Shown here one piece after another: positions 1 through 64,000 of a DNA stretch of 64,000 nucleotides. Position numbers and translations under genes: made by a program. The DNA is taken from IMG/VR virus record IMGVR_UViG_3300045988_133395. One strand, written 5' to 3'. Below the pieces are notes generated by a model. That model was given only the letters and a program-made list of their open reading frames with translations, made no database searches and was not told the DNA's origin. The first letter of the stretch is position 1; the number at the start of each line of letters is the position of its first letter. Source of the DNA: a virus.

Positions 1-1
1 T

Positions 2-238
2 TTCATGTATATCATGTGTACAGCTACATTGAAGTTCTTATACATCGGTACTGAAACTGAAAACAGTAAATTGACTTCTATTCAAGAGAATTCTTTTGCA
101 CAGAATGGTGAAGCTATGATTACTGATCCAGAGGCTAAAGCATTTATTTATGGTGTTTCTGAACAAATGAAACCACTGATTAAAAAATCTTTGGCTAAAA
201 TGTATGCTAACCCTGATACAATGATTGAATTCAAATAA
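2..238 (+). CDS. partial CDS (C-terminal end of a gene starting upstream of window), hypothetical protein
   Basis: Reading frame open from window start to stop at 238; 77-aa ORF in track; lies at head of plus-strand structural module. Confidence 0.35.
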   Translation, partial: FMYIMCTATLKFLYIGTETENSKLTSIQENSFAQNGEAMITDPEAKAFIYGVSEQMKPLIKKSLAKMYANPDTMIEFK

Positions 239-253
239 GGAGGATTCTAAAAG

Positions 254-460
254 ATGACTAAAACTGTTTTGTATACCTATTTAGGTACTAATGGAACAAT
301 TACAAGTACAGTTCATCTTGAAGATATTTACTATATTCGTAAATATAGATTAGTAGCGGACGCAAGAAAAAGTCTTACCAAAGATGGTAAGACTTTTGTC
401 CAAAGCGTTACTATTCCAGAGGATGAACTGGATGAATGGCGAGAAGTTGGCCAAAAATAA
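254..460 (+). CDS. hypothetical small protein (68 aa)
   Basis: ORF with AGGAGG RBS 8 nt upstream (aaggaggattctaaaagATG); followed by hairpin terminator. Confidence 0.5.
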   Translation: MTKTVLYTYLGTNGTITSTVHLEDIYYIRKYRLVADARKSLTKDGKTFVQSVTIPEDELDEWREVGQK

Positions 461-504
461 TTATAAATAAATCTCTTTCTTTCATATCTTTTGAAAGAAA
501 AAGT

Positions 505-541
505 AAAGAGGAAAGAAGTAGTTTTTCTTTCCTCTTTTTTA
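505..541 (+). terminator. rho-independent terminator
   Basis: aaagaggaaagaa/ttctttcctctt hairpin followed by T-run. Confidence 0.5.
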
Positions 542-571
542 AAATTCTAAGAAAGGATTGGGATAAAATAG

Positions 572-2695
572 ATGATTACCTATGTAAATAATCAGAATAG
601 TGCAAGATATAATCGTCTTTTCTCAAAAGCTACAAAAGCTTTAAGTGATGCTGGCGAGTTAAAACTTACATATGTAGAAGTTCCTTTGGAAGAAAGCCAA
701 TTCGGAGAAGGAATGTATTTTGTAAAAACAAAAGACGGTCAATATGTCCAAGCAACTAATGCGTTTGACCCAACAGAAACATACTATGAACCAAGTAATG
801 GTATTACATCTCTTGCTGAGTATTTTGGTAGTATCGTTGAGTTAGCTGAAATTGATAAAATCTATACAGTTCTTCCATTAGATGAAGATGTATTTGAAAT
901 TGATGCTAATACAAGAGAGATTTCTGTTCCTCAAACATTTGCCAAAAATGGTGTATCCGTACAAGGTGACCATATTTCAGAAATTGTTTATTTCTTAGTA
1001 GATCGTTTTTATGATAACCAAGATTTAGATAACTGTAACGTTTATATTGAGTGGCAATTAAGTCAAAAAGATGAAAATGGTAATACTATTCAAGGTATTT
1101 CCGCACCTTATATTGCTGATGTAACAAGTAATCCTGGTAAGATTTTAATTGGATGGTGTTTAAATAACGACATCACTAAATATGCTGGTAATGTACAGTT
1201 CGCAGTTAGATTCTATATCCAAGATGAAGTTACTAACATGCTTACTTATTCTTTATCAACAAAGACCGCAACTGTAGCTATTAAGTCTACATTGGATTTC
1301 AACATTCCGCAAATGATGCTTGATGGTGAAAATGTATTTGATGAAGATGATAAGAAAGTTCTTGAAAGATTAGTAGATTCTACTGCTACTGGAGATACTA
1401 CAAAGGCTCAGCCTCCTGTATTTATCGAGAATCTTGCAGAAACAGTATCTTTCGCTACAGAAGTTGGTTATACTATGCAGCAAGTTGAAGCAATTTCCCC
1501 AGATGGTGGTACTTTATCCTATGTATGGAGAATGTATGATATTGATACAAATGAATACATTGGTCTATTAACTGCTCAAAATATTTATGTTCAAACTACT
1601 GATACTGCTCAGAGTAATACTAAATATTATTATAAATCTACTGCTACAGAAGACGGAGTTCCAGCTTATGAGTTAATGACAGAAGAAGAATTAAGAGCTG
1701 TAGATTGGACCGCTCCAACAGGCGTTCTTGAAAGAAAATCTCAGGTTAAGATTACTGCTACTGGACGTTATGTAGCTGTTGCAACAAACCGTGTAGGAAA
1801 AAGCCGTGAAAGCACATTAAGTGTTATTTGTCAAATCTTCCACCCAAGCGAAGTTACTATCGTTAAAGATATTGATGAATCTTTAGTTCTTAAAGAAGCT
1901 GAAGAATTCAAAGGTGTTTTAACAACTCAGACTGGTAAGAGTGATAGTGGTGTTATTACATATCAATGGTATAAGATTAAACCAGAGAATGTAAAAGATG
2001 CTTTTGACGATGAAGGTAAATTGAAGAAAGTTCAGACTAAACACTATGATAATAAAGATAAACCAAATCTTGTTACAAGTGTTGACATTAATGCTCCTTG
2101 GGAGAAAATTGCGGACGCTGTTAATCCAATTTATACAGTTGTAGGTTCTAATGATGCAACTGATAAAGCTGGAGCAGTTGGAGATGGATATTATGCAGTA
2201 GTTGCTACTAATAGTATCAACAATGAAACTTCAACTGAAGAGACAAGAAATTGTCGTGTAACTCATACTGCAAGTCCTGTTACTATTGAAATCTCAAGTT
2301 TCGATGGACATGGAGACCCAGTAGTAGACACTCCTAAAAAGACTGAATTAAAAGTTGATTATGCCATCGCTCACAGTTATGGATTGAAAGTTGATTATTC
2401 ATTAGCTAAAGAACGTGGCGAAGGTCTTATGAGAACTGATGCCGATACTATTACATATCAATGGTATAAATACTATAAAGGTACAAACAGTAACATTGAT
2501 GAAGATGTTCAAGATGCGGCACTTGGTAATTATAACTTTGATGGTGATGTTCCTATTGATGGAGAAACTCAACCAATCTTTAAGCCAAAAGAGAATGAAG
2601 GCGGATATTACTATTGTATGGTTAGAAATACATATAATGGAACAACCGCAGATAGATGTTCTAAGTTCTTCTTAGTAGTTTCTACTCAAGAGTAA
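572..2695 (+). CDS. virion surface/structural protein: conserved N-terminal domain (shared with next gene) followed by three Ig-like (I-set-like) domains
   Basis: 707-aa ORF; three repeats of the pattern ITYQWYK...G(x)YxAVATN...C typical of Ig I-set strands (GRYVAVATNRVGKS..., GYYAVVATNSINNE..., GGYYYCMVRNTYNG...); N-terminal 250 aa paralogous to 2720..3343. Confidence 0.6.
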   Translation: MITYVNNQNSARYNRLFSKATKALSDAGELKLTYVEVPLEESQFGEGMYFVKTKDGQYVQATNAFDPTETYYEPSNGITSLAEYFGSIVELAEIDKIYTVLPLDEDVFEIDANTREISVPQTFAKNGVSVQGDHISEIVYFLVDRFYDNQDLDNCNVYIEWQLSQKDENGNTIQGISAPYIADVTSNPGKILIGWCLNNDITKYAGNVQFAVRFYIQDEVTNMLTYSLSTKTATVAIKSTLDFNIPQMMLDGENVFDEDDKKVLERLVDSTATGDTTKAQPPVFIENLAETVSFATEVGYTMQQVEAISPDGGTLSYVWRMYDIDTNEYIGLLTAQNIYVQTTDTAQSNTKYYYKSTATEDGVPAYELMTEEELRAVDWTAPTGVLERKSQVKITATGRYVAVATNRVGKSRESTLSVICQIFHPSEVTIVKDIDESLVLKEAEEFKGVLTTQTGKSDSGVITYQWYKIKPENVKDAFDDEGKLKKVQTKHYDNKDKPNLVTSVDINAPWEKIADAVNPIYTVVGSNDATDKAGAVGDGYYAVVATNSINNETSTEETRNCRVTHTASPVTIEISSFDGHGDPVVDTPKKTELKVDYAIAHSYGLKVDYSLAKERGEGLMRTDADTITYQWYKYYKGTNSNIDEDVQDAALGNYNFDGDVPIDGETQPIFKPKENEGGYYYCMVRNTYNGTTADRCSKFFLVVSTQE

Positions 2696-2719
2696 TAAAA
2701 CAGTTAAGGAGGGTTAAGC

Positions 2720-3343
2720 ATGGTTACTAATATGCAGGAATATTATGATTTACTCTATCGTATTCAAGATCAAAATAAGCCGAGCTTAGCTGTTTTAATT
2801 CCATCTACAGAAACGATTTATGATGTTGATTTGTCTACAAGAACAATTAATGGTCCAGCCTCTCTTGGTGTAGAGGCTGACCACCGTTCTGAAATTATCT
2901 ATTTTAAATTAAATAGATATTATGACCATATGGATTTAATTAATACAACTTGTTTAATTCAATATGAAAATGCGGAAGGAAAATCTGGACTTTACGTAGT
3001 TCCTTTTTATGATACAGATACTTTTATTGATGAAGATAAGTTGCTAATTCCATGGTGTATTAGTGGACGAGTAGCTGCGGCCGCAGGTAAAGTAAAATAT
3101 TCAATTCGATTTTACAGTATAGATAGTAGTAAATCTGAATTAACTTATAATCTGAGTACAATCGAAACTACAACTGAGATTAAACAAAGTTTAGTAGTAG
3201 ATATTAACTTAGATGAAGAAGGCGATAATGACAGAGTACAGAGAATTCTTGATACTAAAGAATATACTGTAACTGAACAATTAATCGCACGAATTGATCA
3301 AATTAATAAGCAAATGGACATATTTTGGCAAGACGCTTATTAA
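2720..3343 (+). CDS. structural protein, paralog of N-terminal domain of preceding gene
   Basis: 207-aa ORF, GGAGG RBS; aligns to 572..2695 product (DHRSEIIYFKLNRYYDHMDL / DHISEIVYFLVDRFYDNQDL; LLIPWCISG...IRFYSID...LTYNLST / ILIGWCLNN...VRFYIQD...LTYSLST). Confidence 0.6.
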   Translation: MVTNMQEYYDLLYRIQDQNKPSLAVLIPSTETIYDVDLSTRTINGPASLGVEADHRSEIIYFKLNRYYDHMDLINTTCLIQYENAEGKSGLYVVPFYDTDTFIDEDKLLIPWCISGRVAAAAGKVKYSIRFYSIDSSKSELTYNLSTIETTTEIKQSLVVDINLDEEGDNDRVQRILDTKEYTVTEQLIARIDQINKQMDIFWQDAY

Positions 3344-3349
3344 ATATAT

Positions 3350-3387
3350 AGGGGATAAGACATTTTGTCTTATCCCCTTATTTTTGT
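3350..3387 (+). terminator. rho-independent terminator
   Basis: aggggataagaca/tgtcttatcccct perfect hairpin + TTATTTTT. Confidence 0.6.
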
Positions 3388-3446
3388 TTAATAGGCCAAA
3401 TTATAATAATATTTTTAGTCAAGTTTTTATATATCATAGAATGAAA

Positions 3447-3475
3447 TTGACTTAACGTCGTTTTTATGATATAAT
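3447..3475 (+). promoter_or_regulatory. sigma70/sigmaA-type promoter TTGACT-17-TATAAT upstream of tail-fibre gene
   Basis: Perfect -35 TTGACT (3447-3452), 17-nt spacer, -10 TATAAT (3470-3475), 29 nt upstream of TTG start at 3505. Confidence 0.55.
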
Positions 3476-3504
3476 TAACTCAGAGAGAAAGGAGGATTTT
3501 CCTT

Positions 3505-6500
3505 TTGGCAAATTATGTTAAATTTAAACAAGGTTTAAAAAAGGACTTTAATACAACAAATCAGCCATTAACAAATGGTATGATTTATTTTGTTATAGAT
3601 GAAAATAATAATGGTTCTATATACTATGATACTATTGTTGATGGCAAACAAGCTACTAAAAATGGAGCTGTCCATAGAGTTAAATTTTCTGGTTTACCAA
3701 TTAAAATAACTGGTTCTGTAACAGGAACAGGAGTTATTTCTCAAGATGGTGAAACTATTGAAATAAATACATCAACTAATCACTCTCATGGATTAGCGCA
3801 TCAAGATTTTACTGTAACTTTATCAAATGATGATACTAATTTAAAATGGACAAGATTAGGAAACCAAAATGGGGAAGGCTTTTGGTTAAAATCTATTAAA
3901 GGAAATGTTAAAGCTCCAGCTTGGTTCCAACCTAATTATGGTACAGGTATTGCTTTCGGCGGTGGAAGTACAAAGGGTATTATATCTGTTAAATATAATG
4001 AACCCAGTATTAGATTTGCAGGAGGAAATGGTGATGCTCCAGTTTGGTATTTTACCATTACTGGTTCTAATGATAAATCCTATGATTTAAATAGGATTGG
4101 TGGTCATTCAAGTGATAGTGCAAAATTAGACCATAATATTACTTTTAAGATTGCTTCTACTGCTGATGCAACTAATGGCGCCAATGGCACTAAAACTGAT
4201 TTATCTGGTCCCGCAGTTAATTTATATTTGCCAACAAAAATATCTGGTTTTGATTTATTACAAGCATCAAGATTTCAAGGTAATGCAGATAGTGCAACAT
4301 ATGCCACTTCAGCAGGTTATGCAAAAGGATTATTCTTAAACCCAGAAACTCGTCAAGAGGATATGAACTTTAATTTGGCAGATGCTAAATATATAAAAAA
4401 AGTAACATATTCTATGGCAACCTCTACTACTAAGAAAAATAAACCTCCAATAGGAGACGCAAATATTCTTTCTTTTGGATGGGACAATTCTGGTTATGGT
4501 TCTCAGTTAGCAATTCAAAATAGTGGTGCTGGTCATTTAGCTGTTAGAGGTTCTGGCTCTACTAATGGAGCTTCATCTTGGGGTGAATGGAGTACCGTTT
4601 TAGATTCTTCCAACTATACCTCTTATATAAATAATTATTATTGGGCAAATGTAAAAGTATCTACTGCATCAAGTACGGAAACCAAACCAACATTTAATAC
4701 TGCTTATACTTCTAACTGGTGGCGTTCAACTGGCAAAACAGGATGGTGGAATGATACTTATAGTGGCGGTATTGCCATGGAAGATAAAACATATGTAAAA
4801 GTTGCTGGTAATAAGAGTTTCTTCATTCCAAATGGTTCTTTAAAAATTGGTGGTAATGGAGACATTTTCTTCGCTACTGGATATGATGATGCTACTTTAA
4901 AAATATATGGTCAGACTAATACTGATTTTGGTGCTGAAACCATTGTAATTCAAACTTGTTTTGATAATCGAGATCCACAAACATCAGAATATACAACTCA
5001 ATATGCGAATAGATGTAATTTATTATTGCAACCAAGAGGTGGACAAGTTTATATTGGTAAAAATTTAACTACTCCTGGAGATGTAGGATATAAATTATTG
5101 GTTGGTGGAAATCAATGGATTGAGGGTAATTTAGTGTTTAAAGGCGCTAAAGAAATTAAATTTATTGGTTCTAAACAAACTTATTCAATGATTCGTTTTA
5201 TTGATAATACCAGTGACAATTATGGAAATGGTATTTCTATTGGTGGTGGCGGTTCAACAGTTATTGGAGCTGGTGAATCTGCAATGTCTTATGTTACTAA
5301 TGGCGGAGATGAAAGATTATTCTTATTATCTGATGGCGCTATTAATATTGAGGCTGGCGGAGATACTATTTCAAATAGAAAAGGACTTCAAGTTACAAGT
5401 GATGGACATATTCTTCCTATTAAGGCAGAAAACAGTAATCCTAATGCCCAAGATTTAGGAAGTGCAGCTGATTATTGGAGAAATTTATATATAAATAATA
5501 TTACTTTACAAAGTCAAGTTGGGAATAGATTAGTTTGGACAAATGGAAGTAAAATACTCCAAGCAGGATACCATTATGCAGATACAGATAGAATTGCAAT
5601 TAATACAGCTGGACGACAAGGATATAATTTTTATGTAAATGGTTCTTCTTATTTTAGTAGTAATACTTATATCCATAGAAATTATTTTCTTAATAATCCT
5701 TCTACTGGGGCAGGTGAATTAATTCTTACTGCTTTAGGATATAAAAGTGCTGGATACCCAGTTTATAATGACCCAGAATTTGCGTCTGGTTCAAATAGTA
5801 TTTCTGTATATAATAATGCTGCTAATGGAACTGTTACTCATGCTATAGTAAGTGATGCTTCAAGCGGAAATTCATCTGGAAAAGTTTTAAAAATTACTCA
5901 TACAGGTTCAGGTTCTCCTGGTTTTGGAGGATTTGTTCAATATATCTCATCTCGTGCAAATGCTATTTTTATCCAAATTTTTAGAGCAAAAATTCCAACA
6001 GGAAGAAATGTTGCAACAGCTTCAAATAGTATGGGAGATAATTATAAAGATGAATGGCTAACTCCAACAACTGGAACAGGAAGATGGGAATGGTATGCAA
6101 GGCGTGTAATTTGTGGCGCAAGTGGCACATTTTCAACTGGCGGTCATGTTTATATTAAAGATGGAGTCGCTCCAACAGCTTCATCTCCATTAGTATGGTA
6201 TTTATCATATTGTAATGTTATTGATGTTACCAAAGGTAATTATGATGGATTAAGAACCAGATATTCAGACTTTGTAATATATGATTCTGGTGAAAATGGA
6301 AAAGATAATAAGACTCCTATTAATGATAAATATGTTGCTAAAATTGTTACAAAAACTTCAAATGGAACAACTTTTACTCTTAGAGGATTAAATGGTGCAG
6401 GTAATGAATTAGCTGATGCAGTTTTAACTATTCCAAATGCGGGAAGTGGAAAAGCCGGTCTTATCACTGATGCAGCGCAAACTATTTATGGAGAAAAAAC

Positions 6501-9500
6501 TTTAACCAGTAATCTTCGTTTTGCTAATGTTACTACTGGAACAAGAGGTATTGTAGGTACAATTGCAGATAATGATTATTGGCGAGTTGTAGGTTGTGCA
6601 GATAAAACTAATGAAGGTTATCTTGAAATCGCAACTGGTGATGACGCTAATGAACCTATTTACATGAGACAATATTCTGGGGTTTTTAAAACAGTAAAAA
6701 GAACTTTTACTATTTTAGATGGTTCTGGACGTTCTCGTGCGCCTGAATTATTTGAGGCTAAAAAGGTTCATGTTAATAGTAAATTAAATCAAAGCACTGC
6801 AATAGCAGATATAAGTTATCAATTTCAAGTTACTGGAACAAGTAATTTTACAGATACAGTAAATATATCTGGCGTCACAAATCATCATAATAATATTCAA
6901 ATCGATGCTAATTATAGTATTGCGAGACCAGGAAAAAATTCAGCTTGGTATGGTTCTCATAATAATGCTATGATTAGAATGACCAGTGTTAATGACTGGT
7001 CCCCTTTGTTAGCTCAAAAAGCGACTAATGGCTATTGGATTTTAGGTCATTATAATTATCATAATGAAAAGGATGAAAATGATAAAAATAGTGATTTTAG
7101 AGATCAATGGCTATTTGGATATTTAGCAAATAGTAATCTTGAAGGAACAACTGGTGCTTCAAATTCATTAACAACTACTTATAGATTATTAAATATTGGT
7201 GGAAATGATAATCAAAGAATGTTCGTTTCTGCAAAATATAATGCGGTAGTAGGGTCTGAAACTCAACCTGTTTATGTCCAAAGCAATGGTAATGTAGCTA
7301 CTTGTAGTTATAGTTTAAGTGCTACTATTGAGGCCGGAACCGCAAATAGAATGGCATATTATAAAGCAGCTAATCAAATTGGTTCTTCTGGTCATTATGT
7401 AACTTCAAGTCAAGTCGGAATTAATTCAAATACTACACATGATTTTACTTTTTATGTTGGTGGAAATAGTTATTTTTCTAATTTAGTAACTGTTTATGCA
7501 GGAAATAACTTAGGTGTAAAGATTGGTAATACTAATATCACTGCTATAGATGGTTCATTAATATTTCAAAATAATACTGCTTTAAGATTTGGTAGTAGTG
7601 AATGGGATTGGAATAAATGGGCTGGTTTAAAATATATTCCAGATAGTAAAACTATTGTAATGGGATTAGCAGATTCTACTAATTTTGTTGCTAATGCGGT
7701 TCAATCTGGTGGAACATTTTTATTTACTGGTATGTCATCTATTGACTTAAATAAAACTGCTTCAATTAAGAATCTTGCTATTGGAGGAGGTATTTATTGG
7801 AATCCATATGTAGAAAGTGCTGGAGATGGGTCGGATGCGGCCAGTATTACGGTTATTGCGCACGGAGCTGCAGATGGAACTGAATTAAGAATTCAACAAC
7901 AGAATGATGCAAATGATATTATTAATTTAGTTGTTAATAATTCAATTTTTCTTAATGGTAAAAGAGCTTTTAGACCTTATGATGGTTGGTTAAGAATTAA
8001 TGAAGATTCCAGTTTCGGCTATGGTATTTATACTGGATCAAGTTTAGTTAGAAGTGATAATCAACTTCAAGTTGGAGATAGTGGAAATAAATTTTATGCT
8101 AATTCAGCAGGAGACGGCTATTTTAGTAACGCTTTAGGTATCGCTGGAACTAACACTAATTACAGATTGTATGTAGATGGAAAAACTTGGTTAAGAGATG
8201 CTCTTTATATCGGTAGTGATACAAATGGTAAAAATAAGAATTATATTGCTTTTTATGGAACATATGGCGATGGCGAAGGTTATTTTAATCATACTTATAT
8301 TGGTGAAAATGTATTTAGCACTTCAGGAGAGTCATCTGAATTAGTATTATTTAAAGGAAATGATCAAGGTAGTAATGATACAGTTGAATCTATAACGGGT
8401 TCAGGTCCAGATAGAATTAGACATATTGCGGCGGGTCATTTATTCCAAGTATACAGAACTGCAATGTCAGGTAGTTTTAGTGATGTTTGTGCTTCAACAG
8501 CACCTTCAACTGTATTAGAAGTAAATGGTGGCGGATTATCTATTCATGGACAAAAAATTACTTTTACAACAACTAATTCTTCTGGTTCTTCAATTAACTC
8601 TATAGGTTCTGTTGTTAGAATTTATGGAAATACATATGGAAATGATGCAAATTATTTAATAAGTAAAACTGCAGGAGTATTTTCATATGGAGATGGTGGT
8701 CCACAAATTAGATTCGGTACAAATTATGCAGGTAACCAACAAGAAGGAGCTTTAATTTATACAGATCATAATAGTGCCGGAGCAGGAGTAAGTTGGCATT
8801 TTGTTTCTAATCAGTCTGATTGGAGTGTAAATTCTAAAAGATATGTAGCTCGAACCAGTGTAACTATTGGTAGTTTATTACCAAATACTTCATATGCATT
8901 ATATGTTGGCGGAGGAGAGTCATATTATACAAATCATATTAATATGCAGCAAAATGCTTCAATTCTTTTTCCTCAAGTGAATCAATTTTTAAGATGGACA
9001 TCATCTACTTCAAATAATAATTCTACGGGGCGCACTTGGTATGGAATAGGAACTTATCAAGCTGGAGATAGTTATAATTGGCTAAATATTTCTAACTATT
9101 GGGGAATTAATATTACGACCAAAGATGATACCCATTTACAGCATAATGGAAAAGTTCTTACTAATAGTGGAAATGCAACTGGAACAGTTGGTTCTTCTAC
9201 AAAACCTGTTTATTCTAATCAGGGTGTTTTAACACCTATTACTTCATATGAAGGTAATGCAGCAACAGCAACGAATGCAACTAATGCTAAGAATTCTGAT
9301 ACTGTTGACAATTACCACGCATCATCTTTTTTCATTCAGGATAGACTTGAGCCAACCAGTACAGCTGGAAATGATGGATTGTGGGGATTAACTGGAAATA
9401 GAAGCTTTCATGGCGCTTTACCAGAGGGTTTGTCAAATATATATCCATATGGTCAATTAATCTCTTTTTCAACTAATAATGCAGCAAGATTTCAAATTTA

Positions 9501-10605
9501 TGCTGCACACATGGGTTCAGTTGATTCAACTTTATCTTATAGAACTGGTTGGGGAACAGATAAAAGAGTATGGAGAACTTTTATTGATTCTGGTAATATT
9601 GGAAAACAATCTGTAAATTATGCTGCAAGCGCAGGAAATGCAGATACCGTAGATGGATATCATGCAGCTGATTTATTTTCTGGCGGATATAAAACAACAC
9701 TGGATTTATCTGCTTTAAATAATAATCTTTATTATCCTGTTACAGGAGCATCTATACCTGCCAATGGTTATCATAAAATTAAAGTTTCTGTACACCTTAA
9801 TTCTGGTACAAAACCATCTTGGGCTACGCATAACTCTGGTTTTACAACTAATGTAGAATTATATACTACTGCTTCTGGATGGGGCACAACACATGGTGAG
9901 ACTATTATTTTGAATGATAGTTATAATTTTACAAATTGTGGACAAGTTGTAGGTTTTACTCAAAATGGAAATACCAGTACGCCAGTTTTATGGTTAAGAG
10001 GTGGAGGAAAATATTTTGTAGAATGTGATTATCAGGCATCATGGACAATTAGAACTTCATTGTATTATACACAAGGAAGTTCCAGTGATACTTATCACCA
10101 GACTGTTGAACCTCAATCATCATATCCAGGATTTAAAGCTGGAGATGGTGGAGCTATTAATGGTGTTATTAGAGCTGGTCAAGTTTATGGGGCAGTATGG
10201 AATGACTATGCAGAATATCGTAAAACTAAAGAATATATTCAACCAGGTTATTGTGTCATTGAAACAGGAAAAGGAGATTTAATTAAATCTTCTGAAAGAT
10301 TACAGCCAGGAGCAAACATAGTATCTGATACTTTTGGATTTGCGATTGGTGAAACTGAACAAACTAAAACTCCACTTGCGGTCTCAGGTAGGGTATTAGC
10401 TTATCCTTATGAAGATAGAGATTTATATCAAGCTGGTGATCCAGTTTGTTCTGGACCTAATGGAACTATTTCAAAAATGACTCGTGAAGAAGTCAGAGAA
10501 TATCCAGAACGAATTATTGGTACAGTATCAGAGATTCCAAATTATGAAGTTTGGGGAACTGGTAATGTAAAAGTAAATAATCGTATTTGGATTAAAGTTA
10601 AATAG
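3505..10605 (+). CDS. giant tail fibre / tail spike protein (2366 aa)
   Basis: TTG start with AGGAGG RBS; Gly/Asn/Ser/Thr-rich beta-helix-like repeats (YVGGNSYFSN, YVNGSSYFSS, YVGGGESYYTN), duplicated motif N(A/S)DTVD(G/N)YHA(A/S)(D/S)(L/F)F, distinct C-terminal domain; size and composition typical of phage fibres. Confidence 0.75.
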   Translation: MANYVKFKQGLKKDFNTTNQPLTNGMIYFVIDENNNGSIYYDTIVDGKQATKNGAVHRVKFSGLPIKITGSVTGTGVISQDGETIEINTSTNHSHGLAHQDFTVTLSNDDTNLKWTRLGNQNGEGFWLKSIKGNVKAPAWFQPNYGTGIAFGGGSTKGIISVKYNEPSIRFAGGNGDAPVWYFTITGSNDKSYDLNRIGGHSSDSAKLDHNITFKIASTADATNGANGTKTDLSGPAVNLYLPTKISGFDLLQASRFQGNADSATYATSAGYAKGLFLNPETRQEDMNFNLADAKYIKKVTYSMATSTTKKNKPPIGDANILSFGWDNSGYGSQLAIQNSGAGHLAVRGSGSTNGASSWGEWSTVLDSSNYTSYINNYYWANVKVSTASSTETKPTFNTAYTSNWWRSTGKTGWWNDTYSGGIAMEDKTYVKVAGNKSFFIPNGSLKIGGNGDIFFATGYDDATLKIYGQTNTDFGAETIVIQTCFDNRDPQTSEYTTQYANRCNLLLQPRGGQVYIGKNLTTPGDVGYKLLVGGNQWIEGNLVFKGAKEIKFIGSKQTYSMIRFIDNTSDNYGNGISIGGGGSTVIGAGESAMSYVTNGGDERLFLLSDGAINIEAGGDTISNRKGLQVTSDGHILPIKAENSNPNAQDLGSAADYWRNLYINNITLQSQVGNRLVWTNGSKILQAGYHYADTDRIAINTAGRQGYNFYVNGSSYFSSNTYIHRNYFLNNPSTGAGELILTALGYKSAGYPVYNDPEFASGSNSISVYNNAANGTVTHAIVSDASSGNSSGKVLKITHTGSGSPGFGGFVQYISSRANAIFIQIFRAKIPTGRNVATASNSMGDNYKDEWLTPTTGTGRWEWYARRVICGASGTFSTGGHVYIKDGVAPTASSPLVWYLSYCNVIDVTKGNYDGLRTRYSDFVIYDSGENGKDNKTPINDKYVAKIVTKTSNGTTFTLRGLNGAGNELADAVLTIPNAGSGKAGLITDAAQTIYGEKTLTSNLRFANVTTGTRGIVGTIADNDYWRVVGCADKTNEGYLEIATGDDANEPIYMRQYSGVFKTVKRTFTILDGSGRSRAPELFEAKKVHVNSKLNQSTAIADISYQFQVTGTSNFTDTVNISGVTNHHNNIQIDANYSIARPGKNSAWYGSHNNAMIRMTSVNDWSPLLAQKATNGYWILGHYNYHNEKDENDKNSDFRDQWLFGYLANSNLEGTTGASNSLTTTYRLLNIGGNDNQRMFVSAKYNAVVGSETQPVYVQSNGNVATCSYSLSATIEAGTANRMAYYKAANQIGSSGHYVTSSQVGINSNTTHDFTFYVGGNSYFSNLVTVYAGNNLGVKIGNTNITAIDGSLIFQNNTALRFGSSEWDWNKWAGLKYIPDSKTIVMGLADSTNFVANAVQSGGTFLFTGMSSIDLNKTASIKNLAIGGGIYWNPYVESAGDGSDAASITVIAHGAADGTELRIQQQNDANDIINLVVNNSIFLNGKRAFRPYDGWLRINEDSSFGYGIYTGSSLVRSDNQLQVGDSGNKFYANSAGDGYFSNALGIAGTNTNYRLYVDGKTWLRDALYIGSDTNGKNKNYIAFYGTYGDGEGYFNHTYIGENVFSTSGESSELVLFKGNDQGSNDTVESITGSGPDRIRHIAAGHLFQVYRTAMSGSFSDVCASTAPSTVLEVNGGGLSIHGQKITFTTTNSSGSSINSIGSVVRIYGNTYGNDANYLISKTAGVFSYGDGGPQIRFGTNYAGNQQEGALIYTDHNSAGAGVSWHFVSNQSDWSVNSKRYVARTSVTIGSLLPNTSYALYVGGGESYYTNHINMQQNASILFPQVNQFLRWTSSTSNNNSTGRTWYGIGTYQAGDSYNWLNISNYWGINITTKDDTHLQHNGKVLTNSGNATGTVGSSTKPVYSNQGVLTPITSYEGNAATATNATNAKNSDTVDNYHASSFFIQDRLEPTSTAGNDGLWGLTGNRSFHGALPEGLSNIYPYGQLISFSTNNAARFQIYAAHMGSVDSTLSYRTGWGTDKRVWRTFIDSGNIGKQSVNYAASAGNADTVDGYHAADLFSGGYKTTLDLSALNNNLYYPVTGASIPANGYHKIKVSVHLNSGTKPSWATHNSGFTTNVELYTTASGWGTTHGETIILNDSYNFTNCGQVVGFTQNGNTSTPVLWLRGGGKYFVECDYQASWTIRTSLYYTQGSSSDTYHQTVEPQSSYPGFKAGDGGAINGVIRAGQVYGAVWNDYAEYRKTKEYIQPGYCVIETGKGDLIKSSERLQPGANIVSDTFGFAIGETEQTKTPLAVSGRVLAYPYEDRDLYQAGDPVCSGPNGTISKMTREEVREYPERIIGTVSEIPNYEVWGTGNVKVNNRIWIKVK

Positions 10606-10616
10606 GAGGAATAATT

Positions 10617-11027
10617 ATGGAAAATTTCTTACAAATGTTATCACAAATTTTTGAGGTATGCGTAATTCCATTATTAGGAATTTTAACAGCTTACTTAGTA
10701 CAGTATATCGCAACAAAAAAAGATGCTTTAATTAAGCAGAATGATAATGCTTTAGCAGCAAAATATATCACAATGTTATCAAAGACAATTACTGATTGTG
10801 TAATTGCCACAAATCAAACATATGTAGATAGCTTAAAAGCCCAAGGAAAATTCGATGCCGAAGCTCAGAAAAAGGCATTTAACATGACCTTAACTGCAGT
10901 TCTTTCTATTTTGAATGACGAAGCGAAAGAATACTTGACAGCAATCTATGGCGATTTAAATACATACATTACAAAACAAATTGAAGCGGCTGTTAATAAA
11001 AATAAGACAACTATTGAACCTAAATAA
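10617..11027 (+). CDS. hypothetical protein with N-terminal transmembrane helix
   Basis: 136-aa ORF, GGAGG RBS; hydrophobic segment VCVIPLLGILTAYLVQYIA. Confidence 0.45.
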   Translation: MENFLQMLSQIFEVCVIPLLGILTAYLVQYIATKKDALIKQNDNALAAKYITMLSKTITDCVIATNQTYVDSLKAQGKFDAEAQKKAFNMTLTAVLSILNDEAKEYLTAIYGDLNTYITKQIEAAVNKNKTTIEPK

Positions 11028-11062
11028 GAATAAGGGATACAGAATATATATTCTGTATCCCT
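11022..11062 (+). terminator. rho-independent terminator
   Basis: Perfect 16-bp palindrome aagggatacagaatat|atattctgtatccctt followed by TTTTTTTT. Confidence 0.6.
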
Positions 11063-11200
11063 TATTTTTTTTGTCTAATTTTGTAATACAAAAAAAAAGA
11101 TTTAAAAAGACTGGACTTTTCATATTAAGATTATTAGTAAAAATTTTACATACTATTGAAGGAAAGAAAGAAAAATAATTTTAAGAAGGAGGATTAAAAA

Positions 11201-11626
11201 ATGTATCCTAACTACAACTATTTCCCGCAGAATCAACAACCTATTAGACAGCAACCACCAATGCAAAACCAAGGTATTTTGTACCTAAAAGGCAGGCCAG
11301 TTTCTTCCATTGAAGAGGTTAAAGCTATTCCAATAGACTTTGATGGCTCTATTTTTATTTTTCCAGATATAGCAAATAAACAAATTTATACTAAACAGAT
11401 TAATTTAGATGGAACCGCATCAATTAATGTATATGAATTAAAAATATTACAACAACCAACCGCACAGCCACAAATGACAGATTATATAACAAGAGATGAA
11501 TTTAATGAGCAAATGGAAAAAATAAGAGCTATATTTGCGGGCCAGGTACCAGAGCAAGCGCCGCAAAAGACTACTCCTTCAGTTCCTTCGCCGCAACCAG
11601 TTAAAAAAGAGGATATTAAATTTTAG
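11201..11626 (+). CDS. hypothetical Gln/Pro-rich protein
   Basis: 141-aa ORF, GGAGG RBS. Confidence 0.45.
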   Translation: MYPNYNYFPQNQQPIRQQPPMQNQGILYLKGRPVSSIEEVKAIPIDFDGSIFIFPDIANKQIYTKQINLDGTASINVYELKILQQPTAQPQMTDYITRDEFNEQMEKIRAIFAGQVPEQAPQKTTPSVPSPQPVKKEDIKF

Positions 11627-11637
11627 GAGGAATTCTT

Positions 11638-11886
11638 ATGTCAATGAATATTAACCCAATGCAATTAATTCAAATGATTAAAGGAGGCCAGAATCCTCAA
11701 CAATTAGTAATGAATATGTTAGAGCAACAAATGCAAAATACTCCAATGGGAGCTAATCTATTGTCTTTAGCAAAGCAGAATAGAAGTGCAGATATTGAAC
11801 AAATCGCTCGAAATATATGCAGTCAAAATGGTAAAGATTTTGATAAAGAATTTAATGCCTTTAAGCAAATGCTTGGGATTAAATAA
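11638..11886 (+). CDS. hypothetical small protein (Met/Gln-rich)
   Basis: 82-aa ORF, GGAGG RBS. Confidence 0.4.
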   Translation: MSMNINPMQLIQMIKGGQNPQQLVMNMLEQQMQNTPMGANLLSLAKQNRSADIEQIARNICSQNGKDFDKEFNAFKQMLGIK

Positions 11887-11912
11887 TATATTTTAAAAAG
11901 AAGGACATTAAT

Positions 11913-12173
11913 ATGTTCAATAACGCAACAAATGGCTATAGTTTAGCCGACATTGCCGCAGCTACTGGAGCCAATAGAAATGATAATGGATTTGGATTCG
12001 GTGGAGATGGAGGAGCCTGGTGGATTATAATTTTATTCCTTTTCTGTTTCGCAGGATGGGGAGGAAATGGAAATGGACTCTTCGGAGGAGGTTCTACAGG
12101 TTCTGGAATTACAGACGGTTATATTTTAACCTCAGATTTCGCTAACATTGAAAGAAAAATGTGGACTCTGTGA
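11913..12173 (+). CDS. hypothetical Gly-rich membrane protein
   Basis: 86-aa ORF, GAAGGA RBS; WWIIILFLFCFAGWGG hydrophobic core flanked by Gly-rich segments. Confidence 0.4.
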   Translation: MFNNATNGYSLADIAAATGANRNDNGFGFGGDGGAWWIIILFLFCFAGWGGNGNGLFGGGSTGSGITDGYILTSDFANIERKMWTL

Positions 12174-12669
12174 TGGCTTTTATGCCATGAACACAGGTAT
12201 GTTGAATGGATTTGCTGGTATTAATAATAATATTACTCAGCAAACAGTCGCAGACATGCAAAATACTAATACCATTAATGCAGGTATTACCAGTTTAGGA
12301 ACTCAGTTGCAACAGTGTTGCTGCCAAAACAGATATGAGGACGCTCAAAACTTTGCTCAATTAAATTATAATTTAGCAGACCAAGAGTGCTCAACTCGTA
12401 GAACAGTTTCTGATGCAACCAGAGACCTAATGGAAAATCAAAACGCTAATACCAGAAGCGTTTTAGGTGCTATCCAAGAGATGCAAACACAAGCTTTACA
12501 TGATAAGATTAGTGAATTAACTGCCGCAAATTCTAATCTTAGATTACAAGCAAGTCAAGCAGCTCAAAATAGCTATTTAATTAATGCTTTAAATCCAACA
12601 CCTATCCCTGCATATACAGTTGCTAATCCATATTCTGGATATCATAACTGCGGATGTGGTACACTTTAA
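12148..12669 (+). CDS. hypothetical coiled-coil protein (true start possibly ATG ~12187)
   Basis: 173-aa ORF beginning with TTG overlapping previous gene by 26 nt in +1 frame. Confidence 0.4.
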   Translation: MKEKCGLCDGFYAMNTGMLNGFAGINNNITQQTVADMQNTNTINAGITSLGTQLQQCCCQNRYEDAQNFAQLNYNLADQECSTRRTVSDATRDLMENQNANTRSVLGAIQEMQTQALHDKISELTAANSNLRLQASQAAQNSYLINALNPTPIPAYTVANPYSGYHNCGCGTL

Positions 12670-12685
12670 TCTAAATTAGTTTAAT

Positions 12686-12720
12686 GGTTAGAGGGTCTGC
12701 CAACCCTCTAACCTATTAAA
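12686..12720 (+). terminator. putative terminator hairpin
   Basis: ggttagagggt...accctctaacc stem; weak T-tract. Confidence 0.35.
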
Positions 12721-12740
12721 TTCCTGAAAGGAGACTATTT

Positions 12741-13163
12741 ATGGAACTCACAAGCAATGTAGTACAAACAGTAAATGCAAATGGAAATGTTGTATTTATT
12801 ACAACAAGAATCCCTGGTAATTGTTCAGTTATTCATACCGAGGGAAGTGGAAATATCAAAATGAGAGGCTTATCTAATAATCAATGCCGCTCAAGATTCA
12901 AAGTAACTTTTACAGGTAATATTGCGGTCCCAACTGGCGGCACCGCAGGAGCTATCTCGTTAACTATCACTATAGACGGTGAGGCAGTTCGCACTGCCCA
13001 GATGATTGTTACCCCTGCCGCAGTAGAACAATATTTTAATGTAGCTTCATGTGTATACATTGATGTGCCTACTGGATGTTGCTCAACAGCTGGAGTAACT
13101 AACACTTCAAATCAAACGATTAATGTTCAAAATGCTAATCTAATCGTAGAAAGGGTGGCTTAA
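12741..13163 (+). CDS. hypothetical small beta-rich protein (possible minor structural protein)
   Basis: 140-aa ORF with GGAG RBS. Confidence 0.45.
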   Translation: MELTSNVVQTVNANGNVVFITTRIPGNCSVIHTEGSGNIKMRGLSNNQCRSRFKVTFTGNIAVPTGGTAGAISLTITIDGEAVRTAQMIVTPAAVEQYFNVASCVYIDVPTGCCSTAGVTNTSNQTINVQNANLIVERVA

Positions 13164-13164
13164 C

Positions 13165-13677
13165 ATGATGAAAAGACTTTGCGAAATGAAAAATTGTTTA
13201 ATTAGTGCGGCCCAATCTCAAATGTCTAATCTTCAGAATTGTGACGCTGAAGAATTAGGCGAAGTTATTGATATGATTAAGGATATTGAACAAGCTATTT
13301 ATTATTGTACAATCACTAAAGCTATGAAAGAAAAATCTGACGATGAAGAACCTCAGAGAATGTACTATAAAGAAAGTATTCGTAAGAAAAAACGTAATGT
13401 ACCTATGGACTATTATGATAGATACGAAGATGAAGATGAAAGAGAATATCCAATTAAAATATACGACAGTCGTGAAGGTAAAAGCCCTGAGCGCAGACGT
13501 ATGTATATGGAATCCAAAGAGCTTCATCATGACCAAGCTAAAAAATTAAAAGAACTTGAAGAATATATGCAAGAACTTAATGCAGATATTCTCGAAATGA
13601 TTGAGGGTGCAAGCCAAGAGGAAAAACAGTTACTTCAAAAGAAAATTGCTTTATTAGCAACTAAAATAAATGTTTAA
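13165..13677 (+). CDS. hypothetical highly charged protein
   Basis: 170-aa ORF, Lys/Glu/Asp-rich, start overlapping previous stop. Confidence 0.45.
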   Translation: MMKRLCEMKNCLISAAQSQMSNLQNCDAEELGEVIDMIKDIEQAIYYCTITKAMKEKSDDEEPQRMYYKESIRKKKRNVPMDYYDRYEDEDEREYPIKIYDSREGKSPERRRMYMESKELHHDQAKKLKELEEYMQELNADILEMIEGASQEEKQLLQKKIALLATKINV

Positions 13678-13990
13678 AATTAATGGGGATAATTGGCGAG
13701 TCGTCTTTGTATCCCCATATCACCCAATGCTTAAAAAGAAAGATGGCTCTTATACTCTTGGAGCTTGCGTTGATGATACAAAGAAAATTTATATTAATAA
13801 TAAACTTTCTCTCGAAAAAGTTAAACAAGTTTTATGCCATGAAATAACACACGCCGCAATGTTTAGTTATGATATTCAATTAACCTATGACCAAGAGGAG
13901 CTATTAGCCGATTTACTCGCTACTTATGGACAAGAGATAATTGATATAACTAATAAGATTTTTTCTAAGATAAAAAATAATAGGGGATAG
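13670..13990 (+). CDS. small HExxH zinc-metallopeptidase-like protein (SprT/zincin-like)
   Basis: 106-aa ORF containing VLCHEITHAAMF (HExxH followed by AA, SprT-like signature). Confidence 0.4.
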   Translation: MFKINGDNWRVVFVSPYHPMLKKKDGSYTLGACVDDTKKIYINNKLSLEKVKQVLCHEITHAAMFSYDIQLTYDQEELLADLLATYGQEIIDITNKIFSKIKNNRG

Positions 13991-14018
13991 AATTTAATTC
14001 TATCCCCTCTTTTTTATT
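13980..14018. terminator. bidirectional rho-independent terminator between convergent modules
   Basis: aggggatagaatt|taattctatcccct palindrome with T-runs on both strands; separates + structural block from - block. Confidence 0.65.
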
Positions 14019-14598
14019 CTTCTTTTGGACGTTGGTCTTCTGCAAATCCAGCTTCGACTTTCTTTTTTACTAATGAAAATAAATGGTCGCCTTTATGATT
14101 ACCACCTAACCCATTATAAGCCATATGGTCTTTATCTAATTCTTCCCATTCATCAAGAGTAATAACATGATCTTCAGCTAAAAGTTTTCTACAATTATTT
14201 CTAAATTCTTTTCCTTGCATTGATAAAACGCCTGCGGTCAAAGCTGTAATATTTTTTTCTAATGCTGAAATTTCTTTTTCAAGAACCGCATCATCAGATT
14301 TAGATTCTTCCCGACCCGCTTCTAAAGCTTGATCAACCTTGGTATTAATTTCATCATACTTATCTTCAGAATTTTGATTCATCTTATCATGTTCTTTTTC
14401 TAAAGATTTTAATACCTGTTGATTTTCACTTTGAATTTTTTTAAGCACATTATCAAAGTATTCTTTTTGTTCTCTTTGACGTTCTTCTTTTTCAAGTCTT
14501 AAATAACGTTTTATGATAAAACCGCCGCCAGTTACAATTAAACCTAAAATAAGCTCAACCCAATACTTTAAGACAATTGATCCAATTGTTTCCAGCAT
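14014..14598 (-). CDS. membrane-anchored coiled-coil protein
   Basis: 194-aa ORF; N-terminal TM helix ILGLIVTGGGFII then Glu/Lys-rich heptad region. Confidence 0.5.
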   Translation of the reverse strand: MLETIGSIVLKYWVELILGLIVTGGGFIIKRYLRLEKEERQREQKEYFDNVLKKIQSENQQVLKSLEKEHDKMNQNSEDKYDEINTKVDQALEAGREESKSDDAVLEKEISALEKNITALTAGVLSMQGKEFRNNCRKLLAEDHVITLDEWEELDKDHMAYNGLGGNHKGDHLFSLVKKKVEAGFAEDQRPKEE

Positions 14599-14668
14599 AG
14601 TTAAAAACCCTCCTCATTTTTCAAACTTTCTCTCTACAAATTTTAAAAAATAAGAAGGGGTTATTCTA

Positions 14669-15685
14669 TTAGAATGGCCAACTCATAGTACATTCATTTG
14701 CATATACTCCATTATCAGCTTCTAATGAAGCATCAGTTCTTTTTACCATGTCCAAATAAAATTGAGAATTTGGATTGTTAAAGAATATTCCTGGTACGTA
14801 TGAAGATTTACTTACAATAACTGGAATATATTCTGGTTTAAATAAATAATATAAATAATTAGAAAAAATATCCGCGCTCGGCAATGTTCTTCCTTCAAAT
14901 TTAAAATATTTATATCCCATACTATTATACTTTTGGATATCTTCCCAGGTTAAGTTATTCTGTTTTCCAAGAGTATCAGGGTCATTAATACCACCTTGAA
15001 TTTGACATTTTGTAGTAATACTATATTTATGTTTACCATATGTCAAATTAGTTTTACTTGTATCGAGATAATGTAATTTTCTAACAGGACAATGGCTATG
15101 ACAAATTGCATTTGATAAAAACTCACATTTACCTCGTAACTCTTGAGGAATATTTTCAAGCATATCCATATCTTTATTTAAGTTATAGTCCAAACAAACT
15201 TGATAATAGTCTGGATTTTGGAGTTCTTTAAGAAAGTTTTCTTTGTTTAAACATTTAGTTGTAGAACTAATATATTTAAAGTCTGGATAATTTTCTCTTA
15301 AATACTGTTCCAAAAGAGGAGAATTTACAACAACCTCATTATTGCCATCTTCAAGTAATCTCATTTGAAGATTACAGAATGGGTCATATATATCTTCTTC
15401 CTCAATTGCGGAATTGGTAAAAATTAATCTCATAGGAATATTATAGAACTTATAAAAATCTCTAATTTTTTCAATTTCTTCCTTTGTGACCTGGCGATAA
15501 AATGGAAAGTTTCTGCCGCCGTCCCAAGTACAAAATGGAAAGTTGCCAAAGAAGGTTCCAATTTTAATTCCATCTCTAAAGTATTCAGGATTTGTGTCAC
15601 GCAATTCCAAAATAAATTTATTTAAAGTAAAGTGTTCGTAAAATCCGGATAAATTATAATAAATCATTTTTAAGCCCTCTCTCAA
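14669..15685 (-). CDS. Cys-rich protein of unknown function, paralog of next gene (rSAM-locus accessory protein)
   Basis: 338-aa ORF; GNFPFCTWDGG and CEFLSNAICHSHC clusters; shares GNFP...C..GG segment with 15654..16445; translationally coupled. Confidence 0.5.
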   Translation of the reverse strand: MREGLKMIYYNLSGFYEHFTLNKFILELRDTNPEYFRDGIKIGTFFGNFPFCTWDGGRNFPFYRQVTKEEIEKIRDFYKFYNIPMRLIFTNSAIEEEDIYDPFCNLQMRLLEDGNNEVVVNSPLLEQYLRENYPDFKYISSTTKCLNKENFLKELQNPDYYQVCLDYNLNKDMDMLENIPQELRGKCEFLSNAICHSHCPVRKLHYLDTSKTNLTYGKHKYSITTKCQIQGGINDPDTLGKQNNLTWEDIQKYNSMGYKYFKFEGRTLPSADIFSNYLYYLFKPEYIPVIVSKSSYVPGIFFNNPNSQFYLDMVKRTDASLEADNGVYANECTMSWPF

Positions 15686-16445
15686 ATAAATTAATCATCA
15701 ATGTATAGCTTTCATTTGAATCTTCTGGAATAATGTCATCAAACATAACATATGAGAAATCTTTTGGAATACTTCTATACTCTTCAAAGAATTCATCATC
15801 GTCTTTATAAAATCTTTTAGCACAATTTCTAAAAGTAGAATGACCACTATATTCAAGTATATAATGAGATTCTTCAGATAAACAATCGCAATAATTTACA
15901 CAATCTCTACATTTTGTAAAACTCATTAAGTAAATCTTTTGTACACCTTTTACTTTTAAATGAGCGTAACGTCTTGGTAGGATTATATATTTGATATTTT
16001 TACAATTATCAATCTTATCTTGAATCTCTTTTAAATTATATCTCAATAAAGCATTTTGATGCAATGCAATTTGAATATTAGGATAACGTTTTACTACATA
16101 ATCAATCAAGTTAAAATCTGCAATCTCATAGTATGCAGAATTATTATTTTCCCATTCTTCAAATAATATCTTATCAAAACGATTTAGATATTCTTTCTCA
16201 TTAAGGAAGAGGTTGCCGCAGTCAACAAATAACATCTTAGATGGTATTGAATAACTATTTACACAACCTATAATATCATCATACAGTGCAAAATATCTGG
16301 TGTCTAAGGCATTAATCCCACCGCACATAATGTTAGATGGGAAATTGCCCTCGATACCTTTGATTTTTACTGTATTGCTATACATATCTAAAATATTAAC
16401 ATTATCTTCAAAATTATAATAAATAGATGGCAATATAAAAATCAT
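15654..16445 (-). CDS. Cys-rich protein of unknown function (rSAM-locus accessory protein)
   Basis: 263-aa ORF; EGNFPSNIMCGG and CRDCVNYCDC cluster; 32-nt overlap with downstream gene. Confidence 0.5.
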   Translation of the reverse strand: MIFILPSIYYNFEDNVNILDMYSNTVKIKGIEGNFPSNIMCGGINALDTRYFALYDDIIGCVNSYSIPSKMLFVDCGNLFLNEKEYLNRFDKILFEEWENNNSAYYEIADFNLIDYVVKRYPNIQIALHQNALLRYNLKEIQDKIDNCKNIKYIILPRRYAHLKVKGVQKIYLMSFTKCRDCVNYCDCLSEESHYILEYSGHSTFRNCAKRFYKDDDEFFEEYRSIPKDFSYVMFDDIIPEDSNESYTLMINLFERGLKNDLL

Positions 16446-16477
16446 TTACTATACTCCTTTTACTCTTTACTTCTTTA

Positions 16478-17152
16478 TTATTTTACATAAAGAAGGTCTA
16501 CCTTACTCTCAATATTTTTTTCTATATCTAATATTTCATTGTCTGTTGGATATTCTTGAATACTATAAAACAAATGATAAATACTATATTGGAATCTATC
16601 CCATTCTGCGGCTGTTAAGAACTTTTTATAATCAACTACAGAATTTCCAATGCAAATTCCATATAAAACATTATCTTGGAACAAACTGAAATCATCAAAA
16701 TAAGTTGCATTTAAAAGATAAATATACTTATTCATATTAGATAAAACATCATCTTTATAATCTGTATATCTTAGTTCTGGAGCATATTCTTTTAATAGGA
16801 CTAAAAACAACTTATTCAAGCACATTTCTTCAATCGTATTTTCATCTTCATCAAAGAAGCCTTCAACAGTAGTATTTTTAATTCGCTTTATTAAATCATT
16901 ATTAGACAAAATAATAAAGTTTTTTATATGAGTAAAATGCTCTCTTTCTTTATCATCAAGCATAAAATAATAGATATAATAAACTTTTAATCTGACTGAC
17001 TCAAGTACATCATCCGCAGTATTAAGTTTACCAAGTCTGAAATCTAACTCATCTATTAATACAAATTGTTTCTTAAACATAATATCTTGAGTTAAATCAA
17101 AAATAGAAACTTCATCAGTCATACAAGTATCTGTTGATAATATCTCTTGCAT
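16478..17152 (-). CDS. hypothetical protein in rSAM operon
   Basis: 224-aa ORF overlapping start of upstream rSAM gene by 38 nt. Confidence 0.45.
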   Translation of the reverse strand: MQEILSTDTCMTDEVSIFDLTQDIMFKKQFVLIDELDFRLGKLNTADDVLESVRLKVYYIYYFMLDDKEREHFTHIKNFIILSNNDLIKRIKNTTVEGFFDEDENTIEEMCLNKLFLVLLKEYAPELRYTDYKDDVLSNMNKYIYLLNATYFDDFSLFQDNVLYGICIGNSVVDYKKFLTAAEWDRFQYSIYHLFYSIQEYPTDNEILDIEKNIESKVDLLYVK

Positions 17153-18509
17153 ATTTTATAAACTCCCTTCTTTCTTTTGGAATTTTCAAATCATTTAGAA
17201 TAATATCATAAACGCCATATTTTTCAGCTATATCATTAACAGTACGATATTTAGTTTTAAACATTTCACATACTTCATCAATAGCACAGAAAAGTTCTTT
17301 TCTATCTTCATATTGCGCTCCTAAACAACCTTTCATACAGAAGCTTTTAATAGGACAGCCTGCACATTTCATAAAAGAACGATTTTGATTAAGAGTCTTA
17401 ATTTTATATGCAAGCATAGGATTTTCTCCACGAACTCCAATAATCTTAGTTTTATTTTCATTTAATTCAAGAAAACCATAAACTTTATCAGGATAACAAG
17501 TTCTATGACAAGGTACAACTGCTAAGTCTCCGACTCTAAAAATTGAACCGCCTTGAATTGAACATGGCAACTTATGTTGAATTTCTGGAAGAGCTAAAGT
17601 ATATGGCTGTACATGATTATATCTTCCAATATTCATCATTCCATCAGAAAAGTTATCTGCCATATGATATGCAAAATCTGTTAAATCTCCATTATGAAGC
17701 GTATTTAAGTCTTTCTCTGCCACATAAAAAAGGAAATCTCTATAATCCTTTAAAGATTCTTCATCCCACTGTTCCGCATTTCTGACCTCTAACATCATTG
17801 GAATTGAATATACTTCACATCCATTTTCCTTCTTAAAGATAACATTATATTTAATAATATTATCAATCCACCAATCATAATTACGTTTATAATTCTTTAC
17901 AAATTCTCTTGTAATCATAGGGTGGCAAGAAAGAGAATACTTTGCAATAAATTTGAAAAACTTATCATAAAATTCGTCTTGCTTTGTTTGACCGTTTCTA
18001 AGTCCTCTTTCAACAGATTCTAACTCTGTTGGTCCATCTACTGAAGCACTTAACCAAAAGCCATTGAAATGTTTTACATCATCTCTGACTCTATTCATCC
18101 AATATTCAACTCTTGCGGTCTTTTCATCATCCATAAGGAAAGACATATTTGTAGGAATAACAAAATCTCTTCTTGGGATATTAGGAGTATTCATTTGATG
18201 CTCGTAAAAAACATTTAGAATTTCTTCCCAATAAGGGATTTGAAAAAACTCACCTGAAAAAATATCAAAAGTTGTATATTTATAATGATTTTCATCAAGC
18301 CAGTCTAATAACAATGCTAAATTTCTAAGAATATTTTCCTTCTTATTGGCTTCTGGAGGATACATTTCATCGCCATGTCTATATAAATAACAATATTCAC
18401 ATTTTTGATTACATATAGATGTAATAATAAATTCAACAGAATTTTCATCTTTATCATATCGTAGTAAATAATTTTTTAAAAGTAAATCTTGCTGTTCTTG
18501 AAATGTCAT
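17115..18509 (-). CDS. radical SAM/SPASM-domain enzyme (anSME-like), paralog 2
   Basis: CNQKCEYC (CX3CX2C) at N-terminus, IFSGEFF (GGE-type SAM motif), SASVDGPTELESVERG (anSME-like), C-terminal Cys clusters CSIQGG...PCHRTC and CAGCPIKSFCMKGC (SPASM). Confidence 0.8.
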   Translation of the reverse strand: MTFQEQQDLLLKNYLLRYDKDENSVEFIITSICNQKCEYCYLYRHGDEMYPPEANKKENILRNLALLLDWLDENHYKYTTFDIFSGEFFQIPYWEEILNVFYEHQMNTPNIPRRDFVIPTNMSFLMDDEKTARVEYWMNRVRDDVKHFNGFWLSASVDGPTELESVERGLRNGQTKQDEFYDKFFKFIAKYSLSCHPMITREFVKNYKRNYDWWIDNIIKYNVIFKKENGCEVYSIPMMLEVRNAEQWDEESLKDYRDFLFYVAEKDLNTLHNGDLTDFAYHMADNFSDGMMNIGRYNHVQPYTLALPEIQHKLPCSIQGGSIFRVGDLAVVPCHRTCYPDKVYGFLELNENKTKIIGVRGENPMLAYKIKTLNQNRSFMKCAGCPIKSFCMKGCLGAQYEDRKELFCAIDEVCEMFKTKYRTVNDIAEKYGVYDIILNDLKIPKERREFIKYARDIINRYLYD

Positions 18510-19930
18510 ACAATACCTCTTTCCGCCATTATTCTGTCAATTTCTTCTTCAACTACATCCATAGCTCCATTATACCACAATGGAATCTCTAATGGATTTG
18601 ATGTTATCCAAGAGCCAGTAATAATATATGAGTCTTGTAAACAACATGATTTATCAACAAAAATAGCAATCGTTTTATCAATTTTGCTCATATCAGTCCA
18701 TTTCTCATCAATGATACCTGCTTTTGCATATTCATATACAAACTTAACATAATCTGTATAAAAGATTTGATGCGGATATAAGATAAGATTATCGAAAGTC
18801 TTTTTAAGATTTAAGAACTGGTCTTTATCATAAATCCAAGCTGATTCATTATTTGTTTGAACGTATTTTGCGGCAAGTCCATTCATATCAGCATGGTCTT
18901 TCATATTATTATGATAATCTACATAATCATCAAACATGCCTCTATGACACATAGTATATTTTCCATCATGAATAGGAACTACTACATGGGAAAATGAACC
19001 GCACCCTCCGCCGCAGAATGGCTTTGAACAATCTAAGCATTTTTTCTTATTAAATGAATTATCATCTCGTAATCTGCCTAATAAGAACTCTACACTTGGA
19101 ATATATGTTTCATAATTTGGAATCCATCCATCTAATTGTTTGATTTTTGGAGTCACCTCTTGGATTGAACGATAAATCTTTGCAACTTCAAGTCCATCCT
19201 CTTTTGTCCATTCTGCTGGAGTTGCATAATTGAAAAGACATGGTAAGAAACACCATTTTCGAGTTTTTCTGTTTTTATAAGGCTGATACATTTCTCTATC
19301 AAAAAATTCAAACCATTCATATGCTTTTTCTGGTGTATCTACAAAATGAAATGTAGGTTTTGAAAAAGTTGGTTTAGTATGAACATATAAATCAATTTTA
19401 GAATCATCAAATTCTAATTCACATAAATCTCTAAAATTCTTTAAGAATCTTTGAGTAACGCCTTTACCTCTTCCCAAATCATTCATCTCTTCAGGCCCAT
19501 CAATTGAGACCTGAAGATCAAAATGAAATTTTTGATTACCATGATAATGTTTAATAATTGTATCAAACAATCTCTTTAAAGATTCAACTTGGTTTGGAAG
19601 AGTAAAATTTGTTGAAGTATCTAATTCATTAAAGTTTGGAAAAGCCTCGACATATTCTTCAAAATGGTCTATAAAACGTTCTATATGAAGAAAAGGTTCT
19701 CCGCCCCATAAAGTAATATGCTTAATGTGTTTATCTGCTTCTGGATCAACATCATAGACTTGTTTAATTTGACTTCCATTTTCAAAATCTTTAGCCAAAT
19801 CATCATCTATTTGTTTTAAACATCCAGTAGCATCTTTACAAATATAACAGTACCCGCAATTAAGGTTACATAAAGCAGTAGTAAATAAAGTTATATTTGT
19901 AAAGTAAATCTTTTCATTATTTTCTATCAT
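18506..19930 (-). CDS. radical SAM/SPASM-domain enzyme (anSME-like), paralog 1
   Basis: CNLNCGYC (CX3CX2C), LWGGEPFL, VSIDGPEEMNDLGRG, C-terminal CLDCSKPFCGGGCGSF...CHRG SPASM cysteines; ATGA overlap with next gene. Confidence 0.8.
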   Translation of the reverse strand: MIENNEKIYFTNITLFTTALCNLNCGYCYICKDATGCLKQIDDDLAKDFENGSQIKQVYDVDPEADKHIKHITLWGGEPFLHIERFIDHFEEYVEAFPNFNELDTSTNFTLPNQVESLKRLFDTIIKHYHGNQKFHFDLQVSIDGPEEMNDLGRGKGVTQRFLKNFRDLCELEFDDSKIDLYVHTKPTFSKPTFHFVDTPEKAYEWFEFFDREMYQPYKNRKTRKWCFLPCLFNYATPAEWTKEDGLEVAKIYRSIQEVTPKIKQLDGWIPNYETYIPSVEFLLGRLRDDNSFNKKKCLDCSKPFCGGGCGSFSHVVVPIHDGKYTMCHRGMFDDYVDYHNNMKDHADMNGLAAKYVQTNNESAWIYDKDQFLNLKKTFDNLILYPHQIFYTDYVKFVYEYAKAGIIDEKWTDMSKIDKTIAIFVDKSCCLQDSYIITGSWITSNPLEIPLWYNGAMDVVEEEIDRIMAERGIV

Positions 19931-19961
19931 TAATAACTCCTTTTACTCTTTTAAAATATAT

Positions 19962-21203
19962 TTAAAAATCAACGCCTTCTACGGTATAGCTACTATGAAC
20001 TACAAAGCATCGTTTATCAACATTGCTAAAGTTACCAGTATTAACAGAATTAAAATTACTGCTATTTACACCAGCGAAATTGCTCGGACAAGTATTTACA
20101 CTGGAATCATTTGTACTAAAATTACTTGGACAATTTGAGGTAAAGAAACCTGTATATCCAGTAGCATTTCCAGAATAATTAGAAGCATTATCTCCTACAC
20201 ATTGAGTACCAACACTGGAAAAACGAGAAGAATTATTTCCAGAACAGTTAATTGTATGGCCTGTATAGTTAGTATCATTATTTGCAGTATATCCGCCTTT
20301 ATGGAAAGAACTTCTTTTAGCATTATTAACAGTAGTTCTATTAGTGCTATTTTTTCCATTTCCAGAATATTTAGAAGCATTATGTCCCTGGAAATTACCT
20401 CTTTTAATGGCATTACCTGATAACTGGACATCTTTACTTCCATTACCAGCCCAGTTAAATGTCCAATAGGAGTAATGATGATGATATTTTCCAGTTTGGA
20501 ATCCACTATGATTACCATTATGAACTTTTGAAAATTTAGAACTATTACTTCCAAAAGAATTAAAATCTGCGCCATTATTAGTTGCCCATTTAGTACTAAA
20601 AAATCCACTATTAAAAGTATGATGATGCCCACTTCTAAAAGCGTTATTATAGCCGCTTCTATTAGAAGCATTATTACTACTTCGATTAGATGCAAAATAA
20701 CCATTTCTAAAGCCACCAAAATAACCACTTCTATTAGAATCATGACCAATTTCATTAAAACTGGTATTATTAGAGGTTCTATGTACGCCATTATGTCCAG
20801 ATCTATTAGCACTAAAGCTACCAAAACCACTATAATTAGAACTATTAAAACCTCCACGATGACTTGAAAAATGTTCTCGACAAGCTTGTTCCATCATTCC
20901 AATGCTTTTTTCAATTTGAGCCATGGATTTTTTTCCAATTGCGGGAGTACCTTGATTAACTCCAACAGGAACTAAGATTGAAACACCATTTACGAATGAA
21001 ACAGTATTTTTTGTATCTACAACACTTTTAAAAATCTCATTCATAATTTGAGCGCTGGTGATTCTAACACCACCACCAACGCTTCCTCGATTAGAAATAG
21101 CAGAATATCTACCATTCCAAGTTCTAATAGCATCCAATCTATCATAATAATCCTTAATAGTAGAGGCTTGAATTGGCTGACCTGTATATACTATTCTTGC
21201 CAT
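19962..21203 (-). CDS. Ser/Asn/Gly/Phe-rich low-complexity repeat protein, putative substrate of adjacent rSAM enzymes
   Basis: 413-aa ORF with GAGAGGTGA RBS; ~110-aa ordinary N-terminal domain then ~300 aa of degenerate repeats (SNRSGY, FNSGFF, NRSGH...) with many aromatic-X-Ser/Asn triads and five C-terminal Cys each followed by N/D within 3-4 residues (CSGNN, CVGDN, CPSNF x2). Confidence 0.55.
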   Translation of the reverse strand: MARIVYTGQPIQASTIKDYYDRLDAIRTWNGRYSAISNRGSVGGGVRITSAQIMNEIFKSVVDTKNTVSFVNGVSILVPVGVNQGTPAIGKKSMAQIEKSIGMMEQACREHFSSHRGGFNSSNYSGFGSFSANRSGHNGVHRTSNNTSFNEIGHDSNRSGYFGGFRNGYFASNRSSNNASNRSGYNNAFRSGHHHTFNSGFFSTKWATNNGADFNSFGSNSSKFSKVHNGNHSGFQTGKYHHHYSYWTFNWAGNGSKDVQLSGNAIKRGNFQGHNASKYSGNGKNSTNRTTVNNAKRSSFHKGGYTANNDTNYTGHTINCSGNNSSRFSSVGTQCVGDNASNYSGNATGYTGFFTSNCPSNFSTNDSSVNTCPSNFAGVNSSNFNSVNTGNFSNVDKRCFVVHSSYTVEGVDF

Positions 21204-21217
21204 TCAATCACCTCTCT

Positions 21218-21592
21218 TTAAAGTCTTGGATTTGTTTGAAAAGAAATATCTATATAATATTCTGGTGTTTCAGCGGTTTGGTCATAATCTCCTTTTGCAT
21301 TTGAGATAGATGTATATTTAGTAGTTTCAAAAACAACTTTTTCTCCATCTTTAATAGTTATATTCTTAATAGAATTATCAACTCTAAAATATGGAAGAAA
21401 GTCTACTAAACTGATATTATCAAAAGTATTTATATTTTCACCATTATCTGCGGAAATATAAGTAGTAATATATAAAGCCGCTGTAGTTTCTTTCTTACCA
21501 GAATTATCTGGTAATTCTTTTAACTCTAAGCCTTCTGTAAAGCTTTTAATATGGCATTGTAATTCGCCATTATTTATAATTAAAGTGTACAT
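21218..21592 (-). CDS. hypothetical protein
   Basis: 124-aa ORF ending 14 nt before repeat-protein gene. Confidence 0.45.
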   Translation of the reverse strand: MYTLIINNGELQCHIKSFTEGLELKELPDNSGKKETTAALYITTYISADNGENINTFDNISLVDFLPYFRVDNSIKNITIKDGEKVVFETTKYTSISNAKGDYDQTAETPEYYIDISFQTNPRL

Positions 21593-21642
21593 AATTTTCT
21601 CTCTCCTTTTTAAGAAATGAAAAAAAAGAGAAAATACTTTCT

Positions 21643-22140
21643 TTAATCAGACCAGTCATGTATCTTTTCTCTTGCTTTTTCATTAACAATATATGTCCCG
21701 ATACAAATTGCATCGCATTCATCTTGAGTAGCTTTTATTCCATATGTATCAAGAACATATTGTTGAGCATTTCTCTTTTGCTCGGGACGAGTACGCCCTT
21801 TTATATTTAATGCAGACTTCCATACACTTGCTAAAGTTGCACTATTTGGTATCTTTAATTCTGTTACTAATTCATAAATAACTCCGAACACTTCTGCCAA
21901 AACTTTAAAAGTTTGAACATTATTAGTAACATTCCCTTGAAGTTGAATATCTTCAAAAGCTACTTCATTAATATTAAACTCTTCAATAAGTTTATTTACT
22001 TCGTTTTTAATAAAAAAAAGTCTTTCCCCAATATCTTCTTGAGTAGCATTAAATTTACCATGAGCTTCAAGTTGACCTTCATTAAAGAAGGCCCAACCTG
22101 AAATTCTACTTGCTTGGTCTAATGCGAGTAATCGACTCAT
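21643..22140 (-). CDS. RuvC-like Holliday junction resolvase
   Basis: N-terminal LLALDQASRISGWAFF resembles RuvC ILGIDPGSRVTGYGV catalytic-Asp motif; 165 aa. Confidence 0.55.
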   Translation of the reverse strand: MSRLLALDQASRISGWAFFNEGQLEAHGKFNATQEDIGERLFFIKNEVNKLIEEFNINEVAFEDIQLQGNVTNNVQTFKVLAEVFGVIYELVTELKIPNSATLASVWKSALNIKGRTRPEQKRNAQQYVLDTYGIKATQDECDAICIGTYIVNEKAREKIHDWSD

Positions 22141-22802
22141 TAAGCTTCTTGCAGTACTGGCTGACTTGCCGCATCTGTAGAACCGAAACCGCCTTCCCGC
22201 AAATCAACTGTATTATCATCCTCAGTTTTTAAATAAGGCTTAATAATACCTTGACCAATACAGTCACCTTTCTTTAAGATAATAGGAACAGGGGAAAAAT
22301 TAATTAATTGAAAAAAGATATGTCCCTCATTATCTGGATTATTATAATAATCACCATCTATAATTCCTACGCTATTGGCCATTACTAACCAATATTTAAG
22401 TGGACAAGAGCTACGAACTGAAAGCTCTAAGTATGTACCAGGGTCAAGTTTAACTTTAACTCCTGTTGGAACTAATGTTGGTTTTGCTTGAGCTTGTTTT
22501 GTAAAAGTAGCAACTTTATCAAGTGTCATAGGTCTTTCAAGATATTTTTCTCCAAGCTGTTTAACTATAAGCTCTTCAAAAATGCTCCCTGAAAGAGTTG
22601 AAAAATGATAATGATATGGAAGAATTACTGTATCTTCTGCTACAATAAAATCATATCCCGCAGATTCTACAGTTTTTCTTTTAGGAAGTAAATCATTTTC
22701 GCCTTGAAATTTTTTAATTAACTCAAATTTAGCCAAATTAGATTCCCTCCTCATAAGTAACATTAATATGCTGCTCTGGATCTTTTTCTGGAGTAAATTC
22801 AA
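22140..22802 (-). CDS. dut: dUTPase
   Basis: dUTPase motifs SAGYDF, PTGVKV, SVGIIDGDYY, REGGFGSTD; N-terminus probably starts at internal Met. Confidence 0.75.
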   Translation of the reverse strand: MNLLQKKIQSSILMLLMRRESNLAKFELIKKFQGENDLLPKRKTVESAGYDFIVAEDTVILPYHYHFSTLSGSIFEELIVKQLGEKYLERPMTLDKVATFTKQAQAKPTLVPTGVKVKLDPGTYLELSVRSSCPLKYWLVMANSVGIIDGDYYNNPDNEGHIFFQLINFSPVPIILKKGDCIGQGIIKPYLKTEDDNTVDLREGGFGSTDAASQPVLQEA

Positions 22803-22986
22803 TTTTAGCTTTTACAAGCTGATACTCTTCGATAATCTCACCTTTAGCTTTAATGTACTTAGTTGTATAACTAAAGTTTGTTAATTCTCCATAAGGATTT
22901 TCAGAAAGTTCATCTCTTAAAGCTAAAGCATCTTCTACTGTTGGAACTCTAAATACTAATGTGTTGTTAATTAAATATTTATTCAT
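22738..22986 (-). CDS. hypothetical protein
   Basis: 82-aa ORF. Confidence 0.35.
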   Translation of the reverse strand: MNKYLINNTLVFRVPTVEDALALRDELSENPYGELTNFSYTTKYIKAKGEIIEEYQLVKAKIEFTPEKDPEQHINVTYEEGI

Positions 22987-22989
22987 AAA

Positions 22990-23244
22990 TTAATTTACCT
23001 CGATTTCTAAATTATTTTCTCCATATGTTGTAATTTCACTTGTTCTAATTTTATCAGCAACGCCATTACAAAAAATAGCATCACCATATAAATGAATTTT
23101 ATTGATATTTTCTGCTGAACAAACCTGCGGCAAGAAGCCAGGCAAATTTGCTAAAGAAACCTGTTCTTCTTGACCGTCATTATATTGAACTTTTTGATAA
23201 ATAGAGAACATATCAATAAAACATACAATCTCATTACTGTTCAT
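22990..23244 (-). CDS. hypothetical protein
   Basis: 84-aa ORF. Confidence 0.35.
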   Translation of the reverse strand: MNSNEIVCFIDMFSIYQKVQYNDGQEEQVSLANLPGFLPQVCSAENINKIHLYGDAIFCNGVADKIRTSEITTYGENNLEIEVN

Positions 23245-23779
23245 AAGTCACAATACCTTCATCGTAATTAAATAAATACATGCAGGTAACTACACCATTA
23301 TATTTAATCCAAATTTCGATAGAAGAAGCACTGCCATCCTCTAATTTATTAACATTGATAGAACGAACTGTACCAAGCGCAGTTAAGCATTCTTTAAGTC
23401 CATCCCAGAATGTTGCGAAATCTGACTCTCCGATATTCCCTTTCTTAAAGATTGTAAAGTAATTAATCTCTCTACCATAAAGCATATAATATGTAGAAGA
23501 TTGCTCCATTAACCAATCTCCAAAAATCTTTTCGGCACCTTCCCACTGAGAATCTTCATAATCTGGAAGTTGCTCAATAATATTTCGATTTAACTCATAT
23601 AAGTTAAGTTCAAGTCCCTGAGAAGTCATTTGAGCTTCTACTGGAAACCATTTTTCATTTTTATAGATAAAATAACTTTCATCTGTTTCATTATATACGA
23701 TTTGACCATCTTCTGGCTCTTTAATTTCATCCAATTCTTTATTGTCTTTAATATGTTTCATTTTTAATCTCCTTATCAT
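23234..23779 (-). CDS. hypothetical protein
   Basis: 181-aa ORF. Confidence 0.4.
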   Translation of the reverse strand: MIRRLKMKHIKDNKELDEIKEPEDGQIVYNETDESYFIYKNEKWFPVEAQMTSQGLELNLYELNRNIIEQLPDYEDSQWEGAEKIFGDWLMEQSSTYYMLYGREINYFTIFKKGNIGESDFATFWDGLKECLTALGTVRSINVNKLEDGSASSIEIWIKYNGVVTCMYLFNYDEGIVTYEQ

Positions 23780-23814
23780 TTATAAGTATATAATATCATA
23801 TTTTTTTTAGAAAA

Positions 23815-24312
23815 TCAATAATCAGTTCCCTTATATAAAATTCGTTGATTAGATGAACCTCTCATAAATAAAGAAACATCTCTTTTTGTTTTATCATAAG
23901 GACCGTCAATAAGGCAATCTACTTGTTCAAGTATTGATTTAATTCTATTATTATTCATATCTAAATCTTCTAAACAATATCCTGTCCATAAATAAATTTT
24001 AGTGTCAGGAAGTTTTTCTTTAACAGAATTAATAATTAAATTAGTCAAAAATTGATTTTCTGGACAAAGAGGTTCTCCTCCCATAATACATAAATTACGG
24101 TGTAATCCATTAGCAGTAATAGCTTCAATAACCTCTAAAATAGTATCATGAGTAACTTCTTCTCCACCTTCAAAATCCCAAGTCTCTGGATTATGGCAAC
24201 CCTCACATCTGTGAGGGCAACCTTGTGTAAAAAAAGTTACACTTGTTCCAGGAGCGGCAGAAAAATCATTTTTAATAATTCCTGCATAACGCATTATAAT
24301 TATTCCTCCCAA
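23815..24312 (-). CDS. nrdG: anaerobic ribonucleotide reductase activating protein (radical SAM)
   Basis: GCPHRCEGCHNPETW CX3CX2C motif in NrdG-typical context; ~165 aa; adjacent to nrdD. Confidence 0.8.
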   Translation of the reverse strand: MGGIIIMRYAGIIKNDFSAAPGTSVTFFTQGCPHRCEGCHNPETWDFEGGEEVTHDTILEVIEAITANGLHRNLCIMGGEPLCPENQFLTNLIINSVKEKLPDTKIYLWTGYCLEDLDMNNNRIKSILEQVDCLIDGPYDKTKRDVSLFMRGSSNQRILYKGTDY

Positions 24313-24497
24313 TTAAAAAGCTTGCGGCCGCAGATAGGGCAGTATTTAATATGTCTAATATATTCAAATCCTATTCCGCCATCCCAGTCGTTTGCCATAT
24401 ATAAAGTATCATCTGCATCTAATTCTCTACAATATCTACATTCTTCTGCTTGTTTTAAGTATTCTTCTTTGTCGTGCCAGGTTTTATCTGCGCCCAT
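24300..24497 (-). CDS. small zinc-ribbon protein (possible)
   Basis: 65-aa ORF with CRYC...CPIC; overlaps nrdD 3' end by 43 nt. Confidence 0.3.
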   Translation of the reverse strand: MGADKTWHDKEEYLKQAEECRYCRELDADDTLYMANDWDGGIGFEYIRHIKYCPICGRKLFNWEE

Positions 24498-24973
24498 TCT
24501 CTTTTTCCTCCATGCTTAACACGATGTTCAACTTCATCTTGCTTACCAAGATTAAAAGCAGTTTTATAATTTCCTGTTAAATATCCAGTAACTCTTCTAA
24601 GCTGTTGGATATGAGTGCTTCCACAGATAGGACATCTATCATTAAATTCATCTGTGTATCCGCACTCAAGACATGTGTCGTTTGGTACATTAACTGCAAA
24701 ATATGGAATGTCTTTATCCATAGCATAATTTACAATTTGCTCTAATGCTTCAAGATTATTTTTAATACCAGAATCTAATTCAACATAAGTAATACATCCC
24801 GCAGATGAATAACCAGTTAATTGAGATTCAATATCAATCTTTTCAAATGGAGACATTTCTTTCCAAACTGGAACATGAATTGAATTAGTAAAGAATTCTT
24901 TATCACTTACATTTTCAATTACTCCATATTTTGCTTTAAAGTTTTTTAAAGCTTTATAGCAAAGGTTTTCGGC
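24455..24973 (-). CDS. nrdD: anaerobic ribonucleoside-triphosphate reductase, exon 2 (C-terminal part)
   Basis: AENLCYK at start, Zn site CLECGY...CPICG, glycyl-radical motif RVTGYLTG. Confidence 0.8.
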   Translation of the reverse strand, partial: AENLCYKALKNFKAKYGVIENVSDKEFFTNSIHVPVWKEMSPFEKIDIESQLTGYSSAGCITYVELDSGIKNNLEALEQIVNYAMDKDIPYFAVNVPNDTCLECGYTDEFNDRCPICGSTHIQQLRRVTGYLTGNYKTAFNLGKQDEVEHRVKHGGKREWAQIKPGTTKKNT

Positions 24974-25941
24974 CATTCGAACCCTCGGTTTCCCGATATT
25001 TCAAAAGGGGATTAGACTATATTATCATCTTATTATTCTATTACCAAATAATAAGAGCTCTGTCTTTCGGATATAATATCCTACTCTACTCACTTCTTCA
25101 TTATAAATATTTCTTTTATAACTATGTTTTCGATAGTCGTTAGAGAACAAATCCATTGGTTTTGTATTCAGTCAAGTATCTAAACCAATATCCACAACGA
25201 GGTTTTGTTTTTACATTGTGATTACATTGATTTAATATTGTTGTTTTTGTAACGTGTAATTCTCTTGAAGCTTCTCCTACAGAGCCATACATCTTTAATA
25301 GATTGCCCTGTAAATCAAAACTACAAATATGAATTGATTGATTATCATCCCAGCTTTTATCATTTTTAGCAAGACCATCTTTATAAGCATCTTTAGTATT
25401 TTTTGAATTAGTCCCCCATTCAAGATTAGATACTTCAGGGTTTGCTTTATTATTATCTTTATGCATTACTACTGTATAATTATTTGGATTAGGCAAAAAA
25501 GCTTCTGCAACTAAAATATGCACTCTTCTTTGTCTTTGTCCTTCTGGATAGGTTATATTGGAATATAAATATCCATTATTTTTATTTATAAAATTTGCTT
25601 TGGGATAAAATAAATCATTTCCATAATCTTTATAAATATTACCTTTTGAAGAAATATAATCAGTTTCACTTCCATTAATTAATCGTATTTCTTCATTAAT
25701 TTGACTTCTTTTAATTAATTTATCTGTCATTTTTCTACGTGCCATAAAAAATTCACTCTCCTTCTATATTATATGAATTTTTATTATACACGACTGAAAA
25801 CTTGTGTCCAATGAATTTACCCTACGGGATTAACTTGCCTTATTACAGGTTTAGTCTCTCTTATCATCTTATTACGATTGCCCGTTTAACAGAGTAATTT
25901 TTTCACGCAGTCACCTGCGCGACACCCAATCCGAAAAGTTT
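24974..25941 (-). mobile_element. group I self-splicing intron in nrdD carrying HNH homing endonuclease ORF
   Basis: Exon 1 frame reads YYTP then garbage and stops; exon 2 resumes AENLCYK (conserved NrdD YxTPAExLC); exon 1 ends in U, intron ends in G; structured GC-richer flanks; approximate boundaries. Confidence 0.65.
25140..25745 (-). CDS. HNH homing endonuclease (intron-encoded)
   Basis: VHILVAEAFLPNPNNYTVVMHKDNNKANPEVSNLEWGT HNH motif; own GGAG RBS inside intron. Confidence 0.75.
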   Translation of the reverse strand: MARRKMTDKLIKRSQINEEIRLINGSETDYISSKGNIYKDYGNDLFYPKANFINKNNGYLYSNITYPEGQRQRRVHILVAEAFLPNPNNYTVVMHKDNNKANPEVSNLEWGTNSKNTKDAYKDGLAKNDKSWDDNQSIHICSFDLQGNLLKMYGSVGEASRELHVTKTTILNQCNHNVKTKPRCGYWFRYLTEYKTNGFVL

Positions 25942-27741
25942 AGGTGTGTAGTAAACTCCAAAATTAAGCTTATATTCTTCTTTAAATTCCGCACATCTAT
26001 CTTTAAATAACTGTTCAATTCTTTTAGCCAGTTTCATTCCTTCTGAAGTCGTATGGTCTGTGCCAATAAGAATTTGAAGAGTCTCAGCGAGTCCTAACTG
26101 ACCTACCGCTAAAGTTCCATGTTTTAATGCGCTTCTTATTCCTTCCTCTGGAATATACCCCTTCATTGTGCCATTCTCATACATAAAGGCTGCGGCAGAA
26201 GCATCCTGAGAACAAATCCAATCGAAGCGTTCAATCAACATATCTTTTGCCTGATGAATTTTTTCATCTAAAAGAGTCATGAAATATTCAACTGCAAAAG
26301 CTTCTTTTGCATCTTCGCCAGTTAAAGCATATTGAGACATAAAGTTCTGTTTAGCTTCCATTGCTAATGTAGGTAAAATAATTGTTACAGGACAAATATT
26401 TCCACGTCCATCTTTTAACTGACCGAAACCGTTAATATCGTACCCATTGGCAGTTCTGCATCCCATCGTAGAGAAGTAGGTACGAGGGTCGTTGATGTCA
26501 TATCCTGCGTTTCCAGACCAGTCGACATTAGCATAATTTGGGTACAGTCTTGTGGCGGTTGAACGTAATGCGAGTTTAAATAAATCGTAATTTGGGTCTC
26601 CTTCTTCACGATTGACTCCTTTCATACACTGGAAAATTCCACAAGGAAAAATAGAAGTTTTATGAAGCTTTCCAATACCTTTAATAGATACATTTAATAA
26701 AGCCTCTGTTACTAATCTTCCTTCTGGTAAAGTACATGTACCATAGTTAATAGAAGTAAAAGGTAACTGGTTTCCACTTCGAGATTGTAATGTATTAAGA
26801 TTATGATACATTCCTTCTACAGCTTGATAAGTTTCTTTTATTGTCATATCTACGGCATATTGATAAGCTGCTTCATTTCTAACAAATACATCATCATTAA
26901 TAGAAGCATCAGCTTTAATCCACGCCTCTTTTGCATTAGATAAATCAAAATCTTCATAAGTTCCAGCTAATCCAAGCATCTGACCTTTTTGACAATATTT
27001 AATACCATCTAAGAAATGCTTATAAAAACTTCTACGAACATAAGGAACCATGCTCCAATCTAAGTGAGTAGCAGATACTCCTCCAAACTGCTGTAATGAT
27101 TGTAACTGAAATAATACTGCCAAAAGCTGAAAAGCTGTATTAACAGATTGAGCAGGACGAACATCAGTTTGACGAGTGTTAAAACCATCTCTAAGTAAAT
27201 CATCTATAGGTAATGACAAACAATTATGCATTCCAACAGCATAACTATCTAAATCGTGAATATAAATTTCATTGTTTAAATGATTATCTCTTGACATTTT
27301 AGATACAATATAATCTAAAGCATATTTCTTTGTCATAACTGAGCTTGCTTCGCCCATACGTCCACCAAAAGAATGTTCATCTACATTAGCATTTTGATTT
27401 TGAACGTTGCGGGCTTCCAATTTTTCACTATAAGTTTTAACAAAAACTGCCTCATGCTCTCTCTTTGCTTCTTGTTTATATCTATAACGAATATACGCTC
27501 TTGCAACATCTCTTCTTTCAGATTGCATTAATAAATCTTCTACGCAATCTTGAATAGTTTCTACAGAAATAGTTGTCTTAGAGCGTTTAGCCATTTCTTC
27601 AATTTCAGTAGCAATATCTTCTGAAGTATCTGTCTCATAAAGGATTTTATCTACTTCAATCATTGCTCTATTTACTGCATCAATAATTTTTTCTTTATCA
27701 AATGGGACAATATCACCATTTCGTTTTTGAACTTCTAACAT
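25942..27741 (-). CDS. nrdD: anaerobic ribonucleoside-triphosphate reductase, exon 1 (N-terminal part; ORF in track reads through to 25903)
   Basis: ATP-cone-like N-terminus, class III RNR body; ORF continues 13 codons into intron. Confidence 0.8.
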
Positions 27742-27817
27742 ATATTGTATCCCTCCATCTATATTTAGTAAAATTTTTTAAGTCTTAACACTATATATGG
27801 TTTTTGCGATGGATAAA

Positions 27818-28390
27818 TTATCCAATCCTGTTCTCCAACCGCTGTGCCGCAGCAGATACAACTTTCACATTGAAGTTCATATCTTTTCTATCTTCATTTA
27901 CTATTTCATTATAATGAAAATCTAAATCAGCAAAATCATCTTTATCAGCTTTATATCTTCTAATAATTTCATCAACATTTGGATTTTCTTCTCTATTCAA
28001 CTGCCGCAATAATCGAGTCTTATCTTTAGCAGTTACATAATATACTACAATCTCAATATTTTTATGAGCCATTAAACTATCAATTCCTTCTGGATTAAAA
28101 ACTCCAATATTAACACAATCAGAGCGCAATGAGCCAAAACCGGTTCCATAAAACCAGTCATTGAAGCAGGCAGCTTCCAGCATTTCACCTGCCAGAAGCT
28201 TTTCTGCAAATTCTTCACCAGAAATAAAATGATAATTAATTCCGTCTTTTTCTCCTTCTCTTGGAGGTCTTGTCGTAAAACTAACTATCTCATGGAGATT
28301 ATGATTAACTTTTAAAACCTCTTGCATAAGAGTGTCTTTTCCGCTACCAGCTTCTCCAATAATGGCAAGAATTTTATAAGAACCTATCAT
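27818..28390 (-). CDS. guanylate kinase-like nucleotide monophosphate kinase
   Basis: P-loop GEAGSGKDT, FTTRPPREGEKDGINYHFIS (GMK TTRxPRxGE.dG.dY.F), FYGT. Confidence 0.7.
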   Translation of the reverse strand: MIGSYKILAIIGEAGSGKDTLMQEVLKVNHNLHEIVSFTTRPPREGEKDGINYHFISGEEFAEKLLAGEMLEAACFNDWFYGTGFGSLRSDCVNIGVFNPEGIDSLMAHKNIEIVVYYVTAKDKTRLLRQLNREENPNVDEIIRRYKADKDDFADLDFHYNEIVNEDRKDMNFNVKVVSAAAQRLENRIG

Positions 28391-28749
28391 ACGCTTGCTT
28401 CTTCCTCTTTACCTGTTGACTCTCCTGGTGTAGTATCTCCACCTGGTTTATTTGCTTTATCTATCTCTTCCTGATACTTTCTCATTTCTTCCTGCATAAT
28501 ACTTTCTCTTTGGAAGAATGTAGCTAAATCAGAAACCTCATTATCACTTTCTTTTAATTTAAACAAATCTGTTAAGCTTTTGTGAAGAGCAGGAACAATC
28601 TTTGGAGCACACTCTTTACAAATATCCATGTTATGACTACACATATAGCCCATAGAATTTGCATAATTAAAATTAATGTTACCAGTGTCTAAATTCTCTG
28701 TAATTTCATGTCCACATAAATCACAAACTCTTTTTACTACTTGACTCAT
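28387..28749 (-). CDS. hypothetical zinc-finger protein
   Basis: 120-aa ORF, CDLCGHE...CKEC. Confidence 0.4.
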   Translation of the reverse strand: MSQVVKRVCDLCGHEITENLDTGNINFNYANSMGYMCSHNMDICKECAPKIVPALHKSLTDLFKLKESDNEVSDLATFFQRESIMQEEMRKYQEEIDKANKPGGDTTPGESTGKEEEASV

Positions 28750-28788
28750 ATCTTTATTCTCCTTTTTATTGATATATTAGAGAAGATG

Positions 28789-31380
28789 TTAAAAAACATC
28801 TTCTCCTTGGTATCTATCACTTCTAATTTCCAAACTTCCATCTTCGTTAATTTTATCAATCTTATATAATTGATGTCCATTAGAAGAAGCATATTTCTTA
28901 GAAATGAAATCATCCCCTGACCTAATGCCCATTACTATAATCATATTTCCTCGATTGAACCAAGATTTTTCTCGAACCTTTTTAGTTCCATCCTCTTGTT
29001 TTTCAGAAATCTGTTTATCAAATAATGAGAAATATTCTTTTCTAAATTTAACATTAACTACTCCAGAAGTTGTCAATATAGTTACTGTACTTTTAGTTTT
29101 ATTTTTAGCAATACAAGTTCCACAAATTTTATTCAATTTGAATATATTAATTTGCTTTGCACCTTTTGTAAATGTCCTTTCTACAATAGGTTCTTGCGGC
29201 AGCTTATCAAAATCAACAAAACCATATCTTTGAGTATCAACATGAGATAATTCATGTTCATGGTAATAGAAACATAATGCCTGCATTTCCCAAGCTGATA
29301 AAGTTCCTTGAGCATATTTATCCCAATCATCCTTAAAGATTTTTTCATTTAAGTTCTGAAGAATTTGTTCTTTTTCTTCCGCAATCCACTCTCTGAATAC
29401 ATCCATCCATTTTTGATATACTTTGTCCCATGCTTTCATATTTAGAGAATAACCCTCTAATAAATCATCATGTTCCATTTCAATCAAAAAATTCATTGCT
29501 CTATCATCTATATGATAATTAGTTGTATCGCCTTTAATCTTACAAACAGATTTTAGATAACGATTAAATTCATAAACTCTTCTCGCCATAATCTGTTGTT
29601 CATTTTTTTCTGGAAGAAGATTATATTTAATCAAACCTCCCATGTTTTGTAATGTAATTCGTTTCTTTTTATCGCAAGTTTCCCAAATGTACCAACCCAT
29701 ACAAATCTTGCGGTCAATCATTGTATCAAATGCTCCACCTTTAATAAGTGAAATCATTGCTTGTTTATTTGGATGCACTTTTAATAAAAAGTCTTTAGGT
29801 GAAATATAAGGTCTATTTTTGATAATATCATCAATTACCGCATCACTGACATTCAATAAACCTTTCATTCCATAAAGAATCTGATTATTTTTGGCATCAG
29901 GCTTAAATCCATAATCTGAGTTATTTATATCAACAAGACTCATTTTAATTCCCGCCGATATAATTTCACCCATCGCCTTTGCGATTTTTCCATAATCAGT
30001 TGAAGCTGTTTTCTTCACAGAAATAGATTCAGATTCATCATCCTCATCAATCTCTAACTCACTATTATCTTCAAGTGAGCCGCTGTTTACAATTAAACAT
30101 GCACAATCCCAATAAATAGGATTCCAATTTGTTGCAATATATAATGTTTGAACACCAATGAAACTATAAGCCAAAGCATGAATAACACTAAATGAATAAC
30201 CCATCTGTGGACCAACTCCACATTTCCATACATACTGACCAAGCTTCTCACTTGCCGCCTGTGCCAATACTTTTTCATGCAAAGCTGGAATTTTATTCAT
30301 CTGCTTTTTACCAACAATCTTACGAGCCGCATTTGCTTCTCCAAGGCTGAAGTGACAAATCTTATCATCCATCAACATTCTCATTAACTGTTCCTGTGAA
30401 GGTGGAACTCCATAAGAACTCTTAAAGTAAGGCTCAAGAGTTTTCTGCTCTTCTTTGGTAAGACCAAATTTTGTCATTTCATCATACCATAATTGAATGT
30501 TTTGTTTAAAACGATAATATTTATCCATCGGACGTTCTTCTCCATCTTCGCCCATAAGTCTCATTAGACCATTCGCATCCGCCATTTCCAATACATTCTG
30601 AGGTTTTAATTTCTTTGCAACCTGCGCACCAACCTGAGAATCGAACTGGAAAGTATTAATAACAGATACTTTACCCAATGCATCCCAAATTTTCTGATCA
30701 TTTAAAGGTAAAACATTAGGATGAAAATATTTATCATAGACTTCCCGCAAACTTAACTCTGGCTCAATTTCATTATCCTCTTGGAGTAATTGAATAGTTT
30801 GAACCAACTTATCCTGAACCTCAGTTACAAGAAAATCATATTTTGTTAATCCCATATATTCTGCATCATGTAAGTCAAACTGAGTAGTAATCTCACCTTT
30901 TGGAGTTTTCATAAAAGCACTATGCTCAAATGGGTCATCTCCAAATAAAATTACACCAGATGCATGAGAACCTCTATGGTTTACAAGACCTTCAATAGCT
31001 ACAATAATATCCAATAAACCTGGATATTTATTTACTTCATTTACAAATGTTTTAACAGGTTTACGACCTTTTTCTGGATTTCCATAAACAACTTCTTTAA
31101 TTGTCCATAAAAATCCTCTTTCTTCTGGAATTAATGAACTCATATACTGAGCTTCATCAACGTCAATTCCTTCTGGATAATCCTCACTTCTATAACCTCT
31201 ACAAGCTGTCTGAATTGCAGATTTGGTTCCTTCTGTACCGAATGTTGCTACAAGAGTACATCCAAGATTTTTCTTTGCCCATTCCATGATATTATCATAG
31301 AACATCTTTCCACGCTCTTCTTTAATCTTACGAAGAATCTCCGGACGTTTAGACGGGCATATGTCGATATCAATATCCAT
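28789..31380 (-). CDS. dnaE: DNA polymerase III alpha (DnaE-type, C-family) exon 2: palm/fingers/thumb part
   Basis: Starts MDIDIDICP (DnaE MPDIDIDF), NHRGSHASGVILF (GxHAAGVVI motif); true exon start may lie a few codons upstream of ATG. Confidence 0.8.
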   Translation of the reverse strand: MDIDIDICPSKRPEILRKIKEERGKMFYDNIMEWAKKNLGCTLVATFGTEGTKSAIQTACRGYRSEDYPEGIDVDEAQYMSSLIPEERGFLWTIKEVVYGNPEKGRKPVKTFVNEVNKYPGLLDIIVAIEGLVNHRGSHASGVILFGDDPFEHSAFMKTPKGEITTQFDLHDAEYMGLTKYDFLVTEVQDKLVQTIQLLQEDNEIEPELSLREVYDKYFHPNVLPLNDQKIWDALGKVSVINTFQFDSQVGAQVAKKLKPQNVLEMADANGLMRLMGEDGEERPMDKYYRFKQNIQLWYDEMTKFGLTKEEQKTLEPYFKSSYGVPPSQEQLMRMLMDDKICHFSLGEANAARKIVGKKQMNKIPALHEKVLAQAASEKLGQYVWKCGVGPQMGYSFSVIHALAYSFIGVQTLYIATNWNPIYWDCACLIVNSGSLEDNSELEIDEDDESESISVKKTASTDYGKIAKAMGEIISAGIKMSLVDINNSDYGFKPDAKNNQILYGMKGLLNVSDAVIDDIIKNRPYISPKDFLLKVHPNKQAMISLIKGGAFDTMIDRKICMGWYIWETCDKKKRITLQNMGGLIKYNLLPEKNEQQIMARRVYEFNRYLKSVCKIKGDTTNYHIDDRAMNFLIEMEHDDLLEGYSLNMKAWDKVYQKWMDVFREWIAEEKEQILQNLNEKIFKDDWDKYAQGTLSAWEMQALCFYYHEHELSHVDTQRYGFVDFDKLPQEPIVERTFTKGAKQINIFKLNKICGTCIAKNKTKSTVTILTTSGVVNVKFRKEYFSLFDKQISEKQEDGTKKVREKSWFNRGNMIIVMGIRSGDDFISKKYASSNGHQLYKIDKINEDGSLEIRSDRYQGEDVF

Positions 31381-31395
31381 TATATACTTTAAAAG

Positions 31396-32550
31396 TATTG
31401 GACTATCTCTTTCACAATAATTTACTGAGAATATTTTACTTCAATTATTGCTAAAACGCGCTACGGAATAGTGCTTATTCTCTATTCCTCTTGAGAATAT
31501 AAAATATTTAATTCTCATTTAGTCTCTACACTCCAAAAATAACCTTTATATATCGTATGCTCCTTAATAGCTTTATTTAATCCTACATGTCCTTTTAATC
31601 CTAAAAAATCTAATGCGGCTGTTTTTGCATTAAAAACTCGAATTAAATTATTATTTTCATCATACATATAGATTTTTTTGCCATTAATTGCATTATTTTT
31701 ACTTTTTCCATACATGCCATTTTTTTCTCCAGAATTTAATCCTTTACTATGTTCAGACATTAGCCGTTTTGACTCTTCTGTATGATGTTTACCATACATA
31801 CCATTCTTTTTTCCACTAACTGCCTTAGACATATTTTTTTTATATTCTGTTGTTTGCATATATGAAGTGTCTCTATTTTGTCTTATTTTATTTTTTGTTT
31901 CTTCTGTTAAATGAACACCATATCGAGGATTTTTATCTCCTTTTCTCTGTTCACTTAATTTTTTAGAATAAGCGGTTTTTTGTTCTAAAGACCATCCAGC
32001 GATTGTATTACCACCATTACCGCCTTCATGAATATTATAAAAGTTTTTATCTTCCACTGCATTATAAACATTTATAAATTCTTTTTCTTTTTGAGAATTT
32101 TCTTCTTCGTTTTTAGAAATATATAATATTTCTCTTTTAAAATTCTCTTTACCATATTTTTTAACCGCTTGTTTTAATAAAAGTCCACTTCCTAAGTAAC
32201 TATCATTTAATTCTCCATGGTGTTTACCTATATATTTATGTCCATTTATTAAATTTGTTGTCATATAAATAAAATATTCCATATCATTACCACCTTTCAT
32301 ATTTTATATAATAAAGGCGATATTGACTTTGACAAACATTGACCAAGATATTTTGTTATTTTTAAAGCACGGTATTACAAAGTCCAACCATTTCTGGCCA
32401 CTCGCTCTCTTAGTCAGCTGATTCGTGTATTAATTAAACATACCTTATTTTGCTGATACCGTTAGCACTGTTTTTTATAACAGCACACCCTTTAGCAAGG
32501 TTCACGTTTTTTATTTACAACTCGGCAATATCAATATCAGACTACCGAGT
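31396..32550 (-). mobile_element. putative group I intron in dnaE carrying GIY-YIG homing endonuclease (approximate boundaries)
   Basis: PHP-domain ORF reads ...FRYLNEERI then 14 nonsense codons and stops; downstream ORF resumes exactly at conserved MDIDID; intervening region structured/GC-richer and holds free-standing HEG. Confidence 0.55.
31515..32300 (-). CDS. GIY-YIG homing endonuclease with NUMOD3-like repeats (I-TevI-like)
   Basis: YFIYMTTNLINGHKYIGKH GIY-YIG core; three repeats G(D/K/E)KN(P/G)(R/M)YG(V/K)H downstream. Confidence 0.8.
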   Translation of the reverse strand: MKGGNDMEYFIYMTTNLINGHKYIGKHHGELNDSYLGSGLLLKQAVKKYGKENFKREILYISKNEEENSQKEKEFINVYNAVEDKNFYNIHEGGNGGNTIAGWSLEQKTAYSKKLSEQRKGDKNPRYGVHLTEETKNKIRQNRDTSYMQTTEYKKNMSKAVSGKKNGMYGKHHTEESKRLMSEHSKGLNSGEKNGMYGKSKNNAINGKKIYMYDENNNLIRVFNAKTAALDFLGLKGHVGLNKAIKEHTIYKGYFWSVETK

Positions 32551-33881
32551 TCGATTCTCTCTTCGTTGAGGTAACGGAAGAAAGGTAAATCCCATTCGAT
32601 TGGGTCCAACTGAGTAATTCCCATAAGGTAATGATTAAGTGCGGCACAACTGGAACCACGACCAGCACCTACCATTGAACCGCAATCCCAAATCATATCA
32701 ATGTAATGTTGAAGTGTATTTGGATAACGGAACATATTTGTTTCAAGTTTTTCACTAATGATACTTTTAACTCGTGCTTCTTCCTCAAGCTCATCAAGAT
32801 AACGTCTATCATTAATTTTTTCAAGTTTTTCAAGCTGATTTAAACACTCATTTACCCAATAACGATTCTGAATATCATCATCCATTAACATTGCAGATAA
32901 ATGTGGATATTGTTTAAATCCTCTTACTTTTGGATAATCTTTAACTTCTACAGATGGAATATCCTGCTTATGAAAAAGACTATAATATTCAATTTTATTT
33001 TGTAAATCTAAAGTGTTTTCAAAAATTACATCTACATATCCATCTGGGAAACATGGAGATAATAACTCTTCTACTTCATCGCTATCCATAAGTCTGGCAA
33101 ATTCATAAAAGTCATCAACTTCACGCTCTCCACCTTTTGAATTAAGATATGCTTTATGAACCATTCTATCTTCTTTTGTTAAATAATGAGAGTCAGTTCC
33201 AACAACCATTTTAACATTATATGCAGTTGCAATTTTAAACAACTGAGAATTTACAGTCATTTGGTCTTCCTTATTAGATGGAGCACATTCAATATAAAAA
33301 TCATCTCCAAATAAATCCAGAACAAAATCCATAAAATCTTGAATCTTTTTCTGAAATTCCATTGCCATCTTTTGGTCATTTACCTTTAACGCTTCTGCAT
33401 ATAATAAAGACCATGAAGATAATTCTCCACCAATACATGCACTTGTTGCAATTAAATGACCTTTATAATGTTTTACAATTTCAGTTAATTCATCTTTTAA
33501 AGTCGGAACTCTTTCCATACCTCTATCCATATATGAATAATACCAAGCTGTAGAACTTAACTCTCTTAACGCTTTATGACCGATTGCATCTTTAGCAATC
33601 AAAATAAAGTGATAATATTTCTGACCATGATTTCTTGTATCAGTTAAATAAATCTCATTTCCTAACCCAATCACAAAATCAGGATTTGTTTCTCTTAACT
33701 CCGTTGCAATTTTATTTATTTCAACGTGCGCACAAAGGGCTTCATGGTCAGTTATACAGATACCACTAAGTCCTAATTCGATTGCTTTATTGATTAAATC
33801 TTTTGGGTGATTGGTTGAATCCAAAAGACGTAAGTTTGAATACTCTGTATGGTTATGACAATTAAACCACTTTTTGCTCAT
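32511..33881 (-). CDS. dnaE: DNA polymerase III alpha exon 1: PHP domain (last ~14 codons are intron read-through)
   Basis: FNCHNHTEYSNLRLLDS (PHP HxH...D), ITDH, conserved YLNEER before junction. Confidence 0.8.
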   Translation of the reverse strand: MSKKWFNCHNHTEYSNLRLLDSTNHPKDLINKAIELGLSGICITDHEALCAHVEINKIATELRETNPDFVIGLGNEIYLTDTRNHGQKYYHFILIAKDAIGHKALRELSSTAWYYSYMDRGMERVPTLKDELTEIVKHYKGHLIATSACIGGELSSWSLLYAEALKVNDQKMAMEFQKKIQDFMDFVLDLFGDDFYIECAPSNKEDQMTVNSQLFKIATAYNVKMVVGTDSHYLTKEDRMVHKAYLNSKGGEREVDDFYEFARLMDSDEVEELLSPCFPDGYVDVIFENTLDLQNKIEYYSLFHKQDIPSVEVKDYPKVRGFKQYPHLSAMLMDDDIQNRYWVNECLNQLEKLEKINDRRYLDELEEEARVKSIISEKLETNMFRYPNTLQHYIDMIWDCGSMVGAGRGSSCAALNHYLMGITQLDPIEWDLPFFRYLNEERIELGSLILILPSCK

Positions 33882-33929
33882 TTATTATCTTCCTCTATCT
33901 ATACTATTCTCAATTATATAAATATTATA

Positions 33930-34571
33930 TCATATTTTTTCAATACTGTCAAAAGGATATTCTTTTCCTGTGATTTCACTACAGATAGTATTCCATGAAT
34001 AAAACAATGGTTGATAAACTGGTGGAATCCATTCAAAAGAAGAACAAATAATTAAAACATCTGGAGCATTTTTGTCATCTTCTAAATTAAAGTCCTTTAA
34101 GATATAATCTTCTGTAACATATCTTGCGGCCTCGTTTGGATAAGGGTCAGAATTTTCATTGTGAATCCAATAAAAAGTATCAACCATTTTCTTATCTCTT
34201 GCATATTTAACCCAATTACTTAAATCATATTTAAACATTGGACGCATCCAGTCCGCAGACTCCATATCATATCCTAAGTCATGATGATGGTCAATATTAT
34301 ATAAATCAATCTGCTCATCATGAGGAATCGTTTTAAGAATATCAATCACTTTATCATGGCTATTTACAAAATAAATCTCTTGATTTTGCTTTGCCGCACG
34401 TACAATATAGCGAGTTAGATAATCATAAATATATAAATTGGCGGGAATATTTGTAAGAAATGAAAATTTATCTACATAATCTTTCATTGGGTCTTCAATA
34501 TCCACCATATTATTATAAAAACTAATACTTGGTTCCATAATAATATCAAAATCTATTGTAACTACATTCAT
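33930..34571 (-). CDS. hypothetical protein
   Basis: 213-aa ORF. Confidence 0.4.
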   Translation of the reverse strand: MNVVTIDFDIIMEPSISFYNNMVDIEDPMKDYVDKFSFLTNIPANLYIYDYLTRYIVRAAKQNQEIYFVNSHDKVIDILKTIPHDEQIDLYNIDHHHDLGYDMESADWMRPMFKYDLSNWVKYARDKKMVDTFYWIHNENSDPYPNEAARYVTEDYILKDFNLEDDKNAPDVLIICSSFEWIPPVYQPLFYSWNTICSEITGKEYPFDSIEKI

Positions 34572-34572
34572 A

Positions 34573-35754
34573 TTATTTTCTCCTTACAATCACTTTTTCA
34601 GATGCTCTGGTTATTGCAGTATAAAGCCATCTTGCATGTTCCAACCTTACTCTTGGAAATGGCTCTTCAAGAACTAAAACATTATCCCATTCAGAACCTT
34701 GAGCCTTATGTCCCGTAATTCCATATCCATAAGTAAAAAATTTTGGAACTAAATCTCCAACTCTTTCACGATGCTTACCAATTTTATAAATATCTCTATT
34801 ATCAAGACATCTTGCTCCATGAGTAAGCATAGTTTTATCCAGATATAAATCTTTATAAATATCTCCTTCATCAGTCTCTATATCACATTGAATAGCTTGT
34901 ACTGATGGGACAGAAGCTCCAATCCAATATGGGAAATAAATAAATCTATTTTTAGGGTTTTTTAAATAGCCAATGGTACCATTAACCAAGGCATTATGGT
35001 CATCACTAATATCTTCCCAATAATTTTGTCTACAAAGAATTTTATCTCCATCTTCTGGAAGCGGGCCTCTTCCCAATAGATTTCTCGCATAAGTATTAAC
35101 TTCTTCAACCGCGGCATTAGTTCCACAAATAATTTGATCAGCCCAAAGAACCATACCAGCTTCATAATCTTTTTGGTCAATTACTTGAACATTTTTTCCT
35201 TTAAATAACTCTAAAGGTTTCATTTCTCGAATGTCAATGCTAAGTCTAATAATTTCAGAATCTGCGGCCTGCCGCATAATTTCATCTAAAAAGATATGAG
35301 GGTTATCAAGTAAGTGATTATCTTGGTCTTTCTCTATTGGAGGAATCTGAAATGGGTCGCCTAAACAAATAACATACACTTTATGTTTAAAAAGCTGTTG
35401 CATCATGCTTACTGGCACCATTGAAATCTCATCCACCACAATAATGCTATATTCAATAGTAGATTTTGGCTTTCTAAAAAAACCTCCACCTGGTCTTGGG
35501 ATATGCTCATAAAGTAATTTATGTAAAGTGCAAGCATTCTTATTTCCCTTTTTACGAAGAACTTCTGCTGCCTTACCGGTAAAAGTAGCATATGCCACTT
35601 TACTCGGATCGACATCAAGGGCTTCGATGATGAACTTCACAAGTGTGGACTTACCAGTACCTGCGTAGCCAGAAATCACGGTATATTTTTCATTATTATG
35701 AAATCTTTCAACTGCAATTTTCAATCCTTCTTCTTGTTTTTTAGTTAATTCCAT
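34573..35754 (-). CDS. Dda/RecD-like SF1 DNA helicase
   Basis: Walker A GYAGTGKST, Walker B IIVVDEISMV, LGDPFQIPP motif. Confidence 0.65.
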   Translation of the reverse strand: MELTKKQEEGLKIAVERFHNNEKYTVISGYAGTGKSTLVKFIIEALDVDPSKVAYATFTGKAAEVLRKKGNKNACTLHKLLYEHIPRPGGGFFRKPKSTIEYSIIVVDEISMVPVSMMQQLFKHKVYVICLGDPFQIPPIEKDQDNHLLDNPHIFLDEIMRQAADSEIIRLSIDIREMKPLELFKGKNVQVIDQKDYEAGMVLWADQIICGTNAAVEEVNTYARNLLGRGPLPEDGDKILCRQNYWEDISDDHNALVNGTIGYLKNPKNRFIYFPYWIGASVPSVQAIQCDIETDEGDIYKDLYLDKTMLTHGARCLDNRDIYKIGKHRERVGDLVPKFFTYGYGITGHKAQGSEWDNVLVLEEPFPRVRLEHARWLYTAITRASEKVIVRRK

Positions 35755-36004
35755 TTATTTCATTACTCTCTTTCATATACATTAATCTGATCATTTGCTG
35801 TTTAAATGGCGTTGGAATCCTATGATAACGCCAATATAAACATACTCGCTCTTTTTTAAATCCCATTATCTTAAAATTTCCATTCCATAAATATGAACTT
35901 TTCATATATGTTTTCATAGAAATTGAAAATATATCGCTTTTAGTTAATTTAAAAGCTCTAATTGAGTTATTATTTGTTTGATCGAAGTGGGTGGTCTTCT
36001 GCAT
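35741..36004 (-). CDS. hypothetical protein
   Basis: 87-aa ORF. Confidence 0.3.
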   Translation of the reverse strand: MQKTTHFDQTNNNSIRAFKLTKSDIFSISMKTYMKSSYLWNGNFKIMGFKKERVCLYWRYHRIPTPFKQQMIRLMYMKESNEINGIN

Positions 36005-36275
36005 GGGCTTCTAATATCTCCTCTAATACGTTATAAAAATGCATACACTGACCATCTTCCCAAGTTTTACGGGAAAAATGTCTACCTTCTTTTAATGCTT
36101 CTCTTTCTTTATATTCACCAAGCTCTTTGATAGCCATAGCATATCGAAAATATAAACTATCAAAAGCAAAATTAATTCTTTCAAGTAAAATTTTATTTAA
36201 CTGGTCTTTATTGATTACTGTTACATCTAATTTATTTTTTAATTCTTCAGCTTCTCTTATCATAATATATACCAT
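35970..36275 (-). CDS. hypothetical protein
   Basis: 101-aa ORF. Confidence 0.35.
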   Translation of the reverse strand: MVYIMIREAEELKNKLDVTVINKDQLNKILLERINFAFDSLYFRYAMAIKELGEYKEREALKEGRHFSRKTWEDGQCMHFYNVLEEILEAHAEDHPLRSNK

Positions 36276-36404
36276 CCCTTTTGATTATATAAATAAAAAA
36301 TCAATATAAGGCATTTTTGGTGAAAAATTTCTAAGACCACTTTTTATTTTGGATTACGGTTGTTAGGACCCATCACCGCCGGAAGACCTGCTATTCTCGC
36401 ATAT

Positions 36405-36440
36405 GGGTACAAAAATATGGCGTACATTATATACGCCATA
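36405..36440 (-). terminator. rho-independent terminator
   Basis: atatggcgta...tacgccatat hairpin followed by ATTTTTGT on minus strand. Confidence 0.5.
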
Positions 36441-36445
36441 TAATT

Positions 36446-38239
36446 TTAAAAATAATATTTAGTCTCTCCTGTAATTTCATAATCACTAACTTTAATCTGA
36501 GGAGTTATACGACCATTCCATTCATTAATTGCACAAGTTCCTATAACTGTAATATTTTTACTACCAGTAGCATTAGTAGGAAGTAATGAATCAAATTCTT
36601 CATCAGTAATTCTAAACTTAATTAAGCTTGTTCCATTAGGTAAAGTGATTTTAAATGAAGGACATCTGCCGCCTTTTCCCATATAAGATAAATTATCTTT
36701 AGTTACTTTGATATTCTTAATTACAACAATTGGTTCCGCAAGCTCTTGTCCCCAAATAGTATTTAATTCAGCTAAATCAATAATATCATTTGCTTTAAAG
36801 TCATTTGCATCCCAGATAAAATCAACTTTCTGACATGGTGTAAATGAACATTCCTTTAAAGCTTCATTTGAATATTGAATAAAATCACTAAACTTTTCTT
36901 CTGGAATAGCTGCACCAAATGCATTAGGATGACCCTCTGCAAGACTGGCATAACCACTATCTCGAATAAATGTTCTTAAATCATTAAAATTAGAAGTTTC
37001 ATAACTTCTGCCAGAACCTTCTAAACTAATACTACCATCCTCTTGAGGATGTTCCATAAGAATAAGAAATGGATGATTATATTTAGCCATTAACTGATTT
37101 GCAATAAGTCCAGTTAAATTTTTATTTATTGCTCCAGCAGCAAGCTTAACCGCAATAATTTTATTTTCTTCAAGAGACTTATCCTTTATAATTCCTTCAA
37201 TCGTTTGAAGACTTGCATCAATAGCTTTAGATTGATTACGTTTAATATTTGTACAATTGCGGCAAGCCTGCTCTACACGAGTTTCAAACTGACCTTTACA
37301 TCCTCTTTTAGTAGAAGGAATTTGGTCATAAGCTTTAAAATCTAACATAGATTCAAAAAGCATAAGTTTTTCATTTGCAGAACCCATACGAATAGTTCCA
37401 TTTATTTGCGGTGCGATATAAAAACTAACTGCAAATGGACACAATCCTCCTGCTCTGCTAATGGAATAATCTTGTACCTTTACCATCTCTTTAAAGAATG
37501 GGTTTTCAACAGATGCTAAACCAAGATTAATAATTTCTCTTGTTTCAAAATCTCTAATATCCATCATATCAGCAATTATTCCAAGTGCCGCCAAATCAAG
37601 ATAGTAACTTGCCCAATCTGTTCCCATAATTGAATCAAAATAAGAACAAAACTTATAAACCATACCTACACCAGATAAAGATTTAGTTGGATAATCACAT
37701 AATTGATTATTTATTATACATGCATCTTCTGAAACTTTTTCAGCCTCATGGTGGTCAATAACCAATACATCAATTCCGAGTTCTTTAAGTTTTTTATGTA
37801 CTTCATAATTATTACTTGACGAATCTGGTGCAATAATTAGTTTATAATCTTCATTTATAAAATCTGGAATAAACTCTTCATAAAGTCCATGTTGTTTACC
37901 AGAATGTAATCCATATGAAATTTTTGTCTGAGTATATCCTGGAAATAATCGGTTTAAATAGTTAATAAGGAATGCCGCAGATGTGAAACCATCACAGTCA
38001 CTATCTACTTGAATATAAATCTTATCCTGTTGGCTAATATGTTTTGCCAACATTCTTACTCCTTCATCTATATTCATAATTAAACCAGGGTCTAAAATAT
38101 CTTCTTTAGTTGTATTAAGATAATGAGGAATGTCTTTTGGGTCTACTCCTCGTATTGCAAATACCCGCTCTACCACTGTATATTCATTTTTAATTGGGAG
38201 CAATGGCGTTTTAAGTTGATAATCCATATTTGATTTCAA
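36446..38239 (-). CDS. RecJ-like DHH-family ssDNA exonuclease
   Basis: DHH motifs IQVDSDCDGFTSAA, IDHH, DHHA1-like GHPNAFGA. Confidence 0.6.
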   Translation of the reverse strand: MKSNMDYQLKTPLLPIKNEYTVVERVFAIRGVDPKDIPHYLNTTKEDILDPGLIMNIDEGVRMLAKHISQQDKIYIQVDSDCDGFTSAAFLINYLNRLFPGYTQTKISYGLHSGKQHGLYEEFIPDFINEDYKLIIAPDSSSNNYEVHKKLKELGIDVLVIDHHEAEKVSEDACIINNQLCDYPTKSLSGVGMVYKFCSYFDSIMGTDWASYYLDLAALGIIADMMDIRDFETREIINLGLASVENPFFKEMVKVQDYSISRAGGLCPFAVSFYIAPQINGTIRMGSANEKLMLFESMLDFKAYDQIPSTKRGCKGQFETRVEQACRNCTNIKRNQSKAIDASLQTIEGIIKDKSLEENKIIAVKLAAGAINKNLTGLIANQLMAKYNHPFLILMEHPQEDGSISLEGSGRSYETSNFNDLRTFIRDSGYASLAEGHPNAFGAAIPEEKFSDFIQYSNEALKECSFTPCQKVDFIWDANDFKANDIIDLAELNTIWGQELAEPIVVIKNIKVTKDNLSYMGKGGRCPSFKITLPNGTSLIKFRITDEEFDSLLPTNATGSKNITVIGTCAINEWNGRITPQIKVSDYEITGETKYYF

Positions 38240-38257
38240 CCTCCTTTCATTTGTCCA

Positions 38258-38560
38258 TCACACTCCCTTATCATCAAAATTAATTTTATTCACTGAACTA
38301 ACTTCTTTTCCATATCCAGCTTTTTCTTCAAGGGATTTTTTCATTTCATTTAACATACCTACAAATTCATTAAACTCCCAATAATCTTGAAAAGTAAAAC
38401 TAATCATATTTGCATCAATAATATCTAATACTTCCCTATGCGCCCGAGAAAATTTACATCTGGCGCCATATTTATCTCCATGAATAGGCACTTCTATACT
38501 AAAGCCAGCATAGTCTCTTAATGGATATTTGTTAGGATTAAAAGGTTCATCTACTATCAT
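38258..38560 (-). CDS. hypothetical protein
   Basis: 100-aa ORF. Confidence 0.4.
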   Translation of the reverse strand: MIVDEPFNPNKYPLRDYAGFSIEVPIHGDKYGARCKFSRAHREVLDIIDANMISFTFQDYWEFNEFVGMLNEMKKSLEEKAGYGKEVSSVNKINFDDKGV

Positions 38561-39663
38561 AATAAAATCCTTTCTTTAAATAATGTGAGAAATTTTTCAG
38601 AGCCTTCGTCTATTGGACTTGCTTTATATCCAGTAATCATATTTTTATCAAATATAAAGCTAATATTTACATCATTCTTATATTTATCATTAATTCTTGT
38701 AAGATTTCTTGTTAAGTGTTTAAATTCTTTATCTCCAATTTCTTGAAACTGTCTATCAAAGGCAATAATAATTTCTTTTGCTCCAGCATCTTTCAATAAT
38801 TGAATTTGCCTTGTGGATAAACTTGAACCGCAACAAGCAACTGAAATATTATTATCCCAACCAAAATAACTTGCATACATCAATACAGATTTTTCAGATT
38901 CAAAAACAATGGCTTTTCCCATTGTTTTAATATTATCTTTGCTCCAATTTAAACCATATAAATTCATTCCAAGAGGATGATTATATAATAATTTATTAAT
39001 TCGCATAGGTCTATATTTTCCATATATCTCAGCCTCATCCGCAATTAAAGTTCGACCTCTTAAACCAATAAATCTACCATTAACATCGAAATGTGGAATT
39101 GTAATTTGGTCTGCTCCTGGATAATAACCTATCTGAGCAAGTTTCATAACTTCATTAGTTATTCCCTCTTTTATCCAAGGCATAATAAGAACATTATAAT
39201 TAAATCGTGTTAAAATATCTGTATTAAATTCTTTTAATTCTATCTTATTTTCTCTTAATTCTATTTCTTTTATTTTTTCATAATTTGCTAAAAGTTTCCA
39301 ATCTTCAATTTTATCATCAGATTCAGAACCATCTTCATTTTTTCCTGCGATACCGAATCTTCTTGCAACCCAACGTACCGCATCATTTAAGTCATATTCT
39401 TCTGACCATTGAATTTTAGCAACTTTTCTGGTTAATTCAAAAATATCAAAATAACTATCACAACCAGTATAACATCTAAATAAACCTGAATTATTATAAT
39501 AATACAGTTTACGACTTCCTTCTCCTGGTTCATTATGACATATAGTAGAAGAGAGGATTCCAAAGCCAGTATACTCTGGGTCTCCTCCCCACTCTTGCAA
39601 TAACTCAAATATATTTTCTAATTCTAAGACTTCTCTAATTTCACTCTTATCATAATTAATCAT
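38557..39663 (-). CDS. DnaG-like DNA primase (zinc finger + TOPRIM)
   Basis: CHC2-type zinc finger CHNEPGEGSRKLYYYNNSGLFRCYTGC; TOPRIM-like EIIIAFDRQ. Confidence 0.65.
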   Translation of the reverse strand: MINYDKSEIREVLELENIFELLQEWGGDPEYTGFGILSSTICHNEPGEGSRKLYYYNNSGLFRCYTGCDSYFDIFELTRKVAKIQWSEEYDLNDAVRWVARRFGIAGKNEDGSESDDKIEDWKLLANYEKIKEIELRENKIELKEFNTDILTRFNYNVLIMPWIKEGITNEVMKLAQIGYYPGADQITIPHFDVNGRFIGLRGRTLIADEAEIYGKYRPMRINKLLYNHPLGMNLYGLNWSKDNIKTMGKAIVFESEKSVLMYASYFGWDNNISVACCGSSLSTRQIQLLKDAGAKEIIIAFDRQFQEIGDKEFKHLTRNLTRINDKYKNDVNISFIFDKNMITGYKASPIDEGSEKFLTLFKERILL

Positions 39664-39819
39664 TTACTTTTCACTTTCTGGCCAAAAGAATGTTAAATCT
39701 GTTATTGCGGTCAAATCTATTCCAGTTTGTTCTTCAAACTCTTTCATTGGACCAGTTATCTTATATTCGTCTGCTGACAGAGTTAATTTTCTGCCAGCAA
39801 CGAATTTATCCTGTTCCAT
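39664..39819 (-). CDS. possible small ORF (51 aa) below track threshold
   Basis: MEQDKFVAGRKLTLSADEYKITGPMKEFEEQTGIDLTAITDLTFFWPESEK; stop abuts primase start. Confidence 0.25.
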   Translation of the reverse strand: MEQDKFVAGRKLTLSADEYKITGPMKEFEEQTGIDLTAITDLTFFWPESEK

Positions 39820-39856
39820 AAGTCAAAGAATTGTTATTTCTTGCTTATCCATAATA

Positions 39857-40159
39857 TTAACCTGGAATAACTCTTACGCAAGTTCCAAGTAATCCGAACT
39901 GCTCATTTACCCAATTGCAAAGATATACCTGAGCCTCACCACCATCTTTCTTACACTCTTTAAGAATGTCCTCATACATAGGAATAGGCATTTTATATTC
40001 AAACTGCATACCAGCTCTGATTTCTTTTGGAGCTACATACTGACGAGCAACTTTTGCTACTCTACTTTCTTTCTTCTTAGTTTTCTTCTTTGTAAAATTG
40101 TTTACCTTATAATTTTTCTTGCTGTAAGTTTTTTCACTCTTCATCATCGTCCCAAGCAC
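39857..40159 (-). CDS. hypothetical protein
   Basis: 100-aa ORF overlapping helicase gene end. Confidence 0.4.
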   Translation of the reverse strand: MLGTMMKSEKTYSKKNYKVNNFTKKKTKKKESRVAKVARQYVAPKEIRAGMQFEYKMPIPMYEDILKECKKDGGEAQVYLCNWVNEQFGLLGTCVRVIPG

Positions 40160-41693
40160 CTTTCTCTACAATAATTTTTATATCATCCATGTTAATAAGT
40201 TCATAATCATATGTAGTACAGAACATAGGCTGGATTCTACAAGTACCTAAATCTGCTTTACACCACATAATAATTCCTTTATATCTACCACGTCTATTCT
40301 TGTAAACAGACATTTTAATAGTAGGCTTTTCAAAAATATTTGAAGAAAGAATTGAATCAAGAGCATCAATATCTTCTTCTTTAACACTTAATAAAATTGA
40401 ACCATAGTCAATCTTATCAGCAATAGATTTTGCACCACGAAGTAAATTCTGGTCAGGAGTTTTAGCTTCTTGATAGTCTCCATTTAATTGCGTTGCAGAC
40501 ATAATAAAGACTCCATACTGATTACAAATATCTTTTAATTTATTTGATAACATAAATAAGATATTATCTTCACGAAGTTTAACTCCGCCACTTCTTTTTG
40601 TGATTTCTTCCAAAATTTTCAAACTGGTGTGAATATAATCGTGAAAAATATACTTAACATCATGGTCACGAATATTTTTCTTAATTACATTCTCAACATC
40701 TTTCAATGAAAAATCTGGTAATTCTTCTACATATAATGGACTACTTTCAAGAATCTCTCCAGCTTTAATGACTCGCTCTTCTTCATCGCCCTCATATTCA
40801 CCATTAATGATATGCTCTTCATTTACATTAGAAAGAAAAGCTAACATCATTGTTTGGATTTCTTCAAGTTCCTGCTCTGTTGTAATAAACAAAGTTGGTT
40901 CAGATGTACCATTCTTAATCCATCCAAAAGACTCATCATATATCTTATTACAAGCTATATTACAAGCGTCCGCAATCATTGAACGAGTCTTTCCTATACC
41001 AGTTGCCGCAGAACGTAAGTAAAACTTCTTTAATCTTGCTCCACGAGTAACGGTATTTACTAACCTTCCATAAAGAGGTACTCCTACTTCTGGATGGTCT
41101 TTAAATTTCTGAATTAATTGTAAAACACCTTTTCCAGCTTGAATAGCTTCTCCAGTAGTATCGTCAACATATTTTAAACGAATATCACTTATCTTGCGGT
41201 CAACCCTATCCGCAATTTCCTCTAAAGAAGAATTATCTAACAAATCTTCTTGAAGTTGTTTCTTTTTTATATCTAAGATATTATCTGGGTCATAGATATC
41301 AGAAACATCTACTCCATAATTATCATACGCTCTTAATAATGTCATCTTTTTTAATCTATTATAATAGAAATCAAAAGATAACTGAGATGCAACATCAGCT
41401 ACTTTTAATAGCCATTTATTGCCATCATTTTTTTTATATATTGCCGCAGATTTTGGTCTTGAACTTAAAAAATCCGCTAAGTTTTCTAACGTAATAGTTT
41501 TTGCTCCAAGTTCATAAACCTTATAAATAGCACCAAATACAGTTCTATGAAATTCATCTGGAAAATCTTCATCTGTAATAGTATATTTATCTTCAAACTC
41601 CAAAATCTGAGGATTATTATAAACACATCCAATTACCTGCATTATTGCAGTCACATCGACATACTTACTCGCCACTCTCAGCTTCCTCCTCAT
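40134..41693 (-). CDS. DnaB-like replicative DNA helicase
   Basis: N-terminal DnaB-like helical domain, RecA-fold with ATGIGKTRSM Walker A and IFHDYIH Walker B region. Confidence 0.6.
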   Translation of the reverse strand: MRRKLRVASKYVDVTAIMQVIGCVYNNPQILEFEDKYTITDEDFPDEFHRTVFGAIYKVYELGAKTITLENLADFLSSRPKSAAIYKKNDGNKWLLKVADVASQLSFDFYYNRLKKMTLLRAYDNYGVDVSDIYDPDNILDIKKKQLQEDLLDNSSLEEIADRVDRKISDIRLKYVDDTTGEAIQAGKGVLQLIQKFKDHPEVGVPLYGRLVNTVTRGARLKKFYLRSAATGIGKTRSMIADACNIACNKIYDESFGWIKNGTSEPTLFITTEQELEEIQTMMLAFLSNVNEEHIINGEYEGDEEERVIKAGEILESSPLYVEELPDFSLKDVENVIKKNIRDHDVKYIFHDYIHTSLKILEEITKRSGGVKLREDNILFMLSNKLKDICNQYGVFIMSATQLNGDYQEAKTPDQNLLRGAKSIADKIDYGSILLSVKEEDIDALDSILSSNIFEKPTIKMSVYKNRRGRYKGIIMWCKADLGTCRIQPMFCTTYDYELINMDDIKIIVEKGAWDDDEE

Positions 41694-42192
41694 CTAAAAA
41701 TGCAAATAATCTCCGTTTTCTCAAATTCCTTTTTGGGGGTTCGATTTTTATAACTTTTTCCTTTGAAACAAACTCTTGAACATCTTTATCTTGATTTTTT
41801 TGATTCGCTTCCCAAATGGAATAATAATAATTAAAAGCATCTTTATAAACATAAGGAACGATACCTATGCCGCCATTTGCCTTTTCTGTAGAATTACCTT
41901 TTATCTCATAAAAATAAACTAAAGCTTTTCTAATTCCTGAATAAGTATATTGGTATTGTTCAATGTATGTATTTATTTGTTTTCTAACTCTTGGAGTTAT
42001 AAAGTCATCGCCCAACAATTTAATGATATATTCTTCTAAAGCTATTTTATCAGCTTCTTCTTGTTTTAATCGACTTTGCTCTTTACTTGCACATTCAGTA
42101 TGAGCGTATCTTCTTGGTGAGACTTGAACAAAAGAATATTTATCTCTATCAAACGTTTGATGACAATATATACATTTTACTTTATGTGCCAA
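41665..42192 (-). CDS. hypothetical zinc-finger protein
   Basis: 175 aa, CIYCHQTF...YAHTEC. Confidence 0.4.
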   Translation of the reverse strand: MAHKVKCIYCHQTFDRDKYSFVQVSPRRYAHTECASKEQSRLKQEEADKIALEEYIIKLLGDDFITPRVRKQINTYIEQYQYTYSGIRKALVYFYEIKGNSTEKANGGIGIVPYVYKDAFNYYYSIWEANQKNQDKDVQEFVSKEKVIKIEPPKRNLRKRRLFAFLDEEEAESGE

Positions 42193-42295
42193 ATATTCTT
42201 ACTCCTTTCTCCCAATCTATAATAATATTATATCATTTTTCAATAAAAAAGTCAATCCAAGGATATAACTTGGATTGACTTTAAGATTATATATC

Positions 42296-43273
42296 TTAGC
42301 TATGCATTAATTCATCTTCAATCTCAGTTACAATTAAATTAATCATCTCAACTTGCTCTGGAGTTGCATCCGCAATTTTACGGCCTTTACCAAGATATTT
42401 CTCAATAATCTTTGTAATCTTAGGTCCGTTAGCCTCAGAAGTTTGCATTAAATTGCCAACTAACTCCTGGAACTTATTCATTAATGCATCATAATTTAAT
42501 TCCTCTTTCTCAACAGGTTTTTCACGTTCATTTGTAACATACTGATTACCATGCTCAAGAGCTTCTTTATCAATAGCTTTATGAATCTCCTCTACAAGAT
42601 TATCATAACTCATTGGAAATTCACTTGCGATATATTTAAAACGACCACCACAACTAATAGAATCATCTGGGCAACGAAGTGTTAATACAGACATTTCATT
42701 TTTATTAGACTGATGAGCATATCCATAAATATCAGCCATACCTTCAATAACCTGTCTTGTTGAATTACTAAGTGCAGGACGAATTACAATTCTCTCTGTT
42801 CCATCATCATTTGTAATTGTCTGCTCTTTGTGGTGACCGATGAAAAATACTGCGTATCCTAACTGAGTTAAACCTCTAAATACGTCATTAAATTCATCTT
42901 TAAAAGCAGTCCAACCTTTTCCATATCCAAGGTCTCCAAGAGCCTCAATACCTTTTTGCTGACAAATATATTTCTGACAAAAATCAGAAGCAATATCAAT
43001 AGTATCAACAACTACGGCATCAAAATTAGCCTTAACTTCTGGCTTTTTAAGCTCTCTCATAACCTGTTTCATATCTCCCCAAGAGGTAACATCCTGAGCG
43101 ATTACACCAGGCAATGCATTATATCCACGTTCAAAAGCGAGTAAAAGTGTTTTTGGCATCTGAACTGCTAAAGTTGTTTTTCCTGTTTTAGGAGCCCCAT
43201 AGATATAAGTGATATATCCACTTAAATCTTTACTAACCTTATGTGGCTCAATATTTAATAAATTAATTCCCAT
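42296..43273 (-). CDS. AAA_24/Sak4-like RecA-superfamily ATPase (start probably MGINLLN with GAAGGAG RBS)
   Basis: ITYIYGAPKTGKTTLA Walker A, VVVDTID Walker B; track ORF extends to 43315 without RBS. Confidence 0.6.
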   Translation of the reverse strand: MGINLLNIEPHKVSKDLSGYITYIYGAPKTGKTTLAVQMPKTLLLAFERGYNALPGVIAQDVTSWGDMKQVMRELKKPEVKANFDAVVVDTIDIASDFCQKYICQQKGIEALGDLGYGKGWTAFKDEFNDVFRGLTQLGYAVFFIGHHKEQTITNDDGTERIVIRPALSNSTRQVIEGMADIYGYAHQSNKNEMSVLTLRCPDDSISCGGRFKYIASEFPMSYDNLVEEIHKAIDKEALEHGNQYVTNEREKPVEKEELNYDALMNKFQELVGNLMQTSEANGPKITKIIEKYLGKGRKIADATPEQVEMINLIVTEIEDELMHS

Positions 43274-43323
43274 TCTTTTCTCCTTCTTGCGGCATTGGCA
43301 TCCGACCACCCGCAATTTTTATT

Positions 43324-43497
43324 TTAATCAATTCTTACAACATCTTTTAAAATTTCACAATTAGGATTTGCACTGTCACCATTATAAAATTCATTTTGTA
43401 TATAAATATCTTCTTTTGATATAATTCCCATATCATTTACTACAATCGCATCTTTTGGATACGATTGTAGTAAAATAATTAATTCAGAAACTGTCAT
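43324..43497 (-). CDS. possible small ORF (57 aa) below track threshold
   Basis: MTVSELIILLQSYPKDAIVVNDMGIISKEDIYIQNEFYNGDSANPNCEILKDVVRID; ATG overlaps upstream stop (TAATG). Confidence 0.3.
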   Translation of the reverse strand: MTVSELIILLQSYPKDAIVVNDMGIISKEDIYIQNEFYNGDSANPNCEILKDVVRID

Positions 43498-44444
43498 TAG
43501 AAGTTAAATGCGCCGCCGCCCTTTGCAGGAGTTGCAGAAGTTGGAGCAGCTGCCTGTCCTTTAGAAGCTTTATACTCATCCTGACGTTTCTTTACATCAG
43601 CAAGATAAACTTCTCTGTTTGCAAGAGCCTCAGTCAGCTCTGCCGCAGTAATTGTGCTTGCATCATCCCATACGTATGGATCTGGAAGAGCCCAAGTGAT
43701 AACCCAATCTTTTCTATTAGACTGAACTGTTCTTACATAAGGCTCACCAAATGCAGACTCTTCAGTAATTGTACGAGTAATTACTTCAGATACCTGACGA
43801 CCTTTTACTTTTGTAAATACAGGTTCTTTTGCAGATGCGCCAAGTCCCTCAAAATAAGAGATAGCTCCTGGATTAATTGCTGAAAATTCAACAGGAAGAA
43901 CCGCACCTCTGAAGTCGAAAATCGCACCTTTGATAATAGCTTTCTCAGGAGTATTCTGCTCTTCATTTGCATCAATAGTTCTTACATTTGTAATAAGAAT
44001 ATCAGCTTCAAAAGTATTTCTCATTTTCTCATCTTCGTTCAAATCAACACAAGTATGAACGAATCCACCCTCATTTCTTTTAACAGAAACAAGCTTCTCT
44101 TCACCGTTTTTATCAGAATAAAACTCATTTAAACCAACTGCAGAATCAACACGAACTTTTGCGGCATTCTCTTTACCATGTTCCATTACAGAACCAAGTT
44201 CTCCATTAATAATCTGATTAAGAATACCAAATGTTGCATTTGTATTTCCTTTTGCAGTTGTTGCTGTTACATATGTAAAATGAACAGGTACAATATTTGT
44301 CATATCATTATCAGTGGCAATACTAAGATTACCCATGATAAATTTAGTTCCTGGATGTTTTGAATTTGCGCCAGACTCTCTTAACTGTAAGTCATGCTCA
44401 TAAATAAACCCTTCCAAATGTGTACGATTCACCATACTCTTCAT
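43497..44444 (-). CDS. putative single-stranded DNA-binding protein
   Basis: 315 aa; OB-fold-like N-terminus, disordered Ala/Pro/Gly tail ending GGGAFNF (SSB-like C-terminal aromatic tip); next to Sak4-like gene. Confidence 0.4.
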   Translation of the reverse strand: MKSMVNRTHLEGFIYEHDLQLRESGANSKHPGTKFIMGNLSIATDNDMTNIVPVHFTYVTATTAKGNTNATFGILNQIINGELGSVMEHGKENAAKVRVDSAVGLNEFYSDKNGEEKLVSVKRNEGGFVHTCVDLNEDEKMRNTFEADILITNVRTIDANEEQNTPEKAIIKGAIFDFRGAVLPVEFSAINPGAISYFEGLGASAKEPVFTKVKGRQVSEVITRTITEESAFGEPYVRTVQSNRKDWVITWALPDPYVWDDASTITAAELTEALANREVYLADVKKRQDEYKASKGQAAAPTSATPAKGGGAFNF

Positions 44445-44486
44445 ATTATTCTATTCTCCTTAATTATATTTATTCTTTTTATTTAA

Positions 44487-44870
44487 TTAGTCATTAATAT
44501 TAACTGTTTTTCCATTATCTGTTAAAGCATAGACAACTGGGTCTGACCCAATCTTCTCAACATAGCCATCTTTAACAAGCTTCTGAATTGCACCAGATAC
44601 AGTTCTTGAAGAAACAAACATTCCTTCAGCAATATCTTTTGCTTTACCCATTGGCATATCAGAAACATGCTCCTGCATATATTTTAAAATCATCTTTCCA
44701 TTATCAGTAAATAATGGTTTATCAGAAGTACCTTTTCCTTTAAAAGCCTCCCAATAAGCAATTACATCTGGGTCAACATCTGCCATATCTAAATCTGCAA
44801 ATAATGAATCTATACATTCAATAAATTTTTCTTTTTTACTCATTCTTTTTAACTCGCTTTCATCTTTCAT
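44487..44870 (-). CDS. winged-helix (MarR-like) DNA-binding protein
   Basis: ISSRTVSGAIQKLVKDGYVEKIG helix-turn-helix + wing. Confidence 0.45.
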   Translation of the reverse strand: MKDESELKRMSKKEKFIECIDSLFADLDMADVDPDVIAYWEAFKGKGTSDKPLFTDNGKMILKYMQEHVSDMPMGKAKDIAEGMFVSSRTVSGAIQKLVKDGYVEKIGSDPVVYALTDNGKTVNIND

Positions 44871-44881
44871 CTTATAAGTAT

Positions 44882-44910
44882 ATTATAACATTTTTTTAAA
44901 TAAAAATCAA
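44882..44910 (-). promoter_or_regulatory. sigmaA-type promoter TTGATT-17-TATAAT (minus strand)
   Basis: Reverse complement reads TTGATTtttatttaaaaaaatgtTATAAT upstream of 44487..44870. Confidence 0.5.
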
Positions 44911-44917
44911 TACTGTT

Positions 44918-45814
44918 TTACTTACTTTCTGTTGTATTGTTATCTATAAAGATAAAATCGTCAGAATAAGGTAAAGAATGAGCAAATTTAATAAAACTTT
45001 CATTGATAAACTCTTCGCCATCTCCAGACCATTCTGTAAGTTTATGATGACCTCTCTGATGAACCATAGCCAAAACGTTTTCATAGTTCATTGTGACAGT
45101 TCTTGTCTGAAGCCAAGACTCTGGTAACCAACGAACGAGTTCTTTCCAATAGCGTTTATCTTTAGTTTGTAAATAAGCAAGTCTAAGCTCTTCTAATCTA
45201 TCAATAATGTCATCAACAAACATATCCATATGCCAGTGGTCAGTAAAACCATTTTCTCCAGCAAGAGATTGGTCTGTAAAATCGACAGATAAATCTTGGT
45301 CATAATCATCAATTTCAAAACAATCTTTTGTGATTGGCTTGCTCGTAAGTTTATGCATTGTAGAAGTAGAATTAGCTGTAGTACCTACTTTATAAGTATC
45401 AAATTCCTTCCACCAGAAAAGTGGGGCTGTAATGTCAACCGTTACCATAATTTGTCTTAAAAATTTTCTATGCTCGGAACCGCCATGAATAAGAGCTTTA
45501 GCAAGCTTCATATCATTTGGACCAATAAAAGCGACATTAGCTAACTGATGGTCAAAATTAATTTCAAGAATACCATTGTTTAAAAGCCATCTATCATATT
45601 CCTCTTGAGCCATAAGAGCCTCATTATCTGCATCAGATTGATAATTAGGAAACTTTTTCTGAACCCACTCTTCAGCAACCTCATAATCGTGCTCATCATC
45701 GTCTATATTAATAAGCCCAAAATAACTATCGCTTAAATTCCAAGAATTTTTTGGATTTCTCATTCCTCTTAAAGCATTTTCAAAATTATAAACTTTTATA
45801 TTTTCAAATTTCAT
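44918..45814 (-). CDS. ThyX-family (flavin-dependent thymidylate synthase-like) protein, divergent
   Basis: Aligns to ThyX along length ([25 protein letters not shown] ~ [43 protein letters not shown] ~ ANARSLMNFLELRLDKHAQWE) but RHR-x7-S motif replaced by TYK...STMH. Confidence 0.5.
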   Translation of the reverse strand: [298 protein letters not shown]

Positions 45815-45817
45815 TCT

Positions 45818-46141
45818 TTATTTACCTCTGGTTTTTGTATCATAACTAATTGAATATGGTTTCATATCTTCTGCTTTAATTGATAAATTTCCAGTAGTAG
45901 TTGTTACTGTTGGCGTACTAATTTTAGCATTATTAGTAACATCTGGATTATTTAATAAAGTTACATTACCGTTTGTTGCAGTAGTCCAATAGTAAGGATT
46001 TGGACGATTAGGATAAGTTGGTATAGGTCTATTTCCCTCATTATAACCTTCCCAATAAGCTTCGTTTAAAAGTTCTTGAAGTTCTTTCTGCGTTAAAGTA
46101 ATATAGCCTTTTTGGTCAGTTGTAAATACTTTAATCTTCAT
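45818..46141 (-). CDS. hypothetical protein
   Basis: 107-aa ORF. Confidence 0.35.
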   Translation of the reverse strand: MKIKVFTTDQKGYITLTQKELQELLNEAYWEGYNEGNRPIPTYPNRPNPYYWTTATNGNVTLLNNPDVTNNAKISTPTVTTTTGNLSIKAEDMKPYSISYDTKTRGK

Positions 46142-46424
46142 TTGATACTGTAAATCCTTTCAACTTAAAATGATTCTTCATTAATATATAATAAGAAAAT
46201 TGTTCAATATTATCAACAAAGACCTCTTTAGCTGTATCAGATATATCTCCTGCGGTAAGGGCTTCTTGATAACTAATAAAATCAATGCCAGTTATTCCAT
46301 AAGAATAAGCTCTTTCTCTCATATCTTGCGGACACTGACAAATAATCGGAACACCGACTTCTTTTGCGAGTAAGAATAATCGAGAAGTTTTTCCTGTTCC
46401 TCGTCCATCAATAATTCTATACAT
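46131..46424 (-). CDS. small P-loop protein
   Basis: 97 aa, GRGTGKTS Walker A. Confidence 0.4.
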   Translation of the reverse strand: MYRIIDGRGTGKTSRLFLLAKEVGVPIICQCPQDMRERAYSYGITGIDFISYQEALTAGDISDTAKEVFVDNIEQFSYYILMKNHFKLKGFTVSNED

Positions 46425-46439
46425 AACAATTTTCTCCTT

Positions 46440-47432
46440 TTATTTTATACTATAACCGAATTCTTTTGCTTTAAAAAAATCTTGCCAATAATCTTCTCTA
46501 TCATTTAATTGAGATTTTGTACATTCTTCAATGATTTCAAATGAAAAATTTTCAACTCCAACAGCCTGCATAATAGGATAAAGTTTATTACGGGTCGGAG
46601 TATCTGCGCCCAATCCACGCTTAATATGCTGTTTCCAACGTTCAGCAATATTCGTACTCTGTCCGACATAACACATATTATTTTGTAAATTTGTAATTTT
46701 ATAAATGCCGCAATGAACGCCAGAACCAATTACTCTACCAATTAAATCAGTATAAGGCTTTTCATAATATGTTTTCCATATAACCTTATTAACAGGTTCA
46801 GGATTTCTGAAATGAGAAATAATTTTCCTTAATTCGCAAATTTCATCTAAATCATCTTGAGTTAAATTTAATTTATAAAAATCAGTTTTATTCTTATTCT
46901 CTTCATTGCGCTTATCATATGCAACTGCGGCCTCTACCTTATGCCGCAAATCTTCTAACTGAGATTCTTCAAATTGAATTTTTTCATTTAATTTCTTTAT
47001 CTTTTGGACATTTTCTTGCTCTTTGTCCAAATAATCCTGTACTAAATCTTTAGCCAATTCTTCATAACTATCTTCTAAACTATGTTTGGTGTCCATGAAA
47101 ATAGCATGAATTTCTTCTGTATCAGTATGAAATTTTTGTTTATAAAAATCAAGCATCTGTTGATAATATTTTTTCGCACTTTCTTCTGAAGTCTTATATT
47201 CTTTATCAACATCTTGTTTTAATTGTTTATATTCTTGCAATTTTTGTTCATATTGTTCTTTTAAGTAATCCGTTCTTTGCTCCATTGCTTGTAACTCAAA
47301 TTGAACGGCTTTATTCTTTTCAAGAATTTCTTTATCTTCCTCTTGAGTAACTTTGACTTTTGGTTGCATAAACAGATATACTAACCCAGCCCCCAATATA
47401 AGACAAAAAATTGCTATAATTACAGTAATCAT
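46440..47432 (-). CDS. membrane-anchored coiled-coil protein with C-terminal GIY-YIG nuclease domain
   Basis: N-terminal TM VIIAIFCLILGAGLVYLF, ~200-aa Glu/Lys/Gln heptad region, C-terminal CGIYKITNLQNNMCYVGQSTNIAERWKQH...E...GYS GIY-YIG core. Confidence 0.6.
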   Translation of the reverse strand: MITVIIAIFCLILGAGLVYLFMQPKVKVTQEEDKEILEKNKAVQFELQAMEQRTDYLKEQYEQKLQEYKQLKQDVDKEYKTSEESAKKYYQQMLDFYKQKFHTDTEEIHAIFMDTKHSLEDSYEELAKDLVQDYLDKEQENVQKIKKLNEKIQFEESQLEDLRHKVEAAVAYDKRNEENKNKTDFYKLNLTQDDLDEICELRKIISHFRNPEPVNKVIWKTYYEKPYTDLIGRVIGSGVHCGIYKITNLQNNMCYVGQSTNIAERWKQHIKRGLGADTPTRNKLYPIMQAVGVENFSFEIIEECTKSQLNDREDYWQDFFKAKEFGYSIK

Positions 47433-47435
47433 ATT

Positions 47436-47472
47436 TTGTTAAAAAAAGAGATAAGTATTACCTTATCTCTTT
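47436..47472 (-). terminator. rho-independent terminator
   Basis: aagagataag/ttatctctt hairpin + T-run on minus strand. Confidence 0.5.
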
Positions 47473-47498
47473 TAATTTATATTACAAAAATAATTTAA

Positions 47499-47774
47499 TT
47501 ACTCAGCTTCATCTTCAGCGTCTGGGTCGAAGCTCATGCCAGCTGGTGTAAGAGACAAGAACTTAACTGCCTTATGACTTCCGTCCTCAAGCTCAACTTC
47601 TGCAGGAGTACGAACTCCAAGACCTTTTCTCTGAATAGCGGAAGTAAAGATTCCATCTACACGTTTCTTCTCAATTCCGAGTGCCTCTGCTACATCTGCT
47701 GCTGTAACCTTTGCATCTCCGATAGTCTTTAAATACTCAAATACTTTACGTGAATTTTCTTTCATTTTTGCCAT
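47499..47774 (-). CDS. small DNA-binding-like protein (HTH), acidic tail
   Basis: 91 aa; VTAADVAEALGIEKKRV helix-turn-helix-like. Confidence 0.4.
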   Translation of the reverse strand: MAKMKENSRKVFEYLKTIGDAKVTAADVAEALGIEKKRVDGIFTSAIQRKGLGVRTPAEVELEDGSHKAVKFLSLTPAGMSFDPDAEDEAE

Positions 47775-47847
47775 AATAACAAATCTCCTTTAATTAAATA
47801 ATTTTATTGTTTGTGTAATTTTCTAAGCTCTCTTAGCTTATGTAATT

Positions 47848-47876
47848 ATTATATCAAAAAAATATTTTTAAGTCAA
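47848..47876 (-). promoter_or_regulatory. sigmaA-type promoter TTGACT-17-TATAAT (minus strand)
   Basis: Reverse complement TTGACTtaaaaatatttttttgaTATAAT; upstream of 47499..47774. Confidence 0.55.
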
Positions 47877-48067
47877 GAATTATTTTTTAAAATTTTTTGA
47901 ACCATCTCATCGACACGTTCTATTTCCTCTAATGAGGAGAGCTTACTGGATAAAGCAATTATTGTATCCATCGCATATTTTCTTTCCTTTTGATCAGTGG
48001 AATTCTGAATAGTTGATTCAGCTTTTGCGATTTGTTTAGCTAAATTCTTGATTTCTTTCTTATTCAT
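47873..48067 (-). CDS. hypothetical small protein
   Basis: 64-aa ORF. Confidence 0.4.
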   Translation of the reverse strand: MNKKEIKNLAKQIAKAESTIQNSTDQKERKYAMDTIIALSSKLSSLEEIERVDEMVQKILKNNS

Positions 48068-48101
48068 ATTTTTTTTCTATCCTTATCTTTATTACAATTT
48101 A

Positions 48102-50062
<1,961 letters not shown>

Positions 50063-50088
50063 TTATATATTCTCCTTTTGGAAAAGAT

Positions 50089-50110
50089 AAGTGGGAAATA
50101 AATCCCACTT
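50089..50110 (-). terminator. putative terminator hairpin
   Basis: aagtgggaaataaatcccactt hairpin between topo gene stop and ligA start. Confidence 0.35.
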
Positions 50111-52487
50111 AAATTTTTGTCACAGAAGTAATTTCACCGTTTTTAATTAACTGATTACCTGTTGCAATTCTACTTGCAAGAGGAATATCTTTTGCGGAAA
50201 TACAGATGGAACTTAATTTGCCAACAACAAGAATATTATCCTCGTCCGCAACTAAAGCCCCAGAAATAACTGTTCCTGTTTCTTCTGTTGGTTTATAAAT
50301 AATCAAGCCTTTTCCCGCACGTTTCTGGAGAACTAATTCATCCATTTCAATCTTCTTTCCAAGACCTTTAGATGAAAAGATTGCAATGTAATCTGTTTTA
50401 TTACGAACTGGTAATGCCGTAACCACAAAATCATCTTTCTTTAAGGTGATTCCTTTAACACCTGCTGTCGCTCTACCAGAAGTTGAAATCTCTCCAGAAT
50501 TAATCTTAATTCCCATACCATTAGAGGTTAAAAGAACTAAATCTTCATCTTTAACAAGATTTACAGATACTAATGTATCATCCTCTTTAAGATTAATAGC
50601 AATAATTCCAGTCTTTTTCTTTGTATTTGTATATTCCTCTAATGAAGTTTTCTTTGTAATTCCGTTCTTTGTTACAAATAATAAATACTTTGCATCAGTA
50701 TCTCTATAAATAGAATAAATTAAATTAGGTTCTTCATCAGTATCCATCGCAATTAAAGACTTAATTGACTGACCTTTAGATACATTTGTACCTACTGGAA
50801 TATCATTTACAAGGATACGATACATTTTTCCTTTTGTTGTAAATACCATTAGAGAATCAATAGTATTTGTGCGGATGGTGGTTTTAACAACATCACCCTG
50901 TGTTTTAACACCTTTTCCGTTTCTTCTCTGAGTTCTGAAACTTGTAGAAGGAATACGTTTAATCAAACCATCTTCTGTCATTACAACAACACATTTTTCT
51001 GGTTCTACATATTCAATCTCTTTTTCTTCTTTTGTGATATTTACCTGTGTGATTGTAGTTCTACGAGCATCTCCATATGAAGTTTTAATCTCTGTAAAGT
51101 TCTTTTTCATTTCTGGAACTGGATTTAAAAGAATCTGATTTAATTCACCTTCTTTAATTAATAAAGAATCTTTTTCATTCCTTATTTCAACAGACTCTAA
51201 TTTTGCTAAACGAGATAATTTCATATCCAAAATTGCTTTAGATTGTGCCTCGCTAAGATTATATTTATTCATAAGAACAACTTTAGCTTCCGCCGCACTT
51301 GCAGACTTTTTAATGAGTAAAATGATATTATCAATATCCTCTAAAGCAATAAGCAATCCTTCAAGAATATGAATTTTAGCCTGAACTTTTTCAATATCAA
51401 ATTTAGTTTTTCTTAAAAGAACATCTCTTTGATGTTCAATATAATTCTCTAATAATTGTTTGATATTAAGAAGTCTTGGCTTTTTGTCAACCAGTGCAAC
51501 TTGGTTGAATGAATACGTACTTTCAAGTCTTGTGGACTTAAAAAGTTTTGCAATAATTGGAGTTGCTGACACTCCTTTTCCCAATTCAATGACAAACCTG
51601 ACACCTTTTTGGTTTGATTCATCGCGAATCGTTGTAATGCCATTAATCTCACCTTGTTCGCAAAGGTTGTCAATTTCAACAATTAAATCCTCCTTTGAAA
51701 CCTTATAAGGCATTGAAGTAAAAACAATACTATCTCCGCTTTTGGAAGATTCGATTGTATATTCACCTCTTAATCTTGCACGTCCTTTTCCTGTAAGATA
51801 AGCTGTTTCAAGTTCATCCTTATTAATAAGTAATCCACCTGTTGGGAAATCTGGACCTTTAATATAATTTAAAAGCTCTCTAATATCGCATTCTGGATTT
51901 TCCAAAAGATGAATAGCTGCATCCATAACTTCTGATAAATTATGTGGTGCAAATGAACAAGCCATCGCCCACGCAATTCCAGAAGTACCATTCACAATAA
52001 GATTTGGAATGCGGCCAGGTAAATAAATTGGCTCCTGCTCCTCATCTGTATAAGCATTCATCCAATCTACTGTATTCTTTTTAATATCTGCAAGCATTTC
52101 TTCTCCGAGTTTAGAAAGCTTACATTCTGTATATCTATATGCAGCCGGTTCATCACCATCTCGGCTTCCGTTATTACCATGCCAAGAAATGAGTGGATAT
52201 CTCATATTCCATTCCTGTGACATCCATACTAATGCCCCATAAATAGAACTATCACCATGTGGATGAAATCTACCCATTGTATCTCCGACTGGCTGAGCAC
52301 ACTTTACAAATTTCTTATTATTCATAAAACCTTTATCAAACATATCATATAAGATACGTCTATTAACAGGCTTTAATCCATCTTCTGCTGAAGGTAAAGC
52401 TCGATCTGAAATGATACTCATTCCATAATCAAGTAAACTCTGTTCAATTTCGTCTTTAATATTTACTTGAATAATATTCTCACTCAT
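50109..52487 (-). CDS. type II DNA topoisomerase large (GyrA/ParC-like, T4 gp52-like) subunit
   Basis: GLKPVNRRILYDM signature, catalytic Tyr region, 792 aa. Confidence 0.8.
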   Translation of the reverse strand: MSENIIQVNIKDEIEQSLLDYGMSIISDRALPSAEDGLKPVNRRILYDMFDKGFMNNKKFVKCAQPVGDTMGRFHPHGDSSIYGALVWMSQEWNMRYPLISWHGNNGSRDGDEPAAYRYTECKLSKLGEEMLADIKKNTVDWMNAYTDEEQEPIYLPGRIPNLIVNGTSGIAWAMACSFAPHNLSEVMDAAIHLLENPECDIRELLNYIKGPDFPTGGLLINKDELETAYLTGKGRARLRGEYTIESSKSGDSIVFTSMPYKVSKEDLIVEIDNLCEQGEINGITTIRDESNQKGVRFVIELGKGVSATPIIAKLFKSTRLESTYSFNQVALVDKKPRLLNIKQLLENYIEHQRDVLLRKTKFDIEKVQAKIHILEGLLIALEDIDNIILLIKKSASAAEAKVVLMNKYNLSEAQSKAILDMKLSRLAKLESVEIRNEKDSLLIKEGELNQILLNPVPEMKKNFTEIKTSYGDARRTTITQVNITKEEKEIEYVEPEKCVVVMTEDGLIKRIPSTSFRTQRRNGKGVKTQGDVVKTTIRTNTIDSLMVFTTKGKMYRILVNDIPVGTNVSKGQSIKSLIAMDTDEEPNLIYSIYRDTDAKYLLFVTKNGITKKTSLEEYTNTKKKTGIIAINLKEDDTLVSVNLVKDEDLVLLTSNGMGIKINSGEISTSGRATAGVKGITLKKDDFVVTALPVRNKTDYIAIFSSKGLGKKIEMDELVLQKRAGKGLIIYKPTEETGTVISGALVADEDNILVVGKLSSICISAKDIPLASRIATGNQLIKNGEITSVTKI

Positions 52488-52765
52488 TAAAACTCTCCCT
52501 TATCGAATAATTCTTTATAATATTGCATTTTTACATCCATCAAACTTTCATCTATAACTCTTTCTATAAAATTATAAATTGAATCAGCACTAACAACAAC
52601 ATCTTCTGATGGAACATATAAATAACAAGAACCAGTATTTAAAAGAGGATTTTGTTTATGATATTCTTCCATATATTTATCATATTCTTCTTTTGTCATA
52701 GGTTCTTCAACTGATTTAACAAATTGTAGTAATTGTTTTTTTAACTGTTCTTTATTCTTATCCAT
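52487..52765 (-). CDS. hypothetical protein
   Basis: 92-aa ORF. Confidence 0.4.
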   Translation of the reverse strand: MDKNKEQLKKQLLQFVKSVEEPMTKEEYDKYMEEYHKQNPLLNTGSCYLYVPSEDVVVSADSIYNFIERVIDESLMDVKMQYYKELFDKGEF

Positions 52766-52789
52766 ATATAATATATTACCATAAAAAAA

Positions 52790-53236
52790 TTAAATTGTCA
52801 AATAGTTACCAGGTTTAACCTTGCCCGTTGCCAGATTATCTGCCAGCTCATTAAATGGATTTTTAGAGTGTCCTTTTACTTTTACAAAAGTAACCTCAAT
52901 TATTTTAGATACATCAAAAAAAGCCTTTACAATCTCTAAATTTTCAGGCACTTTTCCATCCCCTTTAACCCATCCATTTCTTTCCCAATTATACATCCAG
53001 TTTGAAAAAGTATTAATTGCATATGCAGAATCAGAGTAAATTAATACATCTTCTTTAGCTAATACTCCTTGACAGGCTGCATAAAGGATAGCTTTCATTT
53101 CCTGTTCATTATTAGTTGTATTATCCTGTCTACTGGAATACGTACTTAAAATAGTACCTTCTGTATCAACTTGAACAACTCCAAAGCCACCTGGACCTGG
53201 ATTTGGACTCGCAGAACCGTCTGTATAAAATATCAT
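52790..53236 (-). CDS. rnhA: ribonuclease H (RNase HI-like)
   Basis: IFYTDGSASPNPGPGGFGVV (RNase HI TDGSxxxNPGxGGxG), 148 aa. Confidence 0.75.
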   Translation of the reverse strand: MIFYTDGSASPNPGPGGFGVVQVDTEGTILSTYSSRQDNTTNNEQEMKAILYAACQGVLAKEDVLIYSDSAYAINTFSNWMYNWERNGWVKGDGKVPENLEIVKAFFDVSKIIEVTFVKVKGHSKNPFNELADNLATGKVKPGNYLTI

Positions 53237-53238
53237 GT

Positions 53239-53478
53239 TTACTCCTTTACTTCAATGCCTGTATTGCACAAATCTCCAATTACATCATTATGCGGAAAAC
53301 ATTGCTGCCATAGCTTAAATTGTTCAGCAACAGTATCTATATCTAAATCATATTTCATTATATCAAAATGTAATATTACTTTGTCTCCATCTTTTATAGG
53401 AGTTATTTTAGTAATTGCAGCCATATCTGGTTTCTGAGAAAAATCTCCAGCTAATTCAATTATCTTTTTTTCTTCCAT
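53239..53478 (-). CDS. hypothetical small protein
   Basis: 79-aa ORF. Confidence 0.35.
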   Translation of the reverse strand: MEEKKIIELAGDFSQKPDMAAITKITPIKDGDKVILHFDIMKYDLDIDTVAEQFKLWQQCFPHNDVIGDLCNTGIEVKE

Positions 53479-53819
53479 TCTGTTACCTCTTTTAAAACTG
53501 TACGTTTTTCAACTTCAGTAATATCATCATCAAAGTCATAATAGTCTTCTTGCATTTCTGTTAAACCTCTGTCATAGCAAACAGAAAAATAGCGTCCATT
53601 AATACAAACAATTCCTTCTACAATTTGATTCCATCTGCGAGGTTCATCATATGATTCATCTGATAATCCATATTCCCATATAAGAAATTGAGTTATTGTG
53701 CCATAGTCATAAGCTTCATTAAAATTATTTTTAGGCTTGCCCGCATCATACCACTTTAAAAATTGGGATTCAAAGTGTTCTGACTCTTCTGGTACAAATT
53801 CAAATATTTTTGCTTCCAT
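53460..53819 (-). CDS. hypothetical protein
   Basis: 119-aa ORF. Confidence 0.35.
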   Translation of the reverse strand: MEAKIFEFVPEESEHFESQFLKWYDAGKPKNNFNEAYDYGTITQFLIWEYGLSDESYDEPRRWNQIVEGIVCINGRYFSVCYDRGLTEMQEDYYDFDDDITEVEKRTVLKEVTEWKKKR

Positions 53820-53983
53820 TTAATAACCTCTTTAGCTTTTAAATATTCTTTCCACACTTTTGGAGTTACATGTATCCAGCCGTCTTCAACTCCAACGGCC
53901 AGATACATTGCATCATTATACGTCAATATTTGCTCTCCATGCATTCTCTTCGATAAATTTCTTTCTATAAACAACTGACTCAC
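53756..53983 (-). CDS. hypothetical small protein
   Basis: 75-aa ORF. Confidence 0.3.
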   Translation of the reverse strand: MSQLFIERNLSKRMHGEQILTYNDAMYLAVGVEDGWIHVTPKVWKEYLKAKEVIKWKQKYLNLYQKSQNTLNPNF

Positions 53984-55814
53984 CCATCAATCCCATGAAA
54001 GTTTTAGCAGCTTCTTCTGCATCTTCCATACATATCTGTTTAAGAGTTCTGGTTTCTGGATTCATAACTGTTTCAGCCATTTCGGATGGGTCCATCTCGC
54101 CAAGACCCTTCATACGACCCAGCTCAAAAGATTTTTTAGTTGTCTTTCTGAACTCCTCAAGAGCCGCATCATCTTTCAGATAAGTAATCTTAGTTCCTTG
54201 TGTAACTTTATACAGTGGAGGAACTGCCGCAAAAATATATCCATCTTCAATTAACTGCGGAGCAAATTTCCAAATGAAAGTCAAAAATAATGCTCTAATG
54301 TGACTACCATCAACATCCGCATCGGCTGTAATAACAATTTTACCATAACGCAGTTTATCTTTATTTACAATTACTTTTCCGTCCTTAATTTCAAGTCCAA
54401 AAGCAGTAATCATACCATCAATTTCTGCATTCTTTAATGCCTTCGCGAGGTCTGCCTTCAATACGTTAAGAATCTTTCCTCTTACGGGGAACACAGCCTG
54501 GGTAGTTCTATCTCTGGCTTCTTTTGTTGAACCGGCCGCAGACTTTCCCTCTACAATAAATACTTCACAAGAGGCTCTATTTCGAGAACTTGCATCTGCT
54601 AATGTACCAGGCATTACTGCTCTTTTCTTTACATCTGCCTTACGAACTGTTTCTTTAGCTTTTTTAGCTTTTTCTCTTGCGGCACGTGCCAATAAAGCCT
54701 TATTGATAATTGCTTTTGCATCATTTGGATGGCTTTCAAGCCAAATTGCAATCTCTTTTGACACCAGCTTCTGGACCATTGTACGTCCTTCACTTGAATC
54801 AAGTTTCTCTTTTGTCTGACCTGAAAAGACTGGGTCTGGCATCACAAAAGAAAGAACTAATACAAGACCTTCTTTTAACTCATCTCCTACAATATTAGAA
54901 TCCTTCTCTTTAAGAAGTTTATTCTCTCTTGCATAATTATTAATTGCAGAAGTTAATGCAGTTCTAAATCCAGTAAGATGAGTTCCAGCTGTATTTGGAA
55001 TTGAGTTTGTATATAATTTATAAGTATCAGTATAACTATCGTTATACAACATTGCTAATTTTACACCAATTCTATCTTCGGAAGCTTCGGCATAAAAAAC
55101 AGATGTAATAGTATTTTTCTTTTTATTCAAATCTTGAATATAATCCAGAATACCATTCTGAGAAACAATTACATCTTCAGCTTTGTCTTTATATTTTAAT
55201 GTAAAAGTTAATCCAGGAGAAAGATACGCTAATTCCTGAATCTGTCTTTTTAATCCTTCATAATCAAGTGAAATTCCTTCTTTAAAAATCTCAATATCTG
55301 GATGAAAAATAATTGTTGTTCCAGTATCTTTTCCCGCATACTTTTCAACTTTAAAATCTTTTCTTTCACCTTTTTCAAATGTCATTGTTGCAATTTTACC
55401 ATCTCTTTTGGAAGTGACAATAAATTTATCAGACAATGCATTTGTTGCTTTTGCACCAACACCATTCATACCACCGGATGTATTATATCCAGTTTTACCA
55501 GAACTATCAAATTTAGCTCCTGTATGAAGTTTTGTAAAAATATTTTCAAGAGTTTCTGAACCATCTGCCGCCTTTCCAAAAGGAACACCACGTCCATCAT
55601 CAGAAACTTTTACCATGTCATCTTCTGTTACTTCAATATTACACTTTGTACAATATCCGTTTAAATACTCATCAATTACGTTAGAAATAATTTCAAGAGT
55701 AATATGTCTAACTCCATCTGGTCCGATTGAGCCTATATACATACCAGGTCTGAGCCTGATGGCTTCGATACCTTCCAAAGTTTTTATGTCTTTTACACCA
55801 TAATTCTCAGACAT
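53916..55814 (-). CDS. type II DNA topoisomerase ATPase (GyrB/ParE-like, T4 gp39-like) subunit
   Basis: LEGIEAIRLRPGMYIGS, GHKL ATPase N-terminus, TOPRIM EVFIVEGKSAAGS; 632 aa. Confidence 0.85.
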   Translation of the reverse strand: MSENYGVKDIKTLEGIEAIRLRPGMYIGSIGPDGVRHITLEIISNVIDEYLNGYCTKCNIEVTEDDMVKVSDDGRGVPFGKAADGSETLENIFTKLHTGAKFDSSGKTGYNTSGGMNGVGAKATNALSDKFIVTSKRDGKIATMTFEKGERKDFKVEKYAGKDTGTTIIFHPDIEIFKEGISLDYEGLKRQIQELAYLSPGLTFTLKYKDKAEDVIVSQNGILDYIQDLNKKKNTITSVFYAEASEDRIGVKLAMLYNDSYTDTYKLYTNSIPNTAGTHLTGFRTALTSAINNYARENKLLKEKDSNIVGDELKEGLVLVLSFVMPDPVFSGQTKEKLDSSEGRTMVQKLVSKEIAIWLESHPNDAKAIINKALLARAAREKAKKAKETVRKADVKKRAVMPGTLADASSRNRASCEVFIVEGKSAAGSTKEARDRTTQAVFPVRGKILNVLKADLAKALKNAEIDGMITAFGLEIKDGKVIVNKDKLRYGKIVITADADVDGSHIRALFLTFIWKFAPQLIEDGYIFAAVPPLYKVTQGTKITYLKDDAALEEFRKTTKKSFELGRMKGLGEMDPSEMAETVMNPETRTLKQICMEDAEEAAKTFMGLMGESVVYRKKFIEENAWRANIDV

Positions 55815-55864
55815 ATAAATCTCCTTTCAGTTTTAAAATCATCATTTTTTCTTATCATATATAT

Positions 55865-55893
55865 ATTATAGCATAAAAAAATAATAAAATCAA
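55865..55893 (-). promoter_or_regulatory. sigmaA-type promoter TTGATT-17-TATAAT (minus strand)
   Basis: Reverse complement TTGATTttattatttttttatgcTATAAT upstream of topo B gene. Confidence 0.5.
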
Positions 55894-55914
55894 TTCTTAA
55901 AATTTTAGTTACGG

Positions 55915-55958
55915 TCAAAAAAAAATACCCTAAAAGAGAAAATCTTCTCTTTTAGGGT
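55915..55958 (-). terminator. rho-independent terminator
   Basis: accctaaaagagaa/ttctcttttagggt hairpin + long T-run on minus strand. Confidence 0.55.
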
Positions 55959-55968
55959 TAAAAATCAA

Positions 55969-56370
55969 TTATCCTTTAGCTTTATCTTCATCAATTTGAC
56001 GCATTGCTGTTTCATATGTAATACCGCCTGCGGTATTCTCTTTTGCGGACTTCAATGCATAGACCGCATATCCTACGACTTCACTCACGACTGCACCTAT
56101 TAATGCTACCAATGGAGTAAAGTCTGGATTCGCCATGGTAAGAGTTGTTAAATCAAGACTCTTTAAAGTTACAAAGCCTGTGAAAAGTTCTATAATTGTA
56201 CAATTTATAAACAAGAAAAGAATAAGGAGTTTTGAAGTAGATATTTTAGGAAGGAATTGTTTTTTAAATTCTCTTTTTTCTTGTTTTAATTTATACTTTC
56301 TTTCAAGAACTTCTTTTTCTCTTTGCCAGCGATGTTCTTTAATAGTTATATCACGTTCTTCTTTAGTCAT
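55969..56370 (-). CDS. putative holin (two TM helices, charged N-terminus)
   Basis: 133 aa; TM segments LLILFLFINCTIIELFTGFV and PLVALIGAVVSEVVGYAVYAL; immediately downstream of endolysin. Confidence 0.45.
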   Translation of the reverse strand: MTKEERDITIKEHRWQREKEVLERKYKLKQEKREFKKQFLPKISTSKLLILFLFINCTIIELFTGFVTLKSLDLTTLTMANPDFTPLVALIGAVVSEVVGYAVYALKSAKENTAGGITYETAMRQIDEDKAKG

Positions 56371-56372
56371 AA

Positions 56373-58103
56373 TTATTTACGTAAATATGTGCTTGAAGCA
56401 AATCCTGTATAAGTTACGTTCTTATATGTGAATTGGACATACAGCCATTTACAACCATTGCTAACTGAGTAATATCCATAATTAGCTACTTTTGTTCCTT
56501 TTGGAATTGTAACCATAAGAGCTTTAGATGTACCTGCTCCATGGCGGATATTTAAATCAGCTGTTGTACGATATGTACCTGCAAGAGATTTATTGAATCC
56601 AGTTGCGCCTTCTTTTGCAGTCATACTTTTTTTACTACTGGATGGTTTTGGTTTAGTGGCTGTAGGAGCCTTCTTTTTAGCTACATATGAATAATAAGTT
56701 TTAGTAGAATTAGAAGTATAAGCATAGCCGCATGAAGCACCTGGCCATACAATTTTATACCAGCCATTAGATAAAATCTCTAATACTTCTACTTTAGTTC
56801 CTTTAGAAATAGTTCCATAAGAAGAGCTATTTGTATTGGAATTACTTCTAATATTCATCTCGGTTTTTGCAGTTGCAGTACCAATTCCTTTTCCAACATA
56901 AGTCATATTAGTTTTTGCTGGAGCTGGGCTTGGTTGTGGTGAGTTAGAATTAGCTGCTAAACGTCCTCTTGTAACATTTGTCGCTGTATGATGAGCATCA
57001 TTAAGTAAAACATCTCCAGGAAGTAAATAATCATATCCAGAAAGATATTTATCTGCGGTTAAAACAGTAAATCCAGCAGCTTTAAAACCGGCTCTCATAT
57101 CACCAGTATAGCTTGCACTAATATGCTGTAAAGCTGGAATGCCAAGTAAATATCCTACTGCTCTAATATTAGCAATTACACCTGCAGAACAGTCTGCTTC
57201 ACATGCAATAGTAATTTGAGCAGGGTCATAGTTAGATGCTTTTAAATGAGCCCAATAAGTATCTCTCTCATATTGGTCATAACCAACTAAATCATTAAGA
57301 GCTGCGGCACAGCTTAATTCAGCCATTTTTTGACCTACTCTTGGGTCTTTTTCATATCTTAATACGCAGTTCCATGGTCTATTATACCAAGAACGCAAGT
57401 ACCATTCTCTGCCAGTCTGGTCACCAGCTCTTCCACTATGATATCCACCATTTTCATCTGAACCTGAATTAGAAATATAGTGAGTGCCAGTAGAATTAAT
57501 ATAGTTATTATAATTTGCCACTATTGAGTTTCCTCCTTTATTAGATGCATATGCATCATAATACCTCTGACCATATTTAGCTCTTGTTGCTTTAACAGTT
57601 TCACCTGTATTAGCAGGACATTCAAAACGAGTTAAGACCATATCAGAAGCTTGTCTTACGCTTGTTGCATTTTTTAAAGTTGATAAAACTGTAGAATAAT
57701 TATTTTTTAATTCAGTCATAAGCCATTGTAACTGAATTAATTCATTGCCAATAGAAGCTTGTTTCATTTTTGCTAAATCATATAATCCTGCTTTACGACC
57801 TGGGCTGGTCCATTGGCAAAGCCCATATCCATATTGCTTATTAGGGAGTGGATGCAGAAAAGTTTCTCTTGAGATTTTTCCATTATCAACTGCCACAGTA
57901 TAAGTAGAATCATTCCATACTTGACCATGTTCTTTTAATCTATTTAAGCATAAAACTTCTACTCTATTTGGAATCATACCAGACTCAGCATATATGTTAC
58001 CCATTAATCCAGCAACACCATATGGATTATTAATTTCTTTAATTAGATAATCCCAAATATTTTTTTCAATTGAAGCCATATTTGTATAAACCTCCTCTTC
58101 CAA
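56373..58103 (-). CDS. multidomain endolysin: N-terminal phage-lysozyme-like domain, central Cys-containing hydrolase-like region, two C-terminal SH3b-like cell-wall-binding repeats
   Basis: GVAGLMGNIYAESGM (phage tail lysozyme-type motif), CEADCSAG, two repeats ...GYAYTSNSTKTYYSYV / ...CKWLYVQFTYKNVTYTGFA. Confidence 0.55.
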   Translation of the reverse strand: MEEEVYTNMASIEKNIWDYLIKEINNPYGVAGLMGNIYAESGMIPNRVEVLCLNRLKEHGQVWNDSTYTVAVDNGKISRETFLHPLPNKQYGYGLCQWTSPGRKAGLYDLAKMKQASIGNELIQLQWLMTELKNNYSTVLSTLKNATSVRQASDMVLTRFECPANTGETVKATRAKYGQRYYDAYASNKGGNSIVANYNNYINSTGTHYISNSGSDENGGYHSGRAGDQTGREWYLRSWYNRPWNCVLRYEKDPRVGQKMAELSCAAALNDLVGYDQYERDTYWAHLKASNYDPAQITIACEADCSAGVIANIRAVGYLLGIPALQHISASYTGDMRAGFKAAGFTVLTADKYLSGYDYLLPGDVLLNDAHHTATNVTRGRLAANSNSPQPSPAPAKTNMTYVGKGIGTATAKTEMNIRSNSNTNSSSYGTISKGTKVEVLEILSNGWYKIVWPGASCGYAYTSNSTKTYYSYVAKKKAPTATKPKPSSSKKSMTAKEGATGFNKSLAGTYRTTADLNIRHGAGTSKALMVTIPKGTKVANYGYYSVSNGCKWLYVQFTYKNVTYTGFASSTYLRK

Positions 58104-58140
58104 AATATCTTCTTCAAAGGTTTTAACATGTTTCCATTAT

Positions 58141-58178
58141 AAATAAAAAAACCAGAAGAGATATTAATCTCTTCTGGT
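58141..58178 (-). terminator. rho-independent terminator
   Basis: accagaagagat/tctcttctggt hairpin + TTTTTTATTT on minus strand. Confidence 0.55.
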
Positions 58179-58183
58179 TTATA

Positions 58184-59431
58184 TTATAATCTTTCTGCAA
58201 TTTTAGCAATTTTAGAACGATGAATCATTTTTAATTCAATTTCACCATATATATCTTCACCTCGATAGACCTTTGATACTCGTCTCATACCATTATTATT
58301 TCCGGCAAATGCAATGTCATCAACTTGCGCTTTTTCATCTCCATCTATAATACATATGCTATCTTCACCAATTCTTTGTAAAGCAAGTTTCATAAGTGTA
58401 ATATCAAGATTTTGAGCTTCTGAAATATATATCCCAGCATTCATTCCAGTAGTGTCATAACCTCTAATATCAGAGAATGGGAGTAAAACAATTTGTTCTT
58501 CATCCATCAATCTCTCTAATTCAATTCGACTTCCTATTTTACTTGCAAGAACATTTCCAATTTGTGAATCTAAAAGTTTTTCATCTTTAGTACCTGGTAA
58601 ATATCCTAATTTAGCAGAATTTTTTGTAGCAACTGTATTACAGAAAATAATAATTTTATCAATCTTACCACGCTCTAATTGACTCATTAAGTATCCAAGA
58701 GATAGGTATGTTTTACCTGAGCCCGCAGGTCCTTTTACCAGAGTTATTTTATTATTTGTAAAACTATCTGCGACAAGCGTCTGATAAATATCTCCTTTAA
58801 GCGGTTTAACTTCACCGAACCATTTAGAATTAAAGCTTCTAAATTGAGTATGGCGATATTCAGAACCTGTCCATACCGCAGAATCGACTGGTTTTCCATC
58901 TTTGTCTTTTACAATGATATATTCATTTACTTTTAAATCATAAATATTTTCAGTAGGATTAGAATAAAAATCAGACATCATTTCATCATCCATTATAATC
59001 TCTTTATATCCACTGTAATCATCTTTTGGAGGATACATAGACATAATACATTGCACTGGTAAAAATGCGGTAGCAATAACTTTTAAAGTCAAATCATTCG
59101 TTACAAAGAAAAAATTTTCTCTTTCACTTATTTTTAAATTATTAAAATAAGAATATGCAGTCGCTAAAATTTTAATATCATTATTTACTTCAAATCCCTT
59201 TTCAGTAAAAGGATAAATAAAAAATGTCTTATATAATACAACTTCATATTTTGCGGGATTCGCATTTAAAAAAGATAGGATTTTTCTTGCAATATATTTA
59301 ACTTCAGAATCTTTAGAAGTTGATGTTTTAATCTTCTCAAGTTCCGCTAATGTAATAGAAGATATGATGAACTTCTCTTCTGGCATAGTTTCAAAGTTAT
59401 CTAATAATGCACATGTGTCATAAAATTTCAT
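58184..59431 (-). CDS. phoH: PIN-domain + PhoH-like ATPase (YlaK-like)
   Basis: N-terminal MKFYDTCALLDN (PIN acidic triad start), LVKGPAGSGKTYLSLG Walker A; 415 aa. Confidence 0.75.
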   Translation of the reverse strand: MKFYDTCALLDNFETMPEEKFIISSITLAELEKIKTSTSKDSEVKYIARKILSFLNANPAKYEVVLYKTFFIYPFTEKGFEVNNDIKILATAYSYFNNLKISERENFFFVTNDLTLKVIATAFLPVQCIMSMYPPKDDYSGYKEIIMDDEMMSDFYSNPTENIYDLKVNEYIIVKDKDGKPVDSAVWTGSEYRHTQFRSFNSKWFGEVKPLKGDIYQTLVADSFTNNKITLVKGPAGSGKTYLSLGYLMSQLERGKIDKIIIFCNTVATKNSAKLGYLPGTKDEKLLDSQIGNVLASKIGSRIELERLMDEEQIVLLPFSDIRGYDTTGMNAGIYISEAQNLDITLMKLALQRIGEDSICIIDGDEKAQVDDIAFAGNNNGMRRVSKVYRGEDIYGEIELKMIHRSKIAKIAERL

Positions 59432-59676
59432 TCGTCTTCCTCTTCTTCCTCTGGTTCATTATTTTGTACTACAAATCCAATGGCGTGTGTATTTTCTGGC
59501 TCAAGTTCTTCTGCCATCTTTTGAATTTGTATATTATATTTAGAAATTGTCATGTTTAGTTTACCTTTGGCAACCTCTAAAGCAGTGACAATTACTATTG
59601 TTAGAGCCTCTATTACAGGAATTATTAATTCAATAAAAATTATTCCTAAAATAAAAAATATTAAGTTTTGAATCAT
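59428..59676 (-). CDS. small membrane protein with acidic C-terminal tail
   Basis: 82 aa; ILGIIFIELIIPVIEALTIVIVTA TM; EEEEEDE tail. Confidence 0.4.
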   Translation of the reverse strand: MIQNLIFFILGIIFIELIIPVIEALTIVIVTALEVAKGKLNMTISKYNIQIQKMAEELEPENTHAIGFVVQNNEPEEEEEDE

Positions 59677-59722
59677 TCGTTCCTCCTTTTTAACTCCTTA
59701 TATATATTTGAAAATAGAGAGA

Positions 59723-60181
59723 TTAAATTGAAGGTTTTTGTCCTACATCGTCCTTCTTTGTTCTATTGGCTCTAATTTTTTGATAGAATTTTTCTTTTTC
59801 AGAAATGTACTGTTTAAGTTTTTGCTTAGTATGAGTTAGCAAATCACGAATTGTATCTAAGTCAGATTCTACTTGATAAAAGTTTCTCTGTAAAGCTCTA
59901 TTTTCGTAAGATTTTGGATTAAACTTTTTACTATACTTCATTTCGTCCATTACTTTTTTTAATGCTTTAAGAGCTGGCTTTAACTCATTATCACGAATAT
60001 GAGTATAATACTTAATCTCTGCTCTCCATAAAGCAATTTGGTATCCAGTCTTTTCGTTAGCCATATCCATATCATCTGGATGCACACTGGCAATACCTGT
60101 AAATATATTATTTCCATCTGCTAAAATGCAAGTTGCAGTTTTAGTAGTATCATCCCAGTAGAACTTAGGTTCTTGTTTCAT
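59723..60181 (-). CDS. hypothetical protein
   Basis: 152-aa ORF. Confidence 0.4.
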   Translation of the reverse strand: MKQEPKFYWDDTTKTATCILADGNNIFTGIASVHPDDMDMANEKTGYQIALWRAEIKYYTHIRDNELKPALKALKKVMDEMKYSKKFNPKSYENRALQRNFYQVESDLDTIRDLLTHTKQKLKQYISEKEKFYQKIRANRTKKDDVGQKPSI

Positions 60182-60210
60182 ATCAAGTCCTCCTTATATT
60201 ATATAAAAAT

Positions 60211-60239
60211 ATTATATCACAAAAATAAGGGAAAATCAA
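60211..60239 (-). promoter_or_regulatory. sigmaA-type promoter TTGATT-17-TATAAT (minus strand)
   Basis: Reverse complement TTGATTttcccttatttttgtgaTATAAT upstream of 59723..60181. Confidence 0.5.
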
Positions 60240-60330
60240 AAAGGGGACATTTTGCTAAAAAAAATTGGTGGGTGCGATTTTTAAGTGGCAACGACCGCTG
60301 ATGGCGCCTACGAGCCCGAATTTTCTGGCA

Positions 60331-60360
60331 CAAAAAAAATAGAGTCTTTTAAGACTCTAT
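60331..60360 (-). terminator. rho-independent terminator overlapping stop codon
   Basis: atagagtctt/aagactctat hairpin flanked by A8/T-runs. Confidence 0.5.
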
Positions 60361-60735
60361 TTTATCTTCTCTCTTAGGTTCCCAGTGTTCAAACTCATCC
60401 CAGCCCGCAAACCAGTATCCTAAATTTTCTTCAGTATAAGGCTTGAAAGGACAACCAAATCTTCCAAATACTTCATTATTCTCATTTGGTTCTCTAATAA
60501 ATTTAGAATTTAAAATACAAGGACAGTTTTTCTCAACCCATTCTTTTGGAGCTGTAACGCAATAATTTAATGACATATCAATTATTGTTTCAACTACAAT
60601 AATTTTATTTTCAATTAGCCATTGTTCATTTCTAAAAGTTAAATTATCAATATCTAACCAAGTATTAAATGGTTCACAATCTGGAAAATCTCTTCCTGCG
60701 CTCCAATCATTAACTTCAAAATAAATAATTTCCAT
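60349..60735 (-). CDS. hypothetical protein
   Basis: 128-aa ORF. Confidence 0.4.
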   Translation of the reverse strand: MEIIYFEVNDWSAGRDFPDCEPFNTWLDIDNLTFRNEQWLIENKIIVVETIIDMSLNYCVTAPKEWVEKNCPCILNSKFIREPNENNEVFGRFGCPFKPYTEENLGYWFAGWDEFEHWEPKREDKIES

Positions 60736-60749
60736 ACTTAATCCTTTCT

Positions 60750-60780
60750 TAAAAAAAAAGAGGGGCTTAAAAGCCCCTCC
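60750..60780 (-). terminator. rho-independent terminator
   Basis: gaggggctt/aagcccctc hairpin + T9 on minus strand. Confidence 0.6.
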
Positions 60781-60787
60781 CAGTTAA

Positions 60788-62320
60788 TTACTCTTCAGTA
60801 GGAGCAACAACTGTATCAGCGTTAATAGTTACGCCTTTATTTGCGGCTAAGTTACCACCCATGAAACCAGCCAGAAGAGTCTTCAGGTCGATTCCAAGAG
60901 ATTCGCTCAGTCCTTCAGATACCTGAGTTACATTGGTCATGATGTCGCCCGCAAGCTTAGAGGTGTCTCCACCGAACATCATAATCTTATCAACATTTGT
61001 ATATCCCTTACCAACAGCTTCAGCGATTGCTGGTAACTGCTCGAAGTACACTTTAAGTGCCTGTAACTGCATATCCTGCTTAGCAGCTTCACCATACTGC
61101 TTCATAGCCTCTGCCTTCTTCTGAAGACCTTCAGCCTCAGCTTCAAGTTTAGCTCTAATAGCAGCAGCTTCTGCTTCACCTTTTGCCTGGGCTGCAGCTG
61201 CATCAGCTTCACCCTGTGCTTTTACAGCTTCTGCAAGAGCTTTCTTAGCATCTGCATCTCTCTGTGCTTCTGCAAGAGCAGCTTCTGCCTGCTTTGTTCT
61301 CTCGAACAACTCAGCCTCAGATTTCTTCTGAGTTTCATACAGTTTAGCATCTGCTCTCTGCTGTACTGCATACTTCTCAGCTTCAGCAGTTTTCTTAACT
61401 TCAGCTTCCAGAGCACGCTCTTTGATAGCAACTTCTCTCTCTTTCAACTCAATCTGCTTTTCCTGACGAGCAATATCTGCTTCAGTAGCAGCAACGTCTT
61501 TTAACTGACGCTGTTTCTCTTCCTCAATTGCCTGTGCCGCATTAGCCTGAGCCTTTGCAGTATCAGCAGTCTTTTTGAGGTCTGCCTGCTTCATTTCAAA
61601 CTCGTTATTACGAACTGCGATTTCCTCAGCTGCCTGAACTTTAGCATCATTAGATTTCTTTGCGTTAGCTGCCTCAGCAACAGCAATTTCTCTCTGTGCA
61701 TCAGATTTAGCAATTGCCGCATTCTTTCTAATCTGCTCAACGTTATCAATACCTAAGTTGTCAATAACACCGCCCTCATCAGAAAAGTTCTGAACATTAA
61801 AGGAAACAAGCTCAAGTCCGAATCTGGCAAGATCAGGAACTACATTCTGCTGAACTTTTTCGCTAAACGCTTTTCTATCAGATACCATCTCAGTCAGTTT
61901 CATCTGACCAACAATTTCACGAATATTACCTTCCAGGAGGTCATTAACTCTTTCTGCAATTACTTCACGTTTAACGTTCAAGAAGTTCTGAGCCGCAAGT
62001 GCAATCATTTCATCAGTTCTTCCAACCTGTACAGAAACAGTAGAATCAACTTTTACGTTAATGTACTCTGCTGTTGGAACAGCGGTACGAGTTTTTACAT
62101 CAATCTGAATCGCACCAAGAGACAACTTATCAAGTTTCTCAAAGAAAGGAATCTTAATACCGGATTTACCAATCAAGATTCGAGGTTTCTTATGCGGACC
62201 AGAGATGATATAAGCTACATCAGGTGAGGACTTTACATATCCTGTTACAAGGACCGCAATCAACACCACTGCAATGATAATTACAGGGATAAATGGAAGA
62301 ATTGAACTTAAAATATTCAT
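60788..62320 (-). CDS. flotillin-like SPFH/band-7 membrane protein
   Basis: N-terminal TM IPVIIIAVVLIAVLV, SPFH-like region, long Ala/Glu/Lys coiled coil (EAEAALAEAQRDADAKKALAEA...) typical of FloT/YqiK; 510 aa. Confidence 0.7.
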   Translation of the reverse strand: MNILSSILPFIPVIIIAVVLIAVLVTGYVKSSPDVAYIISGPHKKPRILIGKSGIKIPFFEKLDKLSLGAIQIDVKTRTAVPTAEYINVKVDSTVSVQVGRTDEMIALAAQNFLNVKREVIAERVNDLLEGNIREIVGQMKLTEMVSDRKAFSEKVQQNVVPDLARFGLELVSFNVQNFSDEGGVIDNLGIDNVEQIRKNAAIAKSDAQREIAVAEAANAKKSNDAKVQAAEEIAVRNNEFEMKQADLKKTADTAKAQANAAQAIEEEKQRQLKDVAATEADIARQEKQIELKEREVAIKERALEAEVKKTAEAEKYAVQQRADAKLYETQKKSEAELFERTKQAEAALAEAQRDADAKKALAEAVKAQGEADAAAAQAKGEAEAAAIRAKLEAEAEGLQKKAEAMKQYGEAAKQDMQLQALKVYFEQLPAIAEAVGKGYTNVDKIMMFGGDTSKLAGDIMTNVTQVSEGLSESLGIDLKTLLAGFMGGNLAANKGVTINADTVVAPTEE

Positions 62321-62368
62321 GTACTTAACTCCTTTTTCTCTTATAATAATTTATTTAATTTTCAAGGT

Positions 62369-62638
62369 TCAACAATGATACTCATATTTTACTAACCAAT
62401 ATTCTTTGCCGTCTTCTTTATAAAGAACAGCATGATCATCATATGGCGTTGTTACCAAACTTTTAAGTTTTTGAACAGCTTCAGTTTTATTTCTATAAAC
62501 TGCATTTTTATGAAAAGTTAAATTTCCATGATACCCACTTGATTCTTGCGGGTCATAAGCAAAACTGTTTAAATCTCGTAAAATTTGGGATTCTTTTGTA
62601 GAGCTATCATAACTCTTATACCCAATTAAATGGCTCAT
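62369..62638 (-). CDS. hypothetical protein
   Basis: 89-aa ORF. Confidence 0.35.
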   Translation of the reverse strand: MSHLIGYKSYDSSTKESQILRDLNSFAYDPQESSGYHGNLTFHKNAVYRNKTEAVQKLKSLVTTPYDDHAVLYKEDGKEYWLVKYEYHC

Positions 62639-63186
62639 AGCATATCTTTACACTCCTCATATTTATTTTTTATATCTTCAATAACTGTATCAAGTGAAAC
62701 TGGATAACAGTTATGAGAATCAACTCCTACATGATACATAAAGAAATTATCTTCATAAAAATTAATATTCTGATGTGTATGACCAAATAAGTTTAAAGTC
62801 ATATGATGTAATCCTGAATCATCAACATTTCCAGTCAATGTTGGATAATGACTCATATAAAAATTATATTTTCTATATTTTAAAACTGTCGAATATCCAA
62901 GGCATTCAAGACTATTTTCTTTATAAAGATTAACTCTTGTATTTGTATCATGGTTTCCAATGATAAAATACTTTTTACCATTCAGCCGTTTTAAACATTC
63001 AAGTCCATGTTCGTTATCTTTCAGCATCAAGTCGCCTAAGATATACACTTCATCTTCTGGCTGCACCAGCTCATTCCATCTTTTAATAATTTCTTCATCA
63101 TGGTCAACAATATTCGGGAACCCTCTTGGTTCATAAATAAATGGCTTCGAATGACCAAAATGAAGATCTGAAGTCACATAAATCAT
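62635..63186 (-). CDS. calcineurin-like metallophosphoesterase
   Basis: MIYVTSDLHFGH, ILGDLM, IIGNHDT, GHTH motifs; 183 aa. Confidence 0.65.
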   Translation of the reverse strand: MIYVTSDLHFGHSKPFIYEPRGFPNIVDHDEEIIKRWNELVQPEDEVYILGDLMLKDNEHGLECLKRLNGKKYFIIGNHDTNTRVNLYKENSLECLGYSTVLKYRKYNFYMSHYPTLTGNVDDSGLHHMTLNLFGHTHQNINFYEDNFFMYHVGVDSHNCYPVSLDTVIEDIKNKYEECKDML

Positions 63187-63767
63187 TCGACATACTCCTT
63201 ATCAGCATCTCCTACAATCAAAATATGTTTGTAGGTATATTTTTCATTGTAAGTTGGTTTATCAAAAGTATAAAACATTCTTCTGATTGTTCCTCTTGGG
63301 ACATAAGCACGTCCCATTCCTTTTCGATTCTCATTCTGAGCAAGAATCTGAGTAAGTGGTAAATTAAATACAACTGGAATAATATCTACTCCATCCAAAT
63401 CAAGTTTATCAAGAACTCGATTTCTTGCTTTTTCACTAAGATGAGTTGCATCTGCGAAAACTGCAACATCATCAGTTGCTTCATTTAAAGCATTTTTAAT
63501 TCTATTACAAAACTCATTAAAGACATCATCTTCATACTTGAAAATGTTTTTATCATCTTCTTTTAAAAACTCAGCTCTTACTTCATCTCTTGACACATGT
63601 ACACACTTGTAAGTCGTTGCCTGTGCCATTTCCTTCTTGACATAAGTCGTCTTGCCCGATCCTGCAGGACCGCACATAAGAAAGAGAATCTTGTGCTTCA
63701 TCTTTATACACCCCATTTTCAAAATTTTCTTTAAACTCAAGAACATCCTCATATGATTTACATTCAA
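63183..63767 (-). CDS. P-loop kinase (AAA_33/polynucleotide-kinase-like); start probably MKHKI ~63701
   Basis: FLMCGPAGSGKTTYV Walker A, FADATHL, R-rich lid. Confidence 0.55.
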   Translation of the reverse strand: MNVNHMRMFLSLKKILKMGCIKMKHKILFLMCGPAGSGKTTYVKKEMAQATTYKCVHVSRDEVRAEFLKEDDKNIFKYEDDVFNEFCNRIKNALNEATDDVAVFADATHLSEKARNRVLDKLDLDGVDIIPVVFNLPLTQILAQNENRKGMGRAYVPRGTIRRMFYTFDKPTYNEKYTYKHILIVGDADKEYVE

Positions 63768-63933
63768 TATGATTTACTTCTTGTTTACAGAATACACAGT
63801 ACATTTTCTTTCTATGAAATCTACCATGCTGATGACTATTACGACGTGGTAAACTCATATTTTTATGACCGCAATTCATACAATAGAAATCATTGATTAT
63901 CATTTTTCCATTTCTTCGTCCCATTAGTATCAA
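63583..63933 (-). CDS. zinc-ribbon protein (N-terminal part credible; overlaps kinase gene in other frame)
   Basis: CMNCGH...CVFCKQEVNHIEC; 116-aa ORF overlapping 63583..63767. Confidence 0.3.
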   Translation of the reverse strand: MILMGRRNGKMIINDFYCMNCGHKNMSLPRRNSHQHGRFHRKKMYCVFCKQEVNHIECKSYEDVLEFKENFENGVYKDEAQDSLSYVRSCRIGQDDLCQEGNGTGNDLQVCTCVKR

Positions 63934-64000
63934 TTCCTTTTAATTATTTATTACATATATATTATATAATATTTTTTATAAAATATCAATTAAGATATTT

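Follow-up and report, generated by a model that had tools for sequence, protein, structure and literature searches.

The locus under study raises the question of whether a ribonucleotide reductase gene that is found in two pieces is made whole again by RNA splicing. In the window, by which we mean the whole 64,000-nucleotide stretch of viral DNA that was analysed (IMG/VR virus record IMGVR_UViG_3300045988_133395), nrdD lies on the minus strand, as do all features described below, and is split into two exons by an insert of exactly 968 nt (25941..24974). An earlier note had proposed that this insert is a group I intron encoding an HNH homing endonuclease. The analysis reported here supports that proposal and makes it very probable that we are dealing with a group I intron that is mobile, that shares its subgroup type (IA) with the T4 introns and that lies in the conserved TPAE(N/S)LC segment of nrdD.

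The boundaries of the insert were deduced from the two open reading frames (ORFs). The N-terminal nrdD ORF (27741..25903; 612 aa) runs to ...NFGVYYTP and then through KLFGLGVAQVTA to an in-frame UGA stop at 25905..25903, at the 3' edge of helix P2 (described below), while the C-terminal ORF (24976..24455) begins M|AENLCYK. The GVYYTP ending, the stop and the resumption with AENLCYK were all as previously claimed, although 12 codons, and not 13, are read through. Exon 1 (25942..27741) comprises 600 codons with the ATP-cone and NRDD profile positions 2-414, and its 3' end is ...GGA GUU UAC UAC ACA CCU (GVYYTP), with U25942 at its terminus as the U of the 5' splice site. Exon 2 (24455..24973) comprises 172 codons and the stop codon, opens with GCC GAA AAC (AEN) and contains the glycyl-radical domain (RRVTGY) and a Cys4 zinc site. 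Within the Pfam NRDD profile, positions 2-414 are matched by the first ORF up to its residue 600 and positions 415-562 by the second from its residue 2 onwards; the insert separates the Pro600 codon from that of Ala601. Excision of the insert in silico yields a single continuous NrdD of 772 aa, with the predicted exon junction ...UACUACACACCU|GCCGAAAACCUU (ACACCU|GCCGAA); this protein could be aligned along its whole length with NrdD of known structure (8P23, E = 2e-120). The length of the insert, the final U of exon 1 and the final G of the insert are likewise confirmed by the coordinates, while the GC-richer ends that the earlier note had ascribed to the insert are borne out in part only, with 35.2% GC in the 5' non-coding part and 30.7% in the 3' part, as compared to 27.4% in the ORF of the insert and 32.1% in the whole window.

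The RNA of the insert can be arranged in a group I architecture that extends from P1 to P10 and engages both exons. The intron (24974..25941) starts AAACUUUUCGG and ends ...UUCGAAUG, with the omega-G at 24974, and a terminal G was found at the intron end in all family members compared. P1 (25922..25947) is formed by the exon bases ACACCU and intron bases AA (25947..25940) with the internal guide UUGGGUGU (25929..25922); a U.G wobble marks the 5' splice site in 19/19 aligned sequences and two pairs covary with synonymous changes in the exon (ACACCU/GGGUGU, ACUCCU/GGGAGU and GCCCU/GGGGC). P10 is formed by UUCGG within the P1 loop (25935..25931) and the exon 2 bases CCGAA (24968..24972), and CCGAA/UUCGG alternates with CCGAG/CUCGG in the 19-sequence alignment, with two-sided change in three of the five pairs. 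The P2 hairpin CGCGCAG-GUGA-CUGCGUG (25904..25921) shows compensatory changes in 6/7 pairs. P3, with strands CUCUGU (25889..25894) and ACAGAG (25058..25063, located in the covariation alignment) that lie approximately 830 nt apart, spans the ORF, is 100% paired and shows compensatory changes in 5/6 pairs. P6 (AGGGUAAAU, 25815..25823, with AUUUGUUCU, 25144..25152) spans the ORF in the same manner, is 100% paired with two pairs changed on both sides, and has a 3' strand that is formed by the final codons of the HNH ORF; the UAA stop codon of that ORF is included in J6/7 (CUAAC, 25143..25139).

P4 (25824..25885 with the enclosed P5 region; ACGGG at 25885..25881 and CCCGU at 25828..25824) is invariant, while the P5 region consists of three small, covarying helices (AUC/GAU, GACU/AGUU and CCU/AGG). 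The 5' strand of P7, GACUAU (25133..25138), lies inside AACGACUAUC, a string that recurs unchanged in the td and nrdD introns of T4, and the 3' strand, AUAGUC (25015..25020), lies inside AUAUAGUCU, which is the same in T4. P8 is a hairpin (CUUAUUAUU / AAUAAUAAG, 25029..25055) with compensatory changes in 6/9 pairs, and P9 (24982..25009), in which CCCU/AGGG encloses a CGG-GAAA-CCG hairpin, is near-invariant among 96 IMG/VR loci. The core, with its two domains (P4-P6 and P3-P8) and the P3/P7 pseudoknot, is composed of helices that covary (P3, P5, P6 and P8) and helices that are invariant and sequence-identical to those of T4 introns (P4 and P7). Two peripheral helices occupy the region between P7 and the 3' strand of P3 (25069..25122), namely P7.1 (GUUAUAAA/UUUAUAAU, 25122..25100; compensatory changes in 4/8 pairs) and P7.2 (GGAUA/UAUCC, 25081..25069; 4/4 pairs). 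This pair of helices is a hallmark of subgroup IA, which Michel and Westhof reportedly defined by them in 1990, and the intron would on this basis be termed IA-like, an assignment that goes no finer than IA.

The pairings were evaluated in an alignment of 19 related introns from the same nrdD site from which the ORF had been deleted. Standard pairs occupy 96.9% of cells, as opposed to 36–43% when the partners are slid by 1–3 columns, and two-sided change is seen in 38/85 pairs, as opposed to 9–13 in the slid controls, although the relatedness of the 19 sequences, with near-identity among some of them, means that fewer independent events underlie the data than the cell counts suggest. None of 500 shuffles scored as high as the observed alignment on four of the five measures. 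P4, P7 and P9 are constant across the alignment and therefore carry no covariation information, the invariance of P9 being due to the use of the P9 module as the search pattern. The intron sequence of the window, with the ORF deleted, folds by itself with a z of −3.28 and its centroid structure contains P1, P2, P3, P5, P7.1 and P8. Loci of the 'GCAGAAAATTTATGTGG' subgroup (L007, L018 and others) were excluded from the alignment, and a tblastn search with the window's exon 1 tail did not locate exon 1 in them.

The Rfam scan that had been proposed as a check on the intron was negative: Intron_gpI (RF00028) was matched neither in the whole window at the gathering threshold (50 bits) nor in positions 24800-26100 at E <= 10, where only chance matches were returned (Lnt, rox2 and miRNAs). 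Control searches revealed that the proven T4 td and nrdB introns score 40.3 and 35.7 bits, respectively, both below threshold, and that the introns of Enterococcus phage EF1 and Thomasclavelia phage TR-TP1 are not found either, while family members that have the same P7'-P9 module and an unbroken core do pass (L012 with 85.7 bits and L055 with 50.0 bits). The missing match is a limitation of the model and, since the T4 introns fall below its threshold and unbroken-core members of the family are recognised, the negative result is uninformative. Because the 3' parts of td and nrdB still score 36–40 bits, the core of the window's intron is further from the Rfam seed than those introns, beyond the effect of the ORF split. 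Annotation pipelines that apply the Rfam gathering threshold would overlook the nrdD intron and also a second one, located in the polymerase gene, as the ribozyme core is split by the ORF.

The insert carries an HNH homing endonuclease gene, as had been claimed. The 201-aa ORF (25140..25745) lies inside the P6 loop and has an I-HmuI-like architecture; its product matches Pfam HNH_3 with 30.1 bits (cut-off 24.8) and phrog_59 (E = 1e-35). I-HmuI, an HNH nicking endonuclease from the DNA polymerase intron of Bacillus phage SPO1 (PDB 1U3E), is the only solved structure with a sequence match: residues 71-190 of the window's enzyme align with 51-170 of I-HmuI, a stretch that includes the HNH motif and the C-terminal portion that binds DNA, and the H...N...N positions are in register, although the similarity is weak (E = 1.4e-3), the target gene differs and nicking or cutting by the window's enzyme is putative. 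The gene's own ribosome-binding site (RBS), also part of the previous proposal, is present as AAGGAG (25763..25758, within AGAAGGAGAG at 25765..25756), though at the long distance of 12 nt from the ATG. A promoter-like TGGACA-16-TATAAT (25810..25783), also internal to the intron and upstream of the ORF, has 11/12 matches and is the best such site between 23.7 and 28.5 kb, and TTGGACA...TATAAT is retained in several relatives; the promoter scan overall returned 26 sites where 22.9 were expected, which is no excess over chance. This site and the RBS may serve the HNH gene, and the expression of the enzyme and its cleavage specificity are putative. The HNH ORFs of several relatives contain in-frame stops.

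Examination of relatives indicates that the element is mobile. Among the close NrdD relatives in IMG/VR, the TP|AE site is uninterrupted in 76/80. One of these, from an uncultivated phage (L151), carries an uninterrupted nrdD that aligns without gaps to the ligated exons with 97.3% identity over 2,268 nt, and this comparison with an intron-less allele, which the earlier note had suggested as a means of fixing the splice sites, places the empty site at …TACTACACGCCG|GCCGAAAAC…. The nrdD of Thomasclavelia phage TR-TP1 is also unbroken at the window's site (...NFGVYYTPAENLCF...). It is the presence and absence of the intron among near-identical alleles that indicates mobility. A megablast search with the whole region retrieved only two Thomasclavelia phages, which match part of exon 2, and the window's phage is therefore absent from the cultured collection. 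With blastn, sequence conservation suffices for detection in the 3' half of the intron only, which matched 256 phage records, mostly of Staphylococcus, Enterococcus, Listeria and Bacillus phages, while the 215 nt of 5' non-coding sequence found nothing in the phage collection. The intron family is large in uncultivated phages, where the near-invariant P7'-P9 module is found in several different host genes, and four different insertion sites were observed within nrdD.

Among phage introns, the nrdD intron of Enterococcus phage EF1 (MF001358.1) occupies the same insertion point (…STP|AESLC, compared to …YTP|AENLC in the window) and has an HNH ORF between P6 and P7, which is annotated as 'HNH homing endonuclease # Phage intron'. 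Its P7'-P9 module is near-identical and the P7, P7.2 and J8/7 strings match, whereas it differs in length (1,032 nt), in its 267-aa ORF that begins within the P4-P5 region, in the sequence and length of P2, P5 and P8, and in belonging to an Enterococcus myovirus with much more distant nrdD exons. A covariance model of the family (R1) gave 64 bits for the intron of EF1 and 44 bits for that of TR-TP1, which is located at another site, and the window's HNH enzyme is 43% and 34% identical to the respective enzymes. Judging from these sequence comparisons, the real homologue of the window's intron is the same-site, HNH-carrying intron of EF1.

The earlier note had likened the arrangement to that of the T4 nrdD (sunY, I-TevII) intron, and the likeness is a generic one only: the insertion site and the position of the ORF differ, in addition to the enzyme (HNH rather than GIY-YIG), a difference that the note itself had pointed out. 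The host gene and ribozyme class are the same and the core strings AACGACUAUC, GAGUAG...CGAAA and GAUAUAGUCU align between the two introns; yet the T4 intron is inserted at AFQAYE|YEVNTL (about residue 313 in the window's NrdD, as compared to 600|601), is without P2 and has its GIY-YIG ORF downstream of an unbroken core, whereas the window's intron has an HNH ORF in the P6 loop. The insertion site, the position of the ORF and the enzyme family set the window's intron apart from the T4 nrdD intron lineage. The R1 model with default filters found no T4 intron; with filters off, the T4 nrdD core ranked top among the T4 loci with 11 bits (E about 0.013), a score that is barely above that of a spurious match (10.3 bits) and is therefore not counted as proof of homology. 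The T4 td intron (group IA2, I-TevI) has the same layout as the window's intron, in that its endonuclease ORF is looped out of P6 so that the core is split, and it also has P7.1/P7.2, a GUGA-capped P2, an ...AAUG end and an early in-frame stop within the intron. It shares the P7 strings AACGACUAUC / AUAUAGUCU and an Rfam score that is below the gathering threshold for the same cause, while differing in its host gene (thymidylate synthase), its GIY-YIG enzyme and its proteobacterial phage.

The principal alternative is that nrdD is a gene in pieces that is never spliced, the products of which, NrdD-a (612 aa with a read-through tail) and NrdD-b (173 aa), would be assembled after translation. 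Both halves are indeed ORFs with start and stop codons, exon 2 corresponds to a glycyl-radical domain that is complete in itself (Pfam Gly_radical, residues 38-133), and there is a precedent in Aeromonas phage Aeh1, in which nrdA-a and nrdA-b are split by mobE and are functional without an intron (PMC3653736). Furthermore, the insert ends ...GAGGG-UUCGA-AUG, which provides a Shine-Dalgarno-like GAGGG 5 nt upstream of an AUG in the exon 2 frame; GAGGG, however, belongs to P9 as its 3' strand, and an ...AAUG terminus recurs in family members that reside in unrelated genes, so that these are features of the intron and not an adaptation to nrdD. In a split gene, there would be no cause for RNA pairing to be under selection. 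The insert nevertheless holds a conserved ribozyme fold that engages both exons by base pairing; P1 and P10 show covariation with these exons, and the covariation in P3 and P6 extends across the ORF. In addition, exon 1 ends in CCU in 19/19 distinct occupied alleles as opposed to 15/59 empty ones, and since only splicing explains such fixation at the splice site, it argues for splicing. We consider it very unlikely that the gene functions in pieces. On the same features of the intron end, and with exon 2 corresponding exactly to the glycyl-radical domain and zinc site, the locus could also be expressed in two modes, in which unspliced RNA would yield a free 173-aa glycyl-radical 'spare part' and the intron would switch the enzyme between its fused and split forms. 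This fragment, which by analogy would resemble E. coli GrcA/YfiD in its relation to pyruvate formate-lyase, might complement oxygen-damaged NrdD or the exon 1 product, a speculative reading to which we attach a very low likelihood.

It may also be argued that the intron has decayed and no longer splices, leaving nrdD as a pseudogene or the phage dependent on the host enzyme. This would be in keeping with the missing Rfam match even at E <= 10 and with the in-frame stops in the HNH ORFs of several relatives, which indicate that decay or recoding can affect portions of such elements. In the window, however, none of the modelled helices is disrupted, both exons are open over their full length, the HNH ORF is unbroken and its motif residues align with those of I-HmuI, and nrdG follows directly after nrdD, while near-identical copies (L006, L033, L059 and L067) hold the same structure by means of compensatory changes in P1 and P2; decay at this locus is thus hardly credible. 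An intein or a group II intron is refuted, and its likelihood practically nil, even though phage ribonucleotide reductase genes do host inteins (PMC3653736), by the stop that closes the exon 1 frame after 12 codons with no in-frame continuation, by the lack of an intein or reverse-transcriptase domain in an insert whose sole ORF is HNH_3, and by the P1-P10 structure with its terminal G and U.G pair at the 5' splice site.

For the group I intron, the following course of events may be proposed. Transcription of nrdD would proceed through the intron, the RNA of which would fold to the P1-P10 core, and pairing of the exon 1 end (ACACCU) with the internal guide (GGGUGU) would bring the U.G wobble to the 5' splice site. 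Attack after U25942 would then come from a free guanosine bound at P7 (GACUAU/AUAGUC), P10 (UUCGG with CCGAA of exon 2) would bring the 3' splice site, which follows the terminal G24974, into alignment, and ligation of the exons would generate the mRNA for the 772-aa NrdD, in which the glycyl-radical domain would derive wholly from exon 2. Such catalysis in vivo is predicted from the conserved RNA structure. The HNH enzyme would presumably nick or cut the intron-less nrdD of co-infecting phages near TP|AE, and repair of the cut allele would copy the intron in, i.e. homing.

Among ribonucleotide reductase genes, nrdD is the one most often split in phages (PMC3653736), and fragmentation of nrdD by group I introns and HNH genes has been described both in cultured phages (PMC3653736) and in gut jumbo (Jug) phages (PMC12880540), with splicing of split nrdD genes detected in gut-phage metatranscriptomes in some cases (PMC12880540). 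Those phages differ in their hosts (Bacteroides/Phocaeicola) and in the reported length of their introns, about 206 nt on average. Phages with nrdD split in this way are already on record, which makes the present case an ordinary one, and the nrdD intron leaves the knowledge of group I introns and of phage ribonucleotide reductases unchanged. For annotation, it means that the two nrdD ORFs should be joined as one 772-aa product and that the annotation of the HNH gene should say that an intron encodes it, while the comparative set assembled here is useful for studies of homing and for better intron models.

The nrdD gene of the window is divided between two minus-strand ORFs, an N-terminal one at 27741..25903 (612 aa), which covers the ATP-cone and positions 2-414 of the Pfam NRDD profile, and a C-terminal one at 24976..24455 (173 aa), which covers positions 415-562 and the glycyl-radical domain; an HNH ORF (25745..25140, minus strand, 201 aa) lies between them and nrdG (24312..23815, minus strand) downstream. 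The profile stops at residue 600 (...GVYYTP) of the first ORF, beyond which the frame continues for 12 codons (KLFGLGVAQVTA), and not the 13 counted in the earlier note, before a stop, and it begins again at residue 2 (AENLCYK) of the C-terminal ORF. The 968-nt intervening sequence proposed previously was located at 25941..24974, from the Pro codon to the Ala codon, with exon 1 ending in U and the insert in G as described, and its removal indeed restored the NrdD frame, the profile continuing from 414 to 415 in an in silico 772-aa product of which residues 4-756 align with the solved NrdD 8P23 (E = 2e-120). Among cultured phages the closest relative is Thomasclavelia phage TR-TP1 (69.5% aa identity), whose NrdD is uninterrupted at the junction (...NFGVYYTPAENLCF...), and a junction-peptide scan of IMG/VR retrieved 80 close relatives, 76 of which are uninterrupted at this TP|AE site. 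Alignment to an intron-less nrdD, the check suggested earlier, identified an empty allele (L151) that is 97.3% identical to the joined exons over 2,268 nt with zero gaps, relative to which the insert is a precise insertion of 968 bp. A 65-aa ORF between nrdD and nrdG (24300-24497, minus strand) shares the last 43 nt of nrdD and contains a CxxC...CxxC arrangement (MGADKTWHDKEEYLKQAEECRYCREL...YCPICGRKLFNWEE); it yielded no match in a Pfam search, and in Enterococcus phage EF1 the interval from nrdD to nrdG also holds small unnamed ORFs.

The 3' non-coding part of the insert matched 256 phage records, mostly of Staphylococcus, Enterococcus, Listeria and Bacillus phages, while a pattern search of IMG/VR with the 3' end returned 96 loci, approximately 20 of them with a complete intron at the nrdD site of the window. 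Nineteen distinct introns were aligned following in silico removal of the ORF, with 8 nt kept per exon, and the pairing of a structure based on the window's sequence was tallied across the alignment. Among these sequences, which are related and in some cases nearly identical, and for which P9 was the search pattern, standard pairs occupied 96.9% of 1,561 cells of the whole structure as opposed to 36-43% when 3' partners were slid by 1-3 columns, both sides had changed in 38 of 85 pairs (9-13 in the slid controls), and on four of five measures the observed value was matched by 0 of 500 shuffles.

The helices occur in the order P1, P2, P3, P4, P5 (three small helices), P4', P6, the ORF and P6', followed by J6/7 (CUAAC), P7, P7.1, P7.2, P3', P8, P7', P9, the inner hairpin of which is capped by GAAA, and a terminal G; P7.1 together with P7.2 is the mark of subgroup IA, to which the T4 introns belong. 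In P1, the exon sequence ACACCU plus AA is paired with UUGGGUGU, the splice-site U.G being present in 19/19 sequences, and the guide follows synonymous exon changes (ACACCU/GGGUGU, ACUCCU/GGGAGU, GCCCU/GGGGC), while P10 pairs exon 2 CCGAA with UUCGG or, alternatively, CCGAG with CUCGG. Compensatory pairs were counted in P2 (6/7), P7.1 (4/8), P7.2 (4/4), P8 (6/9) and P3 (CUCUGU/ACAGAG; 5/6), the strands of which lie approximately 830 nt apart in the window and are paired in every cell. P6 (AGGGUAAAU/AUUUGUUCU) bridges the ORF with every cell paired and two pairs changed on both sides. P4, P7 (GACUAU/AUAGUC) and P9 are invariant and thus hold no covariation information for or against the structure; P7 and its flanks (AACGACUAUC, GAUAUAGUCU) are strings identical to those of T4 introns. 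The thermodynamic fold of the ORF-deleted RNA has a z-score of -3.28 and a centroid containing P1, P2, P3, P5, P7.1 and P8. This P1-P10 architecture, with its covariation, including covariation in P3 and P6, which span the ORF, supports the group I intron reading of the earlier note; splicing, guanosine use, expression of the HNH gene and the cleavage site of its product are predictions from structure and homology.

The Rfam Intron_gpI scan, also suggested earlier, gave nothing at the gathering threshold across the whole window, and the model returned no match on 24800-26100, partial ones included, even at E <= 10. This miss is a limit of the model when approximately 660 nt are inserted between the two P6 strands, upstream of P7, because the controls behave accordingly: the T4 nrdD intron, with its ORF downstream of an unbroken core, scored 105 bits; T4 td and nrdB, introns proven by experiment whose cores are split by ORFs, scored 40.3 and 35.7 bits, both below the 50-bit gathering score; and two IMG/VR introns with unbroken cores and the window's P7'-P9 module (L012 and L055) scored 85.7 and 50.0 bits. 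The nrdD inserts of EF1 and TR-TP1 were also missed. It is the 3' parts of T4 td and nrdB that give the 36-40 bits, whereas the window gives none, possibly owing to A+T richness or to different P5 and P7.1 elaborations.

The ORF in the P6 loop was correctly recognised as an HNH endonuclease, its product scoring 30.1 bits against Pfam HNH_3 (cut-off 24.8) and matching PHROG 59 'HNH endonuclease' (1e-35). Among solved structures it matched only I-HmuI of phage SPO1 (1U3E; E = 1.4e-3), its residues 71-190 aligning to 51-170 of that enzyme and the H...N...N positions being in register. Identity to the same-site EF1 protein is 43% (E = 4e-38, almost full length) as compared to just 34% (E = 1e-14) for that of TR-TP1, whose intron occupies another site, which fits enzymes whose specificity would go with the site. 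The RBS ascribed to the gene is present (AAGGAG, 12 nt before the ATG), and TGGACA-16-TATAAT, predicted to lie in the intron, 38 nt ahead of the start codon, is at 11/12 the best sigma-70-like site in the surrounding 4.8 kb. Since the last codons of the ORF (...GGA UUU GUU CUC UAA) form the P6 3' strand and its stop codon lies within J6/7, its translation would compete with core folding; such competition is known for T4 td. The stop of the exon 1 frame is a UGA at the 3' edge of P2, kept in relatives. The HNH ORFs of related nrdD introns (L013, L014, L037, L051, L073, L090 and L096) are in several cases interrupted by in-frame stops and otherwise conserved: L013 reads TGA where Trp is conserved in three places (EWGT, SWDD, YWFR), and L014, L051 and L096 have TAG at the Gln of PEGQRQRR, which looks like stop-codon recoding (TGA = Trp, TAG = Gln) rather than decay.

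At TP|AE the intron is present or absent among near-identical nrdD genes. Exon 1 ends in CCU in 19/19 distinct occupied alleles, while the 59 distinct empty alleles end in CCC (18), CCA (17), CCU (15) or CCG (9); of the empty alleles, those closest to the window's (L102 and L103) have ACG CCG in place of the window's ACA CCU, the adjoining 50 nt being otherwise almost identical. This pattern would fit either co-conversion on homing or an empty site that resists cleavage.

The only serious rival explanation is a split gene with two separately expressed polypeptides, for which Aeh1 nrdA/mobE is a precedent and which could draw on the 3' end of the insert (24974-24990, minus strand; ...CCGAGGGUUCGAAUG|GCC), where a Shine-Dalgarno-like GAGGG is followed after 5 nt by an AUG in frame with exon 2. 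However, GAGGG doubles as a P9 strand and the ...AAUG ending, with which the T4 td intron also terminates, recurs in many family introns within other genes, while a split gene would leave unexplained why P1 and P10 covary with the exons, why pairs of P3 and P6 covary across the ORF and why CCU is fixed at the splice site. A decayed intron is improbable, as no helix is broken and the two exons and the ORF are likewise intact, and an intein or group II intron is excluded by the exon 1 frame stopping after 12 codons, the HNH_3 match and the P1-P10 fold.

This group I intron is not that of T4 nrdD (sunY), to which it had been likened: the enzymes differ as stated (HNH versus GIY-YIG), and the T4 intron is inserted at AFQAYE|YEVNTL (approximately residue 313 in window numbering, as opposed to 600|601), carries its ORF after the core rather than in the P6 loop and lacks P2, and the layout of the window's intron is that of T4 td. 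The EF1 intron (MF001358.1) lies at the same site (...STP|AESLC), its ORF is annotated 'HNH homing endonuclease # Phage intron', and the family covariance model found it at 64 bits; this intron is the true homologue. The same model matched T4 weakly (11 bits, E about 0.013), a spurious match reaching 10.3 bits.

Introns occupy at least four different nrdD sites across phages (window/EF1, L102, TR-TP1 and T4). In L102, where the window's site is empty and the exon 2-side product 100% identical, an 891-nt insert (337-1227) lies at STMG|CRT (window residues 427|428), just ahead of the Cys in the conserved MGCR motif, with P1 AUGGGU/GCCCAU, the AUAUAGUC string, then a GUGA-capped hairpin and a final G; the HNH-carrying TR-TP1 insert (L002, about 2770-3715) lies at 456|457 (...|PTLAME). 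The intron 3' ends of the 96 IMG/VR loci (L005-L100) share a nearly invariant P7' to P9 module, ATATAGTCYAATCCCC-N(4-16)-ATCGGGAAACCGAGGG, while the host genes (nrdD, polymerase, a gene with exon 2 (W)LDNLKLGYG, and others) and the remaining intron sequence vary, which hints at a 3' module common to many introns or at recombination among them. Two contigs with family members also carry ROOL RNA (L012, 5253-5900, 271 bits) and drum RNA (L055, 7562-7672, 65.9 bits) beside tRNA genes.

The DnaE-type DNA polymerase III alpha gene of the window (28789-33881, minus strand) is, like nrdD, split, into an N part (33881..32511; PHP and DNA_pol3_alpha profile 15-100) and a C part (31380..28789; profile 103-259) that starts with MDIDIDIC, within the catalytic PDxDxDF-like region, with a GIY-YIG/NUMOD3 endonuclease gene between them (32300..31515), all on the minus strand. 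The putative intron (32543..31378, minus strand; approximately 1,166 nt, ending in G), likewise missed by the Rfam scan of the window, displays by eye P1 CUCGGU/GCCGAG with U.G, which would place the end of exon 1 (...ELG) at 32544, P10 GAUAUU/GAUAUC and P7 GACUA/UAGUC, and looks like a second group I intron. In L030 a family intron immediately precedes DIDTDLSPS, apparently at the same polymerase site.

Of the 16 split cases among RNR genes in phage genomes, nrdD accounts for 6, more than any other gene (PMC3653736). In 95 of 104 gut jumbo phage genomes it is broken up by group I introns and HNH genes, and splicing has been observed in metatranscriptomes (PMC12880540). Given this literature and the EF1 homologue, a phage nrdD split by a group I intron with an HNH gene is already known and the window adds another case, which is of practical value for annotation and provides an example of the introns that are missed by Rfam.

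Follow-up and report, generated by a model that had tools for sequence, protein, structure and literature searches.

Phage group I introns and a probable member in dnaE

DNA polymerases, ribonucleotide reductases (RNRs) and terminases are the usual targets of introns in phages (PMC3984707). Among Bacillus phages, group I introns with homing endonucleases are found in bnrdE and bnrdF of SPβ and in the DNA polymerase genes of SPO1, SP82 and Bastille (I-HmuI and I-BasI). In the td intron of phage T4, which belongs to subgroup IA2 and resides in the thymidylate synthase gene, the ORF for the GIY-YIG endonuclease I-TevI is looped out from P6, P7.1 and P7.2 lie between P7 and the 3' strand of P3, a normal P2 precedes P3, and P9.1 and P9.2 extensions are present. 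Two described loci resemble the present one more closely with respect to the host gene. In Enterococcus phages EF1 and EF5 (MF001358 and MF001361), dnaE carries an insert at …PEL(P)|D(V/I)DID, the ORF of which is annotated as 'HNH homing endonuclease # Phage intron', and in the jumbo Bacillus phage G (NC_023719) a DnaE-like gene is split at …LNPTRGKL(P)|DIDIDFC, with gp329, gp330 and gp331 annotated in the record as three separate genes and no intron.

The locus described here lies in a 64,000-nt stretch of viral DNA (IMG/VR record IMGVR_UViG_3300045988_133395), referred to below as the window. By its YorF, YorH and YorL homologues, the phage is assigned to the SPβ lineage; the yorL gene of SPβ itself is uninterrupted. 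A 1,166-nt insert separates codons 446 and 447 of a YorL-type dnaE gene, encoding a C-family polymerase, directly ahead of the DIDID active-site motif, and its sequence features make it very probably a mobile group I intron in phase 0. As in the Bacillus-phage examples, the host gene functions in replication or nucleotide metabolism, but it is dnaE instead of a class Ib RNR or a family A polymerase gene. The insertion point is shared with EF1/EF5 and with phage G. The EF1/EF5 insert has a homologous RNA core (GUGAACCUUGCUAAAGGGUGU, GCUAACGGUA, AUACCGUGC, the GAGAUAAGCAC loop, AAGAUAUAGUC and the terminal G) and the same layout of P3, H1 and H2, but it encodes an HNH instead of a GIY-YIG endonuclease, its P5 is of another sequence yet paired, its P9 hairpin is longer, and identity between the host DnaE proteins is only ~42%. 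Phage G has a GIY-YIG endonuclease (gp330) 52% identical to that of the window and the same flanking RNA core elements, while its exons are only ~28-43% identical in the aligned segments.

Gene pieces and exact junction

All the pieces of the gene are found on the minus strand, in the arrangement given by the original prediction: a PHP-domain ORF (33881..32511, with the C-terminal end …FRYLNEERIELGSLILILPSCK*), a GIY-YIG ORF (32300..31515) and a third ORF (31380..28789) that begins with MDIDIDIC and carries the GxHA(S/A)GV(I/V) motif as GSHASGVILF. Pfam assigns to the first ORF a PHP domain (1.4e-25) and positions 15-100 of the DNA_pol3_alpha profile, and to the third ORF positions 103-259 of the same profile followed by DNA_pol3_finger and HHH_6; DNA_pol3_alpha is thus a single domain cut at about profile position 100-103.

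Alignment with uninterrupted DnaE, which had been suggested as a check, located the junction exactly at …EERIELG|DIDIDIC. The end of exon 1 was set by two uninterrupted alleles (P0001 and P0002; 1,308 aa, 99% identical, with the same junction and length as the predicted spliced DnaE) and by DNA alignment to L001, a 121-kb SPβ-like contig that is colinear with the window (~95% identity at the DNA level) except that precisely the 1,166-nt insert is missing. More distant uninterrupted DnaE proteins (68-86% identical) read ER(I/V)ELGDIDIDIC at this point. Delimited by ORF, Pfam and alignment evidence, exon 1 (33881..32544, minus strand, codons 1-446) contains the PHP domain and the first part of DNA_pol3_alpha, with the terminus …EERIELG, and exon 2 (31377..28789, minus strand, codons 447-1308 plus the stop) contains the N-terminal DIDIDIC with the catalytic aspartates, the finger and the HhH domains. 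Between them lies the intron (32543..31378, minus strand, 28% G+C), as defined by its absence from L001 and by covariation, with its 5' boundary after a U paired to G in P1 and its 3' boundary at the terminal G. Joining CTCGGT| and |GATATT restores an intact conserved reading frame of 1,308 aa, …EERIELG|DIDIDIC…, and the predicted ligated-exon sequence is GAACUCGGU|GAUAUUGAU.

At both ends the junction departs slightly from the original prediction. The first half does run through into the insert and then stops, but the exon ends three codons later than proposed (…ERIELG, 32544), leaving 10 read-through codons instead of 14 before an in-frame UAA (32511..32513, minus strand), one base ahead of P3. 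Similarly, DIDIDIC is indeed the conserved block at which the polymerase resumes, but the preceding M belongs to the intron: it corresponds to the last three intron bases, AUG, the G of which is the terminal guanosine, and exon 2 starts with the codon GAT (31377).

Predicted structure of the intron RNA

A further 10 distinct introns at the same dnaE codon were found in IMG/VR, metagenomes and one Clostridia MAG, from gut and rumen viromes, and were aligned with the window copy (alignment A2, 11 sequences). All elements below are on the minus strand. The exon strand of P1, CUCGGU (32544..32549), with the 5' splice site after its U, pairs with the internal guide GCCGAG (32521..32526). The splice-site U·G wobble is invariant (11/11) and three other positions covary (CUAGGU/GCCUAG, CUGGGU/GCCCAG and CUGCCU/GGGCAG), so that the guide tracks silent exon changes (CUC/GAG, CUA/UAG, CUG/CAG and GCC/GGC). 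The P10 guide GAUAUU (32527..32532) pairs with the initial six bases of exon 2, with 6/6 pairs in all 11 sequences and a both-side change at one position, where A-U has become G-C in L018 and L003 shows the intermediate G·U.

Next comes the 5' strand of P3 (AAAACGUG, 32503..32510), which shows both-side changes at three positions with its partner (CGCGUUUU, 31460..31453). Two hairpins (32465..32500) are inserted between this strand and J3/4, H1 being CCUU-GCUA-AAGG, with compensatory changes in 3/4 pairs, and H2 being GUGCUGUU…AACAGUGC, with compensatory changes in 5/8 pairs; UAA and P4 follow. The segment 32369..32462 comprises, by pairing, P4 (ACGGUAU/AUACCGU) enclosing P5 (CAGC/GCUG), the hairpin P5a and the hairpin H5. 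P5a and the outer stem of H5 covary, and P5 covaries outside the 11-sequence set (AAAGUUG/CAGCUUU in Enterococcus phage EF1 and CAGUUG/CAACUG in Bacillus phage G). P6 (GCUUUAAAAAUA, 32357..32368, with UAUUUUUGGAGU, 31541..31530) closes the ORF-bearing loop, has eight pairs with both-side changes, and folds as a simple hairpin in L015, the copy that has no ORF.

On the 3' side, J6/7 and the 5' strand of P7 form the R element GUAGAGACUA (31520..31529), invariant in all copies; its P7 partner is UAGUCC (31405..31400), and a bulged A adjoins the G-C pair of the guanosine site. P7.1 (GAGAAU…AUUCUC, optional in relatives) and P7.2 (GGAAUAG-AGAAUAAGCA-CUAUUCC), together at 31465..31516, show both-side changes in four pairs each. 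The 3' strand of P3 (31453..31460) is followed by the P8 hairpin (31414..31451), with five such pairs, and by J8/7 and the 3' strand of P7, the S element GAAAGAGAUAGUCC (31400..31413), an invariant core. The 3' tail (31378..31399), only 7-25 nt long in relatives, contains a small P9-like hairpin (AUACUU-UUA-AAGUAU) found only in the window copy and in L039, with differing sequences. The terminal G (31378) is invariant (11/11) and is also present in phage G and EF1.

The global picture is that of a group I core, with a P3/P7 pseudoknot, a P4-P6 domain and a bulged base in P7, flanked by a P1 with the splice-site wobble and by P10 and the terminal guanosine. From J3/4 to the 3' end, the order of elements is canonical for subgroup IA. 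The 5' side is atypical, as P2 is missing ahead of P3, P3 is not directly joined to J3/4-P4, and H1 and H2 follow its 5' strand; P9 is minimal or absent. Like td, the intron loops its ORF from P6 and has P7.1 and P7.2 between P7 and P3', but it differs by the two hairpins and the near absence of P9. The J5/4-P4'-P6 sequence of td is AAUCCCGUGCU, which the corresponding AAUACCGUGCU of the window resembles.

Statistically, on alignment A2, 97.2% of the pair cells of the 87-pair structure are paired, vs 37-45% in slid controls, in which the pairing partners were displaced, and 39 pairs show both-side changes vs 9-12 in those controls; 0/500 shuffles reached the observed values. RNAalifold independently recovers P1, P3, H2, P4, P5, P5a, the inner part of P6, P7.2 and P8, and also H1, with its register shifted by one. 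The covariation is carried in the core by P3, P6, P8, P7.1 and P7.2; P4, P5 and P7 are fully paired and invariant in the 11-sequence set, and therefore contribute no covariation evidence there.

The Rfam check proposed with the original prediction gave no support: neither the group I nor the group II models, nor any other family, matched the window at the gathering threshold, the intron and its halves had no match at E≤10, and the natural ORF-less copy gave nothing at E≤1 or at gathering. With the same tool, the SPβ bnrdE intron matches RF00028 at 92.4 bits, which indicates that the group I model overlooks the whole family of dnaE introns because of their atypical layout and not through a general failure of the tool. 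At the sequence level, J5/4-P4' (UAAUACCGUGC), R and S resemble the RF00028 consensus, R agreeing with …AGACUA and S with AAGAUAUAGUC.

Homing endonuclease gene

The endonuclease gene (31515..32282, minus strand) encodes 255 aa with a GIY-YIG domain, NUMOD3 repeats and a C-terminal domain, and its ORF sits intact in the P6 loop. Its likely start is the ATG at 32282, which follows AAAGGTGG; the ATG at 32300 is a less likely one. In Pfam, NUMOD3 scores 62.3 bits, and two stretches exceed its threshold; SegE_GIY-YIG passes its cut-off of 25 with 25.4 bits, whereas GIY-YIG PF01541, at 19.2 bits, stays under the 22.6 required. A PHROG homing endonuclease family matches at 1e-40. AlphaFold models residues 1-80 with a pLDDT of ~86-93, and the first three places in the Foldseek ranking go to the I-TevI catalytic domain (1MK0/1LN0), with a probability of 0.99-1.00 and a target TM-score of 0.63-0.66; the catalytic-domain identity is only 22-25%. 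The I-TevI DNA-binding domain (1I3J) weakly matches the NUMOD3-type linker, with a marginal profile match (E=0.035). The protein thus combines an N-terminal GIY-YIG catalytic domain with a linker or DNA-binding region of NUMOD3-type repeats, as in I-TevI-type enzymes.

The last nine codons of the gene overlap P6' (codons …YFWS), J6/7 and the 5' strand of P7 (codons VETK), for which reason translation and ribozyme folding should be mutually exclusive in each RNA molecule. Upstream of the gene, the motif GGUCAA…GUCAA…GUCAAUAU (32308..32344, minus strand) is unique in the window and conserved in relatives. It contains a promoter-like TTGTCA-16-TATTAT that scores 10/12, although such matches are not enriched in the region, and it may include a promoter for the endonuclease gene.

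The ORF is intact in 4/11 aligned copies, and also in Bacillus phage G. Of the other seven, five are frameshifted or truncated, one is largely deleted and one is fully deleted, leaving an intron of 337 nt. The RNA core is conserved in all copies, including those with a decayed or deleted endonuclease.

Predicted splicing and mobility, and alternative explanations

Splicing of the dnaE intron is predicted from these features and would proceed by the group I pathway. In the transcript, P7 would bind an external guanosine, which would attack behind the U of CUCGGU. The 3'-OH thereby released on exon 1 would then attack behind the terminal G while P10 keeps exon 2 aligned, and the ligated product would be the mRNA for the 1,308-aa polymerase. 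The I-TevI-like endonuclease would be made from its gene in the P6 loop, which has a Shine-Dalgarno sequence and may also have a promoter to itself. In mixed infections this enzyme would cut intron-less dnaE alleles close to the insertion site, and repair off the intron-bearing copy would transfer the intron together with adjacent exon sequence. Homing is suggested indirectly by the presence/absence polymorphism at one site, the ORF decay series and clustered exon differences. Synonymous differences between the window and the intron-less allele are concentrated around the site, with 20 observed inside ±100 nt vs ~8.6 expected from the gene-wide rate; either co-conversion or constraint from P1 could account for this clustering.

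A free-standing endonuclease cassette could instead have split dnaE into two halves that are translated separately and form a two-subunit polymerase with no splicing. Precedents for split genes are nrdA of Aeromonas phage Aeh1, split by mobE, and the split gp43 of some T4-like phages. In favour of this reading, translation from exon 1 meets a stop after 10 codons of the insert, the GenBank records of Enterococcus phage EF1 and Bacillus phage G list separate CDSs, and Rfam matches no intron; moreover, since the window intron ends in AUG, directly ahead of DIDIDIC, exon 2 could conceivably be translated on its own. However, no Shine-Dalgarno sequence was found before this ATG (31380), and 6/11 copies lack any in-frame start codon in the interval from the last stop to exon 2, so that splicing is the sole route to the polymerase there. 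In addition, the endonuclease flanks form a conserved, covarying RNA fold in which the guide tracks silent changes in both exons, and the 337-nt ORF-less copy retains an RNA core that would be pointless in a protein-only arrangement. Two halves each with their own start and no RNA structure linking them are therefore not what is found, and a polymerase in separate pieces is very improbable. A decayed, non-splicing relic, with dnaE being a pseudogene here or the contig coming from a defective phage, has just as little to recommend it: the architecture is atypical, Rfam gives zero matches and the endonuclease has decayed in many relatives, but both exons are intact in the window, with 99% protein identity to uninterrupted alleles, every core helix of the window copy is perfectly paired, its endonuclease ORF is intact, and near-identical intron-bearing contigs (L002, L035, L040 and L041) recur across independent samples.

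Replicative polymerases, and DnaE in particular, are classic intein hosts (PMC4760082). The insert nevertheless carries in-frame stops at both ends, Pfam finds no Hint/intein or reverse-transcriptase domain in any of the three ORFs, as anticipated by the claim that intein blocks are lacking, Rfam has no group II model match, and the boundaries and pairings are of the group I type. The stops, domain content and pairings thus effectively refute both an intein and a group II intron, the least probable reading of all. The proposal of a group I intron with an I-TevI-like GIY-YIG/NUMOD3 endonuclease, by comparison, is supported by the absence of the insert from near-identical alleles, by the covarying fold and by the Foldseek match to I-TevI.

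The group I intron is well supported but is a fairly ordinary selfish element, and the same intron family occupies the same site in already-sequenced phages. In the same window, a second group I-like insert, with an HNH ORF, interrupts nrdD (27741..24455), in line with the suggestion that two core genes are interrupted by introns.

Split dnaE gene and exact junction

The dnaE locus lies on the minus strand and is presented as three ORFs, which are a 456-aa PHP-domain ORF (33881..32511) ending in …FRYLNEERIELGSLILILPSCK*, a GIY-YIG ORF (32300..31515) and an 863-aa ORF whose first residues are MDIDIDIC (31380..28789). According to Pfam, the first contains PHP and positions 15-100 of the DNA_pol3_alpha profile, and the last contains positions 103-259 of the same profile, the finger domain and HHH_6, so that a single catalytic domain is cut at position ~100-103. 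These ORFs and domain matches bear out the original prediction in its basic observation, a DnaE-type polymerase gene split by a GIY-YIG-bearing insert.

The limits of the insert are fixed by uninterrupted alleles. A search of 5.8 billion proteins retrieved two uninterrupted DnaE proteins (P0001 and P0002) of exactly 1,308 aa and 99% identity, and many further ones of 63-86% identity, all of which, where inspected, read ER(I/V)ELGDIDIDIC over the junction. P0002 is encoded on the 121-kb contig L001, with neighbours typical of SPβ-like phages (YorF, YorH, DnaB, RecJ and NrdD). This contig and the window are colinear and share ~95% DNA identity, with two gaps that are exactly the dnaE insert and a ~984-nt insert in nrdD, and its intron-less site reads …GAGCGTATAGAGCTTGGTGATATTGATATTGAT…. 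In the window, exon 1 (33881..32544) ends in …GAA CTC GGT, and 17 bases beyond this end lies GCCGAG, which can pair with CUCGGU, the pair at the junction being a U·G wobble. The insert (32543..31378) ends in …UAUAAUG, followed by GAU AUU GAU AUC of exon 2 (31377..28789). When 32544 is joined to 31377, 1,166 nt are taken out in phase 0, which gives a 1,308-aa product reading …EERIELG|DIDIDIC…, with the predicted spliced-exon junction GAGAGAATCGAACTCGGT|GATATTGATATCGAC. Comparison with uninterrupted DnaE thus located the exact junction, EERIELG|DIDIDIC, and corrected both borders as originally placed: the true end of exon 1 is three codons further, and exon 2 does resume at DIDIDIC, the preceding M being insert sequence according to the uninterrupted alleles and the L001 alignment. 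The window therefore holds one 1,308-codon dnaE rather than two polymerase fragments and a stray nuclease, and Bacillus phage G and Enterococcus phages EF1/EF5 call for the same single-gene re-annotation.

Homologous copies and covarying RNA fold

Querying IMG/VR with the endonuclease protein returned two loci of the same arrangement, one 98% identical (L002) and one with 68% identity in the endonuclease and 64% in DnaE (L003). A conserved non-coding 17-mer led to 12 viral contigs, all with an insert at the same dnaE codon, to one Clostridia MAG (L024) and to a Bacteroidaceae contig with a related core, and a gapped-pattern search supplied further metagenome copies. The usable distinct sequences number 11, including a natural 337-nt ORF-less copy (L015:1469-1805).

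One fold fits all copies. Its 5' part comprises P1, formed by exon CUCGGU and guide GCCGAG, an A-rich linker, the P3 5' strand, the extra hairpins H1 and H2, and J3/4 (UAA). It continues with P4, enclosing P5, P5a and hairpin H5, and with P6, which has the endonuclease gene in its loop. There follow J6/7 and the P7 5' strand (GUAGAGACUA), P7.1, P7.2, the P3 3' strand, P8, J8/7 with the P7 3' strand (GAAAGAGAUAGUCC), a short tail and the terminal G, and P10 pairs the first six exon-2 bases with the six bases 5' of the guide. Covariation was tested on alignment A2 (11 sequences, ORFs trimmed, 422 columns), with partners slid by ±1-3 columns and 500 shuffles as controls. Standard pairs make up 97.2% of the pair cells in the structure, against 37-45% in the slid controls, and 39 pairs show changes on both sides, against 9-12; none of the 500 shuffles equalled the observed value on any of five measures. 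The compensatory pairs are distributed over P1 (3), P10 (1), P3 (3), H1 (3), H2 (5), P5a (3), P6 (8), P7.1 (4), P7.2 (4) and P8 (5). P4, P5 and P7 are invariant among the 11 sequences, and it is in the copies of EF1 and phage G, which are more distant, that P5 co-varies. With the alignment as sole input, RNAalifold recovers P1, P3, H2, P4, P5, P5a, P7.2 and P8, as well as H1 (register off by one), the H5 outer stem and inner P6, the P7 pseudoknot being beyond what this program can draw.

The most telling detail is found in P1, where silent exon changes in Leu and Gly/Pro codons are matched by the guide (CUC GGU/GCCGAG, CUA GGU/GCCUAG, CUG GGU/GCCCAG and CUG CCU/GGGCAG), a tracking that makes sense only if exon and intron pair in the RNA.

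An earlier fold, with CAGCUGACUAAGAG (32420..32407) as the P7 5' strand, ACGGUAU/AUACCGU as P3 and the ORF in P8, was wrong: the ORF-less copy and the additional homologues revealed a better second R element, GUAGAGACUAA, after the ORF, with P7.1/P7.2 behind it and a co-varying P3 elsewhere. Taking H1/H2 as the true P4-P5/P6 was also rejected, since J5/4-P4'-P6 and J3/4-P4 fit the consensus only in the other assignment. As a separate observation, the P7.2 loop AGA(A)UAAGCA (31474..31482, minus strand) is almost invariant in all copies, including EF1 and phage G, and its AAGCA is complementary to UGCUU (within GUGCUU) at the P4'/P6 junction, a strand already paired in P4'/P6; a tertiary contact or an alternative pairing could be involved.

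Predicted splicing and the fate of the endonuclease ORF

Taken together, the junction, the covarying fold and the identity of the endonuclease support the original interpretation of a group I intron with a homing endonuclease, and the dnaE-446 insert, a real feature, is best described as a predicted intron of this kind. The competing explanation is a polymerase made in two separately translated, unspliced halves, the second opening at the AUG with which the insert ends. Against it, six of the 11 copies have no ATG, GTG or TTG from the last in-frame stop to exon 2, so that the half with the catalytic aspartates would be untranslatable there without splicing, and in the window no Shine-Dalgarno sequence precedes the terminal AUG. 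The RNA core, moreover, has been maintained through decay and loss of the endonuclease ORF. The window, L039, L009, L018 and phage G have this ORF intact; in L003, L007, L013, L024 and L031 it is frameshifted or truncated, L008 has lost most of it and L015/L017 all of it, and the core is kept in every copy whatever the state of the ORF. The series from intact to deleted ORF is the life cycle to be expected of a homing endonuclease in an intron that needs to go on splicing.

Two side observations concern other positions. At L008:~890-925 and in L016 (minus strand, upstream of position 8250, reverse-complement coordinates), a second group I-like 3' end, UAAGAUAUAGUCUGCGCC…GGAUAACGUG|, precedes the codon-446 intron by only ~29 nt, which suggests two introns with a ~29-nt exon between them. 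The related core of the Bacteroidaceae contig (L023:~1300-2350, CAVKXW010000001), GCUAACGGUAUCAGCUAAAUAAG…AAUCAGCUGACUAAGAGAGC…GAUACCGUG…AAGAUAUAGUC, has a different 5' context and is apparently outside the dnaE-446 site, so that the intron family may occupy other genes too.

Endonuclease and its gene

The middle ORF matches NUMOD3 in Pfam (62 bits, in two stretches) and SegE_GIY-YIG (25.4 bits, cut-off 25), with the general GIY-YIG model slightly under threshold, and PHROGs assigns it to homing endonucleases (1e-40). An AlphaFold model built from 24 database homologues has a mean pLDDT of 77, reaching ~86-93 over residues 1-80. The I-TevI catalytic domain (1MK0, 1LN0) takes the first three places among its PDB matches, with probabilities of 0.99-1.00, target TM-scores of 0.63-0.66 and 22-25% identity. 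Over the NUMOD3 region, the I-TevI DNA-binding domain is matched marginally (E=0.035) by a sequence profile; phmmer against the PDB found a chance match only, I-TevI being reached only by profile. A look-up of the exact sequence returned no record, and relatives in metagenomes number >1,300.

The start codon is likely ATG 32282, preceded by AAAGGTGG. P6', J6/7 and the P7 5' strand share their sequence with the final nine codons (…YFWSVETK*), for which reason endonuclease translation and ribozyme folding should exclude each other; ORFs that reach into core sequences are under tight control (PMC3984707). Upstream of the gene, a triple GTCAA motif, GGTCAA…GTCAA…GTCAATAT (GGTCAATGTTTGTCAAAGTCAATAT, 32320..32344, minus strand), is unique in the window, conserved in the GIY-YIG-bearing copies and overlaps a promoter-like site, TTGTCA-16-TATTAT. 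This stretch may serve as an internal promoter or bind a protein. The idea of an I-TevI-style operator found no support, as the homing site shares just a 6-mer with the motif, which is chance level.

Atypical layout and absence from Rfam

The Rfam group I and group II intron models, to which the original prediction had looked, match neither the window, the intron, its halves nor the ORF-less homologue. No family was found on the whole window at the gathering threshold, none at E≤10 on the intron or its 5' and 3' non-coding parts and none at E≤1 on the ORF-less homologue, all that these scans gave being snoRNA, sRNA or IRES matches at chance level. The same tool detected the SPβ bnrdE intron, used as positive control, with RF00028 at 92 bits. 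This failure can be attributed to a layout unlike the RF00028 consensus, in which P3 immediately precedes J3/4 and P4; here, H1 and H2 separate the P3 5' strand from J3/4. There are also extra P5 branches, P7.1 and P7.2 are inserted, and P9 is tiny or missing, some copies having only 7-8 nt from P7 to the terminal G. In sequence, J5/4-P4' (UAAUACCGUGC), R (GUAGAGACUA) and S (GAAAGAGAUAGUCC) resemble the consensus, and it is the defining pairings that place the element among group I introns despite the failed model match.

A standard covariance model thus misses a whole phage group I intron family, and where gut and rumen viromes show a 'DNA polymerase III alpha' called in pieces, the cause is probably an under-recognised intron. 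It is conceivable, if rather doubtful, that the dnaE-446 family forms a branch of its own within subgroup IA, distinct in structure and not yet covered by a model. Such a branch would have P2-type hairpins displaced to a place between P3 and J3/4, a near-P9-less tail and, at one active-site target, endonucleases that are interchangeable between GIY-YIG and HNH types; it would be abundant in the SPβ-like phages of gut and rumen and missed by Rfam-based annotation.

Mobility, other insertion sites and known relatives

Synonymous differences between the window and intron-less L001 cluster at the insertion site: the ±100 nt around it contain 20 of them where ~8.6 are expected. The intron-bearing alleles have GAACUCGGU in common, in place of the GAGCUUGGU of L001. 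This pattern fits co-conversion, P1 constraint or both. L045 and L046 encode a DnaE N-terminus 100% identical to that of the window, without the codon-446 intron, and carry (L045:4001-9155, L046:2508-7662) an insert with a 296-aa GIY-YIG ORF after dnaE codon ~845, between a piece of 845 aa ending …GYSFSV(V) and a 384-aa C-terminal piece. Codon ~845 is thus a second insertion site in dnaE, polymorphic between near-identical phages. Near relatives with no intron, with the dnaE-446 intron or with the codon ~845 insert, together with endonucleases from intact through decayed to deleted, make up a natural series, a compact system in which to study homing, the exchange of endonucleases and how an intron persists at the active site of a polymerase.

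The claim of two intron-interrupted core genes also stands. The anaerobic ribonucleotide reductase gene nrdD (24455..27741, minus strand) is split by a group I-like insert of ~984 nt (25957..24974), and is intact in L001, where NrdD is uninterrupted (772 aa). Exon 1 ends in …YYTP (ACACCU|) and is followed by the guide GGGUGU; the insert contains an HNH ORF (25745..25140, minus strand; PHROG HNH endonuclease, 1e-35), an S element (GAUAAUAUAGUCUAAUC) near 25022 and a terminal G in …UCGAAUG|, and exon 2 starts with GCCGAAAAC (AENLCYKAL). This insert is also without an Rfam match.

Among annotated relatives of the endonuclease, the best is gp330 of Bacillus phage G (52% identity). It lies between gp329 ('DNA polymerase III; DnaE-like'), ending …LNPTRGKL, and gp331, starting DIDIDFC, which is the same site, and its flanks have RNA elements in common with the dnaE-446 intron. 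Enterococcus phages EF1/EF5 share the site and the RNA core but carry an HNH endonuclease, annotated 'Phage intron', instead of a GIY-YIG one. The intron family and its target are therefore already in public phage genomes. No paper on a group I intron in phage dnaE was found in a literature coverage that is incomplete and no proof of absence; phage genes for polymerases, RNRs and terminases are textbook hosts of group I introns that carry GIY-YIG or HNH endonucleases (PMC3984707). The dnaE-446 intron is a known type of element, with homologues in GenBank, and changes nothing about the mechanism of such elements; if anything about it is mildly unusual, it is the architecture, which curated models miss.

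Compared with GenBank phages by megablast, the locus has no match, which suggests an uncultured phage; the samples are from human gut and rumen. The gene order near dnaE is RecJ-like DHH, PIF1/RecD-like helicase, dnaE, guanylate kinase, nrdD, nrdG-like radical SAM, dUTPase and RuvC, and this neighbourhood (window 28387..28749 and 27818..28390, minus strand; L001 neighbours) matches an SPβ-like replication module.
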